Part shown: positions 1-64,000 of the stretch, in pieces
Position numbering within the stretch: the stretch's first letter is position 1
Layout: each line of letters opens with the position of its first letter
Origin: Desulfuromonadales bacterium
GTDB taxonomy: Bacteria > Desulfobacterota > Desulfuromonadia > Desulfuromonadales > Geopsychrobacteraceae
Reading direction: 5' to 3'
Assembly: GCA_032251255.1 (NCBI GenBank)
Contig: JAVVDY010000005.1
Span: 59,091 to 123,090 of the forward strand
Length of the DNA: 64,000 nucleotides
The notes under the pieces: model-generated
Database searches by the model: none
What the model was told of the DNA's origin: nothing
What the model saw: only the letters and a program-made list of their open reading frames with translations
Position numbers and translations under genes: made by a program

Positions 1-180
1 TGTTGCCAGCAGAACAGAGCGCAGCATTTCGTGGATCCTTCCCCCTCCCCCAAAAAAAAACCGGACATAGCGATTCGGTGTTCATCAAAGTCAAATTAGA
101 CATCTATCATGATACATAATTAAAATTGAAAAAACCAGAGAAACTTGAGGGATGTGGATCGAATCGCTCGCCAGAAAAAC

Positions 181-216
181 AGAGGGCCGGCCTGGAAAAT
201 TCCAGGCCGGCCCTCT
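181..216 (-). terminator. Intrinsic terminator hairpin downstream of the cytochrome gene
   Basis: Perfect 16-bp inverted repeat gagggccggcctggaa/ttccaggccggccctc with a 4-nt loop. On the minus strand it is followed by a T-run (reverse complement of cagaaaaac at 172-180). Confidence 0.7.
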
Positions 217-237
217 GCATGACAACCTCAAGTTAAT

Positions 238-555
238 TTACTTAACGTGACACTCTTTGCACTTGGTCGGGCCACCATTGTCCTTGTGGCACCCTTTGCA
301 CTGGTCATGGAAAGCCTTCTTGGCATCGGGAGCGGCCTTATCGACACCGTGGCAGGTGGTACACGTGCCTGCTTCAACGCCTTTGTGGTGGCATGTGGTG
401 CAATCATTGGCGGCATGCTTGGCGTGGCTGAAAGTAATCGCGCCCATCTTTCCCCCTTTGAGCACGACATCATCAGCGGGAGCATCAACGGCAACAGCTA
501 CGGCAACACTGGCGACAAAAGCGAGAACAGCAAACAGAACGACCAATTTTTTCAT
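238..555 (-). CDS. Small periplasmic multihaem cytochrome c on a c7/c3 scaffold, with four CXXCH motifs
   Basis: 105-aa ORF with a signal peptide (MKKLVVLFAVLAFVASVAVAVA). It has CTTCH, CTTCH, CKGCH and CKECH, and exactly 8 His in the ~82-aa mature part. It is collinear with Desulfuromonas/Geobacter c7 sequences, e.g. VxFxHxxH near the N-terminus and GPTKCxxCH at the C-terminus. Confidence 0.9.
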   Translation of the reverse strand: MKKLVVLFAVLAFVASVAVAVAVDAPADDVVLKGGKMGAITFSHAKHAANDCTTCHHKGVEAGTCTTCHGVDKAAPDAKKAFHDQCKGCHKDNGGPTKCKECHVK

Positions 556-604
556 GATTTTCTCCTTGACGACTAGATTGAATGATACAACGAAAATTCT
601 GGCT

Positions 605-635
605 GAAATTATTACAACTCAACCACTCCTGTCAA
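605..635 (-). promoter_or_regulatory. Candidate sigma-70 promoter of the cytochrome gene
   Basis: On the minus strand: TTGACA (630-635), then a 15-17 nt spacer, then TAATAAT. It lies about 50 nt upstream of the GGAGAA RBS and ATG. Confidence 0.35.
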
Positions 636-642
636 CCCATAT

Positions 643-659
643 TCGTATACTGTATACGA
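643..659. promoter_or_regulatory. 17-bp perfect palindrome (candidate transcription-factor site) just upstream of the cytochrome -35
   Basis: tcgtatac-t-gtatacga read directly. It ends 7 nt upstream of the putative -35 box. Confidence 0.4.
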
Positions 660-672
660 TTAAACAGTTCGG

Positions 673-1197
673 CTAGGCCAGCCCGTCGGCAGCCAGCTTC
701 TGCTGGATCTTTTCCGACTTCTTGATGACACCACTCGCCATGTCCTGCTTAAATGCGACCAGCTTCTCAGCGATCTGCGGGTCTGCTGTCGCCAGAATCT
801 GGGCCGAAAAAATTCCCGCATTGCGGGCTCCCGCCGGGCCTATCGCCATGGTCGCCACCGGAATCCCGGCAGGCATCTGGACCATCGCCAGCAGCGCGTC
901 CAGCCCCTGCAGCGAAGTCGCGTCGATCGGGACGGCAACCACCGGCAGGGTTGTCTCTGCGGCGACCACCCCGGCCAGATGCGCAGCAGCGCCGGCGCCG
1001 GCAATCAACACCCGGATCCCCCGTTCCCTTGCTTCGCTGACATACTTCGCGGTTCTTTCCGGTGTCCGGTGCGCACTCGATACGATCATCTCAAAGGGAA
1101 TTTCAAACTGCTTGAGAACTTTCGCGGCTTCGATCATGATCTCGTAATCATTGTCGCTGCCCATAAGAATTCCAACCAGCGGCTTATTGTCACTCAT
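673..1197 (-). CDS. purE: N5-carboxyaminoimidazole ribonucleotide mutase
   Basis: 174 aa. GILMGSDNDY...SAHRTPE...IAGAGAAAHLAGVVAA is the typical PurE signature. Confidence 0.95.
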   Translation of the reverse strand: MSDNKPLVGILMGSDNDYEIMIEAAKVLKQFEIPFEMIVSSAHRTPERTAKYVSEARERGIRVLIAGAGAAAHLAGVVAAETTLPVVAVPIDATSLQGLDALLAMVQMPAGIPVATMAIGPAGARNAGIFSAQILATADPQIAEKLVAFKQDMASGVIKKSEKIQQKLAADGLA

Positions 1198-1225
1198 CTG
1201 TTTACTCCGTCGTTATTTAGTCTTG

Positions 1226-2497
1226 TTATCGGTTCAGCGCCCGCGCGCCGATATCTTTGCGATAGTGAGCATCCTGCCAATCGATTGCCGCTACACCTTC
1301 ATAGGCCTTATCGATAGCCTCACGGACAGTGCTCCCCAATCCGGTCACACCGAGCACCCGTCCGCCATTGTTGACAATCTGCCCCTCTTTAAGCAGCGTA
1401 CCGGCGTGAAAGACAACCAGATCCTCCAGCTGTGCGGCCTGCTCCAGACCTGCAATCGGCAGACCTTTTTCGAATGCCCCCGGATAGCCACCGGACGCCA
1501 TCACCACGCATACGGCGGCCTTGTCATACCACTCGATGGAATCCTGCTGCAGCTCACCCCTGGCGCAGGCCTGCAGAACCGGTACGATATCCGATTTCAT
1601 CCGCATCAGCAGCGGCTGGGCCTCAGGATCCCCGAAACGGGCATTGTACTCGACGACCCGGGGCTGACCGTCCTTGATCATCAGGCCGACGTAGAGGATG
1701 CCGACATAGGGACAGCCGTCTTCAGCCATCCCGGCAACGGTCGGCCTGACAATCGTGTCAACAATAATATCGTGCAATTCTTCCGTGACAACCGGAGCCG
1801 GGGAATACGCTCCCATGCCACCGGTATTCGGGCCCTCGTCATTATCATTAACCCGTTTATGGTCCTGCGAAGAGGCGAGTGGCAGAATATTTCTGCCATC
1901 CGTGAAAGCAAAGAAAGACGCCTCCTCGCCATCCATGAATTCCTCGATCACCACACTGGCACCTGCAGCGCCGAAGACCTTGTCGAGCATGATGTCATCA
2001 ACCGCGGCGATCGCCTGTTCCTCGGACATCGCCACGATGACACCCTTGCCCGCTGCCAGCCCATCGGCCTTGACCACAATCGGTGCGCCCTGCTCCCTGA
2101 TGTAGCTCACCGCGTCCGCGTGATCTGTGAAACACTGATAGGCTGCCGTCGGGATATTATGCCTCGCCATCAGGTCCTTGGAGAACCCCTTGCTCCCCTC
2201 GATCTGCGCCGCCGCCCTGTTGGGACCGAAGATCTCAAGGCCGGCGGCCTGAAAAGTATCGACGATGCCCTTGGTCAGCGGCACTTCCGGGCCGACCACG
2301 GTCAGGTCGATCTGTTCCGCCATGGCGAAATCACAGAGCACGTCGATTTCATCGGCGCCGATATGGACACATTCAGCCAGCTCGGCAATTCCGGGGTTGC
2401 CCGGCGCGCAGTAGATCTTGTCGACCAGCGGCGACTGGGCGATCTTCCAGACCAGGGCATGTTCCCGGCCGCCTCCGCCGACAACCAATACTTTCAT
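1226..2497 (-). CDS. purD: Phosphoribosylamine-glycine ligase
   Basis: 423 aa. MKVLVVGGGGREHALVWK start, ATP-grasp core and C-terminal GGRVLGVT motif. Confidence 0.96.
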   Translation of the reverse strand: MKVLVVGGGGREHALVWKIAQSPLVDKIYCAPGNPGIAELAECVHIGADEIDVLCDFAMAEQIDLTVVGPEVPLTKGIVDTFQAAGLEIFGPNRAAAQIEGSKGFSKDLMARHNIPTAAYQCFTDHADAVSYIREQGAPIVVKADGLAAGKGVIVAMSEEQAIAAVDDIMLDKVFGAAGASVVIEEFMDGEEASFFAFTDGRNILPLASSQDHKRVNDNDEGPNTGGMGAYSPAPVVTEELHDIIVDTIVRPTVAGMAEDGCPYVGILYVGLMIKDGQPRVVEYNARFGDPEAQPLLMRMKSDIVPVLQACARGELQQDSIEWYDKAAVCVVMASGGYPGAFEKGLPIAGLEQAAQLEDLVVFHAGTLLKEGQIVNNGGRVLGVTGLGSTVREAIDKAYEGVAAIDWQDAHYRKDIGARALNR

Positions 2498-2593
2498 CTC
2501 GCTCTCTCCTTGGCTTGAACCACTGAGACATGGAAAATGCCCGATAAAGCATTTCTCTCATTGCCTCTATGTCTCGGTAGTCATTTTCAAATC

Positions 2594-4159
2594 TTAGTGA
2601 CGGAAATGTCGCATCCCGGTAAACACCATAGCGATGCCGTGTTCGTCAGCCGCGGCAATAACCTCCTCGTCGCGGATCGATCCTCCCGGCTGAATAACCG
2701 CCGTCACCCCGGCGGCCGCCGCATTGTCAATGCCGTCGCGGAAGGGGAAAAACGCATCCGAGGCCATGGCCGAGCCCTGCACGTCAAGTCCCGCGTGCTC
2801 GGCCTTGATAACTGCGATCCGGGCCGAATTGACCCGGCTCATCTGACCGGCGCCGACGCCGATGGTCATGCCGTCCTTGCCGTAGACGATCGCGTTCGAC
2901 TTGACGAACTTGGCCACCCGCCAGGCAAACTGGAGGTCCTCCATCTCCCTGGCGGTCGGCACCCGCTTGGTCACCACCTGCAAATCGGCGCTCAGATCCA
3001 GATCAGCATCCTGCACCAAAAGTCCGCCGTTGACCCGTTTGAAATCAAAACGCTGAGCGCCTTCGGCAGGCCATTCGCCGCATTCGAGGAGACGCACGTT
3101 CTTCTTCGCCGCCACCACGTCAGAGGCCGCAGCGGAAACCTTCGGCGCGATGATCACCTCGACGAACTGTTTGTCGACGATCGCCTGAGCGGTCTCCTCG
3201 TCCAACTCCCTGTTAAACGCGATGATCCCGCCGAATGCGGACTCGGGGTCGGTGGAAAAGGCCCGCTGGTATGCGTCGAGGAGGTTCTCACCGACCGCTA
3301 CGCCGCAAGGGTTGGCATGCTTGACGATAACGCAGGCCGGACCTTCATTGAACTGCTTGACGCACTCCAGGGCGGCATCGGTATCGCCGATATTATTATA
3401 AGAGAGCGCCTTGCCCTGCAGTTGCCTTGCCGTGGCGATGGACGCCTCGGTGACATTCTTTTCCACGTAAAAGGCCGCTTTCTGGTGGGGGTTCTCACCG
3501 TAGCGCATCCCCTGGGCCTTCTTGAACTGCAGACTGAGCGCCGAAGGGAACAGCGCCGACTCCTCATCGACCTTGCAGCCGAGCCAGTTGGAGATGGCGC
3601 CGTCATAGGCTGCGGTGTGCTGATAAACCTTGATCGCCAGCTTGAAGTTTGTTTCAGCAGAGACCGCTCCGCCATGCTGCTTCATCTCCTCGATCACCGG
3701 GGCATAGTCTGCGGGATCGACCAGTACGGTCACTGAGCGATTGTTCTTGGCCGCGCTGCGCAACATGGTCGGGCCGCCGATGTCGATATTCTCGATGGCA
3801 TCTTCCAATGTGCAGTCCGGCCTGGCGACGGTCGCCTCGAAGGGGTAGAGGTTGACCACCACCAGATCGATCGGGTCGATGCCGTGCTGCTCCATGGTCG
3901 CGACATGCTCCGGGTTGTCCCGCAGCCCGAGCAGGCCTCCATGAACTTTGGGATGGAGAGTTTTCACCCGCCCGTCGAGCATTTCCGGGAACCCGGTAAA
4001 CTCCGACACGTCCTTGACCGGAATCCCCTCGTCACGGATCATTTTTGCGGTTCCCCCGGTAGAGAGAATTTCAACTCCGAAACCGTTCAGATCCCTGGCC
4101 AGTTCAACGATCCCCGCCTTGTCGGAGACGGAGATCAGCGCTCGTTTGATGACAGCCAT
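2594..4159 (-). CDS. purH: Bifunctional AICAR formyltransferase / IMP cyclohydrolase
   Basis: 521 aa. [10 protein letters not shown]...STGGTA...[12 protein letters not shown]-terminal MGS domain, and a C-terminus ending MRHFRH. Confidence 0.97.
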
Positions 4160-4247
4160 AGCAGCACCCTTTCTTGAATAAATAGGTAGTGAAATCTATA
4201 AGTCTCCCGGCAGGGGTACGGACGTTGCGATGCCGTAAACGCCGGAT

Positions 4248-4285
4248 AAAAAAACGAAGAAAGGACAGTCGCTGGAAGACTGTCC
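4248..4285 (-). terminator. Intrinsic terminator after the ASKHA gene
   Basis: Minus-strand hairpin ggacagtc-ttccagc-gactgtcc followed by TTTCTTCGTTTTTTT. Confidence 0.75.
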
Positions 4286-4310
4286 ATAACTGTCAGAGGC
4301 TCAGACTCGC

Positions 4311-5543
4311 CTATGCAAAATCAAGCGAACCGAGGAAGCTCTGTTCGAATGCGGGTGTACCCGAAAGGGGATAGGGCTTCAGCTCGGCAGCGAGTCGCTG
4401 CACCCGCTTTTCCCCGCCCTTTTCTAAAAGCTGAACCATCACTCCATCCAGTACCGCAGAAGGGAGGAAGCGGACCTTATCTAGCATGATTTCAGGGAGC
4501 ATGGCAACCCCTTTCAGATCCGCTACCGGGAGCGCCGTCCCCAACGCCCCGGCAATACGGACCGAGGTGACATCACCGGGCGTCACACCGGTTCGTTGCA
4601 GCAGACAGGCGACCCCCGCCGAGACCGCTCCCTTGGCCAATTGAAACGCTCTTACATCCTGCTGGCTGATCAACAATCGGCGTCGCGCATCATAGTACAG
4701 CTGCAGAAAAACCTCCCCGGCTGATTCAACCAGAAATCGGGAGAGCGGGGTGTCCACTTCAGAGCAGGGGCGGATTCTCCCCTGTGAATCGAGCAGCCCC
4801 GCCTTGAGCGCCGTACTGATTGCCGAAAAAAAACCGCTGCCGCAGATCCCGACCGGAGCAACCGCGCCGACGACGTCCAGTTCGATCCGTTCGGAATCAC
4901 AGCTGACACGCTGAATCGCTCCGGTCCCATGGCGCATTCCGCAGGACAGGTGCCCGGCCTCGAAAGCGGGTCCCGCAGCCACCGACGTCACCAGCCATTG
5001 ACGGCCATCCCACAGGGCCAGCTCGGCATTGGTTCCCAGGTCGATATAGAGAGTCGGTTCGGCGGGCTGCTCACCGGCCAGCACAACCGCCACCAGATCA
5101 CCGCCGACATAACCGCTGACCAGAGGAAAAAGGTAGAACGGGACCGGAAGGTTGATGCCGCTGCCCCGAGAGTCCAGAAAAGCACCGGCGAGATAGTCCG
5201 GCCGATGAGGAGGGAAGAGGATTTGTTCGACCGGCCGGCCGGCCAGCAGGAGCGAGACCGCCGGGTTTGCCGCAACAGCGGCGGCCGAGACATCTGCGAG
5301 CTCCGATCCGGCCTGACCAAGCAGCTTATCAACCAGCCGGTTCACGGCGTCTGCCAAAAGCGCCTGGAGTTCTTCAGCCTTGCCGGAGCAGGCAGCCTCC
5401 AGACGCCTGATAACGTCATCACCAAACTTGTTTTGCGGATTATCCGTCACCGCCTCGGCAAGCACCGCGCCATCCGCCGTAGCCAGTCGGCCTGCGAGGG
5501 TCGTGGTTCCCAGATCAAGCCCGAGGAGAATCGGTTCAGCCAC
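4311..5543 (-). CDS. Stand-alone ASKHA-fold ATPase, DUF4445 / RACo-like (corrinoid-activase-type core without an Fe-S domain)
   Basis: LGLDLGTTTLAGRL phosphate-1 motif, then YIDLGTNAELAL...AAGPAFEAGHLSCGMRHGTGAI, typical of DUF4445. I prefer the GTG start at 5543: the longer ORF to 5663 would overlap alr by 128 nt, whereas GTG overlaps the alr stop as GTGGCTGA. Confidence 0.65.
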   Translation of the reverse strand: MAEPILLGLDLGTTTLAGRLATADGAVLAEAVTDNPQNKFGDDVIRRLEAACSGKAEELQALLADAVNRLVDKLLGQAGSELADVSAAAVAANPAVSLLLAGRPVEQILFPPHRPDYLAGAFLDSRGSGINLPVPFYLFPLVSGYVGGDLVAVVLAGEQPAEPTLYIDLGTNAELALWDGRQWLVTSVAAGPAFEAGHLSCGMRHGTGAIQRVSCDSERIELDVVGAVAPVGICGSGFFSAISTALKAGLLDSQGRIRPCSEVDTPLSRFLVESAGEVFLQLYYDARRRLLISQQDVRAFQLAKGAVSAGVACLLQRTGVTPGDVTSVRIAGALGTALPVADLKGVAMLPEIMLDKVRFLPSAVLDGVMVQLLEKGGEKRVQRLAAELKPYPLSGTPAFEQSFLGSLDFA

Positions 5544-6675
5544 CCTGCCCCTCCAGATAGCGGCGCGGCACCCGCTTACCGATCCGGCAGAAGACCTCGT
5601 AGCTGATACTGCCGACCCATTCAGCCCACTCCTCGGCACTGATCTGTTGACCATCCGCAGCACCGAGCAGGGTCACCGGATCGGCCACTTCAACCCCGGG
5701 AATCCCCGTGACATCGATCATGATCCAATCCATGCAGACTGTGCCGATCACCGGCGCACGCTGACCGCCGACCAGCACCTGGCCTCGATTGCTGAGCAGC
5801 CGATTGTAGCCGTCGGCATAGCCGATCGGCAAAACCGCAATCAGGGTCTCCCTGGCGGCATGAAAGCGATGTCCGTAGGAGACCCCGGTCCCTGGCGGAA
5901 CCCGCTTCAACAGCGAAATTCGGGTGCGCAGATGCATGACCGGCTTAAGGTCAAGCGTCTTGCGGTACTTTTCCCCCGGGATACCGCCATAGAGCATAAT
6001 CCCGGGTCTCACCAGGGTACATTCCGGACAGTCCCAGCCAACCAGTCCGGCGCTGTTGCCGATATGGATATCAGGGATGTTAAACCCTTGCGAACGGACT
6101 TCCCGCAGCAAGGCAGTGAATTTTTCCAACTGGCCCGGGGTAACATCATCCTCCATTTCATCGGCACAGGCCAGGTGTGACATCAGACCGACAAAGCGAA
6201 GCCCCCGAAGATGACCCAGCTCCGGCAACAGCTGAAGAAAGTCATCCGGGAGAAAACCGGCCCGCCCCATCCCGGTGTCCAGCTTAAGGTGAATGGCCAA
6301 TGTCTGTCCTGCCTGCCGGGCACAACGATCCAGACGGATCAGGCTCTGGCGATCACTGACCGCAGGCATCAACTGGTTCTGCAGGAACTGTTCTTCCTGC
6401 CCGGGGTAGCAGCCTCCGAGCACCAGAATCGGCTGGGCGATACCGGCCTGACGCAGCTCAAGCGCTTCCTCAAGGAGCGCGACCCCGAACTGTTCCACTC
6501 CGGCAGCCGCCAACGTCTGACTGACGGGAACCGCCCCGTGGCCGTAAGCATCCGCCTTGACCACGGCAAGGATGCGTTGTCCGGGACGACAGAATCTGGC
6601 CGCCTGGGCGAGGTTGTGGCGCAGGGCAGCAAGATCGATTTCAGCAACTGTCGGGCGTGGAGTATTGGTCATCAT
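5536..6675 (-). CDS. alr: Alanine racemase
   Basis: TVAEIDLAALRHNL...AVVKADAYGHG (PLP lysine motif)...C-terminal YEVFCRIGKRVPRRY. Start moved to ATGATG at 6675/6672, which has a GGGGAAG RBS. The 54 upstream ORF codons look non-coding. Confidence 0.9.
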   Translation of the reverse strand: MMTNTPRPTVAEIDLAALRHNLAQAARFCRPGQRILAVVKADAYGHGAVPVSQTLAAAGVEQFGVALLEEALELRQAGIAQPILVLGGCYPGQEEQFLQNQLMPAVSDRQSLIRLDRCARQAGQTLAIHLKLDTGMGRAGFLPDDFLQLLPELGHLRGLRFVGLMSHLACADEMEDDVTPGQLEKFTALLREVRSQGFNIPDIHIGNSAGLVGWDCPECTLVRPGIMLYGGIPGEKYRKTLDLKPVMHLRTRISLLKRVPPGTGVSYGHRFHAARETLIAVLPIGYADGYNRLLSNRGQVLVGGQRAPVIGTVCMDWIMIDVTGIPGVEVADPVTLLGAADGQQISAEEWAEWVGSISYEVFCRIGKRVPRRYLEGQGG

Positions 6676-6980
6676 CTGCTTCCCCTGAAAATCGGCAGAA
6701 CTCTTAAAAATCGGTATTCTAAGCCGCTCTGCATGTCCCTGTAAAGCATCCAGCCGTTGGCAGTTAAATATTATTAATAGCAATTGACACAAAACGATTG
6801 AACCTGATACGATTTTTAACTTGCGTTGGAGTGCCAATGCTTATGGCAGCAGGTCATTTGCACAAGACCAACCCACGACTTGCGGCGTAAGGTTAACCCG
6901 ACATCCTGTGCTGACGCCACCAGGCAACACTCATGGGACAACCAGGCGATGTCTGCGGGATAACCCCTAGGAGCGTACTG

Positions 6981-8408
6981 ATGCTTTCTGGTCTCTACCT
7001 GATTACCGATGACAACCGCGACGGCAACCTGCCGAAGCGGGTTCAGCAGGCACTCCTCGGCGGGGCTCGCGTGGTCCAGTATCGCGCCAAGCACCAGTCC
7101 CCTGCAGAGCGGATGGCGACTGCCGAACTGCTGCATGCCGCCTGCCGTGAGGCCGGTGCCAAATTTATCATCAATGACCTTCCCGAGATGGTCCGCGAGA
7201 TTGACGCCGACGGAGTCCATCTGGGGCAGGATGATATGCCGATCAGCGAAGCCAGGCAGATTGTCGGCCGTGACAAGCTGATCGGCATCTCCACCCACAG
7301 CGTGGACGAAGCGCTCAAAGCCGAAAGTCATGGCGCCGACTATGTCGCCCTCGGCAGCGTCTTTGCGACCGAGACCAAAGACGACGCAACGGTGGTCGGA
7401 CTCGACACCTTGAGCAAGGTCCGGCGGGCGGTGCGCATCCCTCTGGTTGCCATTGGCGGGGTTGACCCTGCCGGAGCTGACCTGGCTATCGAAGCGGGGG
7501 CTGATTCGGTCGCTGTCATCTCCGGAGTCATGAATGATGCGAACCCGGCCATCGCAGCACGTGAATATTCCTTGCTGTTTAAACGCCACTGCGACCTCCC
7601 GCGGGGCCGGGTGATGACCATTGCCGGCTCTGATTCCGGAGGTGGTGCGGGCATTCAGGCCGACCTGAAGACGATTACCCTTCTCGGCAGCTACGGCAGC
7701 AGCGTGCTGACCGCCCTGACCGCTCAGAACACCCTGGGTGTCGATGCGATCGAACCGGTCCAATCCGGATTTGTCAGCGCCCAGATCGATGCGGTTCTCT
7801 CAGATATCGGGGCCGACGCAGTAAAGACCGGCATGCTTAACTGGGGCGGGATCATCGTTCGGGTTGCCAGGGCGATCGAGCAACACGCCCTGCTCACCGT
7901 TGTTGACCCGGTGATGATCGCCAAAGGGGGGGCCAAGCTGCTCGACAAGGAAGCCATCGACAGCCTTCTGACCCATCTGATTCCAAGGGCGTTTCTGCTC
8001 ACACCGAATCTCCCCGAAGCGGAAACCCTGACCGGCATGCCGGTCGGGACCGAAGCGGAGATGGAACAGGCCGGTCGCAGCCTGCTCGAACTCGGTGCGC
8101 GCAACGTCCTGCTCAAGGGCGGACATCTGCAGGGTGCCGCCGTCGACCTGCTGTTCATCGGGGACCAGATGCATCGCCTGGAAGCACCGCGGATCGACAC
8201 CCGCAACACACACGGAACCGGCTGCACTTATTCTGCGGCCATAGCCACCTTCCTGGCCCAGGGCTACCCGTTGCTGAAAGCCGTCGAGCGGGGCAAACAG
8301 TTCATCAATCTGGCCATCGGAAATGCCGCTGATTGCGGAGCGGGGCATGGTCCCGTCAATCATTTCCGGGCAGCGCAACTGCTCGGCCAGCAAGAGGATA
8401 CAGATTAG
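6981..8408 (+). CDS. thiE/thiD: Fused thiamine-phosphate synthase (ThiE, N-terminal) and hydroxymethylpyrimidine/phosphomethylpyrimidine kinase (ThiD, C-terminal)
   Basis: N-terminal half: LYLITDD...VQYRAK...GVHLGQDD...IGISTH...GADYVALGSVF (ThiE). C-terminal half: VMTIAGSDSGGGAGIQADLKT...THGTGCTYSAAIA (ThiD). ATG at 6981 is preceded by TAGGAG. Confidence 0.9.
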   Translation: MLSGLYLITDDNRDGNLPKRVQQALLGGARVVQYRAKHQSPAERMATAELLHAACREAGAKFIINDLPEMVREIDADGVHLGQDDMPISEARQIVGRDKLIGISTHSVDEALKAESHGADYVALGSVFATETKDDATVVGLDTLSKVRRAVRIPLVAIGGVDPAGADLAIEAGADSVAVISGVMNDANPAIAAREYSLLFKRHCDLPRGRVMTIAGSDSGGGAGIQADLKTITLLGSYGSSVLTALTAQNTLGVDAIEPVQSGFVSAQIDAVLSDIGADAVKTGMLNWGGIIVRVARAIEQHALLTVVDPVMIAKGGAKLLDKEAIDSLLTHLIPRAFLLTPNLPEAETLTGMPVGTEAEMEQAGRSLLELGARNVLLKGGHLQGAAVDLLFIGDQMHRLEAPRIDTRNTHGTGCTYSAAIATFLAQGYPLLKAVERGKQFINLAIGNAADCGAGHGPVNHFRAAQLLGQQEDTD

Positions 8409-8504
8409 CTATCGACCAGAAACCGGCAACGCCAGGTTTGCTCACTTGCAGCGTCGGCAGTCCCAGAACTGTGACGCTGTTTTTCTCTGTTTACAGGAAA
8501 GCAT

Positions 8505-9809
8505 ATGACCCTTTTGGAAATGGCCCGGGCGGGCCAGATTAACGACCTCATGCGTCAGGCCGCCAGCGCCGAAAATATTGACCCGGAACTGCTGCGCCAG
8601 AAGATCGCGGACGGCACTGCCGTGATCTGTCGCAACATCAAGCATACAAATGCGCCCCCCCTAGCCGTTGGCGCAGGCCTGAGGACAAAAACCAACGCCA
8701 ATATCGGGACCAGCCAGGACGATACGAGCATCGATAAAGAGCTGGAAAAAGCCAAAGTTGCGGTTGCGGCCGGGGCGGATGCGATTATGGATCTCTCAAC
8801 CGGCGGCCCGATCGATGAGATTCGTGCGGCGATCGCCAACCAGACCGATATCTGTCTCGGCAGCGTTCCGCTCTATCAGGCCGCCTGCGATGCGGTCCTC
8901 AAGCAGGGCAAGCCGATCGTTGATATGACCGTCGATGATATTTTTGCCGGAGTCATCAAACACCTTGAGGATGGGGTTGACTTTATTACCGTCCACTGCG
9001 GAGTGACCCGCGACACGGTTGCCCGGATGGAGCAGGAAGGTCGGATCATGGAGGTCGTCTCACGGGGCGGTTCCTTCACCGTCGAGTGGATGCTTTACAA
9101 CAACGCGGAGAATCCCCTTTACGAACACTTTGACCGCCTGCTGGAGATCGTCCGCCCCTACGACGCGGTCCTTTCTCTGGGAGATGGCTTCCGCCCGGGC
9201 TGCCTCGCCGATGCCACCGACAGGGCCCAGATACATGAACTGCTGCTGCTCGGTGAACTGACCCAACGGGCTCAGGATGCCGGCATTCAGGTGATGATCG
9301 AAGGACCCGGTCATGTCCCGCTGAACCAGATCGAGGCCAACATCAAGCTGCAGAAACGACTCTGTCACGGCGCGCCGTTCTACGTGCTGGGTCCGCTGGT
9401 TACCGACATTGCCCCCGGGTACGACCATATCACCTCGGCGATCGGGGGAACTATTGCCGCGGCAGCCGGGGCTGACTTCCTCTGCTACGTCACCCCCAGC
9501 GAGCATCTGCGGCTACCAACGATCGAAGATGTCCACGAGGGGGTCATGGCTGCACGTATCGCCGCCCATGCTGCCGACATCGTCAAAGGCATTCCGGGCG
9601 CGATAGAAAAAGATCATGCCATGGCCCGTTGCCGAAAGGAGTTGGACTGGCCCGGTCAGTTCAAGCTGGCGATTGATCCCGACAAGGCGAGACGCTTGAG
9701 GGCCGAATCGGGAGTCGACGAAGAGCATGGCGCCTGTACCATGTGCGGAGCCCTCTGCGCTTACAAAGTGATGAATGAGCGACACGAAAAGGAAACGACA
9801 ACCACTTGA
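8505..9809 (+). CDS. thiC: Phosphomethylpyrimidine synthase (short anaerobe-type ThiC, radical SAM)
   Basis: 434 aa. TKTNANIGTS, DLSTGG, VPLYQA, HCGV, MIEGPGHVP, and the C-terminal CTMCGALC Fe-S motif. Confidence 0.95.
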   Translation: MTLLEMARAGQINDLMRQAASAENIDPELLRQKIADGTAVICRNIKHTNAPPLAVGAGLRTKTNANIGTSQDDTSIDKELEKAKVAVAAGADAIMDLSTGGPIDEIRAAIANQTDICLGSVPLYQAACDAVLKQGKPIVDMTVDDIFAGVIKHLEDGVDFITVHCGVTRDTVARMEQEGRIMEVVSRGGSFTVEWMLYNNAENPLYEHFDRLLEIVRPYDAVLSLGDGFRPGCLADATDRAQIHELLLLGELTQRAQDAGIQVMIEGPGHVPLNQIEANIKLQKRLCHGAPFYVLGPLVTDIAPGYDHITSAIGGTIAAAAGADFLCYVTPSEHLRLPTIEDVHEGVMAARIAAHAADIVKGIPGAIEKDHAMARCRKELDWPGQFKLAIDPDKARRLRAESGVDEEHGACTMCGALCAYKVMNERHEKETTTT

Positions 9810-9907
9810 TTGGGGGTTTCGGCTCCAGATTGAGCTTAAACCCATTTTCTCTGTTATTGGCTGCCCGCATGGTTGCGGGCAGCTCGCACCAGTGAGACAA
9901 ATGCCCT

Positions 9908-10720
9908 ATGTGCGCAAAAAAAATGACACGGCCCCGCCGGAGCCGCAAACTGAGGCTTAAAGGGTTCAACAACCTGACCAAAACCCTTTCATTCAATATC
10001 TACGACATCTGCTATGCCAAACAACCGCAAGCACGCAAAGAGTATCTTGAATACATAGATGAGGAATATAACTCGGATCGCCTGACCCGTATCCTCACCG
10101 AGGTCGCAGATATCATCGGGGCAAACATCCTGAACATTTCCAGTCAGGATTACGACCCGATGGGGGCCAGTGTCACGATCCTCATTGCCGAGGAGCCCCT
10201 GACGCCGCAATCGGAAGAGACCGCGGCCCTGCAGTCAGAACAGGTCCTGGCCCATCTGGACAAAAGCCACCTCTGTGTCCACACCTACCCTGAAAGCGCT
10301 CCGAAAAGCGGCATCTCCACCTTCCGGGTCGATGTGGATGTATCAACCTGTGGCAAGATCAGCCCCCTCAAGGCCCTCAATCACCTGATCAACTCCTTTG
10401 AGTCTGACATTGTGCTGGTCGATTACAAGGTCCGTGGTTTTACCCGCGACATCCAGGGGAACAAACACTATATCGACCACAAAATTCAATCGATCCAGCA
10501 GTTTATCCGCAAATCGATTCGCGACCTCTACCAGTGCGTCGATATCAACATCTACCAGGAAAATCTTTTTCACACCAAGATGCTGCTCAAGGACTTCAAC
10601 CTGGAAACATACCTGTTTGCCACGGCCTATGAAGACTTTTCCGATGCGGAGAAGCATCAGGTCAAGCAGTTGTTGCAAAGGGAAATGACCGAAATATTCT
10701 ATTCCAAAAACGTTTACTGA
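9908..10720 (+). CDS. speD: S-adenosylmethionine decarboxylase proenzyme (E. coli type)
   Basis: Collinear with E. coli SpeD: [21 protein letters not shown]...[27 protein letters not shown]...[15 protein letters not shown] (the K-S self-cleavage site is retained). The start is uncertain: ATG at 9908 or ATG at 9923. Confidence 0.9.
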
Positions 10721-10730
10721 GGGTGCTGAC

Positions 10731-11945
10731 ATGTGTCGACACATTATCCCCTTTCTGCTGATCTCCCTTTTTCTGGCCGGGTGTACAGGACCTGTGCAAC
10801 TCGGCAATCCTGAACTGCCCTATCCTCCAAAGCAGAAGGCTGTCATTGGCGGGGTTATCCACCTGCCGACCGGTGTGGAGACCGACCGCTCAACCATGCT
10901 CGAGCATACCCAGCAAGCCAGAATTGTTTATGTCGGAGAGACCCACGACAGTCCGGCATCGCATGATCTGCAGTTGGAGATTCTCAGCCACCTGCAACGG
11001 CAGAATCCTGGCAACATCGCCCTGGCGATGGAGATGTTCACCCCTGACCAGCAGGAGACGCTGGACCGCTGGACAGACGGCAAACTGACGGAAAAAGAGT
11101 TCATCAAAGAGGCAAAGTGGTATCAGAACTGGAAAATGAACTTTGCCTACTACCGGCCGCTGCTTACCTTTGCGCGGGACAACCGGATACCGGTTATCGG
11201 CATTAATGCGCCCAAGGATCTGGTCAGTGCGGTCGGCATGGTCCCAATCGAGGAGCAGCCGGAGGAGATTCGAGAGCGCCTCCCCGAATTCGACTTAGGT
11301 GATCCCTACCAGCGAGCCATGGCCAAGGCGATCTATGCAGACCACCCCGTCAGCGACGCCATGAGAGACGGGTTTCTGCGCATCCAGACCCTGTGGGACG
11401 AAAGCATGGCAGAAAATCTGGTCGACTATCTGCAAAGCCAGCAAGGTCGGGACAAACAGGTCATGGTCGTGGCCGGCGGGAATCACGTCAGTTACGGCTT
11501 CGGTATTCCAAGGCGGGCTTTCCGGCGGCTGCCGCTCAGCTATCTGCTGATCGGCTCGAGGACCATTGAAATCGCCGAGGACAAACAGGTCGAGACGATG
11601 AAAGTCTCCATGCCGCGATTCCCCATGCCCCCCTACCATTTCATGACCTACACCCGTTATGAAAATCTGCCCGAAGAGGGCGTCAAGCTGGGCGTACACC
11701 TTAAAGAGCAGGAACAGGAGGTTACCGTCATCTCTGTGGTCCCCGGTTCGGCGGCGGAACATGCCGGCTTGCAGGCGGACGACATCCTGCGCAAGATTGG
11801 AGCTATCGGAATCCAGGAAACATTCGACCTGGTCCATGAACTCAACCAGTTGCAAGCGGAAGATCGGGTAACGCTCGAAATTGACCGGGCTGGCGAGATG
11901 CTGGAAATTGAAGTCGATTTCTCTAAAGCTGAAACCCACCCCTGA
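10731..11945 (+). CDS. Lipoprotein with a ChaN / Tiki-superfamily domain fused to a C-terminal PDZ domain
   Basis: Lipobox LFLAGC. ARIVYVGETHDSPASHDLQLEIL...MEMF...IGINAP matches the ChaN (DUF399) pattern. The C-terminal VISVVPGSAAEHAGLQADDILRKIG is PDZ-like. Confidence 0.7.
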   Translation: MCRHIIPFLLISLFLAGCTGPVQLGNPELPYPPKQKAVIGGVIHLPTGVETDRSTMLEHTQQARIVYVGETHDSPASHDLQLEILSHLQRQNPGNIALAMEMFTPDQQETLDRWTDGKLTEKEFIKEAKWYQNWKMNFAYYRPLLTFARDNRIPVIGINAPKDLVSAVGMVPIEEQPEEIRERLPEFDLGDPYQRAMAKAIYADHPVSDAMRDGFLRIQTLWDESMAENLVDYLQSQQGRDKQVMVVAGGNHVSYGFGIPRRAFRRLPLSYLLIGSRTIEIAEDKQVETMKVSMPRFPMPPYHFMTYTRYENLPEEGVKLGVHLKEQEQEVTVISVVPGSAAEHAGLQADDILRKIGAIGIQETFDLVHELNQLQAEDRVTLEIDRAGEMLEIEVDFSKAETHP

Positions 11946-11971
11946 AGCCTGCCTGTGTGGCATCCATCCAG

Positions 11972-12006
11972 AAGGCCCGCCTGGCAACAGGCCGGGCCTT
12001 TTTCTT
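11972..12006 (+). terminator. Intrinsic terminator after the ChaN-PDZ gene
   Basis: aaggcccgcctg-gcaa-caggccgggcctt hairpin followed by TTTTTC. Confidence 0.75.
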
Positions 12007-12102
12007 ACCCCCCTCCTTCCACACCGAACTCCCGCTGGTAAAAAGCAGCCATCCATCTTTCCGGATCACCTGTCAGACCAGGTACCTCTCAGCTTGACCG
12101 GC

Positions 12103-12138
12103 AAAAAAAACCCCGTGACCTAGGAGGGGATCACGGGG
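12103..12138 (-). terminator. Intrinsic terminator, minus strand
   Basis: Minus strand reads ccccgtga...tcacgggg followed by TTTTTTTT (plus-strand a-run at 12103-12110). It is the only terminator-like element downstream of the small gene at 12372-12554. Confidence 0.7.
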
Positions 12139-12371
12139 CAAGGATTTGGGAGGTATTTCTTGGAAAGCTTTGTCATTCTTTTCAACGATCCGCCTGCCAC
12201 AACGAAGCGTTGATGGTCTATATATTACCTTTTTAGTCAGATATGTCAACCAAAAAATGGCCGTTTTTGAAATTAATTTTCAAAAAGACCTATCTACCTG
12301 TTTTGTAAATGTTTTTTTTAAAATAGTTCGAACTAACGCAGAAGCTAACAGCTGGCACAGCCAGGAAATGC

Positions 12372-12554
12372 TCAGACAGACCTGCTCTGATGCTGGGCAG
12401 GGCTTCTTCTGCGGCGTATCGGGTCACGATTGACATCAACCCAACCGTCAGAACGCTTGAAACTCTCTATCCGCTTACTGACAATCAGGTCCTGCAGGGC
12501 GTGGGGGTGGACCTGGCTGAACGTTCCATCTGCGTATTTGACCGGAATCATCAT
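12372..12554 (-). CDS. Small hypothetical protein (60 aa)
   Basis: ATGATG start preceded by AGGAG at correct spacing. Sequence is MMIPVKYADGTFSQVHPHALQDLIVSKRIESFKRSDGWVDVNRDPIRRRR.... It resembles small proteins I have seen in Geobacter-type genomes, but I cannot name the family reliably. Confidence 0.55.
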   Translation of the reverse strand: MMIPVKYADGTFSQVHPHALQDLIVSKRIESFKRSDGWVDVNRDPIRRRRSPAQHQSRSV

Positions 12555-12842
12555 GCGTCAAAACTCCTGAGCCGTGCAGGCCGATATCTACTCACCGCCC
12601 CTCCCCCGCAGACAATCAATGAAAGCTGTTTTATCTGCCTGTCAATTTTGCCATTCCCGTTCATCAACTGCAACCCCTTTTACTGCAGGACAGGATATCC
12701 GACTGATAAAAGACAGATACGTTATTATCCGTAAAAAAATCGCCCCTGGAGAACAAAGCAGGACTGTCGTAAAGCACACGTCCGGCCTTGAGGAGCATCG
12801 GTGATTGGCCGATTTCAACAAGCTGACAGTAAAGCACCCCTT

Positions 12843-12880
12843 AAAGGGAAAGGGCCGCGTCCCGTCCTGGAAGCGGCCCT
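12843..12880 (-). terminator. Intrinsic terminator after fba
   Basis: agggccgc / gcggccct stem. On the minus strand it is followed by TTTCCCTTT. Confidence 0.65.
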
Positions 12881-12905
12881 CTACAACATGCAGCAAGCAG
12901 ACAAA

Positions 12906-13886
12906 TCAGGCCTTACCGGCGCTCCCCAGAACAGCCTGATTTTTGTGCTTGATCAGTTCAATCAATTCAGCGCGGGCAGCGCCAAGATATTTACGCGGAT
13001 CGAATTCGCCCGGATGATTTGCAAGAAACTCGCGGATTTTGGCGGTCACCGCAAGACGGCCATCGGAATCGATATTAATCTTGCAAACAGCACTCTTGGC
13101 GGCCTTGCGCAGCTGCTCTTCCGGCACACCGACCGCTCCGTCCATCTTGCCCCCATACTGATTGATCAGCTCAACATAGGACTGCACCACGCTGGAGGCC
13201 CCGTGCAGCACAATCGGGAAGCCGGGAATCCGCTTTTCGATCTCTTCGAGGATATCGAATCGCAGTGGCGGAACCGATTCCCCCGGGCCCAGTTTGAACT
13301 TGTAGGCACCGTGACTGGTCCCGATAGAGATAGCCAGCGAATCAACGCCGGTCTTCTTGACAAAATCCTCCACCTCTTCCGGCTTGGTATACGTCGATGC
13401 TTCGGCGACCACATCATCTTCGATCCCGGCCAGCACCCCCAGTTCCCCTTCGACGGTCACATCACGTTCATGGGCATACTCAACGACCTGACGGGTCAGG
13501 GCGACGTTTTCATCGTAAGGGAGATGGGACCCGTCAATCATCACTGATGAAAATCCCGAATCAATGCATGACTTGCACAGCTCGAAGGAATCCCCATGGT
13601 CCAGGTGCAGGACAATGGGGATATCCTTCCCCATCTCTCGCGCCATCTCCACCGCACCCATCGCCATGTAACGCAGCATGGTTTCGTTGGCGTAACTCCT
13701 GGCCCCTTTGCTGACCTGGATGATCACCGGCGAATCGGTCTCCGCACAGGCGGTGATAATCGATTGTAGCTGTTCAAGGTTGTTGAAATTATAAGCTGGG
13801 ATGGCATAACCGCCATCCACCGCTTTGCGAAATATTTCCCGCGAATTCACCAATCCCAGGTCTTTGTAGCTGACAACATCACTCAT
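12906..13886 (-). CDS. fba: Class II fructose-1,6-bisphosphate aldolase
   Basis: 326 aa. AIPAYNFNNLEQ...PVIIQVSKGA...LHLDHG...SVMIDGS...GELG...IGTSHGAYKF...LVLHGASS. Confidence 0.95.
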   Translation of the reverse strand: MSDVVSYKDLGLVNSREIFRKAVDGGYAIPAYNFNNLEQLQSIITACAETDSPVIIQVSKGARSYANETMLRYMAMGAVEMAREMGKDIPIVLHLDHGDSFELCKSCIDSGFSSVMIDGSHLPYDENVALTRQVVEYAHERDVTVEGELGVLAGIEDDVVAEASTYTKPEEVEDFVKKTGVDSLAISIGTSHGAYKFKLGPGESVPPLRFDILEEIEKRIPGFPIVLHGASSVVQSYVELINQYGGKMDGAVGVPEEQLRKAAKSAVCKINIDSDGRLAVTAKIREFLANHPGEFDPRKYLGAARAELIELIKHKNQAVLGSAGKA

Positions 13887-14108
13887 CGATTTCTACCTCC
13901 ATTGCAAAGTTGGAATATTCTGAACCAATGAAGAGAAACTACGATTCAGAGATAAAAATGAGGAACGCGATACTAATAACAGCAGATCCGTCTCTTGTCC
14001 AGAGAAGTGTGAATCGCCACTCGTCAATCCATGTCAGACAAGAAAATGGCCCGCTCGTTAAACCGGGCTGGCCATTTTGTCATGCAGGTATTTGATCTGG
14101 TCTCATAG

Positions 14109-15623
14109 CTAGCCCGCGTACAGGGCCCGTGACGGGAAGTCCGGATCGCTGGTCAGGTTGACCCCGAGCCTGCGCAGGCCAGCTTCATCCCCCGGTGTCG
14201 GAATATGGGTCAGGTGCATTTCGCAGTTTTTCAGCTGTTTCAACTTGGCCATGGCCATCTGGCTGGTCGGGTTGGTCGTGGTGCTGACACTCAAGGCGAT
14301 CAAGGTTTCTTCCAGATCAAGGCTGATGCTCTTGCTGCTGAGAATATCTTTTTTCAAACTGCCGATCGATTCGATGATCCCCGGGGCCAGCAGGTGAATA
14401 TCGTCCGGAATCCCGGCCAGTATCTTGATGGCATTGAGGACAACACTGGAAGCGGCGTGCATCAGGGGTGAGTTCTTGCCGGTGACAATGGTCCCATCAT
14501 GCAGCTCGATCGCCGCTCCGCAGTAGATCCCCTCGTTTCCCTTGCCTTTCATTGCGCCGTTTTCAATAGAGCCCCTGGCCGGTTCGACAACGCTGCGCCC
14601 TTCCGGTTTCAGGTCCAGCTCCTTCATGATCAGCTCTGACCTCTGGACCGTTTCCGCATCGACATAGCCCAGCGCGTACTCACAACGATAGCGGAAGAAC
14701 CGGCTGATGATTTCCTGTTTGGCCGCCTCGCTGACCAGTTCATCATCGACAATGCCGAAGCCGGCCATGTTGACACCCATGTCGGTGGGGGAGCTATAGA
14801 CCTCGTGCCCCATGATTTTGTTGAGGATGCGCTTGAGGACCGGAAAGACCTCGATGTCACGATTATAATTGATGGCGGTCTGGTTGTATTTCCCAAGGTG
14901 ATACGGGTCGATCATGTTGAAATCCCCCAGGTCGGCGGTTGCGGCTTCATAGGCCACATTGACCGGATGCTTCAGCGGAATGCTCCAGATCGGGAAGGTT
15001 TCAAACTTGGCGTACCCTGAATTTTTGCCCTGCTTGTGCTCATGATACATCTGCGACAGGCAGGTGCCGAGCTTGCCGCTGCCCGGCCCGGGACCGGTGA
15101 CGATCACCAGGGGGTGGGTTGTCTCGATGTAGTCGTTGGCGCCGTAGCCTTCATCGCTGACGATCGTATCGACATCGGTCGGATAGCCCTTGGTGAAGCG
15201 GTGCGTGTAGACCTTGATATGGCGGCGTTCCAGCTTGTTCTTGAAAATATTGACCGCGGGCTGGTCTTCGAAGCGGGTGATCACCACGGCCGTGACGTCG
15301 ATTCCCCAACTGCGCAGGTCGTCGATCTGGCGCATGACATCGACATCATAGGTGATGCCGAAATCCGCCCGCATCTTGCGCCGCTCGATATCCCCCGCAT
15401 AGATACAGAGGATGATATCTGCGTTCCCTTTGAGCTTCTGCAGGAGCTGCATTTTGACATTGGGTGAGAACCCGGGCAGGACTCTGGCTGCGTGGTAATC
15501 GAACATGATCTTGCCGCCGAATTCGAGGTAGAGCTTGTTGTCAAACTTCTGCACCCGCTCGAGGATTTTTTCGTGTTGTTCCTGAAGGTACTTTTCGTTG
15601 TCGAAGCCGGCAGCCTTGCCCAT
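14109..15623 (-). CDS. DUF1846 / UPF0371 family protein (function unknown)
   Basis: 504 aa. The N-terminus [18 protein letters not shown]...[23 protein letters not shown] is characteristic of UPF0371. GGAGGATG RBS. Confidence 0.8.
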
Positions 15624-16190
15624 AGGGAAACATCCTCCATTGGTGGATAAGATTATAAAAACAGGGATTTGTCAGCGAGCGATCGGTATCGGTGGGCCTG
15701 AATCATCCTTTGTGCAGATAGATTCGGTTCCATAGCGATCCCCATCTCTTCTACAGCATGCCCCAAACCTTGTCAAACAAGGTTCGCTGGATCGAAAATA
15801 ATCAGGGCATAATCCCTGTTTTGATGTTGGGAAAATGTTCCTCGGTCACTATCACGAGACAAAAACGCTATCTTCCAAAATGTCCTCCCCGACCAACTCC
15901 CACAAAATCTACGTACACTTCTTTTTATAAAATTTCCGTTGTTCCGGACTTGAAACCGGGCATGGCGTGACCACCCGTCCGATAACAGGTCGTCAGCCAT
16001 GTCGAGGGTTACGGGTTCCATTTCAGCCCATTGAACACGCCGGCATCTATCAACCGCAGGAAATCGGGAAAGAAGTTGCATTGCCACCGGACATTGATTA
16101 GTATACCCGCGATTTTTGATTCCAGAAAAATGCGAAAGGCTGCAGAGGAAAGTCCGTTCTCGTGACCCATAGCACGAAAGGCTGGCACAG

Positions 16191-17636
16191 ATGAGCATGC
16201 AAAAAGCAGAAGAGTATTTCAGGGACTGGAAGGAAAGAGAAGAGCTGGCAGAAGCGATGATCCCCATGATCGGCCATCTCTACCGCGAATGTGAAGTTAT
16301 CTGTAACATTTACGACCGCACGCTGGTCCACAAATCGGCCATCGAAATTCTGCGGGTTCACCGTTTCGCCCGCCAGATTATCGACAAGGAGCTCTGGGTC
16401 AGTGACACCCTGCCTATTCTGTTTGCCATCTCCAAGCTTGACCTGGCTCCCGGAAAGATCGATCTGGCCAAACTGGCGATCCGCTACCAGGAGGTCAAGA
16501 ACCGGATCAACATCGACAAATTCGTGGCTCAACAGCTGGCGGATCTGAACACCGGAAAATCACGCCAATTGACTGAACCACGCGATGTCGTCCTCTACGG
16601 TTTCGGCCGCATCGGTCGCCTGCTGGCACGCATTCTGATCGACCAGGTCGGCGGCGGCAACAAACTGCGCCTGCGGGCAGCTGTGGTCCGCAAAGGGGGG
16701 GACGAGGACCTGACCAAACGCGCCAGCCTGCTGCGCCGCGATTCGGTCCACGGGCATTTTGCCGGAACCATCCGGGTTGATGAAGAAGAGAACGCCATCA
16801 TTGCCAACGGCAACATGATCCGGATCATCTATGCAGATTCACCTGACACTATCGACTACACAGCCTACGGCATCAATAATGCCATTATCATCGACAATAC
16901 CGGCAAGTGGCGCGACCGGGACGGGCTGGGCCTGCACCTCAAATCGAAGGGGATTTCCCAGGCCCTGCTGACGGCACCGGGTAAGGGGGACGTGCCCAAC
17001 ATCGTCTACGGGGTCAATCACGAGCTGCTGCAAGGGGATGAGCCGATCGTCTCTGCGGCCAGCTGTACCACCAATGCTATCGTGCCGGTATTGAAGGCGA
17101 TGAATGACAGGTTCGAGATCGTCAATGGACATGTCGAAACCTGTCACTCCTACACCAACGACCAGAACCTGATCGACAACTACCATAAAAAGAATCGCCG
17201 GGGACGGAGCGCCCCGCTGAACATGGTCATAACAGAAACCGGCGCGGCCAGTGCCGTTGCCAAGGCCCTGCCTGAGTTGACCGGCAAACTGACCGGCAAT
17301 GCCATCAGGGTCCCGACGCCCAATGTTTCGCTGGCAATCCTCAACCTGACCCTGGCCCGGGACACCACTGTGGATGAGGTCAACAATTACCTGCGCGATC
17401 TCTCTCTCGACTCGCCGCTGCAGGACCAGATCGACTATACCAACTCCCCGGAAGTCGTTTCCACTGACCTGGTCGGGTCGCCATACGCCGGCATTGTCGA
17501 CTCACTGGCGACAATCGTTCAGGGCAACCGCTGCGTGCTGTATGTCTGGTACGATAATGAATACGGTTATAGCTACCAGGTCGTCCGCCTGGTCGAAAGA
17601 CTCTCTGGTATGGGACTTGAGCACTTCCCGCGCTGA
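16191..17636 (+). CDS. gap: Glyceraldehyde-3-phosphate dehydrogenase, long (~480 aa) form with an N-terminal extension
   Basis: The N-terminal extension (...WKEREELAEAMIPMIGHLYR...) resembles the long Pseudomonas-type GAPDH. It is followed by VLYGFGRIGR, the catalytic SCTTNA motif and WYDNEYGYS. Confidence 0.92.
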   Translation: MSMQKAEEYFRDWKEREELAEAMIPMIGHLYRECEVICNIYDRTLVHKSAIEILRVHRFARQIIDKELWVSDTLPILFAISKLDLAPGKIDLAKLAIRYQEVKNRINIDKFVAQQLADLNTGKSRQLTEPRDVVLYGFGRIGRLLARILIDQVGGGNKLRLRAAVVRKGGDEDLTKRASLLRRDSVHGHFAGTIRVDEEENAIIANGNMIRIIYADSPDTIDYTAYGINNAIIIDNTGKWRDRDGLGLHLKSKGISQALLTAPGKGDVPNIVYGVNHELLQGDEPIVSAASCTTNAIVPVLKAMNDRFEIVNGHVETCHSYTNDQNLIDNYHKKNRRGRSAPLNMVITETGAASAVAKALPELTGKLTGNAIRVPTPNVSLAILNLTLARDTTVDEVNNYLRDLSLDSPLQDQIDYTNSPEVVSTDLVGSPYAGIVDSLATIVQGNRCVLYVWYDNEYGYSYQVVRLVERLSGMGLEHFPR

Positions 17637-17671
17637 AAACATGTTCGGCCAGCCATGACATCACGTCAGAG

Positions 17672-17725
17672 TCATAAACAGAGAAGGGCACAACCGGTTT
17701 CGGTTGTGCCCTTCTCTGTTTATGA
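17672..17725. terminator. 25-bp perfect hairpin between convergent gap and rpsU (probable bidirectional terminator)
   Basis: tcataaacagagaagggcacaaccg-gttt-cggttgtgcccttctctgtttatga read directly. There is no clean U-run on either side. Confidence 0.6.
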
Positions 17726-17742
17726 CTGTTGATTCTTATCGT

Positions 17743-17940
17743 TTAGCTGAATCGACGCATGGCGCGCTGCTTCTTGCGCAGCCGGCGTTGCGCTTCTTTT
17801 TCCTTGCGCTTCTTTTTCACGCTCGGCTTTTCGTAAAACTTGCGCTGCTTCATTTCGCGGAAGAGACCTTCCTGCTGCAGCTTGCGCTTAAGCACCTTGA
17901 TGGCCTTCTCAACATTGCCATCCATGACTGTAATTTCCAC
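17743..17940 (-). CDS. rpsU: 30S ribosomal protein S21
   Basis: 65 aa. ...VEKAIKVLKRKLQQEGLFREMKQRKFYEKPS.KKKRK.... Confidence 0.95.
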   Translation of the reverse strand: MEITVMDGNVEKAIKVLKRKLQQEGLFREMKQRKFYEKPSVKKKRKEKEAQRRLRKKQRAMRRFS

Positions 17941-18033
17941 GGGCGAATCACCTCACTCTCGTTGCTGGTCTGCGAGCAAAGCCCGCGAAAGTGGGTTTAT
18001 AGCCTTCATTCAGGGCTGAAGTCAAGATTTTTC

Positions 18034-19167
18034 TCAACATACCGGCCGTTTACCCCTACCCTTTCTCTGCATCAGAGAGATATTAAGCCCCCCATTGGTG
18101 AACTGGAGGATGCTTTGCAAGTTGAGTCCGGTGGCCTGCGCAAGGGGGGTGCTGGGGCAGAGCAGCGCCGCCTGCCAACTGCTGAATTCCCCTGCATAAA
18201 GTTCGCCCAGCTCGCGATACAGCCCGGCAAGATCCCCCTTATCCCCCAGCCTCTCACCATAGGGCGGATTACAGACAATCAATCCTGTCTCCGGTGGAGC
18301 CTGTAAGGTCTGCATCGACTGCACGGAAAATTCGATGAGGGAAGCAACTCCTGCGGCTGCGGCATTTTTGCGGGCAGACTCGATCGCTCCGGGATTCCTG
18401 TCAACGGCCCTGATCTTGATCGGAACCGCCTCGATACGTAAGCGGTCGGCCCGTTCGAGAAGGGTCCGCCACAACCCGTCGCGGTACCTGGGCCATTCCA
18501 TAAAAGCAAAGCTCCGCTGCCGCCCCGGAGGCTGGTTGCTGGCAAGCAGGGCGGCTTCAATGGCAAAGGTGCCCGATCCGGTCATGGCATCAACAAGTGC
18601 CTTGTCTCCGTGCCAGCCAAGCGAAAGCAGCACGCCTGCCGCCAGTGTCTCGCGAAGGGGAGCCTTGACCGCGGCCCGCCGATATCCCCGGCGATGAAGC
18701 AACTCACCTGAGCTGTCCACCGACAGCTGGCAGTGATCATCTTCCAGGCGGATCAGGACGAGTGGTCTGCTTCCATGAGCGGCGGGGACAGAGCCGAGAG
18801 CCTGCTCAATTGCCGCAGTCGCTGTTTCAGCGACCCTGCCGCTGTGGCTCAAGCGCGACCGATGGCAGCTAGCCCGGACTTCGAAGTGGCTTCCCGGACG
18901 GAGAAAACGTCCCCAGGGCATTTTCACCAACTTACGGTAGAGTCCCGGGAAATCGCGGACATGAGTGTCGCCAACCCGCACCAGAATCCGACTGGCGGTT
19001 CGCAGCCAGAGGTTTGCCTGATAAAGTTCACGCAATCCCCCCTCAAACTCGACCCCGCCATCAAGTTGCCGAACTGGCGCAATCCCCAACTGGACCAGCT
19101 CGGCAGCGCAGAGCGCTTCGAATCCGGGCTGTGTCACGGCAAAGTAACGGTCCAGACGTTGTTTCAT
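18034..19167 (-). CDS. THUMP-domain class I SAM-dependent RNA methyltransferase (RlmL/UPF0020-like)
   Basis: N-terminal THUMP-like region, then DAMTGSGTFAIEAAL (SAM motif I) and CNPPYGERL (motif IV). Start moved to ATG at 19167, which has a GGAGAG RBS. Confidence 0.8.
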   Translation of the reverse strand: MKQRLDRYFAVTQPGFEALCAAELVQLGIAPVRQLDGGVEFEGGLRELYQANLWLRTASRILVRVGDTHVRDFPGLYRKLVKMPWGRFLRPGSHFEVRASCHRSRLSHSGRVAETATAAIEQALGSVPAAHGSRPLVLIRLEDDHCQLSVDSSGELLHRRGYRRAAVKAPLRETLAAGVLLSLGWHGDKALVDAMTGSGTFAIEAALLASNQPPGRQRSFAFMEWPRYRDGLWRTLLERADRLRIEAVPIKIRAVDRNPGAIESARKNAAAAGVASLIEFSVQSMQTLQAPPETGLIVCNPPYGERLGDKGDLAGLYRELGELYAGEFSSWQAALLCPSTPLAQATGLNLQSILQFTNGGLNISLMQRKGRGKRPVC

Positions 19168-19361
19168 CCCTTTTCTCTCCCGACTCATCCATTCACGCGA
19201 AGCAGACGATATCACAAGAAATCCGGCGAAACATCAGGATTCCATTTTCATGGCATTTTCTTCATTTCTCCTCTCCCTCTTTTCCTGTATAATGCGCACT
19301 CCCAAGTGGACCATCTTTAATCCGGCCCACCTATTAAATTCAGACAAAGGCATTCTCAGCA

Positions 19362-20060
19362 ATGATTCATCAGCGATACTTCAGACCGGGGCAAAAAGTT
19401 CTGTTGAGGCCTTCAGCATCATCCACCCCCGAGGGGCATATCCGCCTGCTGAGCAGCTACCTGCAGGGCGGGGGAGATGACTATTTTGACTTGACTCTTC
19501 CCTACGGTGCAGATGCCGCCAATCAGTATCCGTTCCATGAAGAGATGGATCTCGAACTTAGTTCCGACAGCCTGGGCTTAGGCGCCCGGGTCAGCGGTCG
19601 CTTCCGTGAAGTCATTTCCGGGAATAAAATCCGGATCCACGTTTATCCGGACCTGCAGATGTTTCAGCGGCGCGCCAAACCACGCGTTGACTGTCGCCTC
19701 GGTATCCGCTTCACCAGAGGTCGTGGCACCCTGCAGATCATGCGTGAGACCTGGGAAAAAAATGTCAACCTGCTGAGCAGCGACAAATCACCGGCCAAAT
19801 TGTCCGGCTTCAATGAATGTAAAATCAACCTCAGTTCAGGCGGCATACGGTTTGCCATCCGCCCCCCTGCTGAACCTGCTGACCTCTGCCTGCTGCTGAT
19901 CAACCTTGATGATGGTCATCCTCCCATCTGCGCACTGGCGGAAATCATCTGGTCGATTCCGGATCAGCAGGGCGAGGTCCTGCTCACCGGCATGCAGTTT
20001 CTCGACATCCTTGAAAAGGACCAGCAGCGGATTGACAGTTTTGCGCAAAAGCACCGATAA
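19362..20060 (+). CDS. PilZ-domain protein (YcgR-like two-domain architecture)
   Basis: RRAKPRVDCR (RxxxR) and INLSSGGIRF (D/NxSxxG) motifs in the C-terminal half. Confidence 0.8.
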   Translation: MIHQRYFRPGQKVLLRPSASSTPEGHIRLLSSYLQGGGDDYFDLTLPYGADAANQYPFHEEMDLELSSDSLGLGARVSGRFREVISGNKIRIHVYPDLQMFQRRAKPRVDCRLGIRFTRGRGTLQIMRETWEKNVNLLSSDKSPAKLSGFNECKINLSSGGIRFAIRPPAEPADLCLLLINLDDGHPPICALAEIIWSIPDQQGEVLLTGMQFLDILEKDQQRIDSFAQKHR

Positions 20061-20168
20061 AGGAAAGAATCTTCAACCTGGGAACCTATACCACCGCTTA
20101 TTGCAGTCGCTGATGAACAGCGAAATGTTCTCAACCATCTACGGCAATACGCAGGAAAAAAATCCGTA

Positions 20169-20924
20169 ATGCAACAGATACCTGAAACAGAAGTCCTGCA
20201 TGCCTGTCGAGTCCTGTTTGGTGCAGACCTGCACTTAGGGCGTGATTTCCTCAACTACCTGCAGCCATCAGGCGTTCGCACTGCTTACCGCAAACAGGCC
20301 AAGGTTACCCATCCCGACCGCTTTACCGGTTCCTGCTCGCGGACCAGAGCCAGACAGGAAAAACTATTTCAGAACCTGAACCAGGCTCACGAGATTTTAC
20401 AGAATTATCTCAAGCAACGTAATCTCCCGACCGGTGAAAGCCGGTTTCGCGCATCCAGACATCAGACTCCGCCAAGCCCGCCGGGAAATGGAGCCCAGCG
20501 CTACTACCGGGGCCCGCTCCCCGCCCGCCCCCTGCAGTTCGGCCAGTTCCTCTATTATCGTGGTCTGATTCCTTATTCCGCGGTCATCTCCGCGATCACC
20601 TGGCAGCGTCAACAGCGCCCAACCATAGGCGAGATCGCCCGTCGCTGGCGGTGGCTCAACAGCGCAGATGTCGACCGGATTCTTCGCCTGCCTGGTGGTT
20701 TTTCCCGGTTCGGCGAACGGGCGGAACGGTTGGGTCTGCTCAACTCACTCCAGGTTCGCACTCTCCTGCTCCATCAGCGCAGCCGCCAGCAACAGATCGG
20801 ACATTATTTTATCGAGCGTGACTATTTTCCGGAAAGCGCCCTGGACCGATTACTGACTGAGCTTTCCGAACATAACCGCCGCTATTCTCACGGCAATTCG
20901 GGGCAGTTTTACACGCAGCGTTGA
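20169..20924 (+). CDS. J-domain protein with an uncharacterised C-terminal repeat region
   Basis: ...AYRKQAKVTHPDRF... (HPD motif) followed by helix III (LFQNLNQAHEIL). The C-terminal half contains two related ~50-aa repeats (see findings). Confidence 0.75.
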   Translation: MQQIPETEVLHACRVLFGADLHLGRDFLNYLQPSGVRTAYRKQAKVTHPDRFTGSCSRTRARQEKLFQNLNQAHEILQNYLKQRNLPTGESRFRASRHQTPPSPPGNGAQRYYRGPLPARPLQFGQFLYYRGLIPYSAVISAITWQRQQRPTIGEIARRWRWLNSADVDRILRLPGGFSRFGERAERLGLLNSLQVRTLLLHQRSRQQQIGHYFIERDYFPESALDRLLTELSEHNRRYSHGNSGQFYTQR

Positions 20925-20989
20925 GTGCTCCCTTCCGATATTTTCATTAACTCCAAGAAGCATCATATCCCCACGACAGGAGGTACAAC

Positions 20990-22159
20990 ATGGGCATTCT
21001 GGCCGCATCAGCCAGCATCTGCCATTTTCGCATTAGCGGCTCTCTTCCAGACGGGACATCCCGGGACTGGATTGCAGAGCAACTGAGCAAGCAGGGCTTT
21101 CAATCGATCGAACAGACGTCTGATGAACTCTCCATCGGTTGGTCCCGGCTGGACGATCCCGATTCCGGCCGTTTCGAACACGCCGGCCACTGCAGTCACG
21201 ATCAGCATATCTGCTTCTCCCTGAGACAGGACCGCCGCCGGATTCCAGCAGCACTCTACAAACGCCAGGTGACGCATCTCAGCGAGCAATTTCTGCAGAA
21301 CCGACCCGAACTCAAGCGGGTTCCGAAAGGTGACATGGAAGAAATCCGTGAGCGCTCCAGGTCGCTGCTGATGGCCAAGACGCTTCCCAACCCTTCCATC
21401 TATGATGTGGACTGGGATACCGAGCAGAACATTGTCCGGTTCTGCAGCCTCAACCAGAAAATGATCGAAACCTTCCTGGGTCTTTTCCACCAGACCTTTC
21501 CGAGTCTGCGCCTCAACCTCTATCATCCCATGGCCCGGGCCGCGCAGGTCCTTGCGGGAGACCTTCTGCAGGGGTTGCAACAGGCCAACCGGGCTCAGAC
21601 CGACAGCGCCATCGAGCAGATCGACGCCAACCGCTGGCTGGGCAACGATTTTCTTCAGTGGCTGATCTACCGGACCCTCAATTCGGATTCCCGCTATGCC
21701 GTAAAAAAACCCGGCCCGCTGCTCGACAATGAACCCTTTCTCGCCTATCTGGACGACCGCCTGCTGATGGTCGGTGGTGGCCAGGAGGGTCAGCAGAAGA
21801 TTGTCGTTGCGGGGCCACAGGACAGTTACGGGGAAGTAAAAGCGGCGCTGCGTCAAGGGAAGCTGCTCGAAGAAGCAACCCTGCATATGCTCCGCGATGA
21901 CGAATCGGCCTGGAAAATGACCCTTAAAGGGGAGCGCTTTTATTTCGGCAGTTTCAGGACACCGATGATTAAACCGGACAGCGATCCGAACGACGATCCC
22001 GCCGCTGAAACAGAAGCGGCATTTTTAACCAAAATCGGTGCAATCGAGGAAGGTGAGCAGATGTTTGACAGCCTGTTGCTCGAGTTTTTGACCAGGCGCC
22101 TTGCTGCAGACTGGGCAGATGAATTGAAAAAAATCCACGCATGGTTTCAGGAAAGCTGA
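20990..22159 (+). CDS. RdgC-like (recombination-associated) protein
   Basis: 389 aa. The overall pattern matches my memory of the RdgC family: an N-terminal short beta segment, ...SIGW..., RRRIPAALYKRQV...KRVPKGDMEEIRERSRSLLMAKTLP...VDWDTEQNIV...QKMIETFLGLF. Family assignment was not verified. Confidence 0.5.
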   Translation: MGILAASASICHFRISGSLPDGTSRDWIAEQLSKQGFQSIEQTSDELSIGWSRLDDPDSGRFEHAGHCSHDQHICFSLRQDRRRIPAALYKRQVTHLSEQFLQNRPELKRVPKGDMEEIRERSRSLLMAKTLPNPSIYDVDWDTEQNIVRFCSLNQKMIETFLGLFHQTFPSLRLNLYHPMARAAQVLAGDLLQGLQQANRAQTDSAIEQIDANRWLGNDFLQWLIYRTLNSDSRYAVKKPGPLLDNEPFLAYLDDRLLMVGGGQEGQQKIVVAGPQDSYGEVKAALRQGKLLEEATLHMLRDDESAWKMTLKGERFYFGSFRTPMIKPDSDPNDDPAAETEAAFLTKIGAIEEGEQMFDSLLLEFLTRRLAADWADELKKIHAWFQES

Positions 22160-22232
22160 TTGCTCCCCTTTTATCAAACTGTTGTTCCCTGGTTCTGGCA
22201 TTGAACACGTTAAAAGGCTTTGCAGTTCTTTC

Positions 22233-22260
22233 TTGACTTTAATAATTAGCCTACTATAAT
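22233..22260 (+). promoter_or_regulatory. Near-consensus sigma-70 promoter
   Basis: TTGACT (22233-22238), 16-nt spacer, TATAAT (22255-22260). Confidence 0.7.
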
Positions 22261-22267
22261 AATTTTA

Positions 22268-22360
22268 CGCTAACTCTTTTAGCAATAGTAAACCTGCAGT
22301 GATGCAGGGACACAACGCCACGGGTCCTTGACCAAGACAGCCGGTTTGCCGAAGAGAGCG
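22268..22360 (+). promoter_or_regulatory. GEMM-I cyclic-dinucleotide riboswitch aptamer (GEMM-Ib / 3',3'-cGAMP-type signature)
   Basis: By-eye alignment to the GEMM-I fold. The closing stem is cgcuaacucuu / aagagagcg. Next comes AAACC-ugca-GUGA-ugca-GGGACACAACGCC, then a second hairpin ACGGG...GACAGCCGG. There is an A at 22287 where c-di-GMP aptamers have G20. Confidence 0.8.
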
Positions 22361-22375
22361 TAACGTGCTGCATGA

Positions 22376-22420
22376 GAAACGCTTGCCTTCGTTAACGAAT
22401 GCAAGCGTTTCTAGGTTTTG
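22376..22420 (+). terminator. Riboswitch expression-platform terminator
   Basis: gaaacgcttgc-(14 nt)-gcaagcgtttc followed by taggTTTTgg, 65 nt upstream of the DUF4395 start. Confidence 0.7.
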
Positions 22421-22485
22421 GCTTTAGAAACTCGAGATCCTGAACGGGCAGCAGCAGTGCCCACACCAGAGGAGGCATCGACAGC

Positions 22486-22956
22486 ATGGCCGCCTATTGC
22501 CCTATCGGGCCAAGCAATGTAGACCAGACAATCGTCCGCGGGGTCGCGTTCATGACGCTCTGTTCAATTGCATTATTTCTTGCCTATAATCTTGATTTCA
22601 TTTTAGTCTACCTGCTGTTTGATTTCTTCATGCGGGGTTTTCTGAGCAGGAAAATGAGCGCCTTTGTGTGGCTGTCACAAAGGCTTACGCGCGCCTTTGC
22701 GTGCAAAATCGAGCCGGTCAACGCTGAACCGAAAGTCTTCGCAGCCAGAATCGGCTTCATCACCTGCCTGCTGATTCTGCTCTGCAAAGGACTGAATCTT
22801 GCTCTGCTGGCTTATTGTCTGAGCGCCGCCCTGATGCTGGCCGCTGCGCTGGAAAGCGTCTTTTCGGTCTGCCTGGGCTGTTACATCTATAACTTGATCA
22901 ATCATGAACACACCCCATCAGCGGCAGCGGGAAAAGCCCACCTGGATGAATGTTAG
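22486..22956 (+). CDS. DUF4395 integral membrane protein
   Basis: 156 aa with about 4 hydrophobic helices. The N-terminus ...NVDQTIVRGVAFMTL...LLFDFFMRGF matches the DUF4395 pattern as I recall it. GAGGAGG RBS. Confidence 0.65.
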   Translation: MAAYCPIGPSNVDQTIVRGVAFMTLCSIALFLAYNLDFILVYLLFDFFMRGFLSRKMSAFVWLSQRLTRAFACKIEPVNAEPKVFAARIGFITCLLILLCKGLNLALLAYCLSAALMLAAALESVFSVCLGCYIYNLINHEHTPSAAAGKAHLDEC

Positions 22957-23006
22957 TCGGGCGTTCGCTGCCCCAGATTCTTTCTCCGAGAGAGTAGAGA
23001 GAAAAG

Positions 23007-24230
23007 ATGCCCCCTAACAGACGTGCCACCGCCCTGCTGCTGATACTGCTCGTTTGGCCTGGTTTCTCCTGGGCAACCAACGGATATTTTCAGCATGGGA
23101 TCGGGGTCAAGGAGCAGGCTCTTGGCGGGGCTGCTATCGCTTATCCTCAAAGTGCCCTGTCAGTCGCGACCAACCCGGCCGCAGCAGCAACGCTGGGCAG
23201 ACAGTTCGATATCGGGTTCAACTGGTTCACCCCGCACCGCTTCGCCGACAATGGCGACGGAACCGGCTACCACAAGAGCGATTGTGACGATTTCATTATT
23301 CCCCAGATTGGCTACAACCATCCGCTCAGTCCGAAAATATCCTTCTCATTTGCCGCTTACGCAAACGGAGGCATGAAGACAGACTGGCCCTATAACTTCT
23401 TTGGCACGACAGAGACCTATTCAGAACTTGAGCAGATGGTCATTGCTTCCACCCTGGCGCTCAATCTGAATCGAGAACATGCACTCGGCCTGTCAATCAA
23501 TTACATCCGTCAGACCTTTGAAGCTCGAGGCCTGCAGGGTTTTGCGCCGGCGACGTCGAGCGGTACGGCAACATATCTCACTGACGGTGGAGAGGACGTT
23601 TCAAGCGGCTGGGGCCTGCGGATCGGATATTCGGGACAGCTGACTCCTGCTTTACGTGTTGGTGCCTTCTGGCAACCCCGCACCAAGATGACCGCGTTTG
23701 ATGATTATCAAGAGCTCTTCGCCGAAGGGGGCGAGCTGGACATCCCTGAGACGTTCGGACTCGGTCTGGCAGTGGATCTTTCCGAGAAGCTGACCCTGGC
23801 GACCGACCTGGTAAAAATCCGCTATTCGGACATTCCTGCCCTGGGCAATTTCAATACGGTAGGAACCGATCTGCTGGGGACTGACAACGGGCCCGGTTTC
23901 GGCTGGCGGGACATCACCGTAGCCAAACTGGGAATCGCTTATTTCTACAGCCCCGCGCTGACCCTGCGTGTCGGCTGGAACCATGGTGAAAATCCGGTGA
24001 GGAGTAGCCAGACCGGAATGAACGTCCTTTCTCCGGCCACGATTGAAGACCATTTAAGCGTTGGATTCAGCTGGGCTTTTTCTGAGAAAACGGATATGTC
24101 GGTGACCTACTGGCATGGGTTAGAAAATGAAATCAAGGGAAACTTTGCGACAGCCAATGGGGGGGATGCGGCAGATATCAAGATGCACCAGGACAGCGTC
24201 AGTCTCGCCTGGTCCTGGTCGTTCGATTGA
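23007..24230 (+). CDS. Outer-membrane transport protein, OmpP1/FadL/TodX family
   Basis: Signal peptide, then TNGYFQHGIGVKEQALGGAAIAYPQSALSVATNPAA (typical FadL N-terminal hatch). Beta-strand-rich, ending in an aromatic residue (...SWSFD). Confidence 0.85.
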   Translation: MPPNRRATALLLILLVWPGFSWATNGYFQHGIGVKEQALGGAAIAYPQSALSVATNPAAAATLGRQFDIGFNWFTPHRFADNGDGTGYHKSDCDDFIIPQIGYNHPLSPKISFSFAAYANGGMKTDWPYNFFGTTETYSELEQMVIASTLALNLNREHALGLSINYIRQTFEARGLQGFAPATSSGTATYLTDGGEDVSSGWGLRIGYSGQLTPALRVGAFWQPRTKMTAFDDYQELFAEGGELDIPETFGLGLAVDLSEKLTLATDLVKIRYSDIPALGNFNTVGTDLLGTDNGPGFGWRDITVAKLGIAYFYSPALTLRVGWNHGENPVRSSQTGMNVLSPATIEDHLSVGFSWAFSEKTDMSVTYWHGLENEIKGNFATANGGDAADIKMHQDSVSLAWSWSFD

Positions 24231-24275
24231 AGATAAATGTTTCAGTTAACCCCGTAGCGCCTCTTCCGTCATGAC

Positions 24276-24974
24276 TCAAATGTCAACCAGTTGCCGAGGA
24301 AACTCCGATCTGAGCGGGAATTCCGGTCCGACTCCACCGTCCGCCAGCAGCTGAACAAACTCGTCCCGAGAGATTTCACATGCCCCGAGACTGAGCAGGT
24401 GTTCGGTCGTCTGCTGACAGTCGATCAGTTCAAATCCGGCCCGCGCCAGGGTCCGGGCCAGCCCCGCCAGGGCGACCTTTGATGCATCGGTCCGCAAACT
24501 GAACATCGACTCACCAAAAAAGCAGCGTCCCAGACAGAGACCGTATAGCCCACCGACCAGTTCGTTCCCCTCCCAGCACTCCAGTGAATGGGCAAAACCA
24601 TGAAGATGCAGCCTATGGTATGCGGTCAACATATCCCGGGTTATCCAGGTCCCCCCGTGATCCTTGCGCTGTGTGCGGCAGCCCTGTATGACCCGGTCGA
24701 AGGCCCGGTTCAGAGTCAGCTGAAATTCCCCCCGCCGCATTTTTTTGCGCAGGGAGCGGGAAACATGAAACGTATTCGGGAAAATCACGCAACGCGGATC
24801 GGGCGACCACCAGAGAATCGGTTCGCCCTCATTGTACCAGGGGAAAATTCCCAGGCTGTAGGCGAATAACAATCTTTCAGGAGACAGGTCCCCACCGACC
24901 GCAAGCAGCCCGTAATCTTCTGCGGAATCAACCGAGGGGAACCAGAGCTGGTCATCCAGTTGATAACAGGGCAT
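24276..24974 (-). CDS. aat: Leucyl/phenylalanyl-tRNA--protein transferase
   Basis: LLAVGGDLSPERLLFAYSLGIFPW...PILWWSPDPR...FAHSLECW...GGLYG...FFGESMF. Confidence 0.93.
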   Translation of the reverse strand: MPCYQLDDQLWFPSVDSAEDYGLLAVGGDLSPERLLFAYSLGIFPWYNEGEPILWWSPDPRCVIFPNTFHVSRSLRKKMRRGEFQLTLNRAFDRVIQGCRTQRKDHGGTWITRDMLTAYHRLHLHGFAHSLECWEGNELVGGLYGLCLGRCFFGESMFSLRTDASKVALAGLARTLARAGFELIDCQQTTEHLLSLGACEISRDEFVQLLADGGVGPEFPLRSEFPRQLVDI

Positions 24975-24983
24975 CAGGCGGGG

Positions 24984-27242
24984 TCAGCTGAAGGTGAAGG
25001 TGAATTTGCCACCGCGGAAACCGATTTTAACCTGCCCGCCGTCGCGCAGGCGACCGAAGAGGATCTCTTCAGCCAGCGGGTCGCTGATCTCGGCCTGCAT
25101 CAGGCGTCCCAGCGGACGAGCGCCGAACATCGGGTCATAGCCTCGTCTGGCCAATTCCTTGCGTGCAGCAGACGAGACCTGCAGGCGATTTTTCTTGTCT
25201 TCGAGCTGACCGGCCAGTTCCCGCAGGAACTTGTCGACCACCTGGAGCATGGTCTTTTCATCCAGCGGGGCAAAGGAAATGATCGCGTCAAGCCGATTAC
25301 GGAATTCCGGGGAGAAGGCTTTTTCCAGTGCCTGCTTCGGCGCGGCCTGGCTGCGGTCACCGAAACCGATCGGAGCCTGGTTCAGTTCCCGGCCACCGAT
25401 GTTGCTGGTCATGATCAACACCACGTTGCGGAAATCAGCTTCCTTGCCATTGTTGTCCGTCAGGGTGCCATGGTCCATCACCTGCAGCAGGATATTGAAC
25501 AGGTCGGGATGGGCCTTTTCGATCTCATCGAGCAGCAGAACAGAGTACGGGCTCTTGCGCACTCCTTCCGTCAGCAGACCACCCTGGTCAAATCCGACAT
25601 AGCCGGGAGGAGCGCCGATCAGGCGCGCCACGGAATGCTTCTCCATATACTCGCTCATGTCAAAGCGGAGAAACTTGACCCCCAGCTGCAGCGCGAGCTG
25701 GCGCGCGACCTCGGTCTTGCCGACCCCGGTCGGGCCGGTGAACAGAAGGGAGCCGACCGGTTTGTCGGGATGACCGAGTCCGGCCCGTGACCTGTGAATA
25801 GAGCGCACCAGGTGATCAATCGCAGGATCCTGGCCAAAGACGACCCGCTTCAGATCCCTCTCCAGATAGCGCAGGCGCTGACGGTCGGAACCGCTGACAG
25901 TGCGGATTGGCACCCGCGCCATCCGCGCCACCACCCGCTCAATGTCATCGACGGTAATCCTGCTGCGGGGACCACCCTCGAGCCGATACTGGGCTCCCGC
26001 CTCATCAATCACATCGATCGCCTTATCCGGCAGATAGCGATCGTTAAGGTACTTGCAGGAGAGGTGCACGGCCGCTTCCACGGCGGCGGAAGAGTAGACC
26101 GTCTGGTGATGCTCCTCGTAATGCGGCTGCAGCCCCTTGAGAATCTCAAGAGCCTCCTCCTGACTCGGTTCCGCCAGGTCAATCTTCTGAAACCGGCGGG
26201 AGAGAGCCCGGTCCTTATCGAACAGGTTACGGAATTCTTCGTATGTGGTTGAACCGATGCAGCGCAGCTCTCCGTTACCGAGAACCGGCTTGAGGATATT
26301 GGAGGCATCCATTGACCCGCCGCTGGTGGCGCCGGCGCCGACGATGGTATGGATTTCATCGATAAACAGGATCGCCTTGTCGCGCTTCTGCAAGGCCTGC
26401 AGAACCGCCTTGAGCCGCTCTTCAAAGTCGCCGCGGAACTTGGTCCCGGCCAGCAGAGCCCCCATGTCGAGGGTGTAGATTTCACTCCCCTGAAGCAAGT
26501 CCGGCACTGCCCCTTCAGCGAGCCTCAATGCCAGGCCTTCAGCCATGGCCGTTTTGCCGACGCCCGGCTCACCGACGAAAATCGGGTTATTCTTGCGCCG
26601 TCTGCAGAGGACCAGAATCGCCCGTTCCAATTCCAGCTCACGCCCGATCAGGGGATCGATCTTTCCCTCTTTCGCGCGTTCCAGCAGATCAATGGTGTAA
26701 GCCTTGAGCGGGTCAGCCGGTTTGGGCTGTGGCTTGCCCTGTTCCTGGGTGCCGGGCTCGATGGGGCTCTCATCCGCAGACTTGTCCGACGGGGTCGCTC
26801 CGGACCCATGGGAGATATAGTCGAGCAGATCGATCCGTTCGATCCCCTGCCCCTGCAGGAAATGACAGGCGTGGGAATTCTCCTCTTCGAAAATAGCCGC
26901 CAGCAGGTCACCCACCCCCACTTCGTCCTGGCTTGAGGCCTGCATATGCAGAACGGTCCGCTGCAGCATCCGCTGCAGCGACAGGGTCTGGCGCGGGATT
27001 TCGTCGTCGTCCAGGCCTTCCGGAAGGGTTTCCAGATGCTGGTCAAAAAACTCTTCGAGCAATGCCTTGAGACCCTCGATATCCCCGCCACAGTCACTGA
27101 TGATCTGTTGACCAAACCCTTCGAACAGCAACGCATAGAGGACATGCTCGGTGGTCAGGTACTCATGCCGCCGGCGCTGGGCTTCTCGAACGGCAAGAGT
27201 AAAAGCGATCTGGACATCCTGACTGAACATATGCGACACCAT
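24984..27242 (-). CDS. clpA: ATP-dependent Clp protease ATP-binding subunit ClpA
   Basis: 752 aa. It has an N-domain, two AAA+ modules (GEPGVGKT and GPTGVGKT Walker A) and no ClpB-type middle domain. Confidence 0.95.
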
Positions 27243-27371
27243 TTCTCTGTTATAGGGTCAAAGGGTCAAATGAGAGATTGCCCGAGGAAAATCCAGGCGT
27301 CGGCAATCCCGTTAGCAACTTTATAAAATTGTCGCGCAGGGACAGGCTCAAGTCAAGCCGGTGAGACAGGT

Positions 27372-27680
27372 TCAGGCTTCTTCAAGAACGGCTTTGAGCG
27401 GATGACCTTCGGCCCGCGCCAACTTGTGCACCAGTTCAACCTTGCTCTCGGCAATTGCGAATGGATAGGTTCCGCAGATTCCGGCCCCCCGGTAGTGGAC
27501 ATGGAGCATGATCTGATTCGCCTCAGGCGGCGGCTTGCGAAAGATTTTTTCGAGTATTTCGGTAACAAATTCCATGGGGGTGTAGTTATCATTGAGCAGG
27601 ACGACTTTAAACAACGGTGGCGTTGTCGATCGCGTCTTTTGCTCAGAGCTCGTTCGTGTTCCCGACTTATCCTGACCCAT
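27372..27680 (-). CDS. clpS: ClpS N-degron adaptor
   Basis: 102 aa. PPLFKVVLLNDNYTPMEFVTEIL...A..IMLHVHYRGAGICGTYPFAIAESK. Confidence 0.93.
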   Translation of the reverse strand: MGQDKSGTRTSSEQKTRSTTPPLFKVVLLNDNYTPMEFVTEILEKIFRKPPPEANQIMLHVHYRGAGICGTYPFAIAESKVELVHKLARAEGHPLKAVLEEA

Positions 27681-27800
27681 CAGCTGACCACCCTGCCTTA
27701 ATCGTTAACCCATAAATCGCTGAGACTTGATTTCTTAATCATTATCACCGGATCAACGTCACCATGCAACAGCTTCCGCGCGCTTTTATTGGGCTGAGAA

Positions 27801-28478
27801 CTACCCCAGCTCATGCCAGTCAAGCATCTTTCCTGCCAGCAACGCTGCCTCGACCCGCGGCTTCATCAGGAGATACCGAACAAACCCGGTTAATTTCATA
27901 CTGCGATGCTCAAGTCCAGCCCGTTCCAGTCCGTCGCCGACGCCCAGATAAACGGCTTCAAAATTTTCACGCTGAAAAAGGTTCATCAAAACCGGCCTGC
28001 TCTGATCAAAAAGCTGATCGGTGAGCGCCTGGCGACAGTTTTCGGCGCTGGTCGAGGTAATGCTCCGGCAGAGCAAGGGGCGAACCGGGTAGATCCGGCA
28101 TGCCCCGTCGGCGTCAAGAAAAGCGCACGGCTGAGCGACACTGATCCGTTCGTCATCCGTCAATCCACGGATTGCCCGCCAGAGCTCGTCCAGTCGCGCA
28201 ACGACCTCTTCCCGTTCTGCCTGAGGCCATCTCCGCAGATATTCAGCAATCGCAATGGCCTCTGGCAACAGTACGGCGACATTCACGACACAACAGCTTT
28301 TACAACCTGCGCGACAGGCGATCAGGGACCCGTCCATCTCATCCGAATCAACGAGACGCTGTTCGGCACGATGAATGGCCTCCCGTAAGGCCGTCATCAG
28401 CTGCCCGACATCCCCCCCGGCTGTTGCAATCGCTCGCGACACCTCTTCCCGGCAGCTGGAAAAATCATAATTCCCCAT
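27801..28478 (-). CDS. YkgJ-family cysteine-cluster (CxxCxxCC) protein
   Basis: CRAGCKSCCV and CAFLDADGACRIYPVRPLLCR motifs. Start moved to ATG at 28478, which has an AAGGAGAAGG RBS. Confidence 0.7.
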   Translation of the reverse strand: MGNYDFSSCREEVSRAIATAGGDVGQLMTALREAIHRAEQRLVDSDEMDGSLIACRAGCKSCCVVNVAVLLPEAIAIAEYLRRWPQAEREEVVARLDELWRAIRGLTDDERISVAQPCAFLDADGACRIYPVRPLLCRSITSTSAENCRQALTDQLFDQSRPVLMNLFQRENFEAVYLGVGDGLERAGLEHRSMKLTGFVRYLLMKPRVEAALLAGKMLDWHELG

Positions 28479-28652
28479 ACCTTCTCCTTGCCCAACACGC
28501 ACGGTTGCTACCCATTTCAACCCGGATTCCCCTGCCCGACCATTCCCCATCTGCTGAGATTTAGACACAACAATTTCAAATGTGACATGTTACACTTCAG
28601 CAGAAAGCGGGATTTTAAACCTTATCACCAAACCGAACTGGAGACAAAACCC

Positions 28653-29234
28653 ATGAAACGATACGTGACTCCGCTCCTCGCCATTCTGCTGCTCAGCCTG
28701 TCCGGTTGCGGCTATAATACGATTCAGAAAAATGAAGAGGCGGTCTTTGCTGCCTGGGCGGATGTCGAAGCGACCTATCAGAGAAGACTGGACCTGATCC
28801 CCAACCTGGTCGAGACGGTCAAGGCCTATGCAGCCCACGAGCAGGAGACCCTGACTGCGGTGACCTCGGCCAGGGCCAAGGTCGGGCAGATCAACCTATC
28901 TGCTGATCAGGTCGGCAACGCAGCAGGCATGGCCCAATTTCAGCAGGCACAGGGGGACCTGTCTTCAGCCCTCGCCCGTTTGCTGGTGGTCGCTGAACGT
29001 TACCCGGACCTGAAGGCCAATCAGAACTTTCTCGACCTGCAGCATCAGCTGGAGGGAACTGAAAATCGGATCAATGTCGCCCGGCAGCGCTATAACAAGG
29101 CGGTACAGACCTTCAACAGCTCAATCCGGACCTTCCCCAACAACCTGACGAACAAGTTTCTGCTCCACCTGGAGCGCAAGGAAGCGTTCAAAGCGGATGC
29201 CGGTGCCGAGCAGGCGCCCACGGTGAGGTTCTAG
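28653..29234 (+). CDS. lemA: LemA family lipoprotein
   Basis: Lipobox LSGC. ...YNTIQKNEEAVFAAWADVEATYQRRLDLIPNLVETVK...ERYPDLKANQNFLDLQ..LEGTENRI..AR..YN. ATG at 28653 with a GGAGA RBS. Confidence 0.9.
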   Translation: MKRYVTPLLAILLLSLSGCGYNTIQKNEEAVFAAWADVEATYQRRLDLIPNLVETVKAYAAHEQETLTAVTSARAKVGQINLSADQVGNAAGMAQFQQAQGDLSSALARLLVVAERYPDLKANQNFLDLQHQLEGTENRINVARQRYNKAVQTFNSSIRTFPNNLTNKFLLHLERKEAFKADAGAEQAPTVRF

Positions 29235-29945
29235 ATGCTCCGTTTCCTGCTCATTCTGTGTCTGCTGCTGCCGTTCTCGGCCCAGGCACTCGATCCCCCG
29301 CAAAAGGCAGGTTACGTCAACGACCGGGCCAGCCTCGTCTCTGCGCCGGTACGCCTGAAACTGGAGCAGTTCCTGCGCCAGTTCGAAGAGACCGATTCCA
29401 CCCAGCTTGTGGTCCTGACCATCCCTTCACTGGAAGGAGAGGTATTGGAACAGTATGCGCTGAAAGTGGCTGAAAGCTGGGGCATCGGGCAGCGGGGCAA
29501 AGACAACGGCGCTCTCCTGCTGATTGCCGAACAGGAGCGCAAAGTCCGCATCGAAGTCGGCTACGGTCTGGAGGGGAAGCTCACTGACCTTCTGGCAGGT
29601 CGGATCATCGACCAGGAAATCACCCCCCGCTTCAAAAAGGGGGATTTCGACGGTGGAATTGTTGCCGGAGTCGCAGCGATGGCTGAAGTCGTCCGGGGGG
29701 AGTACCAGGGGACTGGCAGCTCAAGGCAGAGCCGGAAAAAGAGTCCGCTCGGATTTCTCGCCCTGCTGCTGTTTCTCGGGCCGGGGCTCTCCCTGCTCGG
29801 TGGCCGCAGGCGGGGAGGTCATCGCCGCGGTGGCTTCTATATCGGAGGTCCGTTTATCGGCGGCGGCCGGGGAGGTTTCGGTGGCGGGGGGTTTTCCGGC
29901 GGGGGGGGAGGTTTCGGTGGAGGAGGTTCGAGCGGCAGCTGGTAA
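29235..29945 (+). CDS. TPM-domain protein (YgcG-like) with a TM segment and a Gly-rich tail
   Basis: The start abuts the lemA stop (TAGATG). GYVNDRASLVS...VVLTIPSL...WGIGQRGKDNGALLLIA..ERKVRIEVGYGLEG is typical TPM. The C-terminus is GGRGGFGGGGFSGGGGGFGGGGSSGSW. Confidence 0.85.
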   Translation: MLRFLLILCLLLPFSAQALDPPQKAGYVNDRASLVSAPVRLKLEQFLRQFEETDSTQLVVLTIPSLEGEVLEQYALKVAESWGIGQRGKDNGALLLIAEQERKVRIEVGYGLEGKLTDLLAGRIIDQEITPRFKKGDFDGGIVAGVAAMAEVVRGEYQGTGSSRQSRKKSPLGFLALLLFLGPGLSLLGGRRRGGHRRGGFYIGGPFIGGGRGGFGGGGFSGGGGGFGGGGSSGSW

Positions 29946-29962
29946 ACACCCCGACGCGGACA

Positions 29963-30637
29963 ATGCAGCTTTCAACCTTTAAGCCACTGAATGCAGGAAT
30001 GACCATGGTCACAGCAAAAAACTTTTTCAGTACGGACGAGCAGCAACAGATAGAAGCAGCGATCCGTGAAGTCGAGAAAACCACCACTGGCGAGATCGTC
30101 CCTCTGGTTGTCGATGCTTCCTACGATTACCCACGTGCAGAACTGATCGGAGCCGGCAGCCTGGCCCTGGCAAGCGCGATTTTTTTCAGCTGGGCATTCG
30201 GTGGAGAATCGATCTGGACGTTTCTCCCCCTGTTCCTGATCGGCTACCCCCTCTTCCAGGCGCTGATTCGTTTCACTCCGGCCCTCAAGCGCCGCCTGAT
30301 TCACCCTGCGGAGATTGCCGCGGAAGTCGAAGAGAAAGCACTGGTTTCATTCATCGAACACGGACTGCACAAAACCCGTGACCATACCGGTGTTCTTATC
30401 CTGATTTCTCTCTTCGAGCACAGGGTCCAGGTCCTGGCTGACCAGGGGATCGACGCAAAAGTCCCGGCCGGAACCTGGGACAATCTGGTCAAGGATGTGA
30501 CAGCCGGCATCAAGAGCGGCACGGCCTGTGAAGCTCTCTGCCGGGAAATCCGCATCTGCGGCAAACTGCTGGAGGAGCATTTCCCTGCCAGGCATGATGA
30601 CACGAACGAACTTCCCAACCTGATCGTTGAGCAGTGA
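29963..30637 (+). CDS. Second TPM-domain membrane protein
   Basis: FFSTDEQQQIEAAIREVEKTTTGEIVPLV..., two TM helices, then ...TRDHTGVLILISLFEHRVQVLADQGI. The real start is probably ATG at 29999 or 30005. Confidence 0.8.
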   Translation: MQLSTFKPLNAGMTMVTAKNFFSTDEQQQIEAAIREVEKTTTGEIVPLVVDASYDYPRAELIGAGSLALASAIFFSWAFGGESIWTFLPLFLIGYPLFQALIRFTPALKRRLIHPAEIAAEVEEKALVSFIEHGLHKTRDHTGVLILISLFEHRVQVLADQGIDAKVPAGTWDNLVKDVTAGIKSGTACEALCREIRICGKLLEEHFPARHDDTNELPNLIVEQ

Positions 30638-30804
30638 TTCCGGCGAGAGAAAGAGCCCGAAACAGTCCCCTTCGCAATTTGAACTAAGCCGGGAACGGAA
30701 TCCTCGTAAAATAACGGCCACCTGATCTGCTAAAATTAGACTTAACCGCCGGCAAAATCAAAGCGACTCTCCGCTTGCCGTTTTCCCGCAGGAGCTGTTC
30801 AACG

Positions 30805-32508
30805 ATGAGCCCCCCGCAGGAGCCACTGAACGAGAAGAATGGCGATTTTGCCGAACTCTATCGCAAAACGCCGATCATGATGCATTCCATCGATCGCCAG
30901 GGCTGTCTGCTGGCCGTCAGTGATTTCTGGATCGAAGTCATGGGCTATACCCGGGAGGAGGTGATCGGCACCCACCTGACCAGGTACCTGAGCGAAAGCT
31001 CCCGGCGTGCTGCAGAGGAGACCTACCTGCCGCGATTTCTCCGGGTCGGTCAGGCCAGGGATGTACCCTACCAGATGGTCAAGAAAAACGGCGAGATCAT
31101 CGACGTGCTGATTTCCGCCGCGTCGGAAAAAGATGCCGAAGGGAATGTGCTGCGCAGCATGGCGGGGATTGTCGATGTCACCGAGCAGAAAAGGGCCGAA
31201 CAGGAAATCTACCGGCTGGCGCATTATGACCAGCTGACCGGCAAACCGAACCGGTTTCTGCTCCGTGACCGCCTGCACCAGAACATTGCCCAGGGCAGCC
31301 GCGAAGGGCACAAACTGGCGGTACTGTTTCTCGACCTCGATCGCTTCAAGTGGGTCAACGACACCCTCGGTCATCATGCCGGCGACAAGTTGCTGAAGAT
31401 CGTCGCCGAACGACTCAGTTTATGCGTTCGAGAAGTTGATACGGTCGCCCGCATCGGCGGCGATGAGTTTGTTGTTGTCCTCTACGGCATTCTGTCCAAC
31501 GAGGACCCGGCAACCTTTGCCCGCCGCTTTCTCGAAGAGCTCTCCCGGCCGACCCGGATTGAGGGGAGGGAGATTATCAATACGGCCAGTATCGGCATCG
31601 CCATCTACCCGGAGGACGGCCATGATGTTGACTCGCTGCTGCGCAAGGCGGATACGGCGATGTACGCCGCCAAGGAACTCGGCTGTGGCACCTATCAGTT
31701 TTTTTCCACGGAGATGGCCGAGCGGGCCAGAGAGAAACTCTTGATCCAGAACCAGCTGCGCCAGGCTCTCTACGGCACAGACCTCACTCTCAGCTATCAG
31801 CCGCAGATCGACCTGCGGCTCAATCGCATCACCGGATTCGAGGCGCTGCTGCGCTGGAATTGTCCGACACTCGGCCAGGTCTCTCCGGCCCGCTTCATTC
31901 CGGTTGCCGAGGAAACGGGCTTGATCCTGCCGCTCGGAGAATGGGTCCTGCAGACCGCCTGTACCCAGGCTGTCGCCTGGCGAAAGGCGGGGATGCCGCC
32001 ATTGCGGATGGCGGTCAACATCTCCGCCCGTCAGTTCTCCCGTCCGGATTTTACCGACATGGTTGAACGGGTTCTCAGTGACACGGGGCTTGAACCGGAG
32101 TACCTGGAAATTGAATTGACCGAGAGTACGGTTATGGACCGGATGCAGGACGCCATAGCAACCCTGACCGACCTGAAGGTCAGGAAAATCAACCTGGCCA
32201 TTGATGATTTCGGCACCGGATTTTCATCCCTGGTCTATCTGAAAGACTTTCCGTTCGACCGGATCAAAATCGCCCAGGAGTTTGTCCGCGACATCTCTCA
32301 GGGATCGGACAACAGGGCGATTGTCTCGGCGATTATCGCGATGAGCCGCACCCTGAACCTGCACGTTATCGCTGAGGGTGTCGAAAAACTAGAGCAACTG
32401 AAATTTCTGCAATCCCAGCAGTGCCATGAAGTCCAGGGATATTATTTCAGCCGACCGGCTCCCGCCGAACTGATCTCCAAAGCGTATGCCACCGGAGCCC
32501 TGAATTGA
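30805..32508 (+). CDS. PAS-GGDEF-EAL cyclic-di-GMP turnover protein
   Basis: A PAS domain, then an intact GGDEF with an RxxD I-site (REVD-TVARI-GGDEF) and canonical NDTLGHHAGD. The EAL domain has EALLRW, DDFGTG, EGVE and QGYYFSRP. ATG at 30805 with an AGGAGC RBS. Confidence 0.9.
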   Translation: MSPPQEPLNEKNGDFAELYRKTPIMMHSIDRQGCLLAVSDFWIEVMGYTREEVIGTHLTRYLSESSRRAAEETYLPRFLRVGQARDVPYQMVKKNGEIIDVLISAASEKDAEGNVLRSMAGIVDVTEQKRAEQEIYRLAHYDQLTGKPNRFLLRDRLHQNIAQGSREGHKLAVLFLDLDRFKWVNDTLGHHAGDKLLKIVAERLSLCVREVDTVARIGGDEFVVVLYGILSNEDPATFARRFLEELSRPTRIEGREIINTASIGIAIYPEDGHDVDSLLRKADTAMYAAKELGCGTYQFFSTEMAERAREKLLIQNQLRQALYGTDLTLSYQPQIDLRLNRITGFEALLRWNCPTLGQVSPARFIPVAEETGLILPLGEWVLQTACTQAVAWRKAGMPPLRMAVNISARQFSRPDFTDMVERVLSDTGLEPEYLEIELTESTVMDRMQDAIATLTDLKVRKINLAIDDFGTGFSSLVYLKDFPFDRIKIAQEFVRDISQGSDNRAIVSAIIAMSRTLNLHVIAEGVEKLEQLKFLQSQQCHEVQGYYFSRPAPAELISKAYATGALN

Positions 32509-32527
32509 CACCGGAGGAGCCAGGACG

Positions 32528-33778
32528 CTACCCGGCCCGCCTCACCGGCTCATAAAAATCGCGGTTCCGCCTTCCCCCCGGCCAGTTCTTCAGCAGCAGC
32601 GTGTAGTTGCGTGTTGCCCGCAACTCCAGCTCCAGCTGTTGCAGGGCCACCCGGTGAAGCCGGCTGCCGGAGCCATAATATCTTTTCAGCAGGGCATAGA
32701 TGCGGGAATAGTTACCGACAACGGGAAACTCAGATTTTCTGCGGCAGTAGGCAAGGAACTGCTCTCCGGCGGCGCTGCAGCCGAGCAGGTGAAGGTAAAG
32801 CGGGCCATGCTCAAGAAAAGCTTCCATCTGTTCCGCCTGAACGTCGTTCAGCAGATAGCAGAGAATCCGCTGTATCCTTGTACGGGTCCACTGTCTGGAC
32901 TTGACCCCACTGATCAAATCCTCGTATTCAGAGGTCTGTTCCGCGGCCTCGGCCAGCCGGTTCTCCAGGCCGTCACCGACCTGGTATAGGCAACGCAGCG
33001 AGTCAGCACCCTGATTGACCCGGGCCAGCAGCAGCCGGCACAGATAGCCCTCCTCCACGACCACACCGGCAGACAGCCACTGCTGCATCAGGCCAGCGAC
33101 GTTTCCCGGCAGCAACCCCGCGACCGGCTGACCCTGCCGCAGCAGATGACGGATTCCGGTCGCACTGGCGATCTCATCAACCACTCCCCGCTCATGATAG
33201 CCGGCGCCGATCCGCTGGATGGTCAACGGGCGGATTTCGCTGGCGGCATCCTGCAGCGCACGCAGGTATTCGATTCCAAGAATATTGTTCGGCTGCGCCA
33301 GCAATCCGGCAAGGGACGGGTGATCCGTCAAACCGGCAACGACCTCGGCCCGTGCCACCGGATAGCTGATCCCCCGGCGCAGTAATTGAGTCGTTTTTTC
33401 GGCAATCGTCCCCTCGTGTTCCCGCAGGATCCGGGCACAGCGCTGCAACGGCTCCAGCCCTCCCGCCTCACTGCCGAAACAGAGCGCATCGACTCCACCG
33501 AGGCCGTTCAGGACCTGCACCGCCCCCCGGGCGAAAATCGGTGCGCTGTTGCAGGCCCAGGGGAACGGCAGCTCCAGCACCAGATCGACCCCAGCCGCCA
33601 GCGCCAGTTCTGTGCGGCGCCACTTGTCGAACAGCGCCGCCTCGCCCCGCTGCAGGAAGTGGCCGCTCATCACCGCAACCGACACTTCGCCATCCGCCTG
33701 CTTGAGGCTCTCGCGCAGATGATGCAGGTGACCGTTATGAAAAGGATTATATTCCGTGATCAATCCGACAGCGCGCAT
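32528..33778 (-). CDS. tmcAL: Nucleotidyltransferase of the UPF0348 / TmcAL (tRNA-Met cytidine acetate ligase) family
   Basis: GLITEYNPFHNGHLHHL...AVMSGHFLQRGEAALFDKW.R...AL..GVDLVLELPF. Confidence 0.75.
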   Translation of the reverse strand: MRAVGLITEYNPFHNGHLHHLRESLKQADGEVSVAVMSGHFLQRGEAALFDKWRRTELALAAGVDLVLELPFPWACNSAPIFARGAVQVLNGLGGVDALCFGSEAGGLEPLQRCARILREHEGTIAEKTTQLLRRGISYPVARAEVVAGLTDHPSLAGLLAQPNNILGIEYLRALQDAASEIRPLTIQRIGAGYHERGVVDEIASATGIRHLLRQGQPVAGLLPGNVAGLMQQWLSAGVVVEEGYLCRLLLARVNQGADSLRCLYQVGDGLENRLAEAAEQTSEYEDLISGVKSRQWTRTRIQRILCYLLNDVQAEQMEAFLEHGPLYLHLLGCSAAGEQFLAYCRRKSEFPVVGNYSRIYALLKRYYGSGSRLHRVALQQLELELRATRNYTLLLKNWPGGRRNRDFYEPVRRAG

Positions 33779-33878
33779 ATCCCTCGCTTAATTCCGGCAG
33801 TAACGCAGATCAGTTTTTTGCTTCACGAAGCGCTGCAAAAAAGACTGACCATGCGGGGCAAGTCCTTCCCTGCAGAAA

Positions 33879-34571
33879 TCATAATAGCACCGGTATCCGC
33901 TCCCCCACACGAATTTCCTCTGCCGTGATGACAGTCCTGTAAGCCAGCGCTTCGACCCCGGCGGCGACGACCTCTCTCAGCAGTCGCCCATAATCCGGGT
34001 CGATCTCATCGGCGGGAGAAAAAACTGTTGCCTCACTCCGCTGCACCAGGAAGAAGATGACCGCCCGATAGCCCTGCTTGAGAGCAGCGGCCAGTTCAAG
34101 GAGATGCTTCTGCCCGCGGAGGGTCACCGCGTCGGGGAAAATGGCGGTGGATTCACCACGGCACAGGGTCACATTCTTCACCTCCACCAGCACGTTTTCC
34201 TGCGGCTTCTGCAGGAGAAAATCGATCCGGCTCTCACCGAAAGGATATTCCGCGCGGACCTCATAGCCCGCCAGTTCGCGAATGGAGCCGTTACGCAGAC
34301 CTTCTTCGACGACCCGGTTGGTGCGCAGCGTATGGGTATCGACCCAGCGGCCGTTGACCTCGATCAGTTCCAGCGTGTAGCCCAGTTTACGCCTGGGGTT
34401 GTCACTCGCCGAAACCAGCACCCTGTGGCCGGGAACCGCACACTGCTTCATGCTGCCGGTGTTGGGGGTATGCGCGGTCACCTGCGACCCGTCCGTCAGT
34501 GCTATGTCGGTAAAGAAACGCTTGTAGCGCCTCAGCAGGCGTCCCTCGAAGAGAGGAGCAGGCAGATCCAT
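33879..34571 (-). CDS. sfsA: SfsA-family DNA/RNA nuclease-like protein
   Basis: G.LLRRYKRFFTDI.L.DG..VTAHTPNTGSM...EVK.VTL...A.FPDAVT.RG.KHL.EL. Confidence 0.92.
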   Translation of the reverse strand: MDLPAPLFEGRLLRRYKRFFTDIALTDGSQVTAHTPNTGSMKQCAVPGHRVLVSASDNPRRKLGYTLELIEVNGRWVDTHTLRTNRVVEEGLRNGSIRELAGYEVRAEYPFGESRIDFLLQKPQENVLVEVKNVTLCRGESTAIFPDAVTLRGQKHLLELAAALKQGYRAVIFFLVQRSEATVFSPADEIDPDYGRLLREVVAAGVEALAYRTVITAEEIRVGERIPVLL

Positions 34572-34660
34572 AAGGCAACCCTTCCGGAGAAGTTAGTTAA
34601 TCGTTTTTGCTGTGTCCGCTCAGTGAAATTCTCTATTTCTTAACCAAGGAGCATGTCCTC

Positions 34661-36904
34661 ATGGCACATAATATGCTAATCATTTTCTGGCGCACGCTGA
34701 AAAGGATTAGCCAAGCAAACATCCGGAGCACAACCCACATGAACCTGAAAATGAAAAACACCCTGATCACCATGGCTGTTCTGTCCGGCCTGCTGCTGAC
34801 CGTAGTCGGTATCACCTACCGCAGCACGACCGCCATCGTTGAACAGGCCATCGACGACCATCAGCAGGCAATCGCCGAAGATGCCGCTAAAACAACTGAA
34901 ATATGGCTTACCCAGCAGATGAAAATTCTCAATGCAACGGCAGAGTCCATCGACTATAACAGTTTCGGCAACAACCCGGAAACCCTGCGGCCGTTAAAAA
35001 TGGCGATGAAAGCCGGGCACTTCAGCGATGTCTACATCGGCACGACCGATGGGGTCCTCATTGATGGCGCAGACTGGATTCCTCCTGAGGATTATGATCC
35101 CAGACACCGACCTTGGTTCAAAAGGGCCCTCGAAGCGGGAGAAACAGCCTTTACCACCCCGTATATCGACTTGGTAACCATGGAACTGGTTATCGCCATG
35201 GTCACGCCGCTCCATCTGGACGGTCGCTTCCTCGGCGTGATGGGCGCTGATACGGTTCTCGACAACCTCGTTGACAATCTCATCGATATCAAGATCGGCG
35301 AAACAGGGTATGCCTTTCTGGTGGAAAAGTCCGGCACGATCCTGGGGCATCCCAACCAGGAATTTGTCATGAAGGTCAAACTGCAGGAGACCGAACCTGA
35401 CCTGCGCTTTAAGCTGGATCGTTTTCAGCAATCCTCCGCCGGCGTGATCAGCTACCTGGGAGAATCCGCAGGCAAGGAACATATCCTGGCCTACAAGAAG
35501 ATCGCCAACACGGAGTGGTTTCTCTGCACCACTGTCCCCCACGAAGAAGCCTACCAACTGGCCCGGAAGACCACCCTGCTGTTTGCCGCGGAAATGGTCC
35601 TCAAGGTTCTCGGGGCACTGGCGCTGCTGACCTTGATCGGGGTCGGCGGAAGCGTTCTGGTTCTGGTTGTTTTCAGCCGCCGGTTCCAGTCGACGGTTCA
35701 GCAGCATCAGGAACAACTCACCGGCATCAATCAGGACCTGGCCTGGAATATCAGCAAAAGAAAAGAGGTGGAGACCTACTACCAGACACTGTTCAATGTC
35801 GCCAATGATGCAATCTTGCTCAGCAAGAACCTGCAATACGTCGAATGTAATGAAAAAGCCCACCAACTTTTCGGAGTCTCAAGACTGGGCCTGATCGGAC
35901 GAAACATGCTGGAGATATCGCCGACCTTTCAGCCCGACGGTCGCAGTAGCAGAGACAGGGTCTATGAGATCATCAATAGCGCCAGTGCAGAAGAACCTCA
36001 ATTTTTCGAATGGACTTTCAAACGCTTTGACGGTACGGAATTCCCCGCCGAGGTCGGCCTGAAAACCCTGAACCTCGATAACGAGGAACTGATTTTGTCC
36101 AGTATCAGGGATATTTCCAAACGGGTTGACGCCGAGGGACAACTCAGACAAGCACAGAAGATGGCTGCCATGGGCGAGATGCTCGGCGCCATCGCCCACC
36201 AGTGGCGGCAACCGCTGAACACCTTGTCGACCTATGTCGCAAGCATCCAGTCGGCCTACTATAACGACAAGATCAGCAAGGAATTCGTTGAAACCCTGAC
36301 CAGTGGAGCGGATTCGCAGATTCAGTTCATGTCGAAAACAATCGACGATTTTCGCCATTTTTTCAGGCCGTCGAAAAAGAAGATACCTTTTGATCTTGTC
36401 GAGGCTGTCAACAGTGCGGTGAAGCTCATGCAAGCTCAATTGAAGCAGAGTGGGATCGGGTTAACCCTGTCCCACCTAAACAACAATGGTTCACTGATTG
36501 TGTATGGGTACCAAAGCGAATTTGTCCATGTCGTGGTCAATATCCTTGCAAACGCGAGAGATGCAGTAGAAAATAAGCTGCGTTATGATCAAAGCGCCGG
36601 AAAATTCCCGATAGAGATCGACATTCGCAGCGAAGCGGACGATATCTATATCGGCATAATCGACCATGGTTGCGGCATACCAAATCATCTGCTCGACCAG
36701 ATATTCACCCCCTACTTCACAACCAAGGGGACTTCCTCGGGGACCGGCCTTGGCCTCTATATGTCTAAAACCATCATCGAAAAAGAGATGTCTGGCCATC
36801 TTTCTGCAGAGAACACCGAAGATGGAGCCTGCTTCACCATCAAGCTGCCAAAAGCGAAATTGAGCGATAAAGCACGTACGGAAGACGCATCATGCTCGAC
36901 TTAA
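34661..36904 (+). CDS. Sensor histidine kinase (TM - Cache - TM - PAS - HisKA-like - HATPase)
   Basis: Periplasmic Cache-like region (YIGTTDG...PWFKRA...TTPYID...GVMGADTVL...GYAFLVEKSGTILGHP), a PAS domain, an H-box (GAIAHQWRQPLN), and N/G boxes (NARDA, DHGCGIP, GTGLGLYM). ATG at 34661 has an AAGGAG RBS. ATG at 34739 (MNLKMKN...) is an alternative start. Confidence 0.88.
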   Translation: MAHNMLIIFWRTLKRISQANIRSTTHMNLKMKNTLITMAVLSGLLLTVVGITYRSTTAIVEQAIDDHQQAIAEDAAKTTEIWLTQQMKILNATAESIDYNSFGNNPETLRPLKMAMKAGHFSDVYIGTTDGVLIDGADWIPPEDYDPRHRPWFKRALEAGETAFTTPYIDLVTMELVIAMVTPLHLDGRFLGVMGADTVLDNLVDNLIDIKIGETGYAFLVEKSGTILGHPNQEFVMKVKLQETEPDLRFKLDRFQQSSAGVISYLGESAGKEHILAYKKIANTEWFLCTTVPHEEAYQLARKTTLLFAAEMVLKVLGALALLTLIGVGGSVLVLVVFSRRFQSTVQQHQEQLTGINQDLAWNISKRKEVETYYQTLFNVANDAILLSKNLQYVECNEKAHQLFGVSRLGLIGRNMLEISPTFQPDGRSSRDRVYEIINSASAEEPQFFEWTFKRFDGTEFPAEVGLKTLNLDNEELILSSIRDISKRVDAEGQLRQAQKMAAMGEMLGAIAHQWRQPLNTLSTYVASIQSAYYNDKISKEFVETLTSGADSQIQFMSKTIDDFRHFFRPSKKKIPFDLVEAVNSAVKLMQAQLKQSGIGLTLSHLNNNGSLIVYGYQSEFVHVVVNILANARDAVENKLRYDQSAGKFPIEIDIRSEADDIYIGIIDHGCGIPNHLLDQIFTPYFTTKGTSSGTGLGLYMSKTIIEKEMSGHLSAENTEDGACFTIKLPKAKLSDKARTEDASCST

Positions 36905-38307
36905 GCAAGCAAAACCCGCAGATTGTTCTGGTTGATGACGAAACATCGGAGCTGCAGGCCTACAGCTTTCTGCTGAATTCGATGGGCGTACAAAACATCA
37001 CGACCATCTCTGACAGCCGCAAGGTTATCGATTCGCTGCAGGCGATTCCTTTTCCGATCGTCTTTCTCGATCTAAACATGCCACATCTCTCCGGGCAACA
37101 ACTCCTCAGACAGATCAAAACTGAATTTCCGCAAATTCCCGTGATTATCCTGACGGCCAATTCCGAAATAGAGACAGCCGTGGAATGCCTTAAATTAGGA
37201 GCCCACGACTATCTGCTTAAACCGATCAGCATGAATACCTTCGGCTCCGCCCTGCGCAGCGCAATGGAGATAGGTGCTTTGCGTAACGAGGTGATGTCAC
37301 TGAAAGGTGTCTCCTTCGGTGCGTCGACTGAATATCATCCAGCCTTTGCTGATATTGTGACCCAGAGTCCCGTCATGCACAGGCTTTTCCGCTATGTTGA
37401 AGCGATCGCTCCAAGCGGGCAACCTGTATTGATTCAGGGAGAGACAGGTTCGGGCAAGGAGCTTTTGGCCAAGGCAACCCACCGGATCAGCGGAGTTCCC
37501 GGGGAGTTCATCGCCGTCGATGTCTCGGGCCTCGACGACACCCTCTTCGCGGATACCCTGTTCGGCCATGCCAAGGGGGCCTATACAGGGGCAAACACAG
37601 TCCGCTCCGGGCTGCTGGAAAAAGCCGCAGAGGGCACCGTTTTCCTCGATGAGATAGGTGATCTGAGCGAACTATCACAGGTCAAGCTGCTGCGCCTGCT
37701 GCAGGAAGGGATCTACTATCCGCTCGGTTCCGACCAGCCGAAACAGTGTCGGGCACGTGTTATTGCTGCTGCCAACAAGGATTTAAGCCGCATGGCCATG
37801 CAGAACGAAGGCTTCCGGATGGATCTCTATTACCGGCTCAGCACCCACCTGGTGAAAGTCCCCCCACTACGCGAACGAAAAGAAGACATTCCACTGCTGG
37901 CTGAACACCTTATCTCTGAAGCCGCCTCGGGAATGGGCAAGCGGACCCCATCGCTTCACGATCAGGCGATGCACCTGTTGCTGCGCCAACCCTTCCGGGG
38001 CAATATTCGTGAGCTCAAGACCTACCTTTTCGATGCGGTGGCCCGTTGCCTGACGGATGAGATTCCCGAACAGTTGATCGCCGAACGACTCCCGAGCGAA
38101 AAACCTTATCCCGAAGGGGAGATGCAGACAAAAGCAGATTTGGAAAAAATCTTCGGATCTTTCCCAGCGCTGGACGAATTGATCGAGTACGCGATAAATC
38201 AGGCCCTGCAGTCAACCGGAAACAATCAAAGCCAGGCAGCCAAACTGCTCGGCATCTCGAAACAGGCCCTGCACAAACGGCTTAAAAACAGGCGAAAACG
38301 GAACTAG
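36892..38307 (+). CDS. Sigma-54-dependent response regulator (REC - AAA+ - Fis-type HTH, NtrC family)
   Basis: REC domain (VDDE...FLDLNMP...K), GETGSGKE Walker A, GAYTGA (GAFTGA-type loop), and a C-terminal QSQAAKLLGISKQALHKRLK. It overlaps the kinase stop by 13 nt. Confidence 0.92.
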   Translation: MLDLSKQNPQIVLVDDETSELQAYSFLLNSMGVQNITTISDSRKVIDSLQAIPFPIVFLDLNMPHLSGQQLLRQIKTEFPQIPVIILTANSEIETAVECLKLGAHDYLLKPISMNTFGSALRSAMEIGALRNEVMSLKGVSFGASTEYHPAFADIVTQSPVMHRLFRYVEAIAPSGQPVLIQGETGSGKELLAKATHRISGVPGEFIAVDVSGLDDTLFADTLFGHAKGAYTGANTVRSGLLEKAAEGTVFLDEIGDLSELSQVKLLRLLQEGIYYPLGSDQPKQCRARVIAAANKDLSRMAMQNEGFRMDLYYRLSTHLVKVPPLRERKEDIPLLAEHLISEAASGMGKRTPSLHDQAMHLLLRQPFRGNIRELKTYLFDAVARCLTDEIPEQLIAERLPSEKPYPEGEMQTKADLEKIFGSFPALDELIEYAINQALQSTGNNQSQAAKLLGISKQALHKRLKNRRKRN

Positions 38308-38376
38308 GCCAATCTCCAGCAGTCTCCTCCAAGAAGAACAGAAGTCAAGATCCCGCTCAGAAAAATCCGCAGAGTT

Positions 38377-38428
38377 CCGTCAACTTTAGCTGACGGCGTC
38401 AACCATGGTTGACCCTCGCGGTTGACGG
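38377..38428. promoter_or_regulatory. Cluster of GTCAAC/GTTGAC half-sites (candidate enhancer/UAS for the NtrC-type regulator)
   Basis: Three elements are read directly: CCGTCAAC-tta-GCTGACGG (38377-38396), the perfect 16-bp palindrome GTCAACCATGGTTGAC (38398-38413), and GTTGACGG (38421-38428). The cluster lies about 85-130 nt upstream of the -24 element. Confidence 0.55.
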
Positions 38429-38509
38429 CACCTTCGGCGCCCTCCCCACGTCTCTGAGTTAAAAAAATAACCATCAGTAATCATGGGGACTTATCCGACT
38501 TTCGATGCT

Positions 38510-38525
38510 TGGCACATCAGTTGCT
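38510..38525 (+). promoter_or_regulatory. Consensus sigma-54 (-24/-12) promoter
   Basis: TGGCAC-atcag-TTGCT is an exact match to TGGCAC-N5-TTGCW. It lies 110 nt upstream of the binding-protein ATG. Confidence 0.85.
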
Positions 38526-38635
38526 TTTCCAATCGTGAGTTGTCAATCGACCTACATGGAGAGGGCTGCCAATCCGGTAAAGCCCGCATCAATGACTCCG
38601 CTGACGCGGAAATTCCAAATGAAGAGGAGACGCAC

Positions 38636-39877
38636 ATGAAATTGCTGAAGAAGTTGGTAATCCCCGTTGTCGTCCTGGCGATGACTGTCACCACCTTCGG
38701 GGTCAGCCAGGCCTCGACCACGACAGTTAAAATCGGCAACATCATCCCGCTGTCAGGCCCTTCGGCCTCGGTCGGCATCCAGGGCAAGCAGGCCCGCGAA
38801 ATGGCCCTGGAGGAGATCAACAGTTCAGGCGGGATCAAGTCCCTGGGCGGCGCCAAACTGGAACTGCTGTTCGCCGACAGCAAAAGCGATCCGACCACCG
38901 GTGTCACCGAAGCCGAGCGGATGATCAACACCGAAAAGGTTCATATCCTGACGGGATGCTGGAACTCAGCCGTTACCTACCCGACGACCCAGGTAGCCGA
39001 ACGCTATGGCATCCCCTTTATTGTGCCTGTTTCAGTCCGTGACACCATCACCGAGCGTGGCTTCAAGAACGTCTTCCGCATTGCTGCAAAAGACGGTTGG
39101 TGGGCAAAGGACCAGTTCAAATTCCTGAAAGACATGCAGGACGAGTTCGGTGTTGACGTCAAGAAGGTAGCTTTCGTCTATGAAAACGGCGACTGGGGCG
39201 TCGGCTTCGCCGAAAAGTGGAAAGTATTCGCCAAGGAAGCCGGCTATGAGGTTGTTCTTGACGAGCCCTATCCCAGCACCGCCAGCGACCTGACCCCGGT
39301 CGTCATCAAACTCAAGCGCGCCAAGCCCGACGTGGTCTTCATGACCTCCAATGCAGCCGATGCTATCCTGCTGACCAACACCATGGCGGAAATGAAAGTC
39401 AACGTGAAAGCGATCATCTCCAGCGGTGGCGGTCACGCCGATCCCTCCTTTCTCGCTGCCGCAGGCAAAAACGCCGAGTACCTGTTCGATATCGTCGAGT
39501 GGGAAACCGACCTCAACCGTCCCGGCCTGCAAGAGACCAACGAGAAGTACAAGAAACTCTACGGTCACAACATGAACGGTGAGTCGGTTGATGCCTACGC
39601 GGCCATGTACGTTATCAAGGAAGCCCTCGAGCAGGCCGGCTCCACTGATCCTGCAGCGCTGCGCAAGACCCTCTCCGAAATCCAGGTCTGTGGCGGCAAG
39701 GCGGGACTGCTGGCCTATGACTGCGTCGACTTTGACGAGACCGGACAGAACAAGAACGCGAGCCTGGTTATCGTCCAGACCCGCACGAACGGCGCAGAGA
39801 TGGACCGCATCACCGTCTGGCCGAAAAACGTCAGACGTGCCGGTTACACCCCGGTATTCCCCCAGCCTACAAAATAA
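38636..39877 (+). CDS. ABC transporter periplasmic substrate-binding protein (branched-chain/hydrophobic amino acid, LivK-like type 1 PBP)
   Basis: Signal peptide MKLLKKLVIPVVVLAMT. ...VKIGNIIPLSGPSASVGIQGKQA.EMALEEIN..GGI is typical of the Leu/Ile/Val-binding family. GAGGAG RBS; the upstream part of the ORF is the promoter region. Confidence 0.88.
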   Translation: MKLLKKLVIPVVVLAMTVTTFGVSQASTTTVKIGNIIPLSGPSASVGIQGKQAREMALEEINSSGGIKSLGGAKLELLFADSKSDPTTGVTEAERMINTEKVHILTGCWNSAVTYPTTQVAERYGIPFIVPVSVRDTITERGFKNVFRIAAKDGWWAKDQFKFLKDMQDEFGVDVKKVAFVYENGDWGVGFAEKWKVFAKEAGYEVVLDEPYPSTASDLTPVVIKLKRAKPDVVFMTSNAADAILLTNTMAEMKVNVKAIISSGGGHADPSFLAAAGKNAEYLFDIVEWETDLNRPGLQETNEKYKKLYGHNMNGESVDAYAAMYVIKEALEQAGSTDPAALRKTLSEIQVCGGKAGLLAYDCVDFDETGQNKNASLVIVQTRTNGAEMDRITVWPKNVRRAGYTPVFPQPTK

Positions 39878-39943
39878 ACGGACAGCTGACCAACAGGACG
39901 GAGAGCCATCTCCGTCCTGTTCCAGTTGCTGGAAGGAGCTTGA

Positions 39944-40828
39944 ATGATAGGCATTATCGAAGCACTGATTAACGGCATCCTGATGGGCTCGATCTACGGC
40001 CTGACGGCTGTCGGTCTGACGCTGATTTTCGGCGTCATGAAGGTTATCAACTTCGCCCACGGATCGATCCTGATGGTGGGGATGTTCGCCGCATACTGGT
40101 TTGTTATCCTGACCGGCTGGAACCCCTATCTGGCAATCCTGATTGTGGTGCCGCTGCTGTTCTATTTCGGTTACTTCATGCAGAGCTGGGTGATAAAACC
40201 GATTTTCGAAGCGGAGAAGGATGTCCGTGAACCGATAACCGTCATTATCGTCACGACCGGGATCTGGTACGTACTGGACAACCTGGCACTGATGATCTTC
40301 GGTGCTGAATTTCGCGTCGCAAAGACCACGGTCACCGGCAAGATAGTTGAGTTTATGGATATGTACTTCCTGCTGCCGAAAGTAATCGGGGCGGGGATTA
40401 CCATCGCCTGTGGAATCTACCTCTACTGGTTCCTGAAACATTCGAAGATGGGCAAAGCGATCCGGGCCACCAGCCTCGACCGGGAAGCCGCGTCGCTGAT
40501 GGGAATTAAGCAATCAAAGATCTACAACATTGCATTCGGCCTGGGCAGCGCCTGCTGCGGCATGGCTGCCTGCGTCCTGGTTCCATTTTATTACGTCTAT
40601 CCGACTGTCGGCGTCCCCTTTGATATCAAAGCATTCATCATTGTGGTGCTTGGCGGTCTTGGCAGTATTCCGGGGGCAATCCTCGGCGGAGTAATCATCG
40701 GTATTATCGAGAATGTCGGTGCTCAGTTCATGGCCGCCACATGGACCGAACTGCTGCTCTACGCAGTCTTCCTGTTCGTCTTGCTGGTGAAACCGTCCGG
40801 GCTGTTCGGACTCAAGCAGGACTTTTAG
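39944..40828 (+). CDS. livH: Branched-chain amino acid ABC transporter permease (LivH type)
   Basis: 294 aa, multi-TM. ...NGILMGSIYGLTAVGLTLIFGVMKVINFAHG.... Confidence 0.9.
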   Translation: MIGIIEALINGILMGSIYGLTAVGLTLIFGVMKVINFAHGSILMVGMFAAYWFVILTGWNPYLAILIVVPLLFYFGYFMQSWVIKPIFEAEKDVREPITVIIVTTGIWYVLDNLALMIFGAEFRVAKTTVTGKIVEFMDMYFLLPKVIGAGITIACGIYLYWFLKHSKMGKAIRATSLDREAASLMGIKQSKIYNIAFGLGSACCGMAACVLVPFYYVYPTVGVPFDIKAFIIVVLGGLGSIPGAILGGVIIGIIENVGAQFMAATWTELLLYAVFLFVLLVKPSGLFGLKQDF

Positions 40829-40840
40829 GAGATCATATCG

Positions 40841-41887
40841 ATGAAGAATTATTTAAATCAGAATCCTGTTGTCTTGAAGCTTACGATTCTCCTGCTGGCC
40901 GCCCTGTTCCTGTTGCCCCTGGTGGTGACCAGCCCAACCCTCATGCAGATTTTCATCCTGGTGATCCTTTACGCCTACTTCACCTCGACCTGGAATTTTG
41001 TCGGCGGCTTTGCCGGGGTTCTCCCGCTTGGGCATTCAGCCTTTGTCGGGATCGGCGCCTACACCTCCACGGTCCTGCTGCAGACCTATGGACTAAGCCC
41101 CTGGTTCGGCATGATTGTCGGCGGTCTCCTGGCAGCGATCGTCGGGGTCATCATCGGCCTGCCGACCCTGAAGCTGCGTGGCGCCTATTTCGCCCTGGCG
41201 ACGATCGCCGTCGGCGAAGGGATCCGGGTCCTCTTCGAGAACGTCAAGCAAGTCGGACCGTTTAAAATCAACGGCCCGAGCGGCATTTCGATTACCCTGA
41301 CCGAAAACTCCTTCACAGCCTTTCAGTTCGACACCAAGGCGCCCTACTACTACATCATCCTGATCATGCTGCTGGTCGTGCTGCTGCTGACCTACTACAT
41401 GATGAATTCGAAGATCGGCTACTACCTGGCCGCCGGCGGTGAAGAACCTGAAGCAGCCGAAGCACTCGGGATCAAGGTCTCCCGCTACAAGGTGATAGCC
41501 ATGGCGATCAGTTGTTTCCTGACGGCCCTGGGTGGCACCTTCTACGCACAGTTGATGCTCTATTTTTACCCGAAGTCGATCCTTGGCCTTGACCTCTCGT
41601 ATGAGATTGCCTTTATCGCTCTGATCGGCGGGCGCGGCACCATCCTGGGACCGGTACTGGGTGCCCTGCTGCTCAGGCCGGTCAGTGAATTGACCAGAAT
41701 CTATATCGGCGACATGCTGCCCGGACTGCACCTGGTAATTTTCGGGCTGATCCTGATCATTGTCATGCGCTACTACCCGAAAGGCCTGGTTGTCCCGGTT
41801 AAGGCCCTGTTCAACAGGCACATCATTGACCGATTCAGCAAACCCAAGAGGATTGATGAATCGACAACGACAGAGAAAGCCGACTGA
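40841..41887 (+). CDS. livM: Branched-chain amino acid ABC transporter permease (LivM type)
   Basis: 348 aa, multi-TM. ...GGFAGVLPLGHSAFVGIGAY...LKLRGAYFALATIAVGE.... Confidence 0.9.
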   Translation: MKNYLNQNPVVLKLTILLLAALFLLPLVVTSPTLMQIFILVILYAYFTSTWNFVGGFAGVLPLGHSAFVGIGAYTSTVLLQTYGLSPWFGMIVGGLLAAIVGVIIGLPTLKLRGAYFALATIAVGEGIRVLFENVKQVGPFKINGPSGISITLTENSFTAFQFDTKAPYYYIILIMLLVVLLLTYYMMNSKIGYYLAAGGEEPEAAEALGIKVSRYKVIAMAISCFLTALGGTFYAQLMLYFYPKSILGLDLSYEIAFIALIGGRGTILGPVLGALLLRPVSELTRIYIGDMLPGLHLVIFGLILIIVMRYYPKGLVVPVKALFNRHIIDRFSKPKRIDESTTTEKAD

Positions 41888-41904
41888 GGTGTTAAGGAGC
41901 AGCC

Positions 41905-42636
41905 ATGTCATTACTTGAAGTAAAAAATGTCACCAAAAAGTTCAGCGGGCTGATCGCCGTCAACGATGTCTCGTTGACCGTCGAAGCTGGCCAGATTGTC
42001 GGTGTTATCGGTCCCAATGGAGCAGGAAAAACGACCCTCTTCAACTGCATCGCCGGTGCCTTGCCGCCGACTTCCGGAAGCATTATTTTCAACGGCAAGG
42101 AGATCGCAGGGAAGAAACCTTATGAAATCTGCCAGCTCGGCGTAACCAGAACCTTTCAGGTGGTAAAACCGTTCGGCAGCAAGACAGTTCTCTACAACAC
42201 GATGGTCGGTGCCTTTGCGCAGACCCAGCACCTGCACGAGGCTGAAGAAAAGGCGCTTGAAGTTCTCAAGTTTCTCGACCTCGACCATAAGAAGGATGTC
42301 GTTTCGAAAAGTCTGACCCTCCCGGAGCGGAAAAAACTGGAGTTGGCCCGCGCGCTGGCCACCCAGCCGAAACTGCTGCTGCTCGACGAGGTCATGGCCG
42401 GATTGCGTCCATCAGAAGTCACCGAGATGCTGCCGACCATCCGCAAGATCAACCAGACCGGCGTCACCATCGTCATTGTAGAACACATCATGCAGGCGAT
42501 CATGAACCTGTCGGAGAAGATCTATGTCATCAGCTTCGGCAAGAAGATCGCCGAGGGCGACCCGCACGACGTGGTCGCCGATGAAGAAGTTATCAAGGCT
42601 TACCTGGGAGAAGAATATGTCGCTACTCAACATTGA
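41905..42636 (+). CDS. livG: Branched-chain amino acid ABC transporter ATP-binding protein (LivG type)
   Basis: GPNGAGKTT Walker A, LELARALA (signature region) and LLLDEVMAGL Walker B. Confidence 0.92.
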   Translation: MSLLEVKNVTKKFSGLIAVNDVSLTVEAGQIVGVIGPNGAGKTTLFNCIAGALPPTSGSIIFNGKEIAGKKPYEICQLGVTRTFQVVKPFGSKTVLYNTMVGAFAQTQHLHEAEEKALEVLKFLDLDHKKDVVSKSLTLPERKKLELARALATQPKLLLLDEVMAGLRPSEVTEMLPTIRKINQTGVTIVIVEHIMQAIMNLSEKIYVISFGKKIAEGDPHDVVADEEVIKAYLGEEYVATQH

Positions 42637-43330
42637 CAAAATCAACGCCGGCTACGGCGAGATACAGGTTCTGTTCGACATCTCCCTGCAGGTCAAGGAA
42701 GGTGAAATCGTCAGCATCATCGGCGCTAACGGTGCCGGCAAATCGACCCTGCTCAAAACCATCTCAGGACTGATTGTCCCTGATTCGGGGACGGTCACAT
42801 TTGATGGCAAGCCGATCCAGGGATTGCCCGCCGACGAAATCGTCGAACAGGCATTGATACATGTGCCCGAAGGAAGACGCCTGTTCTCGCTGATGAGTGT
42901 CTATGAAAACCTCGAGATGGGGGCCTACAGCAAGCGCGCGACAGAGAATTTCGACAAGAACCTGGAAGAGGTCCATAAACTGTTCCCCCGGCTGAGTGAA
43001 CGAGAAAAACAGCTGGCGGGGACCCTCAGTGGCGGCGAACAGCAGATGGTCGCAATCGGCCGCGGCATCATGGCCCAGCCGCGCATTCTGATGCTCGATG
43101 AGCCCTCTCTCGGCCTGGCACCAGTTCTGAAAAAGGACATTTTTGCTGCCATCAAAAAGATCGCCGAGGAATACGGAACCACGATCGTCCTGGTCGAACA
43201 GGACGTCATGAATTCACTGGGAATCAGCGACCGGGCCTATGTTATGGAGCAGGGACAGGTGGTTATTGAAGGAACCAGCGATGAACTGATGAACGATCCG
43301 CACATAAAAAAGGCCTTCCTGGGATTATAA
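42617..43330 (+). CDS. livF: Branched-chain amino acid ABC transporter ATP-binding protein (LivF type)
   Basis: MSLLNIDKINAGYG..., GANGAGKST, LSGGEQQMVAIGRG, MLDEPSLGLAP. The ATG at 42617 overlaps the livG end by 20 nt. Confidence 0.92.
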   Translation: MSLLNIDKINAGYGEIQVLFDISLQVKEGEIVSIIGANGAGKSTLLKTISGLIVPDSGTVTFDGKPIQGLPADEIVEQALIHVPEGRRLFSLMSVYENLEMGAYSKRATENFDKNLEEVHKLFPRLSEREKQLAGTLSGGEQQMVAIGRGIMAQPRILMLDEPSLGLAPVLKKDIFAAIKKIAEEYGTTIVLVEQDVMNSLGISDRAYVMEQGQVVIEGTSDELMNDPHIKKAFLGL

Positions 43331-43394
43331 GATCAAGATAGAAGAGGATCTCCTGCGAAGTCAAATTGACCAATGGCCAGTAATTTTGTCAATG

Positions 43395-43428
43395 ACATTG
43401 ATTCCCCGTCCATGCGGGGAATCAATGT
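43395..43428. terminator. 14-bp perfect hairpin after livF
   Basis: acattgattccccg-tccatg-cggggaatcaatgt. There is no U-run. Confidence 0.45.
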
Positions 43429-43800
43429 TCATACGGCAGCCCACCATCCCGACAAGCCGAGGACGAATCCCCAGGCTGTCCCCACAGACAAGCTGCTGTA
43501 CTCACAATCTCCTTTCTCACCGCAACCCACACGGTTCTTCTTACCTGCTCCCTGCCACACTCAAGCCAGAAAGATCAAAGTTCAAAAGGATCCGGTCGTT
43601 CTTTAAATTCTCATGGCCCGTCCATCCGATCAATTCCAGGCCCTGCCAGAACGAAACTCATCGTCACGCCATGTTTCACAGAACATCGTTTTCAATTTGC
43701 CCGATAATAATAATTATAAATATTTCATTTTTTTAAGAAAATGAAATTTCCCCTTTTCTTATAGGCATTTGGCAGGCGTAAACAAATAGAACAAGGCTTA

Positions 43801-43839
43801 TTGACAGACAATAATTTCTTGTATACATTCTGTATACAA
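43801..43839 (+). promoter_or_regulatory. Sigma-70-like promoter overlapped by a 21-bp perfect inverted repeat (candidate GntR operator)
   Basis: TTGACA at 43801-43806. The inverted repeat TTGTATACA-ttc-TGTATACAA (43819-43839) covers the -10 region. Each arm has the GT-N-AC core typical of GntR/FadR-type operators. Confidence 0.55.
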
Positions 43840-43862
43840 ACTTTCGACAAGGGAGTATTGCC

Positions 43863-45080
43863 TTGAAATCAGCCCCTGAAACAGAAATCAACAGCATCCC
43901 GATCAAGGTCTGCATTGTTGGAGGCGGTAACGCAGCCCAGGCAATGGCAGCACTGTTTCCCCACCAGGGGATCCCCTGTAATATGTTTGTTCCATATGGA
44001 GATGAAGCTGAGCGAATCCAGAGAGCAATTGACGATCAAGGCTTCATTGTGGCCGAATTTGCATCTCACAATGAACCTTCGGGGGAGGTCAGAGGAAAGC
44101 CCGACAAAATTTCCCAAAATGCCGCCGATGTCGTCCCTGACTGCAATGTGCTGATCCTGCCGTTACCATCCTTCGCCTACAGAGACGTTATCTCCCAGAT
44201 CAAGCCTTACCTACAGAAAGGCACATATATTGGAGCAACCCCAGGGCAAGGCGGCTTTGACTGGCTCGCTAAAGAAGTTTTGGGAGACGTTGCAGAAGAT
44301 ATCGTCCTGTTTTCAATCCTGCCGATGCCGTTCAACTGCAGGATTATCGAATTTGGCAAACGGGTCTATGTGCAGGAGTTCAAGCGCAGATACAAGATTG
44401 GTGCGACCCCGGCCGAACACTGCGACGGCGCTGTGACAATCAACAACCAGCTGTTTGGCTACTCCGAAAGCTGTGGGAACTCCTTGAGTTGTTCCCTCTA
44501 CCCGATAAACGCAGTGATTCATCCGGCACGCCTCTATGCCCTCTGCAAGGACTGGCAGCCCGGCACTTTTCTCGCGGAGAACCCTTTATTTTACGAAGAC
44601 ATAAACGATGAATCCGCGGAATTGATGGATGCGGTCAGCAAAGAAGTAATCGATATCGCACAGGCTCTTACCGATGCCGGAATCGAAGGCGTTTCCGTAC
44701 CCCACATACAGGATTTCCTGGTCCATTATGTGTATCGCGACCCGTCTCCGACGCTGAAGGATTTTTTCGCAACGAACCGAGCTTACAAAGGTTTTCGTTG
44801 TCCCTTTCTAGAAAACAAGAACGGCTGGATTCCTGACTTTGCCAACCGGTATTTCACCGAAGATATCCCTCTGGGACTCTGCCTTTATAAAGGTGTGGCG
44901 GAAATCGTCGGAGTTGAGACACCCGTCATCTGCAAGATATTGAACTGGGCCCAGGCACATATGGGGAAAGAGTATCTTGTCGATGGCCACCTGACGGGGA
45001 GGGATGTGAATGAAACAGCCTGCCCGCAGCGCTTTGGGATAACAACCGTAGAGCAGTTAAAAACCTTATCAGAGGTATGA
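43863..45080 (+). CDS. NAD(P)-dependent octopine/nopaline (opine) dehydrogenase family protein
   Basis: Rossmann VCIVGGGNAAQAMAA, and a C-terminal helical domain with ...RYFTEDIPLGLCLYKGVAEIVGVETPVICKILNWAQ typical of the family. TTG start with an AAGGGAG RBS. Confidence 0.75.
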   Translation: MKSAPETEINSIPIKVCIVGGGNAAQAMAALFPHQGIPCNMFVPYGDEAERIQRAIDDQGFIVAEFASHNEPSGEVRGKPDKISQNAADVVPDCNVLILPLPSFAYRDVISQIKPYLQKGTYIGATPGQGGFDWLAKEVLGDVAEDIVLFSILPMPFNCRIIEFGKRVYVQEFKRRYKIGATPAEHCDGAVTINNQLFGYSESCGNSLSCSLYPINAVIHPARLYALCKDWQPGTFLAENPLFYEDINDESAELMDAVSKEVIDIAQALTDAGIEGVSVPHIQDFLVHYVYRDPSPTLKDFFATNRAYKGFRCPFLENKNGWIPDFANRYFTEDIPLGLCLYKGVAEIVGVETPVICKILNWAQAHMGKEYLVDGHLTGRDVNETACPQRFGITTVEQLKTLSEV

Positions 45081-45156
45081 ACAAAGGGGCAATTTTGAGC
45101 TGCCAATGTTTCCCTGACAACAGATCATCAACCCAACTGAAAAAGGAGAAAAGAAA

Positions 45157-45951
45157 ATGAGAAAAACAATCAAGATCCTGATAACGATGTTCGCCCTTTG
45201 CGCCTTCCTGATCCCGATGACCGCAAGCGCCGGGATTATGGAAAAAATTTCCAGCGAGAAGGTACTCCGTGTAGGTGTCGCCCCATGGAAGAACTTTATT
45301 CAAAAAAACCTTAAAACCGGTGAATATGAAGGCATTATAGCCGATGACCTGAAAAACTTTGAAAAAGAGACAGGCATCAAAGTCGAAATCACTGAAACGA
45401 CCTGGGGGGGCATGATTGCAGGGCTGCAGACAGGCAAATGGGACGCCATCATGAATGGGCTGGGCGCAACGGTTCAGCGATCCGTTGCTGTGGCGTTTAC
45501 GGAATCTTATGGCAACTACGCCGAAGCCTCCCTGATCCGGGCCGGCGATGACGTTAAGTCGTTTGCCGATCTGGACCAAAAAGGCAATATTATTGCCTGC
45601 ATTGGCGGGACAAGTGCCCAAACACTGTGGACGGGGAAATTCAAGAACGCGGAAGTGAAGGCATATTCCGATTCGACCACAGCCATTCTGGAGGTCATCC
45701 AGGGGCGCGCCAAGGCATTCATGAGCGACTCACTGGTCAATGCATTCCGCGCCAAAGAACGGCCGGAACTGGAACTGTTCATTCCGGAAAACACCTCCTG
45801 GTTCTACCAGGCACACGCAGTCAGGTATGACGACCCGGACCTGCTGGCTTTCCTCAATACCTATATCCGCAACATGCGTGTCCGCGGGTGGTATGACGAA
45901 CTGGGGGCCAAATACGGCATGCCGGCAACCTGGGCCAAGGGGAAGCCATAA
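45157..45951 (+). CDS. Polar amino-acid ABC transporter substrate-binding protein (family 3 SBP)
   Basis: Signal peptide. ...LRVGV...D..G...G...D......G.K.E.....W..MI..LQTGKWDAIMNG.... AAGGAG RBS. Confidence 0.85.
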   Translation: MRKTIKILITMFALCAFLIPMTASAGIMEKISSEKVLRVGVAPWKNFIQKNLKTGEYEGIIADDLKNFEKETGIKVEITETTWGGMIAGLQTGKWDAIMNGLGATVQRSVAVAFTESYGNYAEASLIRAGDDVKSFADLDQKGNIIACIGGTSAQTLWTGKFKNAEVKAYSDSTTAILEVIQGRAKAFMSDSLVNAFRAKERPELELFIPENTSWFYQAHAVRYDDPDLLAFLNTYIRNMRVRGWYDELGAKYGMPATWAKGKP

Positions 45952-46091
45952 GCACACTGACATATTGCAGGGCAGATGCGGGATCGCGCGGCTCAACCAA
46001 GTGCGACAAAACCCTTCTGCCCTGCAATGTTGTCAGATCATAAAAGCCCTTTTCATGTGCACCTCAGTGATTTCTACGGGGAGTCAAATTC

Positions 46092-46760
46092 ATGAGCTAT
46101 AATTTCCAATTCAATGTCATTAATGAATACCTTCCCTACCTTATGGAAGGGGCATGGTTTACGATCCGCATTGGTTTCTGGTCGATTTTCTATGCGACAA
46201 TTATCGGACTCATCCTTGCGACACTGCAGATGTCGCACAACAGATTTTTAAAAATCTGTACTGTTATCTATATCGACATTTTTCGAACGATTCCCCTGGT
46301 CGTATTACTGATCTGGATTCATTATGTGCTGCCGATTTTTATCGGAACTTCATTTACGCCTGAACAAAGTGCAATCCTCGCCCTCTCTCTCAATGGTGGC
46401 GCGATGGCCAGCGAGGCCTTCCGTGGAGGATTGGAAGCGATACCTCTCACCCAGATGCAGGCCTCCTACTCTCTCGGATTTTCTCATTTCGGGACGTTGC
46501 GTTATGTCGTTATTCCCCAGGCCGTCTTCTCTACGCTGCCACCCCTGACAAACGTCTATATCACCAACATCAAGAATATTTCTGTCACGATGATTATCGC
46601 TGTTCCCGAAATCATGTTCCGCGCACAGGAGGTCATGGTGCAAACCTTCAGGCCCCTGGAACTGTATACCGCAGCCGCCATTGTCTATATCGTCCTGATC
46701 GTTGTCTTCTCTTATGCCATGAGATTTCTTGAGAAATTAAGAAAATGGGAGCCGATTTAA
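46092..46760 (+). CDS. Amino-acid ABC transporter permease (His/Glu/Gln/Arg/opine family)
   Basis: 222 aa. ...YIDIFRTIPLVVLLIW...LNGGAMASEAFRGGLEAIP..Q..A..SLGFS. Confidence 0.9.
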   Translation: MSYNFQFNVINEYLPYLMEGAWFTIRIGFWSIFYATIIGLILATLQMSHNRFLKICTVIYIDIFRTIPLVVLLIWIHYVLPIFIGTSFTPEQSAILALSLNGGAMASEAFRGGLEAIPLTQMQASYSLGFSHFGTLRYVVIPQAVFSTLPPLTNVYITNIKNISVTMIIAVPEIMFRAQEVMVQTFRPLELYTAAAIVYIVLIVVFSYAMRFLEKLRKWEPI

Positions 46761-46791
46761 TCCTGCATGCTAACGTAAATGGAGAACTGAC

Positions 46792-47538
46792 ATGTCTGAT
46801 CAGGCGTTTGTAAAAGTAGAAAATCTGACAAAAAGTTACGGGGATGACATAATCCTTCAGGACATCTCCTTCGATATGCCAAAAGGAAATGTCCTGGTCC
46901 TGGTAGGCCCCAGTGGTTGCGGCAAGAGCACCCTGCTGAGATGCCTGAATGGTCTGGAAGAAATCCAGGGGGGGGCTATCTTCGTAGACGGATTCCAGAT
47001 TGACGGAGCATCAGCAAAAGAGTTGCGACAAGCGCGCCTCAAGATCGGTATGGTCTTCCAGCGGTTCAATCTCTTCCCGCACATGACCACACTCGACAAT
47101 ATAACCCTGGCCCCGATGAAACTTTTAGGCCAGAGTGGCCAGGAGGCAAGAAAAAACGCGATGGAACTGCTCGAAATGGTCGGCTTGCCGGACAAGGCCA
47201 AGGCCTACCCTTGCAATCTCTCCGGCGGCCAAAGCCAGAGAGTCGCAATTGCCCGGGCACTGGCGATGAAACCGGAATTGATGCTGTTTGACGAACCGAC
47301 ATCGGCATTGGACCCGGAGATGAAAGAAGAGGTGCTCAACGTCATCAAACGACTGCGAACCGAAGAGCATATGACCATGGCCCTGGTTACCCACGAAATT
47401 CATTTTGCCAGAGAGGTCGCGGATCGTATTATGATGGTCGCCGATCGGAAAATAGTTGAAGAAAACGATGCGGAGAGCTTCTTCAGCAATCCTCAGGAAG
47501 AACGGACGAAACAGTTTCTGCGACTGATCAGTCATTAA
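46792..47538 (+). CDS. Amino-acid ABC transporter ATP-binding protein (GlnQ-like)
   Basis: GPSGCGKST, LSGGQSQRVAIARALAMKPELMLFDEPTSALDPE, TMALVTHEI.FAREVADRI. Confidence 0.93.
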   Translation: MSDQAFVKVENLTKSYGDDIILQDISFDMPKGNVLVLVGPSGCGKSTLLRCLNGLEEIQGGAIFVDGFQIDGASAKELRQARLKIGMVFQRFNLFPHMTTLDNITLAPMKLLGQSGQEARKNAMELLEMVGLPDKAKAYPCNLSGGQSQRVAIARALAMKPELMLFDEPTSALDPEMKEEVLNVIKRLRTEEHMTMALVTHEIHFAREVADRIMMVADRKIVEENDAESFFSNPQEERTKQFLRLISH

Positions 47539-47576
47539 GCAGCTTACGAATTTCTCTCAGCAGCGGGAGCCTTCAA

Positions 47577-48311
47577 ATGATTTTTCGTGGTGGACCTAAT
47601 GTATATGGAGCACCTATCGGCATCTTAGGCCTGGAAACATATTACGCAAAGCTGCCGGGCCATGTAAAAAATGCCAGTACTTTCAACTACCCGGTTGTCT
47701 ACAAAATAGTTCCGGGGGCCGTTGTTGAGAGGCTGTTGCACTCACCCGACCCAGCCCTTCTGGCCCCCTTCGTAGAAGCGGTCAAGGAGCTTGAAGCCGA
47801 GGGTGTGCGCGCCATTGCCGGAAGCTGCGGTTTTTTGGCGGCTTACCAGAAAGAACTTGCAGATGCTGTGAGCATCCCGCTGTTTACCTCCAGCCTGCTG
47901 CTGGTTCCACTGGTCTCTCGACTTTTAAAAAAAGGGCAGATGGTCGGCGTCGTCACAGCAAGTAAGCGCGGCCTGACTCCTGAACATTTAATTGCCGTCG
48001 GTTGCGAAAATGTCCCCATGGTGATTGCCGGGATGGACACGATGCCGGAATTCCGCGAGGTCATTCTGGAAAACAGACGGATTGAGCTTGACGGCGACAA
48101 GCTTCAGGATGAAATTGTATCAGTTGCCGTTGAGATGGTTGAAAACCACCGGGATATCGGTGCTGTGGTTCTCGAGTGCACGGAAATGCCCGTATATGCA
48201 CACCTTATTCAGCAGCAGACAAATCTGCCTGTTTTCGATTTGATTACTCTCACAGATATGGTTTGTGCAGCATCTTTGAGGGTGCCGTTCAGGGGCATTA
48301 TGCCTCTTTAA
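47577..48311 (+). CDS. Asp/Glu/hydantoin-racemase superfamily protein (two-Cys type)
   Basis: 244 aa. It has two candidate catalytic Cys in AGSCGFL and VLECTEMP, with alternating beta-alpha pattern around each. The specific activity is unknown. Confidence 0.6.
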   Translation: MIFRGGPNVYGAPIGILGLETYYAKLPGHVKNASTFNYPVVYKIVPGAVVERLLHSPDPALLAPFVEAVKELEAEGVRAIAGSCGFLAAYQKELADAVSIPLFTSSLLLVPLVSRLLKKGQMVGVVTASKRGLTPEHLIAVGCENVPMVIAGMDTMPEFREVILENRRIELDGDKLQDEIVSVAVEMVENHRDIGAVVLECTEMPVYAHLIQQQTNLPVFDLITLTDMVCAASLRVPFRGIMPL

Positions 48312-48392
48312 ACGGGCACATACCTGCGACAGTAGCCCTGGTCATCAGGCCTGATTCCAGAGATGCTTTAATTTATACAGGACAAGGTTCAC

Positions 48393-49034
48393 ATGAGACA
48401 GAAAATCTGCAATATCATCCGCAAAAAAATAGTCACCCTGGAATACCCACCCGGTCACAGGCTGAATGAACAGAAGCTGGCCCAGGAACTCGGGGTGAGT
48501 CGCACACCTGTCCGGGAGGCCCTGATTCTACTCAGCTCGGAAGGACTTGTCACCATGGCGCCGAATGTGATGACCCATGTTTCAGAAATCAATTTGCAGA
48601 AGTTACGTGAATTAACCGAGTTAAGGCTGATCCTGGAACAGGGTGCTGCCCGACTTGCGGCAGCAAACAGGACGAAAGAACAGCTGGCGGAACTGGAAGA
48701 ACTGGCCGAAAAGATAAAAAACACAGATCCAAACGATCCATTACAAATGATGATCTGCGATACCGAATTCCATAGAATAACCAGAATTGCGGCCAACAAT
48801 TCCGAACTTGCTCAGCAAATGGTGGTAATCACCAATCAGTTCACCCGAGTCATGTACCAACTGGAAATTACCCCGACCCTTATCGCCCAGGACATTCCAA
48901 AAATTGTCGAGGCCATCAGAAAACAGGACCCTGAGACCACGGCAAAACTCATAACGGACCATGTTAATTATTTTATGGGGCTGGTCCGAAAAAAATTCGA
49001 CCAGGGTCTGGGCGGCCAAGCCCTGGGGTTCTGA
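48393..49034 (+). CDS. GntR-family transcriptional regulator (FadR/FCD subfamily)
   Basis: N-terminal wHTH (...LNEQKLAQELGVSRTPVREALILLSSEGLV) and an all-helical C-terminal FCD-like domain. Confidence 0.9.
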   Translation: MRQKICNIIRKKIVTLEYPPGHRLNEQKLAQELGVSRTPVREALILLSSEGLVTMAPNVMTHVSEINLQKLRELTELRLILEQGAARLAAANRTKEQLAELEELAEKIKNTDPNDPLQMMICDTEFHRITRIAANNSELAQQMVVITNQFTRVMYQLEITPTLIAQDIPKIVEAIRKQDPETTAKLITDHVNYFMGLVRKKFDQGLGGQALGF

Positions 49035-49377
49035 GTAAAGCATAACCACAGAACTGGTCACCTGAGTGGCGATGAATAAGTCTCGCAGTCGTGACCCAAC
49101 AGTTAAAAATTTCCAGAGACAGGACCACGCCTCTCAGCAGGGGCATGAATGGCGTATTCCCTCAAGGTGAATACTTTTCAGTAGCGACACCAGCTCAATG
49201 AAACCTGGCCCAGCTCCCCCTGCCTGCTCCAATAAACCTGAAAATTCTGATCTTCTATCCCACCCCCCCCCACAATGCGTCACTGAATCACAGGATTCAT
49301 AATTGCATCAACCCCTCAGCCGTGGTATAGCAACCATAAACGCTCGGCAGCCCCTACCGCAGACAATGGGTACCCAT

Positions 49378-51144
49378 ATGAAACCTTTGAATAAAGCCAT
49401 AGAGACAGCCCCCTCCCGATATGTCAGCAGACTGCTCGAGGCTGTTGACGCCGGCCTGATTGCAGTGACACATTCAGGCGAGATCCTCTATGCCAATCAA
49501 CATGCACTGAAATGTCTACAGCGGAGCACTGAACATCCGCTGCAGGTCGCCTTCCCCGAACTCTGGAACATCCTTGCGGAATTCAACCCGGCAAGCCGGC
49601 AACCGCTTACCTGCTCAGCGCCAGCTGAGGGCCAGAGCTACTCGGTCAACATAAATACCGTTTCAGAGGACAGCGGCCGGACAGTCTACATATGCTCCCT
49701 CTATGCCCATACACAGATAGAAAACCTGGCCCGGCAGACCAAGGCGTTTCAGGACCTTTCCCGAGAAGAGAGCGCCATAATCGACTTTTCCTCCGACGGC
49801 CTGTGGATCTGCGATGCCAATGCCAGGGTGGTTCGCATCAACCCGGCATCCGAGAGGCTGAACAATGTCAAGGCGGAAGAGGTTCTGGGCAAGCACATGG
49901 AGGAGATGATCGTTGAAGGGATTTTCGATAAATCGGTCACCCTTGAAGTCATTAAACACAAAAAGGTGACGAGCCTTTTGCAAAAAAGAGGTGATCGCGC
50001 CCTGCTGTTGACCGGCGCACCAGTATTCGACCAGGACGGGGTCCTGATCCGCGTGGTGGTCAGCGAGCGGGACGTGACCGAGATAGAAACCCTCCAGCGG
50101 GCGCTCGAAGACCAGGAGGCGCTGAAGAACAAGTACATGGAGCAGGCCCTTTCGTTACAGAAAACCCGCTCGGGGGAGCGTCAGATCATCGCCCGAAGCC
50201 CCGAGTTCATCAAAGTGATCGCCCAGTCGATGAAGCTCAGTTCGGTCGATTCCACCGTGCTGATCCTTGGCGAATCGGGGGTCGGCAAGGGCCTGATTGC
50301 CGACCTGATCCACGAGAATTCAAAGCGCTCAGCCAAGCCGATCATCAGGATCAATTGCGGCGCCGTACCGGAGTCACTGATCGAATCGGAGCTGTTCGGC
50401 TACGACAAAGGCGCGTTTACCGGGGCCCAGACCAGCAAAGCCGGCCAGTTCGAACTCGCTGACGACGGCATCCTGTTTCTTGACGAGGTCGCCGAGCTCC
50501 CTCTCTCCGCCCAGGTGAAACTGCTCAGGTTCCTCGAGGATGGCTGTATCTACCGACTGGGAAGCACACATAAGAGAAAACTGGACGTCAGGGTCCTTGC
50601 GGCGACCCACAGAGACCTCGATAAGATGGTCGAAGAGGGCAGCTTCAGGCTCGATCTCTATTACCGGCTCAAGGTCATTCCCCTGCAGGTGCCTTCCCTC
50701 AGGGAACGCCGCGACTGCATCATCCCCCTGATCCGCCACCATCTGGACTATTTCGGCGAGAAAGTGGGCACCCAGAAGCGCCTGTCGGCCGAAGCCTCCG
50801 ATATCCTCTGCAGGTATGAGTATCCGGGCAACGTGCGCGAATTGATCAATCTTTGCGAGAGGCTGGTCGTGATGACCGATACCTCCGTCATCAAAACGCA
50901 TGACCTGCCGCAGGACGTTATCAACTCCGCGGGGGGGAAAGGCTGGACGATCAGCGGCTGGTCCAAGGAGCGCAGGCTGGACGAAATCCTGAGCGAAGTC
51001 GAGGAGCGCATCTATCGCGAGGCGTTCGGCAAATATCGCAATCAGTACAAGGTTGCATCAGTCCTCGGCGTCAGCCAGGCCACGGTTGCGAGACGACTGC
51101 AGAAATACAGGATTACAGGAAACCTGGCCGACACCGCGGAATAA
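49378..51144 (+). CDS. Sigma-54-dependent transcriptional activator with N-terminal PAS domains
   Basis: Two PAS-like segments, then GESGVGKG Walker A, GAFTGA, ESELFGY, and a C-terminal HTH ([20 protein letters not shown]). I prefer ATG at 49378 over the TTG-type ORF start at 49303. Confidence 0.9.
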
Positions 51145-51166
51145 GCCCCTCCACAGACAGGCACAG

Positions 51167-51184
51167 GGATTCAATTTTGAATCC
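51167..51184. promoter_or_regulatory. 8-2-8 perfect inverted repeat (candidate UAS, or terminator of the activator gene)
   Basis: ggattcaa-tt-ttgaatcc, 23 nt after the activator stop and about 170 nt upstream of the -24 element. Confidence 0.35.
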
Positions 51185-51353
51185 AGATGCGCGATTCCGT
51201 TCACGCCTGAGTTCCGCAGCCTCAACAAAGCCCCAGCGCGGCGCGCCGATCGCCTCCAGCTGCCCACTTCAAGTAGCTAAAAACAGGGCATTTTTACTCT
51301 TCCCCCGAAGCAGCCACGGGAAAACTTCACGCCACCCGATATCCAGCCACGGG

Positions 51354-51369
51354 TGGCACAGGCCTTGCT
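51354..51369 (+). promoter_or_regulatory. Consensus sigma-54 (-24/-12) promoter of gabT
   Basis: TGGCAC-aggcc-TTGCT is an exact consensus match. It lies 69 nt upstream of the gabT ATG. Confidence 0.85.
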
Positions 51370-51437
51370 AGAAGACAATGAGTATTTGTCACACTTCAAT
51401 CCAAACAAACAACTCCCATCAAAAAAGGAGAAATTTC

Positions 51438-52715
51438 ATGTCCAATGCTGATCTGCTCAACCGTCGCAACGCAGCCGTACCGCGTGGTGTCGCCTCCGCA
51501 ACATCGACCTTTGCCGTCAAAGGTGAAAATGCTGAAATCTGGGATACCGAAGGGAAACGTTATCTCGACTTTGCCGCCGGCATTGCCGTCTGCAATACCG
51601 GCCACCGCCACCCGAAAGTTATGGCAGCGGCGGCAGCACAGAGCGAGGCTTTCGTCCATACCGCCTTTCAGGTGCTGCCCTACGAAACCTATGTCGCCCT
51701 GGCAGAGCGTTTGAACAAACTGGCACCGATCAACAACGCCAAAACCATCCTCATGACCACCGGTGCCGAGGCGGTAGAGAATGCGGTCAAGATCGCCCGT
51801 CACTACACCAAACGCCCAGCGGTGATCTCCTTTGTCGGCGGGTTTCACGGACGCTCGATGCTGACTATGGGCCTGACCGGCAAGGTGATTCCCTACAAGG
51901 CCGGTTTTGGCCCCTTCCCGTCCTCGCTCTACCATGTGCCCTACCCTATCGAACATCACGGTGTCAGTGTAGAAGACAGCTTCAAGGCACTTGAAAAACT
52001 GTTCAAGGCCGACGTCGAGCCGGAACAGGTCGCGGCCATCATCCTTGAGCCGGTCCAGGGTGAGGGAGGTTTCTACATTGCCCCCAAAGAGTTCATGCAG
52101 GGATTGCGCGAGCTGTGTGACAAGCACGGCATCCTGCTGATCTGCGACGAAGTACAGACCGGCTTCGCCCGCACCGGCAAGCTGTTCGCCACCGAATATT
52201 TCGATATCGAGCCGGACCTGATGACGGTCGCCAAGGCTCTTGGCGGCGGATTCCCCCTCTCGGGGGTCATCGGCAAGGCCAACATCATGGATTCCCCCGA
52301 GCCTGGCGGTCTCGGCGGCACCTACGGCGGCAGTCCGCTGGGCTGCGCAGCCGCCCACGCCGTCCTCGACGTCATAGAGGAGGAACAGCTCTGCGCCCGC
52401 AGCAATAAAATCGGTGCCCGGATGATGGAGCGTCTGCAGCAGATGAAGGAGCGCAACGACACGACCGCCATCGGCGACATCCGCGGACTGGGGGCAATGG
52501 TCGCATTCGAACTGGTCAAGGAACGGGGCGGGCACACACCCGACCCCGACAAGGTCAAACAGTTGACCGCCAGCGCCCTTGAACATGGTCTGGTGTTGCT
52601 CTCCTGCGGGATTTACGGCAACACGGTCCGTCTGCTTGCGCCGCTGACCATCCCCGAGGAACAGCTTGAAGAGGGGCTGGACATCCTCGAACGGTCGCTC
52701 ACTGAAATCGCATAG
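51438..52715 (+). CDS. gabT: 4-aminobutyrate--2-oxoglutarate aminotransferase (class III PLP)
   Basis: Collinear with E. coli GabT from the N-terminus (L.RR..A.PRGV......F......E.WD.EG..YLDFA.GIAV.NTGH.HPKV.AA...Q). AAGGAG RBS before ATG at 51438. Confidence 0.9.
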   Translation: MSNADLLNRRNAAVPRGVASATSTFAVKGENAEIWDTEGKRYLDFAAGIAVCNTGHRHPKVMAAAAAQSEAFVHTAFQVLPYETYVALAERLNKLAPINNAKTILMTTGAEAVENAVKIARHYTKRPAVISFVGGFHGRSMLTMGLTGKVIPYKAGFGPFPSSLYHVPYPIEHHGVSVEDSFKALEKLFKADVEPEQVAAIILEPVQGEGGFYIAPKEFMQGLRELCDKHGILLICDEVQTGFARTGKLFATEYFDIEPDLMTVAKALGGGFPLSGVIGKANIMDSPEPGGLGGTYGGSPLGCAAAHAVLDVIEEEQLCARSNKIGARMMERLQQMKERNDTTAIGDIRGLGAMVAFELVKERGGHTPDPDKVKQLTASALEHGLVLLSCGIYGNTVRLLAPLTIPEEQLEEGLDILERSLTEIA

Positions 52716-52729
52716 TGCCGTCACCTGGA

Positions 52730-52763
52730 CTCCCGGGCAGGAAGACCCTGTTCTGCCCGGGAG
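52730..52763 (+). terminator. 11-bp perfect hairpin between gabT and the AOR gene (attenuator or processing site)
   Basis: ctcccgggcag-(12 nt)-ctgcccgggag. There is no U-run. Confidence 0.4.
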
Positions 52764-52832
52764 CATTGCGAGATCAGTCCTTCCAGTGTAATCTGTACGA
52801 AAATTTCACTAGCGCGACACGGAGAGTATCTT

Positions 52833-54674
52833 ATGAAAATCCAGACCAGCGATCCCGTTTCAGAACCTTCGGCGATCCTCTACAAACGCTGCACCGTAAA
52901 CCTCTCCTCCGGTGAGCAGAAGACCGAGGACATCCCCTGCCGCAACCTGGAGGATGTTCTCGGCGGCTTCGGCCGTTCCTTTCAGGATCTGGCTGAGCGG
53001 GACATCACAACCGCCTACTGCGATGAGAACCCGCTGATCGTCAACACCGGGATTCTCACCGGAAGCGGCGTGATGACCGGCCTGCGGACCTACTTCTCCG
53101 GCTACAGCCCGATCAAGGGCTCGAAGAAGGGCCTGCCCGCCGCCATGTGGTCTACCGGCAGCGGTAAATTCGGCGCCAAGTTCAAGTGGACCGGGCTCGA
53201 TGAACTGGTCTTCGAGAACCGCTCGGCACAGCCGGTCTATGCTGTCATCCGGGAAACAGACTCAGGTCCCACGGTGGAACTGAAACCGGCCGATCATCTG
53301 CTCGGCCTCTCTACCCATGACAAAATCATGGCCCTGCAGCGGGAGTATGACAACGCGCACTTCGCCGCTATCGGCCCGGCCGGCGAGAACTGGGAGCAGA
53401 ACTACATGGGGGCGGTGGCCCTCTCGACAGAGAATCAGCTCAAATCGAAGGAAGACAAGTGCCGCTTCGCCGGACGGGGGGGCATGGGCAGCCTGATGGG
53501 ATACAAGAACGTGCTGGCCCTGGTGGCACAGAGCAGCGACAAGGTCAAAGCTCCCTCCGATGCGCTCAAGAAAGCCCATCTCAACGTCATCAAGGGGGGC
53601 GGGTCCGCCCGCATCCAGCCGATCAGCCGCGGCGGCGGCGGGGGCACCTGGGCTGCCTATGACGTCCTCCAGGCCTTCCATGCGGTGCCGGTCAACAATT
53701 TCCGCCCGCAGGGCAACGACCTGCCGGAGAAGCTGTTCAGGGAGAACGTCGAGCCGGACTACGACATCAAGTCGGAAGCCTGCTACCGCTGCGGGATCAC
53801 CTGCCACAACAACGTCTCCGAAAGGAACCCGGACGGCAGCAAGGGGGAGTTCCTCGCCAAGTTCGATTACGAACCGCTTAACCTGCTCGGCACCAACCTC
53901 GGAATTCACGACGCCGGCCAGGCCGCAAGGCTCATCCAGCTGGGCGACAACTACGGGATGGACTCCATCACCCTGGGGGTCACCGTCTCCTATGTGCTGG
54001 CCTACAATGAGCGGCATCCGGCAGCACCCATTCTCAACGGCGCCACCTTCGGTGATTACGAGAAGATCCGCGAACTGATCATCCAGGCCGGCGAGGGCAA
54101 GCTGCCGGAGATCGGCAAAGGATCGATGCGCCTCTCCGAGCAGATGGGCGAGACCTCCTACGCCTACCATGTCAAGGGACTGGAACTGCCCGCCTACCAG
54201 CCGGAGACCAACCCCGGCTATGCCTGGGCCATCGCCGGTGGCCACATGTCGATGGGCACCTACGGGCTGCTGACCCGTGAGGGGAAGTCGGACATTGAAT
54301 CCTGGGTCCGAGGGATCACCGAGGAGAAGCTGCAGATCGTCGGCTTCGACATGATCGGCCTGTGCAAGTTCTTCGATATCGCCAAGGGGATCGGCACCGA
54401 AATGGTCACCTCCTGCCTGCAGAGTGAATTCGGCCTGATCGTCAGCGAAGAGGAGTTGAAAGCTGCGGTGAAGAGGGCCTTTCTGCTCGGTCTGGCGCTG
54501 GAGCTGAAACAGGGCTACACCAAGGCGGAATTCTGTCTCCCGCAGGAAGTCTTCGATAACCCGAACCACAACATTCAACTCCCCTGCATCACCACCCCTG
54601 AGTTCATCGCCGAACTGGAAACCCGGGTCTGGGAGATTTTTGAGCCACAGCTGGAGAACATACTGAAGAGGTAA
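52833..54674 (+). CDS. aor: Aldehyde:ferredoxin oxidoreductase family (tungsto/molybdopterin, 4Fe-4S)
   Basis: 613 aa. It has an AOR N-terminal domain, the CxxCxxxC cluster motif (CYRCGITC) and a fourth ligand in DMIGLCKFF. GGAGAG RBS. Confidence 0.88.
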   Translation: MKIQTSDPVSEPSAILYKRCTVNLSSGEQKTEDIPCRNLEDVLGGFGRSFQDLAERDITTAYCDENPLIVNTGILTGSGVMTGLRTYFSGYSPIKGSKKGLPAAMWSTGSGKFGAKFKWTGLDELVFENRSAQPVYAVIRETDSGPTVELKPADHLLGLSTHDKIMALQREYDNAHFAAIGPAGENWEQNYMGAVALSTENQLKSKEDKCRFAGRGGMGSLMGYKNVLALVAQSSDKVKAPSDALKKAHLNVIKGGGSARIQPISRGGGGGTWAAYDVLQAFHAVPVNNFRPQGNDLPEKLFRENVEPDYDIKSEACYRCGITCHNNVSERNPDGSKGEFLAKFDYEPLNLLGTNLGIHDAGQAARLIQLGDNYGMDSITLGVTVSYVLAYNERHPAAPILNGATFGDYEKIRELIIQAGEGKLPEIGKGSMRLSEQMGETSYAYHVKGLELPAYQPETNPGYAWAIAGGHMSMGTYGLLTREGKSDIESWVRGITEEKLQIVGFDMIGLCKFFDIAKGIGTEMVTSCLQSEFGLIVSEEELKAAVKRAFLLGLALELKQGYTKAEFCLPQEVFDNPNHNIQLPCITTPEFIAELETRVWEIFEPQLENILKR

Positions 54675-54704
54675 TCCCCTCCTGAACGGGAATGTTCCAT
54701 AGTC

Positions 54705-54738
54705 GAGGCCCCCCGCTTTTTGCCAGGCAGGGGGCCTC
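54705..54738 (+). terminator. GC hairpin after the AOR gene
   Basis: gaggccccc-(16 nt)-gggggcctc, 30 nt after the stop. There is no clear U-run. Confidence 0.45.
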
Positions 54739-54983
54739 AACTCATCTGCCCCTCCATTCCCCCCATTGACATTGAAAAAATATCTGCTTTAAGTGAATTA
54801 GAGTTCAATCCTCATCCGGAGAGCCACATGCATTGCATCCGAGGAAGAGGAACGTCAATGGCCTTTTCCCTGTTCAATTAAAAATCAAACCAGCCTACTA
54901 AAGTTTTTTGGCCGTTCGGTGTTATCCTGTATCGGAAGAGGTCAGTAAATTGCCGGGCTCCACTTCCTGGAACAGGGGACGAT

Positions 54984-57900
54984 ATGAAACATATAATATA
55001 TCTTCTGATGGCAATATTCTTCGCGACAACTGCGTCACTGACAAGTTGCGGCTACAATGAACTCGGCGGGCACACTCCTGTTGCCGACGCCGGCCCGGAC
55101 CAGAATGTCAAAACCGGCTCACTGGTCATTCTTGACGGCAGCGGAAGCAGTGACGCTGACCCTGACACACTGACCTACAGCTGGTCCTTCAGCTCGCTCC
55201 CGGTTGCTAGCGAGTCGATCCTTTCTGGAGAAAGGACCGTCAATCCCACATTTATTGCTGATATTGACGGAACCTACATACTGAGTCTTGTAGTCAACGA
55301 CGGAATTCGAACGAGCACGGAAGATACAGTCACGATCATCTCCGCCACGGACAACTCAGCACCGGTCGCACATGCCGGACCGGATCAAAATGTTGAAACC
55401 AACTCACTAGTCACACTGGATGGCAGCGGGAGCTCGGATGCGAATGGTGATACCATTACCTACCTCTGGGCTTTCAAATCCCTGCCGGAATCCAGCATTG
55501 CCACTCTTTCAGATGAAACGGCTGTCAACCCCACATTCACTGCGGACCTTGACGGAGAATACGTTCTGAGCCTGGCGGTCAATGATGGTTCGGTGGATAG
55601 CGCGGCGGACGATGTCAGCATCATTGCTGCGACCGCGAATTCCGCCCCGACCGCGAATTCCGGGCCGAATCAGAATGTCGTGACCGGCTCAACGGTGACC
55701 CTTGATGGCAGCGGCAGTTTCGATGCCAATGGTGACAACCTAACCTATAAGTGGGCATTCTCCTCCAGACCGGACAAAAGCACGGCGACACTCTCCGACC
55801 CCACTACGGCCAAGCCCTCTTTCACCGCCGACCTGGACGGGTCATACGTCCTGACCCTGATCGTCAACGACGGTCAGCTGGACAGTGCCGTGGATGTAGT
55901 GCTGATTGTTGCGGCAACGGACAACTCGGCACCAGTGGCCAATGCCGGCCCGGACCAGAATGTTGCCACCGGAACGCTGGTCACATTGGACGGAAGTGGC
56001 AGCTCCGATGCAGACCTCGACCCGCTGACTTATGACTGGTCATTTGTGTCGGGGAGTGGAACCCTTTCTGACTCAACAGCTGAAAATCCCACTTTCACCG
56101 CCGACCTTGACGGAACATATATCCTAAGCCTGGTGGTCAACGACGGCCAACTGGACAGTCCCGTGGATGTGGTGCTGATTAATGCAGCGACGGGCAACTC
56201 GGCACCGGTCGTCAATGCCGGCCCCGACCAGAATGTTGCCATCGGAGCCCTCGTTACATTGGACGGAAGTGGCAGCTCGGATGCTGACCTCGACCCACTG
56301 ACTTTTGACTGGTCATTCAAATCGTTGCCGGATGGGAGTAACGCAACCCTTTCAGACTCAACCGCAGAAACTCCCACTTTCACCGCCGACCTCGACGGAT
56401 CATACGTCCTGCAACTGATCGTCAACGACGGAACAGTGAACAGCGCTGCTGACGCAGTCACAGTCATCGCAATCACGCCTAATTTGCCGCCAGCCGCAGA
56501 TGCCGGGGCGGACCAGGATGTGGCGACCGGCACCACAGTCACACTAAGCGGCAGCGGCAGTGTCGATCCGGATGACGATCCGCTGACGTTCAGTTGGGCC
56601 TTCACGTCCAGACCTGCCGGGAGTACGGCAACCCTCTCCGATACTGCCGCAGAAAACCCCACATTTACTGCCGATCGTGAGGGCACTTACGTCCTGCAAC
56701 TGACAGTCAACGACGGAACAGTGAACAGCACTGCTGACTCAGTCACAGTCACAGCAACGACTCCAAATTCACCACCCATTGCCGATGCCGGGGCAGACCA
56801 GAATGTGGCAACCAGTGGAACGGTCACATTGGACGGCAGCGGCAGTTTCGATCCGGATGGCGATCCACTGACGTTCAGTTGGGCCTTCACGTCCAGACCT
56901 GCCGGGAGTTCGGCAACCCTCTCCGATGCGGCTGCAGAGAATCCCACCTTCACCGCTGACCTTGAGGGAACTTACGTCCTGCAACTGATCGTCAACGACG
57001 GAACTGTGAACAGCACTGCTGACGCAGTCACAGTCATCGCAGTCACGCCAAACTCGCCGCCAACCGCAGATGCCGGGGCGGACCAGGATGTGGCGACCGG
57101 CACTACAGTCACACTAAGCGGCAGCGGCAGTGTCGATCCGGATGACGATCCGCTGACGTTCAGTTGGGCCTTCACGTCCAGACCTGCCGGGAGTTCGGCA
57201 ACCCTCTCCGATGCGGCTGCAGAGAATCCCACCTTCACCGCTGACCTTGAGGGAACTTACGTCCTGCAACTGATCGTCAACGACGGAACTGTGAACAGCA
57301 CTGCTGACGCAGTCACAGTCATCGCAGTCACGCCAAACTCGCCGCCAACCGCAGATGCCGGGGCGGACCAGGATGTGGCGACCGGCACTACAGTCACACT
57401 AAGCGGCAGCGGCAGTGTCGATCCGGATGACGATCCGCTGACGTTCAGTTGGGCCTTCACGTCCAGACCTGCCGGGAGTACGGCAACCCTCTCCGATACT
57501 GCCACAGGAAACCCCACCTTCACCGCCGACCTTGAGGGGGCTTATGTCCTGCAACTGATCGTCAACGACGGAACAGTGAACAGTGCTGCTGACGAAGTCA
57601 CAGTCATCGCAGTCACGCCAAACTCGCCGCCAACCGCAGATGCCGGGGCGGACCAGGATGTGGCGACCGGCACTACAGTCACACTAAGCGGCAGCGGCAG
57701 TGTCGATCCGGATGACGATCCGCTGACGTTCAGTTGGGCCTTCACGTCCAGACCTGCCGGGAGTACGGCAATCCTCTCCAATGCGACTGCAGCAAACCCC
57801 ACGTTCTTCGCCGGTCTTGACGGTTCGTACGTTCTGAGCCTGGTGGTCAACGATGGCTCGCTGGATAGCACCGCCGATGAAGTCATAATAACCGCATCCA

Positions 57901-58181
57901 ACCTGCCACCAGTTGCCGTTGCAGACGCCCCGCCCGAGGTAACAATCGGGACTACGGTAATCCTGGACGGCACCGGAAGCTACGACCCGAACGACGATCC
58001 TCTGAGCTATAATTGGTCTTTCATTTCTGTCGCAGAGGATGTCGGCGTGACCCTCACCGGTGGCAACACCACCACAGCCTCTTTCACTGCAACCAATGCC
58101 GGAAAATACACTCTGGAGCTGATTGTCAATGATGGCACTTTCGACAGTGCGCCAGACAAGGTAACGATCAACAGTCATTAA
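54984..58181 (+). CDS. Large surface lipoprotein with 11 tandem PKD-like (Ig-fold) repeats
   Basis: Lipobox LTSC. It carries 11 units of ~95 aa, each with ADAGPDQxVxxGxxVxLDGSGSxDxDxDxLTYxW...NPTFTADLDGxYVLxLxVNDGxxxSxxDxVxI. Confidence 0.9.
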   Translation: MKHIIYLLMAIFFATTASLTSCGYNELGGHTPVADAGPDQNVKTGSLVILDGSGSSDADPDTLTYSWSFSSLPVASESILSGERTVNPTFIADIDGTYILSLVVNDGIRTSTEDTVTIISATDNSAPVAHAGPDQNVETNSLVTLDGSGSSDANGDTITYLWAFKSLPESSIATLSDETAVNPTFTADLDGEYVLSLAVNDGSVDSAADDVSIIAATANSAPTANSGPNQNVVTGSTVTLDGSGSFDANGDNLTYKWAFSSRPDKSTATLSDPTTAKPSFTADLDGSYVLTLIVNDGQLDSAVDVVLIVAATDNSAPVANAGPDQNVATGTLVTLDGSGSSDADLDPLTYDWSFVSGSGTLSDSTAENPTFTADLDGTYILSLVVNDGQLDSPVDVVLINAATGNSAPVVNAGPDQNVAIGALVTLDGSGSSDADLDPLTFDWSFKSLPDGSNATLSDSTAETPTFTADLDGSYVLQLIVNDGTVNSAADAVTVIAITPNLPPAADAGADQDVATGTTVTLSGSGSVDPDDDPLTFSWAFTSRPAGSTATLSDTAAENPTFTADREGTYVLQLTVNDGTVNSTADSVTVTATTPNSPPIADAGADQNVATSGTVTLDGSGSFDPDGDPLTFSWAFTSRPAGSSATLSDAAAENPTFTADLEGTYVLQLIVNDGTVNSTADAVTVIAVTPNSPPTADAGADQDVATGTTVTLSGSGSVDPDDDPLTFSWAFTSRPAGSSATLSDAAAENPTFTADLEGTYVLQLIVNDGTVNSTADAVTVIAVTPNSPPTADAGADQDVATGTTVTLSGSGSVDPDDDPLTFSWAFTSRPAGSTATLSDTATGNPTFTADLEGAYVLQLIVNDGTVNSAADEVTVIAVTPNSPPTADAGADQDVATGTTVTLSGSGSVDPDDDPLTFSWAFTSRPAGSTAILSNATAANPTFFAGLDGSYVLSLVVNDGSLDSTADEVIITASNLPPVAVADAPPEVTIGTTVILDGTGSYDPNDDPLSYNWSFISVAEDVGVTLTGGNTTTASFTATNAGKYTLELIVNDGTFDSAPDKVTINSH
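55083..58178 (+). repeat. Tandem array of 11 x ~285-nt coding repeats; units 6-10 are near-identical at the DNA level
   Basis: Period of 285 nt (95 codons). Runs of roughly 250 nt are letter-identical at a 285-nt offset (e.g. starting near 56946 and again near 57231). Confidence 0.9.
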
Positions 58182-58287
58182 CCTTTAATTATGGAGAAAT
58201 AAGGCAGCATAGGGATCGGCAAAGGTTCTTCATTTCCGCTCGAAAAAAAACCAAATAGGTGCGGCCTGGAAGAAGTTATATATAGTT

Positions 58288-58331
58288 TACCAAACAAGCT
58301 CTCCTGAATCTTCCGGAGGGCTTGTTTGGTA
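58288..58331. other. Long hairpin between the PKD gene and the next lipoprotein gene
   Basis: taccaaacaagc...gcttgtttggta is a 12-bp perfect stem, extendable to about 19 bp through ctctcc/ggaggg with one G-U pair. Confidence 0.5.
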
Positions 58332-58467
58332 AGAGCAAGGGAATCCCATCTGCTTTTCCAGAGAATGAAATACCGGGGGTTGGCGCTCCCCTTGACAAAC
58401 GATTTTTCTGCTATTCAATTCTAAGTAGACATCCCCTATATCGAGCCAATTGCAAGTGGAGGAGACC

Positions 58468-59886
58468 ATGAGAAAAACCCTGTCAGGCAACAAGATGTCT
58501 CTGCTGCTGTCTGTTCTTTCACTTGGAATGCTGGTGATGCTTTATGCCTGTGGTGGCGGCGGTGGCGGTGGCAGCGATGAAGTCCCATTGGACCTTGGCC
58601 TGGATGGCCCCGGTGATGAAGGCAACTATTTCCCCCTAACCGTCGGCAACCTCTGGCAGTTTCAGGGTACGGAAATATCCCCGGAGGGCTCTCGTCAGTA
58701 CCGGAATACTGTCAGTGTCACTGGAACCAGAAACATCGACGGCATTATCGCTCAGGTCGTACAGGACACAAACTCATACGGCGACGGTCCATTTGAGAGC
58801 TACGTGGTCAAGGATCTCAACGGGATTGCCAATATCGGTACAAGTGATGCTGACCCCTTCGGTGTTCAGCTTGCCTATTACTGGGAGGGTCGCTTCCCGC
58901 TGATTGCGGGAGAGAGTTTTGTACAAATCGACCGCTCAGGCGTTGATTTCGGAGAGGATCTGGACGACGACGGCACCAATGAAAAAGTCGATGTTCGCTC
59001 CGTTGTCACTGTCGTCGGCTTTTCCAGTGTGACGACCCCGGTCGGCAACTTCAGCGATACCGTGCATATCGCGAAGGAACTGACTCTGACCTTAAGAATG
59101 TCTTCCGACGGAAGCAGAGTACCGGTAACTGCCACAGAAGATTCCATCTTTGCGACCGGTATCGGATGGCTGGAAAGGCGAGTCGAAATTTCACTGCTGG
59201 GTGAAACGATCACCACCCATGAGACACTGACCGCCTACATGGTTGACGGCGAAGCCTTCGGCATAATCCAGGTCCCGGGCATGACAGTGGAAGGAGAAGG
59301 GTCACCAGCCGGCACAGACAGTTACTATGCGTTTGATGTCACACCGGGCGAAAACCTGACTGTTGCCCTGACCGGTCTGACCGACAACGCAGACCTCATA
59401 CCCCTGTTGCCGGCAACCTGCAACCAGGCCTACAACCTGCTGCCGGGCACAAGCCCTGAATACTGTCACCTGACGACAACCGGCAGCCGGCTGCTCGTTG
59501 CGGTGACTGCCCTGGAGAGCGCGAGCTATCTCCTTTCACTCTCACCCACTCCAGTTGTCACTGAACCTGCCAACGAAGGGACAGGGGAGAACCCGGTACA
59601 AATTCCCCCCAGCACACCGACCGTAGGACAGGTGGAAACTCGGGGTACGAGCTATTACGTAACAACAGGGCTCGATCTGGCCGCACATACGGTGAGCATC
59701 TCGGGCTTAAGCGGAGATGCGGCTCTGCATGTTTACGCGGACGAAACATATTCCTTTGAACTGGACTGCACTCTGCGTTCAAGTACGACAACCTGCACGG
59801 TCGAGGACGCCACCGCCCTCTACTTTTCGGTGAGCTCAGGGCCGCTCAACAGGGATGGGGCTTCATACACCATTCTGGTTTATTAG
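58468..59886 (+). CDS. Secreted lipoprotein with a Gly-rich linker, an unknown beta-rich domain and two C-terminal PPC (pre-peptidase C-terminal)-like domains
   Basis: MRKTLSGNKMSLLLSVLSLGMLVMLYAC-GGGGGGGS. C-terminal segments SYYAFDVTPGENLTVALTGLTDNADL and SYYVTTGLDLAAHTVSISGLSGDAALHVYAD resemble PPC domains. The start could also be ATG at 58495. Confidence 0.65.
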   Translation: MRKTLSGNKMSLLLSVLSLGMLVMLYACGGGGGGGSDEVPLDLGLDGPGDEGNYFPLTVGNLWQFQGTEISPEGSRQYRNTVSVTGTRNIDGIIAQVVQDTNSYGDGPFESYVVKDLNGIANIGTSDADPFGVQLAYYWEGRFPLIAGESFVQIDRSGVDFGEDLDDDGTNEKVDVRSVVTVVGFSSVTTPVGNFSDTVHIAKELTLTLRMSSDGSRVPVTATEDSIFATGIGWLERRVEISLLGETITTHETLTAYMVDGEAFGIIQVPGMTVEGEGSPAGTDSYYAFDVTPGENLTVALTGLTDNADLIPLLPATCNQAYNLLPGTSPEYCHLTTTGSRLLVAVTALESASYLLSLSPTPVVTEPANEGTGENPVQIPPSTPTVGQVETRGTSYYVTTGLDLAAHTVSISGLSGDAALHVYADETYSFELDCTLRSSTTTCTVEDATALYFSVSSGPLNRDGASYTILVY

Positions 59887-60056
59887 ATAAGGTTTCAGGT
59901 TGACTTCGTAGAATTGCGCCCAGGCGTCATGCCATGTATATTCAGAGGGTATCTGTTGTCGCGGTAGGGGGAACATCTTTATATGATTTATGTGAAAGTC
60001 ATTCTTCCACCTGCACCTGCGAGAATGACTTTTTATTGCCTTCCGGAGGGTCAATC

Positions 60057-60650
60057 ATGAAAAAATCAGTTTTATTTTTTTTAATTCTATTCCTGTCAGC
60101 CTGTAGTCCCGCCATTAAAAAAGAGGCCACCATAGAAGGTAACCTCTTTACTGATGAACTCAGACCCTACACTGCCATAAAGTTCCCTTTTAAAATCACA
60201 CTCAACGATAAAAAATCCGGATCCTACAGAACTGACAGCAATGTCGCGTTGTACTATGAGACCTATACCCTCGGCACAGGACAACAGAACAGGCTAGCTG
60301 TTATTTCGAAAAAGCATCTGGCAGTTGGCCGTGAACTGACATACTTCACGACAGCAGATGACGCGTCTATTGATAATAAATTGTTTCTATACAAAAACAA
60401 AAATGGTCTTTGCTGCGTCAGCGCAAGCAAGGAAAATGGCTACAATTTGCTCATTGGCACAGTGATAAAATATTCCGGTAAACAACACAGGGCATCCATA
60501 CAAGTTTTTGAAAATCTTGGAGACGATTACGACTATTCGAGACTGATGGGTGCCGACAAAGAACTCGTTGAAAAGTATCTGGGCGACATTGAGGATATAT
60601 GCAATCAGGTCCTGACGACTGAGACGAAACTCACACAGGTTGCAAACTGA
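60057..60650 (+). CDS. Hypothetical lipoprotein (orphan-looking, AT-rich gene)
   Basis: MKKSVLFFLILFLSAC lipobox, with a GGAGGG RBS before ATG at 60057. I recognise no family. Confidence 0.6.
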   Translation: MKKSVLFFLILFLSACSPAIKKEATIEGNLFTDELRPYTAIKFPFKITLNDKKSGSYRTDSNVALYYETYTLGTGQQNRLAVISKKHLAVGRELTYFTTADDASIDNKLFLYKNKNGLCCVSASKENGYNLLIGTVIKYSGKQHRASIQVFENLGDDYDYSRLMGADKELVEKYLGDIEDICNQVLTTETKLTQVAN

Positions 60651-60796
60651 CCCCCCAAAAAGCTCACATCCACCCTCTCATGCGGCAACTTAATTCGAAC
60701 TGTCGATGTGTCTTCTCCAGAAAAGGCGCTAAAATTCAATATAGGTCTGACAACGAACCTGAGAACCATCGTGTGCGGAGGACAGGAGGGCAGCCG

Positions 60797-62206
60797 ATGA
60801 AAATTACCTTCCATGGCGCGGCCGGCACCGTAACCGGGTCACAGCACCTGATCGAAGTGAACGGCAAAAAGATCATGCTCGACTGCGGCCTCTTCCAGGG
60901 GAAGCGGAAAGAAGCATTCGAACGCAACCGCACCGAGTTCTGCCAGGGGAAGAACGTCGACTACCTGATCTTATCCCACGCCCACATAGATCACTCGGGG
61001 CGCATCCCCTGCCTGGTCAAGAATGGTTTTGTCGGGGATATCTTCTGCACGTCGGCCACCAGGGATTTATGCGCGCTGATGCTCATGGACAGCGCATATC
61101 TTCAGGAAAAGGACGTCGAATTCGTCAACCGGCAACGCGCGAAAAAAGGCAAACGCCTGTTCGAACCACTCTATACCAAGGCGGATGTCGCCCGCAGCAT
61201 GGAGCAGTTCATCGGCCTCAGCTACAATCGTCGGCACCTGCTTTTCCCCGGCGTTCACCTCACCCTGGTTGACGCCGGCCACCTGCTGGGCAGTGCCCAC
61301 GTCATCCTCGATATCGACAACCCGAAAACCGGTCAGAACCGGCGCCTGGTTTTCAGTGGCGACATCGGCCGGCCGGGTATCCCGATCATCCGCGATCCGG
61401 TCCCGCTCACCGGGGGTGCCGATATCCTGATCATGGAAAGTACCTACGGCAGCCGGCTGCATCCACCCTACCCGGAAACCGATGACGCTCTGGAGCGCAT
61501 TGTGAACGACACCGTCGGTCGTGGCGGTTCATTGCTGATTCCGGCATTCGCCGTCGGCCGGACCCAGCAGTTGGTTTATGCCCTGCACAAACTGCACAGT
61601 GAAGGCCGCATCCCCGATCTGCCGATCTTCGTCGACAGCCCCCTGGCCACCCGGACCACGGAAGTCTACCGCCTGCATACAGAAGTCTATGACGAGGACA
61701 TCCGCGAGTTCCTGCTGACGGACGACGACAGCAATCCTTTCGGCTTTGGCCGCCTCCAGTACACCCAGACGGTGGAACAGTCCAAGGCGCTTAATCTGCT
61801 GAAAATGCCGGCTGTCATAATCAGCTCCAGCGGCATGATGGAAGGTGGGCGAATTCTCCACCACCTTCGCAACAGGATCTCTGACCCCCGCAACACGATC
61901 CTGATTACCGGTTGGCAGGCCCCCAACACCCTGGGCCGACATATTGTCGACCGGGAGCAGGTGGTCAAAATCTTCGGCGAAGAGTTCAAAGTAAAAGCCA
62001 AAATTGAGATATTGACCGGTTTCTCAGGGCACGCAGATCGAAGCGGGCTACTGGATTTCGTTCGCAACATGGAGAAAAAACCGCAACAGACATTTATTAT
62101 TCACGGTGAGGCGGAATCCTCCGAGTCGCTGGCTCAGGCTCTGCGCACGGAAATCGGACTCGAGAATGTGAGAATCCCGGCATCCATGCAATCCTTTACC
62201 CTGTGA
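60797..62206 (+). CDS. Metallo-beta-lactamase / beta-CASP RNA-metabolising hydrolase
   Basis: MKITFHGAAGTVTGS...LDCGLFQG...ILSHAHIDHSG..P (HxHxDH), ...ESTYG..., ...FSGHAD. AGGAGGG RBS before ATG at 60797. Confidence 0.88.
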   Translation: MKITFHGAAGTVTGSQHLIEVNGKKIMLDCGLFQGKRKEAFERNRTEFCQGKNVDYLILSHAHIDHSGRIPCLVKNGFVGDIFCTSATRDLCALMLMDSAYLQEKDVEFVNRQRAKKGKRLFEPLYTKADVARSMEQFIGLSYNRRHLLFPGVHLTLVDAGHLLGSAHVILDIDNPKTGQNRRLVFSGDIGRPGIPIIRDPVPLTGGADILIMESTYGSRLHPPYPETDDALERIVNDTVGRGGSLLIPAFAVGRTQQLVYALHKLHSEGRIPDLPIFVDSPLATRTTEVYRLHTEVYDEDIREFLLTDDDSNPFGFGRLQYTQTVEQSKALNLLKMPAVIISSSGMMEGGRILHHLRNRISDPRNTILITGWQAPNTLGRHIVDREQVVKIFGEEFKVKAKIEILTGFSGHADRSGLLDFVRNMEKKPQQTFIIHGEAESSESLAQALRTEIGLENVRIPASMQSFTL

Positions 62207-62224
62207 ACCGGTCATGAGTCAGCT

Positions 62225-62267
62225 CACCGGAAAGGATGCCCGTATTTGTTGCGCGGGCACCCTTTCC
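62225..62267 (+). terminator. Hairpin after the beta-CASP gene
   Basis: ccggaaagg.tgcccg-(9 nt)-cgggca.cctttccgg. Confidence 0.5.
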
Positions 62268-62276
62268 GGCTGCACG

Positions 62277-62305
62277 ATTTGACATCCTTCTTCATTCTTT
62301 GTAAG
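62277..62305 (+). promoter_or_regulatory. Candidate sigma-70 promoter of proVW
   Basis: TTGACA, 17-nt spacer, TAAGGT. This would give a ~335-nt leader. Confidence 0.35.
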
Positions 62306-62642
62306 GTAGTATGTTGTAGGCGGCACCCTGCCAGGGTGTTCCGACCTTGCCCCGCAAGGGAATCGTTAAGAACGTCGCCCCGTGTGATGCTTCGCAGATT
62401 CCCTTTTCATTCAGAGTAGCGCTTGATTCTTGCAGGTCCTGCAGAACCGGGTCGCGGGTCGCTCTGTCCTTTTAAAAACAAAATAAGACGCTTACCCCAG
62501 GACGCTGCTGCCAGCAGACGACCATTCTCTCTCCGTTCTCTTTCGGCCGCGGCCTGTCGTGTATTTTCGGTTCGTCTAAACCATAGTCCCATCACGCAGC
62601 TGTCACCGAAGATACCAAGCAACCAGAGAGTAAGGAGAAAAA

Positions 62643-63890
62643 ATGTCAACCGAAGTAAAAATTGCCGTCAAAAACCTGTTCAAGATTTTCGGACCGTCGC
62701 CGAAAAAAGCCATGAGCTTGTTGAAGCAGGGATGGGACAAGGAGGCAATTTTCGAAAAAACCGAGACAACCATCGGCGTTCAGGATGCCAGCTTTGAAAT
62801 TCACAGCGGCGAAATTTTCGTCATCATGGGGCTGTCAGGTTCAGGAAAATCGACCATGGTGCGAATGCTTAATCGACTGATCGAGCCGACCGCCGGACAG
62901 GTCTTTATCGATGGCGAAGATATCACCAGAATGGATGAAGACCAGCTGGTCAAACTGCGCCGCAAAAAATTGAGCATGGTATTTCAATCCTTTGCCCTGA
63001 TGCCGCACATGACCGTTCTGCAGAATGCCGCCTTCGGCCTGGAAATGGACGGAGTCGACAAGCAGACCCGCGAGGCTCGAGCACTCGAGGCCCTCGAGCA
63101 GGTCGGCCTGGAAGCCTGGGCGGCGAGCATGCCGCATGAGCTGTCCGGCGGCATGCAGCAGCGGGTCGGCCTGGCTCGCGGCCTGGCAGTCGATCCCGAC
63201 ATCCTGCTGATGGATGAGGCGTTCTCTGCTCTCGATCCGCTGATCCGGACCGAAATGCAGGACGAACTGTTGAAGCTGCAGGACAAGGCAAAACGGACCA
63301 TCGTTTTCATCTCGCACGACCTCGATGAAGCGATGCGCATCGGCGATCGGATTGCCATCATGGAAGGGGGGAGCGTTGTCCAGGTCGGCACCCCGGAAGA
63401 GATTCTGCAGAACCCGGCTGATGATTATGTGCGAGCCTTCTTCCGCGGTGTCGATCCAACCAATATCCTCTCCGCAGGGGACATCGCTACCGACAGCCAG
63501 GTCACGATCCCGATCACCGACGGCAAAAGCCCGCGAGCAGCGTTGCAGAGGCTGATTAAAAATGATCGTGATTACGGCTTCGTCGTCGACGCCAACCGGC
63601 ATTTCAAAGGGATAGTGTCAGCGGATTCACTGCGCGAACTGCTCGATCAGGACGTGCAACCGCAGCTGATCCCGAATGCCTACCTGGAAGATGTCGTGAC
63701 CGCCCACCACTCAGACTCGATGCAGGACATCCTGCCGCAAGTGGCTAACCACCCCTGGGCCCTGCCGATTCTGGACGACAACGGAAAATATCTGGGAGCC
63801 ATTTCCAAGAACCTGTTCCTGAGGACTCTGCACCGCAATCAACCCGAGGAAACACCTACTGCTGAAACCGTCGCAAACGGAGCATCATAA
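62643..63890 (+). CDS. proV: Glycine betaine/proline ABC transporter ATP-binding protein with tandem CBS domains
   Basis: ...[78 protein letters not shown], and a C-terminal CBS pair. AAGGAG RBS. Confidence 0.93.
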
Positions 63891-63893
63891 CCG

Positions 63894-64000
63894 ATGAGAA
63901 TCTTTAATTTCGATAAGAAAATGATACCGCTCGACGAATGGGTTCAGGCCTTCGTCGATTGGCTGGTCTTCAATCACCGGGACATCTTCCAGGCGATCAA
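63894..64000 (+). CDS. proW: Glycine betaine/proline ABC permease, 5' fragment (runs off the window)
   Basis: The ATG is 4 nt after the proV stop. MRIFNFDKKMIPLDEWVQAFVDWLVFNHRDIFQAI matches the typical ProW N-terminus (IPLxxWVxxxVxWL). Confidence 0.7.
   Translation, partial: MRIFNFDKKMIPLDEWVQAFVDWLVFNHRDIFQAI

Follow-up and report, generated by a model that had tools for sequence, protein, structure and literature searches.

A GEMM-I aptamer with a GEMM-Ib-type pocket and a probable OFF-type platform precedes a DUF4395/FadL-family operon in a Desulfuromonadales bacterium

The stretch of DNA analyzed here (the window, 64 kb in length) carries on its forward strand an operon of two genes preceded by a structured leader. 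The first gene (22486-22956, +) encodes a membrane protein of 156 amino acids belonging to the DUF4395 family (PF14340, E 8e-24), and a Shine-Dalgarno sequence, AGAGGAGG, is located at 22468-22475 (+). The product of the second gene (23007-24230, +) is an OmpP1/FadL/TodX-family transport protein of the outer membrane (407 amino acids; PF03349, E 6e-27) with a signal-peptide-like N-terminus. Both open reading frames are intact. The DUF4395 protein has 100% identity with MDT8420039.1, encoded by a metagenome-assembled genome (MAG) of a Desulfuromonadales bacterium, and the closest genome match was Desulfuromonas sp. BM509 (81%); an exact look-up of the DUF4395 protein of the window in assemblies returned no record. 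A text search of the literature on DUF4395 found no functional study and yielded two papers on unrelated subjects.

Other genes of the window include those for a PilZ protein (19362-20060) and a PAS-GGDEF-EAL protein (30805-32508), the latter with a GHHAGD motif that includes the canonical Asp. Hypr enzymes replace this Asp of the GGDEF motif (PMC7288161). Since the sole GGDEF protein of the window keeps it, we rejected the presence of a Hypr GGDEF in the window. No cGAMP synthase was seen within the 64 kb; enzymes that make 3′,3′-cGAMP include Hypr GGDEF proteins such as GacA and DncV/CD-NTases.

The leader is preceded by a sigma-70-type promoter (22233-22260, +), in which TTGACT (22233-22238) and TATAAT (22255-22260) are separated by a 16-nt spacer. 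Eleven of its 12 hexamer positions agree with the consensus, which bears out the near-consensus promoter described in an earlier reading of the sequence alone (the sequence-only reading). The surrounding 2-kb region contains 4 promoter-like sites, as compared with 1.0 ± 1.0 in shuffled sequences, and promoters are found at the same distance in orthologous leaders (TTGACA-17-TATAAT at the locus designated L004 and TTGACA-17-TATTAT at L014). The predicted +1 nucleotide, approximately A22267, is also the start of the outer P1 helix described below.

With cmscan, we compared all 64 kb of the window with 4227 Rfam families. The sole match above a gathering cut-off (GA) was RF01051 (c-di-GMP-I, GEMM-I) at 22277-22353 (+), which covered the model in full (positions 1-87 of 87) with 47.2 bits against a GA of 35 (E 4.1e-06). 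Thus, membership of 22277-22353 in the GEMM-I fold is established. The sequence-only reading had placed a GEMM-I riboswitch at 22233-22420 and had named a covariance-model search with RF01051 as the way to check it; the full-length match, 12 bits above the GA, confirms the assignment. A weak RgsA-like Rfam match was far below threshold and unrelated, and we disregarded it.

P1 closes a three-way junction from which the two hairpins of the aptamer emerge. A GUGA loop of the GNRA type caps the first of them (22293-22308), and the second (22316-22347, +) contains the conserved AG bulge at 22339-22340. The P1 5′ strand (22267-22279, +; ACGCU-AA-CUCUUU) pairs with the P1 3′ strand (22351-22361, +; GAAGAG-A-GCGU) in the RNAfold and duplexfold predictions, in agreement with the closing stem that had been proposed by eye. 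This helix has 11 bp, arranged as 5 + 6 with a 2-nt bulge, and a predicted energy of -14.0 kcal/mol. In the predicted ligand-free fold, nucleotides 22269-22283 can form an alternative small hairpin, GCUAA/UUAGC. The P1 3′ strand has two alternative partners and is hereafter the switching strand.

Six further distinct related leaders were recovered beside that of the window, giving a set of seven aptamers (the window, L001, L002, L004, L011, L013, and L014). Leaders of the same subfamily were grouped by locus as L001/L008, L002, L004/L005/L006/L010, L013, and L014, while L009 and L011 have the same aptamer ahead of different genes; a pattern scan of metagenomes yielded three loci, one of them a duplicate. 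Five of the six related leaders precede the same DUF4395 and FadL-family operon, although the second gene is cut by the contig end in some of them. The gene pair is kept in L002, L003, and L008, and in L004, L012, and L013 a second gene follows that for DUF4395 and is cut by the contig end. L003 is an orthologous operon from which the riboswitch is absent. When the Rfam structure was imposed on the seven aptamers, 97.1% of the cells were paired, as compared with 34-43% when the partners were slid. Compensatory changes were present in three aptamer pairs; with 87% column identity, the low diversity of the set makes the covariation support modest.

We located the ligand-contacting bases through the Rfam alignment. 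The position of G20 in Vc2, which is A14 in Gs1761, falls on 22287 (+; model position 11) and is an A in the window; the base at this position contacts the alpha nucleobase of the ligand. The equivalents of A47, the intercalating adenine, and A48 are at 22314-22315 (+). The equivalent of C92, which forms a Watson-Crick pair with the ligand guanine (G-beta), is C22349 (+), where the model of the UAU variant has a U. The signature at positions 20/47/92 is therefore A/A/C, as in the cGAMP subclass (GEMM-Ib). Position 49 is C22316 in the window and A in the orthologues. The pairs that follow position 20, G22288-C22313 and U22289-A22312, replace G21-C46 and C22-G45 of Vc2, and they differ from the C-G and U.G pairs found there in Geobacter GEMM-Ib aptamers. 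The pair directly adjoining position 20 is G-C in the window, as in Vc2, and C-G in pilM of Geobacter metallireducens.

The assignment of position 20 was also obtained from a MAFFT alignment with two characterized riboswitches, pilM (G. metallireducens, cGAMP, ON) and Cd1 (C. difficile, c-di-GMP, OFF), whose sequences were taken from the supplementary information of PMC9262584. In the column of A22287, pilM has an A and Cd1 a G. The two alignments thus uphold the claim of the sequence-only reading that an A stands for G20 of Vc2 at 22287, and the Rfam alignment shows that the C92 equivalent, which that reading had also proposed to check, is kept. The junction CAAUA (22283-22287) is identical to that of the validated pilM cGAMP riboswitch, and it agrees with the pocket residues A11, A12, U13, and A14 of the 4YAZ structure (residue list in PMC7288161). 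It had also been proposed that the 3′ half resembles the crystallized Geobacter aptamer. The resemblance is real, but it is to the general GEMM-I consensus and does not discriminate. Among the seven aptamers, position 20 is A in six (the window, L001, L002, L004, L011, and L013) and G in L014.

Two variant families, c-di-GMP-I-GGC (RF03167) and c-di-GMP-I-UAU (RF03168), are close overall to the window and orthologue sequences but differ from them in the pocket bases. These variants were reportedly named by Weinberg in 2017 for the bases at positions 20/47/92 (G/G/C and U/A/U). We rejected membership of the window in either family on the basis of its A/A/C pocket and, for RF03168, a score of 44.9 bits against a GA of 65.9. 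The orthologous leaders score best with RF03167 (56.6-65.4 bits) and pass its cut-off, yet they have A at positions 20 and 47.

Downstream of the aptamer, a putative intrinsic-terminator hairpin with its tail occupies 22375-22425 (+). The hairpin (22375-22412) has 16 bp (12 + 4), a UUAA loop, and one C.U mismatch, with a predicted energy of -26.5 kcal/mol, and it is followed by UUUU at 22416-22419 and UUU at 22423-22425. The U-run of the window, UUUCU AGG UUUU GG CUUU, is weak, interrupted, and sub-canonical, and a simple scan for terminators gave no call for the hairpin. Of the 11-bp hairpin plus U-run noted in the sequence-only reading, then, the hairpin is real and longer than supposed, whereas the U-run is weak. 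We nevertheless keep the terminator reading because of the U-tracts of the orthologues and the conservation of the hairpin. Good U-tracts are present in L002, L004, L011, L012, L013, and L014, with 6-7 U directly after the stem in L004, L012, and L014 and a U-rich stretch in L002. Over five homologous terminator hairpins, 92% of the cells are paired, with one compensatory pair (C-G to U-A), and L011 and L013 have unrelated strong terminator hairpins at the equivalent place. The hairpin is not a dispersed repeat, as it occurs in a single copy in the 64-kb window. We also rejected translational control by sequestration of the Shine-Dalgarno sequence, since no conserved anti-Shine-Dalgarno element was seen on inspection of the leaders and the terminator accounts for the platform.

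The terminator starts 13 nt past P1 and has no nucleotides in common with the aptamer; P1 and the terminator coexist in the minimum free energy (MFE) structure of the full-length leader. The switching strand has a second predicted partner in an antiterminator (22350-22391, +), formed by two helices, 22350-22354 with 22387-22391 and 22356-22361 with 22379-22384. This predicted structure could form alongside neither P1 nor the terminator. When transcripts of increasing length were folded, the MFE structure at 3′ ends between 22385 and 22400 was the antiterminator and not P1, and P1 together with the terminator returned at later ends. An equivalent pairing, CGAAG(A)/(U)CUUCG, is predicted in seven of seven leaders, L011 and L013 with their unrelated terminators among them. 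Almost no variation affects the 5′ arm of the terminator, in contrast to its 3′ arm, as expected for a strand that has two partners. Conservation across the relatives thus extends to the aptamer, the terminator, and the alternative pairing. P1 and the antiterminator are balanced in predicted energy (-14.0 and -13.9 kcal/mol), and the terminator exceeds the antiterminator in stability by approximately 12.6 kcal/mol. The barrier, estimated crudely with findpath, was only 6.4 kcal/mol in the window, as compared with 6.4-10.4 kcal/mol across the seven leaders. Read-through without ligand would depend on kinetic trapping, and the modeled barrier is low in the window.

The c-di-GMP-I OFF riboswitch Cd1 of Clostridioides difficile, reportedly described by Sudarsan in 2008, offers a close parallel to this platform. 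The Cd1 terminator can form beside the folded aptamer, in competition with an antiterminator, so that the switch is OFF; in pilM, aptamer and terminator are mutually exclusive and the switch is ON (PMC9262584). Coexistence of aptamer and terminator together with a competing antiterminator, the opposite of pilM, suggests that the platform of the window is probably an OFF switch of the Cd1 kind, in which ligand would induce termination. Cd1 builds its antiterminator with nucleotides just 3′ of the ligand-pairing C, as predicted for the window, and ligand leads to termination. The two differ in the arm that is captured: the aptamer tail of Cd1 pairs with the loop and 3′ arm of the terminator, whereas that of the window is predicted to pair with the 5′ arm. 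Cd1 also has G20 and senses c-di-GMP, whereas the window has A20, and Cd1 differs further in its much longer linker, its Firmicute host, and its flagellar operon.

Geobacter GEMM-Ib riboswitches (Gs1761/pgcA, Gmet_0970, and pilM) have reportedly been described by Kellenberger, Nelson, and Ren in 2015. They have in common with the window the RF01051 fold, A20, A47, and C92, the GNRA loop on the first hairpin, a second hairpin of the form GGGUC...GACAGCCGG with the AG bulge, transcriptional control (predicted in the window) through an intrinsic terminator, and a related lineage. Besides the pairs after A20, they differ from it in the stems, where the window has three mismatches, and in their targets, which are cytochrome, pilus, and polysaccharide genes as opposed to DUF4395 and a FadL-family channel. 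They differ above all in the platform: they are ON switches in which the terminator overlaps the aptamer, whereas the window reads as OFF, with a separate terminator and the P1 3′ strand in the antiterminator. The ON-type platform, typical of the characterized Geobacter GEMM-Ib members though not strictly defining for them, is not predicted for the window.

We nonetheless weighed whether the leader could be an ON switch like its Geobacter counterparts, with ligand preventing termination. In favor of such a direction, deletion of gacA lowers the expression of every G. sulfurreducens gene that is controlled by a GEMM-Ib riboswitch, and approximately 17 GEMM-I-controlled genes of this species, characterized or predicted, fall without cGAMP synthesis (PMC6456294); pilM is ON (PMC9262584), and a Desulfobacca example is predicted to be ON (PMC9481103). 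An ON switch, however, would need a terminator built on aptamer nucleotides, in the way that the pilM terminator sequesters C75. Here, the terminator lies clear of P1 and coexists with the folded aptamer, and the sole complementarity found between aptamer and platform, that of the aptamer tail with the terminator 5′ arm, gives OFF. We therefore regard an ON switch as very unlikely.

A separate question is the integrity of the aptamer. The second hairpin contains three non-canonical pairs that are specific to the window, C22316.U22347, C22318.U22345, and C22327.A22335; two of them are in the helix directly under the pocket, and none of the three occurs in the orthologues. The window contributes three of the four unpaired cells in the seven-sequence alignment. 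Its Rfam score is 47 bits; the four orthologous leaders of full length, for which different models of the clan were used, score 56.6-65.4 bits. With three mismatches and a score 9 to 18 bits below those leaders, the window aptamer is the most degenerate copy of the group. The mismatches could reduce affinity or stem from assembly errors in the MAG. Among other assemblies, this protein cluster is represented by L015 alone, whose upstream sequence, 52 nt in length, stops short of the leader.

The mismatches, the lower score, and the complete loss of the riboswitch from the L003 operon would also be compatible with a decayed aptamer that no longer binds ligand, the leader then acting as a constitutive attenuator made of a promoter and a leaky terminator. 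Against such decay, the score is still well above the cut-off, every pocket base is retained, antiterminator and terminator are both complete and in balance, and both downstream open reading frames are undamaged. The window also has the longest P1 of the group (-14.0 kcal/mol, as compared with -3.9 to -6.2 kcal/mol in the others), which could compensate for the mismatches. Decay to a ligand-blind attenuator thus seems to us unlikely.

The sequence-only reading took A20 to be the established determinant of cGAMP selectivity. Published mutants and natural aptamers indicate that it is required but not sufficient. The A20G substitution turns Gmet_0970 from a selective cGAMP aptamer into one for c-di-GMP (PMC6456294). 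Conversely, the affinities for c-di-GMP and cGAMP are 53 nM and 120 nM in Vc2 G20A and 30 nM and 463 nM in Cbe 1-2, a natural A20 aptamer (PMC6140456). At the other extreme of A20 aptamers, Gm0970 is approximately 1600-fold selective (PMC8835794), and a Desulfobacca A-variant among near-identical G-type aptamers has gained cGAMP affinity with a slight loss for c-di-GMP (PMC9481103). Bispecific binding was found in several GEMM-Ib members and was called widespread in the class (PMC6140456), and selectivity is altered by mutations outside the pocket, according to a passage of PMC9262584 that cites Ren 2015. From sequence, the ligand can be named only with a degree of probability.

Most characterized cGAMP riboswitches come from Geobacter, a genus classically placed in the Desulfuromonadales. 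We favor cGAMP on account of this lineage, in which cGAMP signaling is established, together with the A20 kept in six of the seven leaders and the junction identical to that of pilM. Judged from these features, the RNA most likely binds 3′,3′-cGAMP and possibly c-di-GMP as well. Features compatible with sensing of c-di-GMP, or of both ligands, are the G20 of L014, the Vc2-like G-C pair, and the PilZ and canonical PAS-GGDEF-EAL proteins encoded in the window.

These last features would fit a reading in which the same RNA, with the same architecture, has c-di-GMP as its physiological ligand or responds to both equally, being an ordinary c-di-GMP-I OFF switch in which A20 is incidental. Vc2 G20A and Cbe 1-2 document that A20 aptamers can bind c-di-GMP as well as cGAMP or better (PMC6140456). 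Moreover, the G20 of L014 lies ahead of the same gene, so that the regulon tolerates a c-di-GMP-type pocket, and the OFF architecture is like that of the c-di-GMP switch Cd1. On the other hand, the single A20G change suffices to convert a Geobacter aptamer to c-di-GMP (PMC6456294), so that G would be the better solution if c-di-GMP were the target, whereas the related leaders keep A20 almost throughout; the pilM-type junction and the lineage likewise speak for cGAMP. We consider c-di-GMP, or an equal response to both, a credible possibility though on balance an improbable one, and retain cGAMP as the favored ligand.

Taken together, we read the locus, with somewhat better than an even chance of being right, as a GEMM-I transcriptional OFF riboswitch with a GEMM-Ib-type pocket, most likely binding cGAMP and possibly c-di-GMP too, placed before a DUF4395/FadL operon. 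In the scheme that we propose, for which we infer the ligand, the direction of regulation, and the kinetic trapping, transcription would start near 22267, the 5′ end of a two-gene mRNA. Bound ligand would lock the 11-bp P1 (22267-22279 with 22351-22361), leaving 22375-22391 free to pair with 22396-22412 as the terminator hairpin; RNA polymerase would then stop at the U-rich stretch, and the operon would be OFF. Without ligand, the P1 3′ strand together with the two bases that follow C92 (22350-22361 in all) would pair with the 5′ arm of the terminator (22379-22391) as this emerges. This antiterminator would delay the terminator long enough for read-through, and the operon would be ON.

Riboswitches of the GEMM-I family that respond to cGAMP have been known since 2015, and the characterized cases switch on genes of extracellular electron transfer in Geobacter. 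In the literature that we searched, no OFF-type A20 representative came to light, nor any case of control of DUF4395/FadL genes. The family is already well known; the practical value of the locus lies in its suitability for a straightforward assay of binding and termination. A bolder version of our reading, which we put forward tentatively and with more doubt than confidence, is that the leader is a natural cGAMP-selective OFF riboswitch that shuts down an outer-membrane channel for hydrophobic compounds together with the DUF4395 protein in Desulfuromonadales, and that the orthologous leaders toggle between A20 and G20, the operon having hence been moved between the cGAMP and c-di-GMP regulons among close relatives. 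If this is true, an OFF-type representative would mean that cGAMP also represses genes directly through RNA, and the FadL-family outer-membrane channel with its DUF4395 partner would be a new target of cGAMP. The orthologous leaders with A20 and G20 would then amount to a natural experiment, in which one base reassigns an operon between the regulons of two second messengers.

Two genes related to cyclic-dinucleotide signaling lie near the GEMM-I riboswitch. A PAS-GGDEF-EAL protein is encoded at 30805-32508 (+), and because its GGDEF motif is intact and its GHHAGD sequence keeps the canonical Asp, we assign it to the c-di-GMP-type enzymes rather than to the Hypr cGAMP synthases. Also on the plus strand, 2.2 kb upstream of the riboswitch, is the gene for a PilZ-domain protein of the c-di-GMP receptor family (19362-20060), followed by genes for a DnaJ-domain protein and an RdgC-like protein. 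The match to the RgsA sRNA model at 12113-12300 (-) is weak, its 24.8 bits (E 0.06) lying far below the gathering score (88.4), and is probably due to chance.

Within the aptamer, three non-canonical pairs (22316-22347) are peculiar to the window's copy. They could represent genuine divergence or consensus errors in the MAG; our search found no second assembly spanning this leader.

An A20 aptamer of the same subfamily also occurs in another gene context, at L011:2330-2480 and L009:2720-2870 (- strand), where it is paired with a strong terminator of unrelated sequence. The genes that follow encode a 72-aa protein containing Cys and a membrane protein of 321 aa, both lacking a Pfam match. Not every version of the DUF4395 and FadL operon carries the riboswitch: in one orthologous operon (L003:1-244; 62% identity) the upstream region is AT-rich and does not match GEMM-I.

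Among the seven distinct leaders compared, position 20 is A in six and G in one of the same subfamily (AAGGGUAAACC; L014:60-200, ENA ERZ778602 contig), which precedes a DUF4395 orthologue (64% identity). This G20 leader and the A20 leader of locus L004 originate from one common metagenome. Either pocket type, A20 or G20, seems to be found ahead of the same operon in related organisms.
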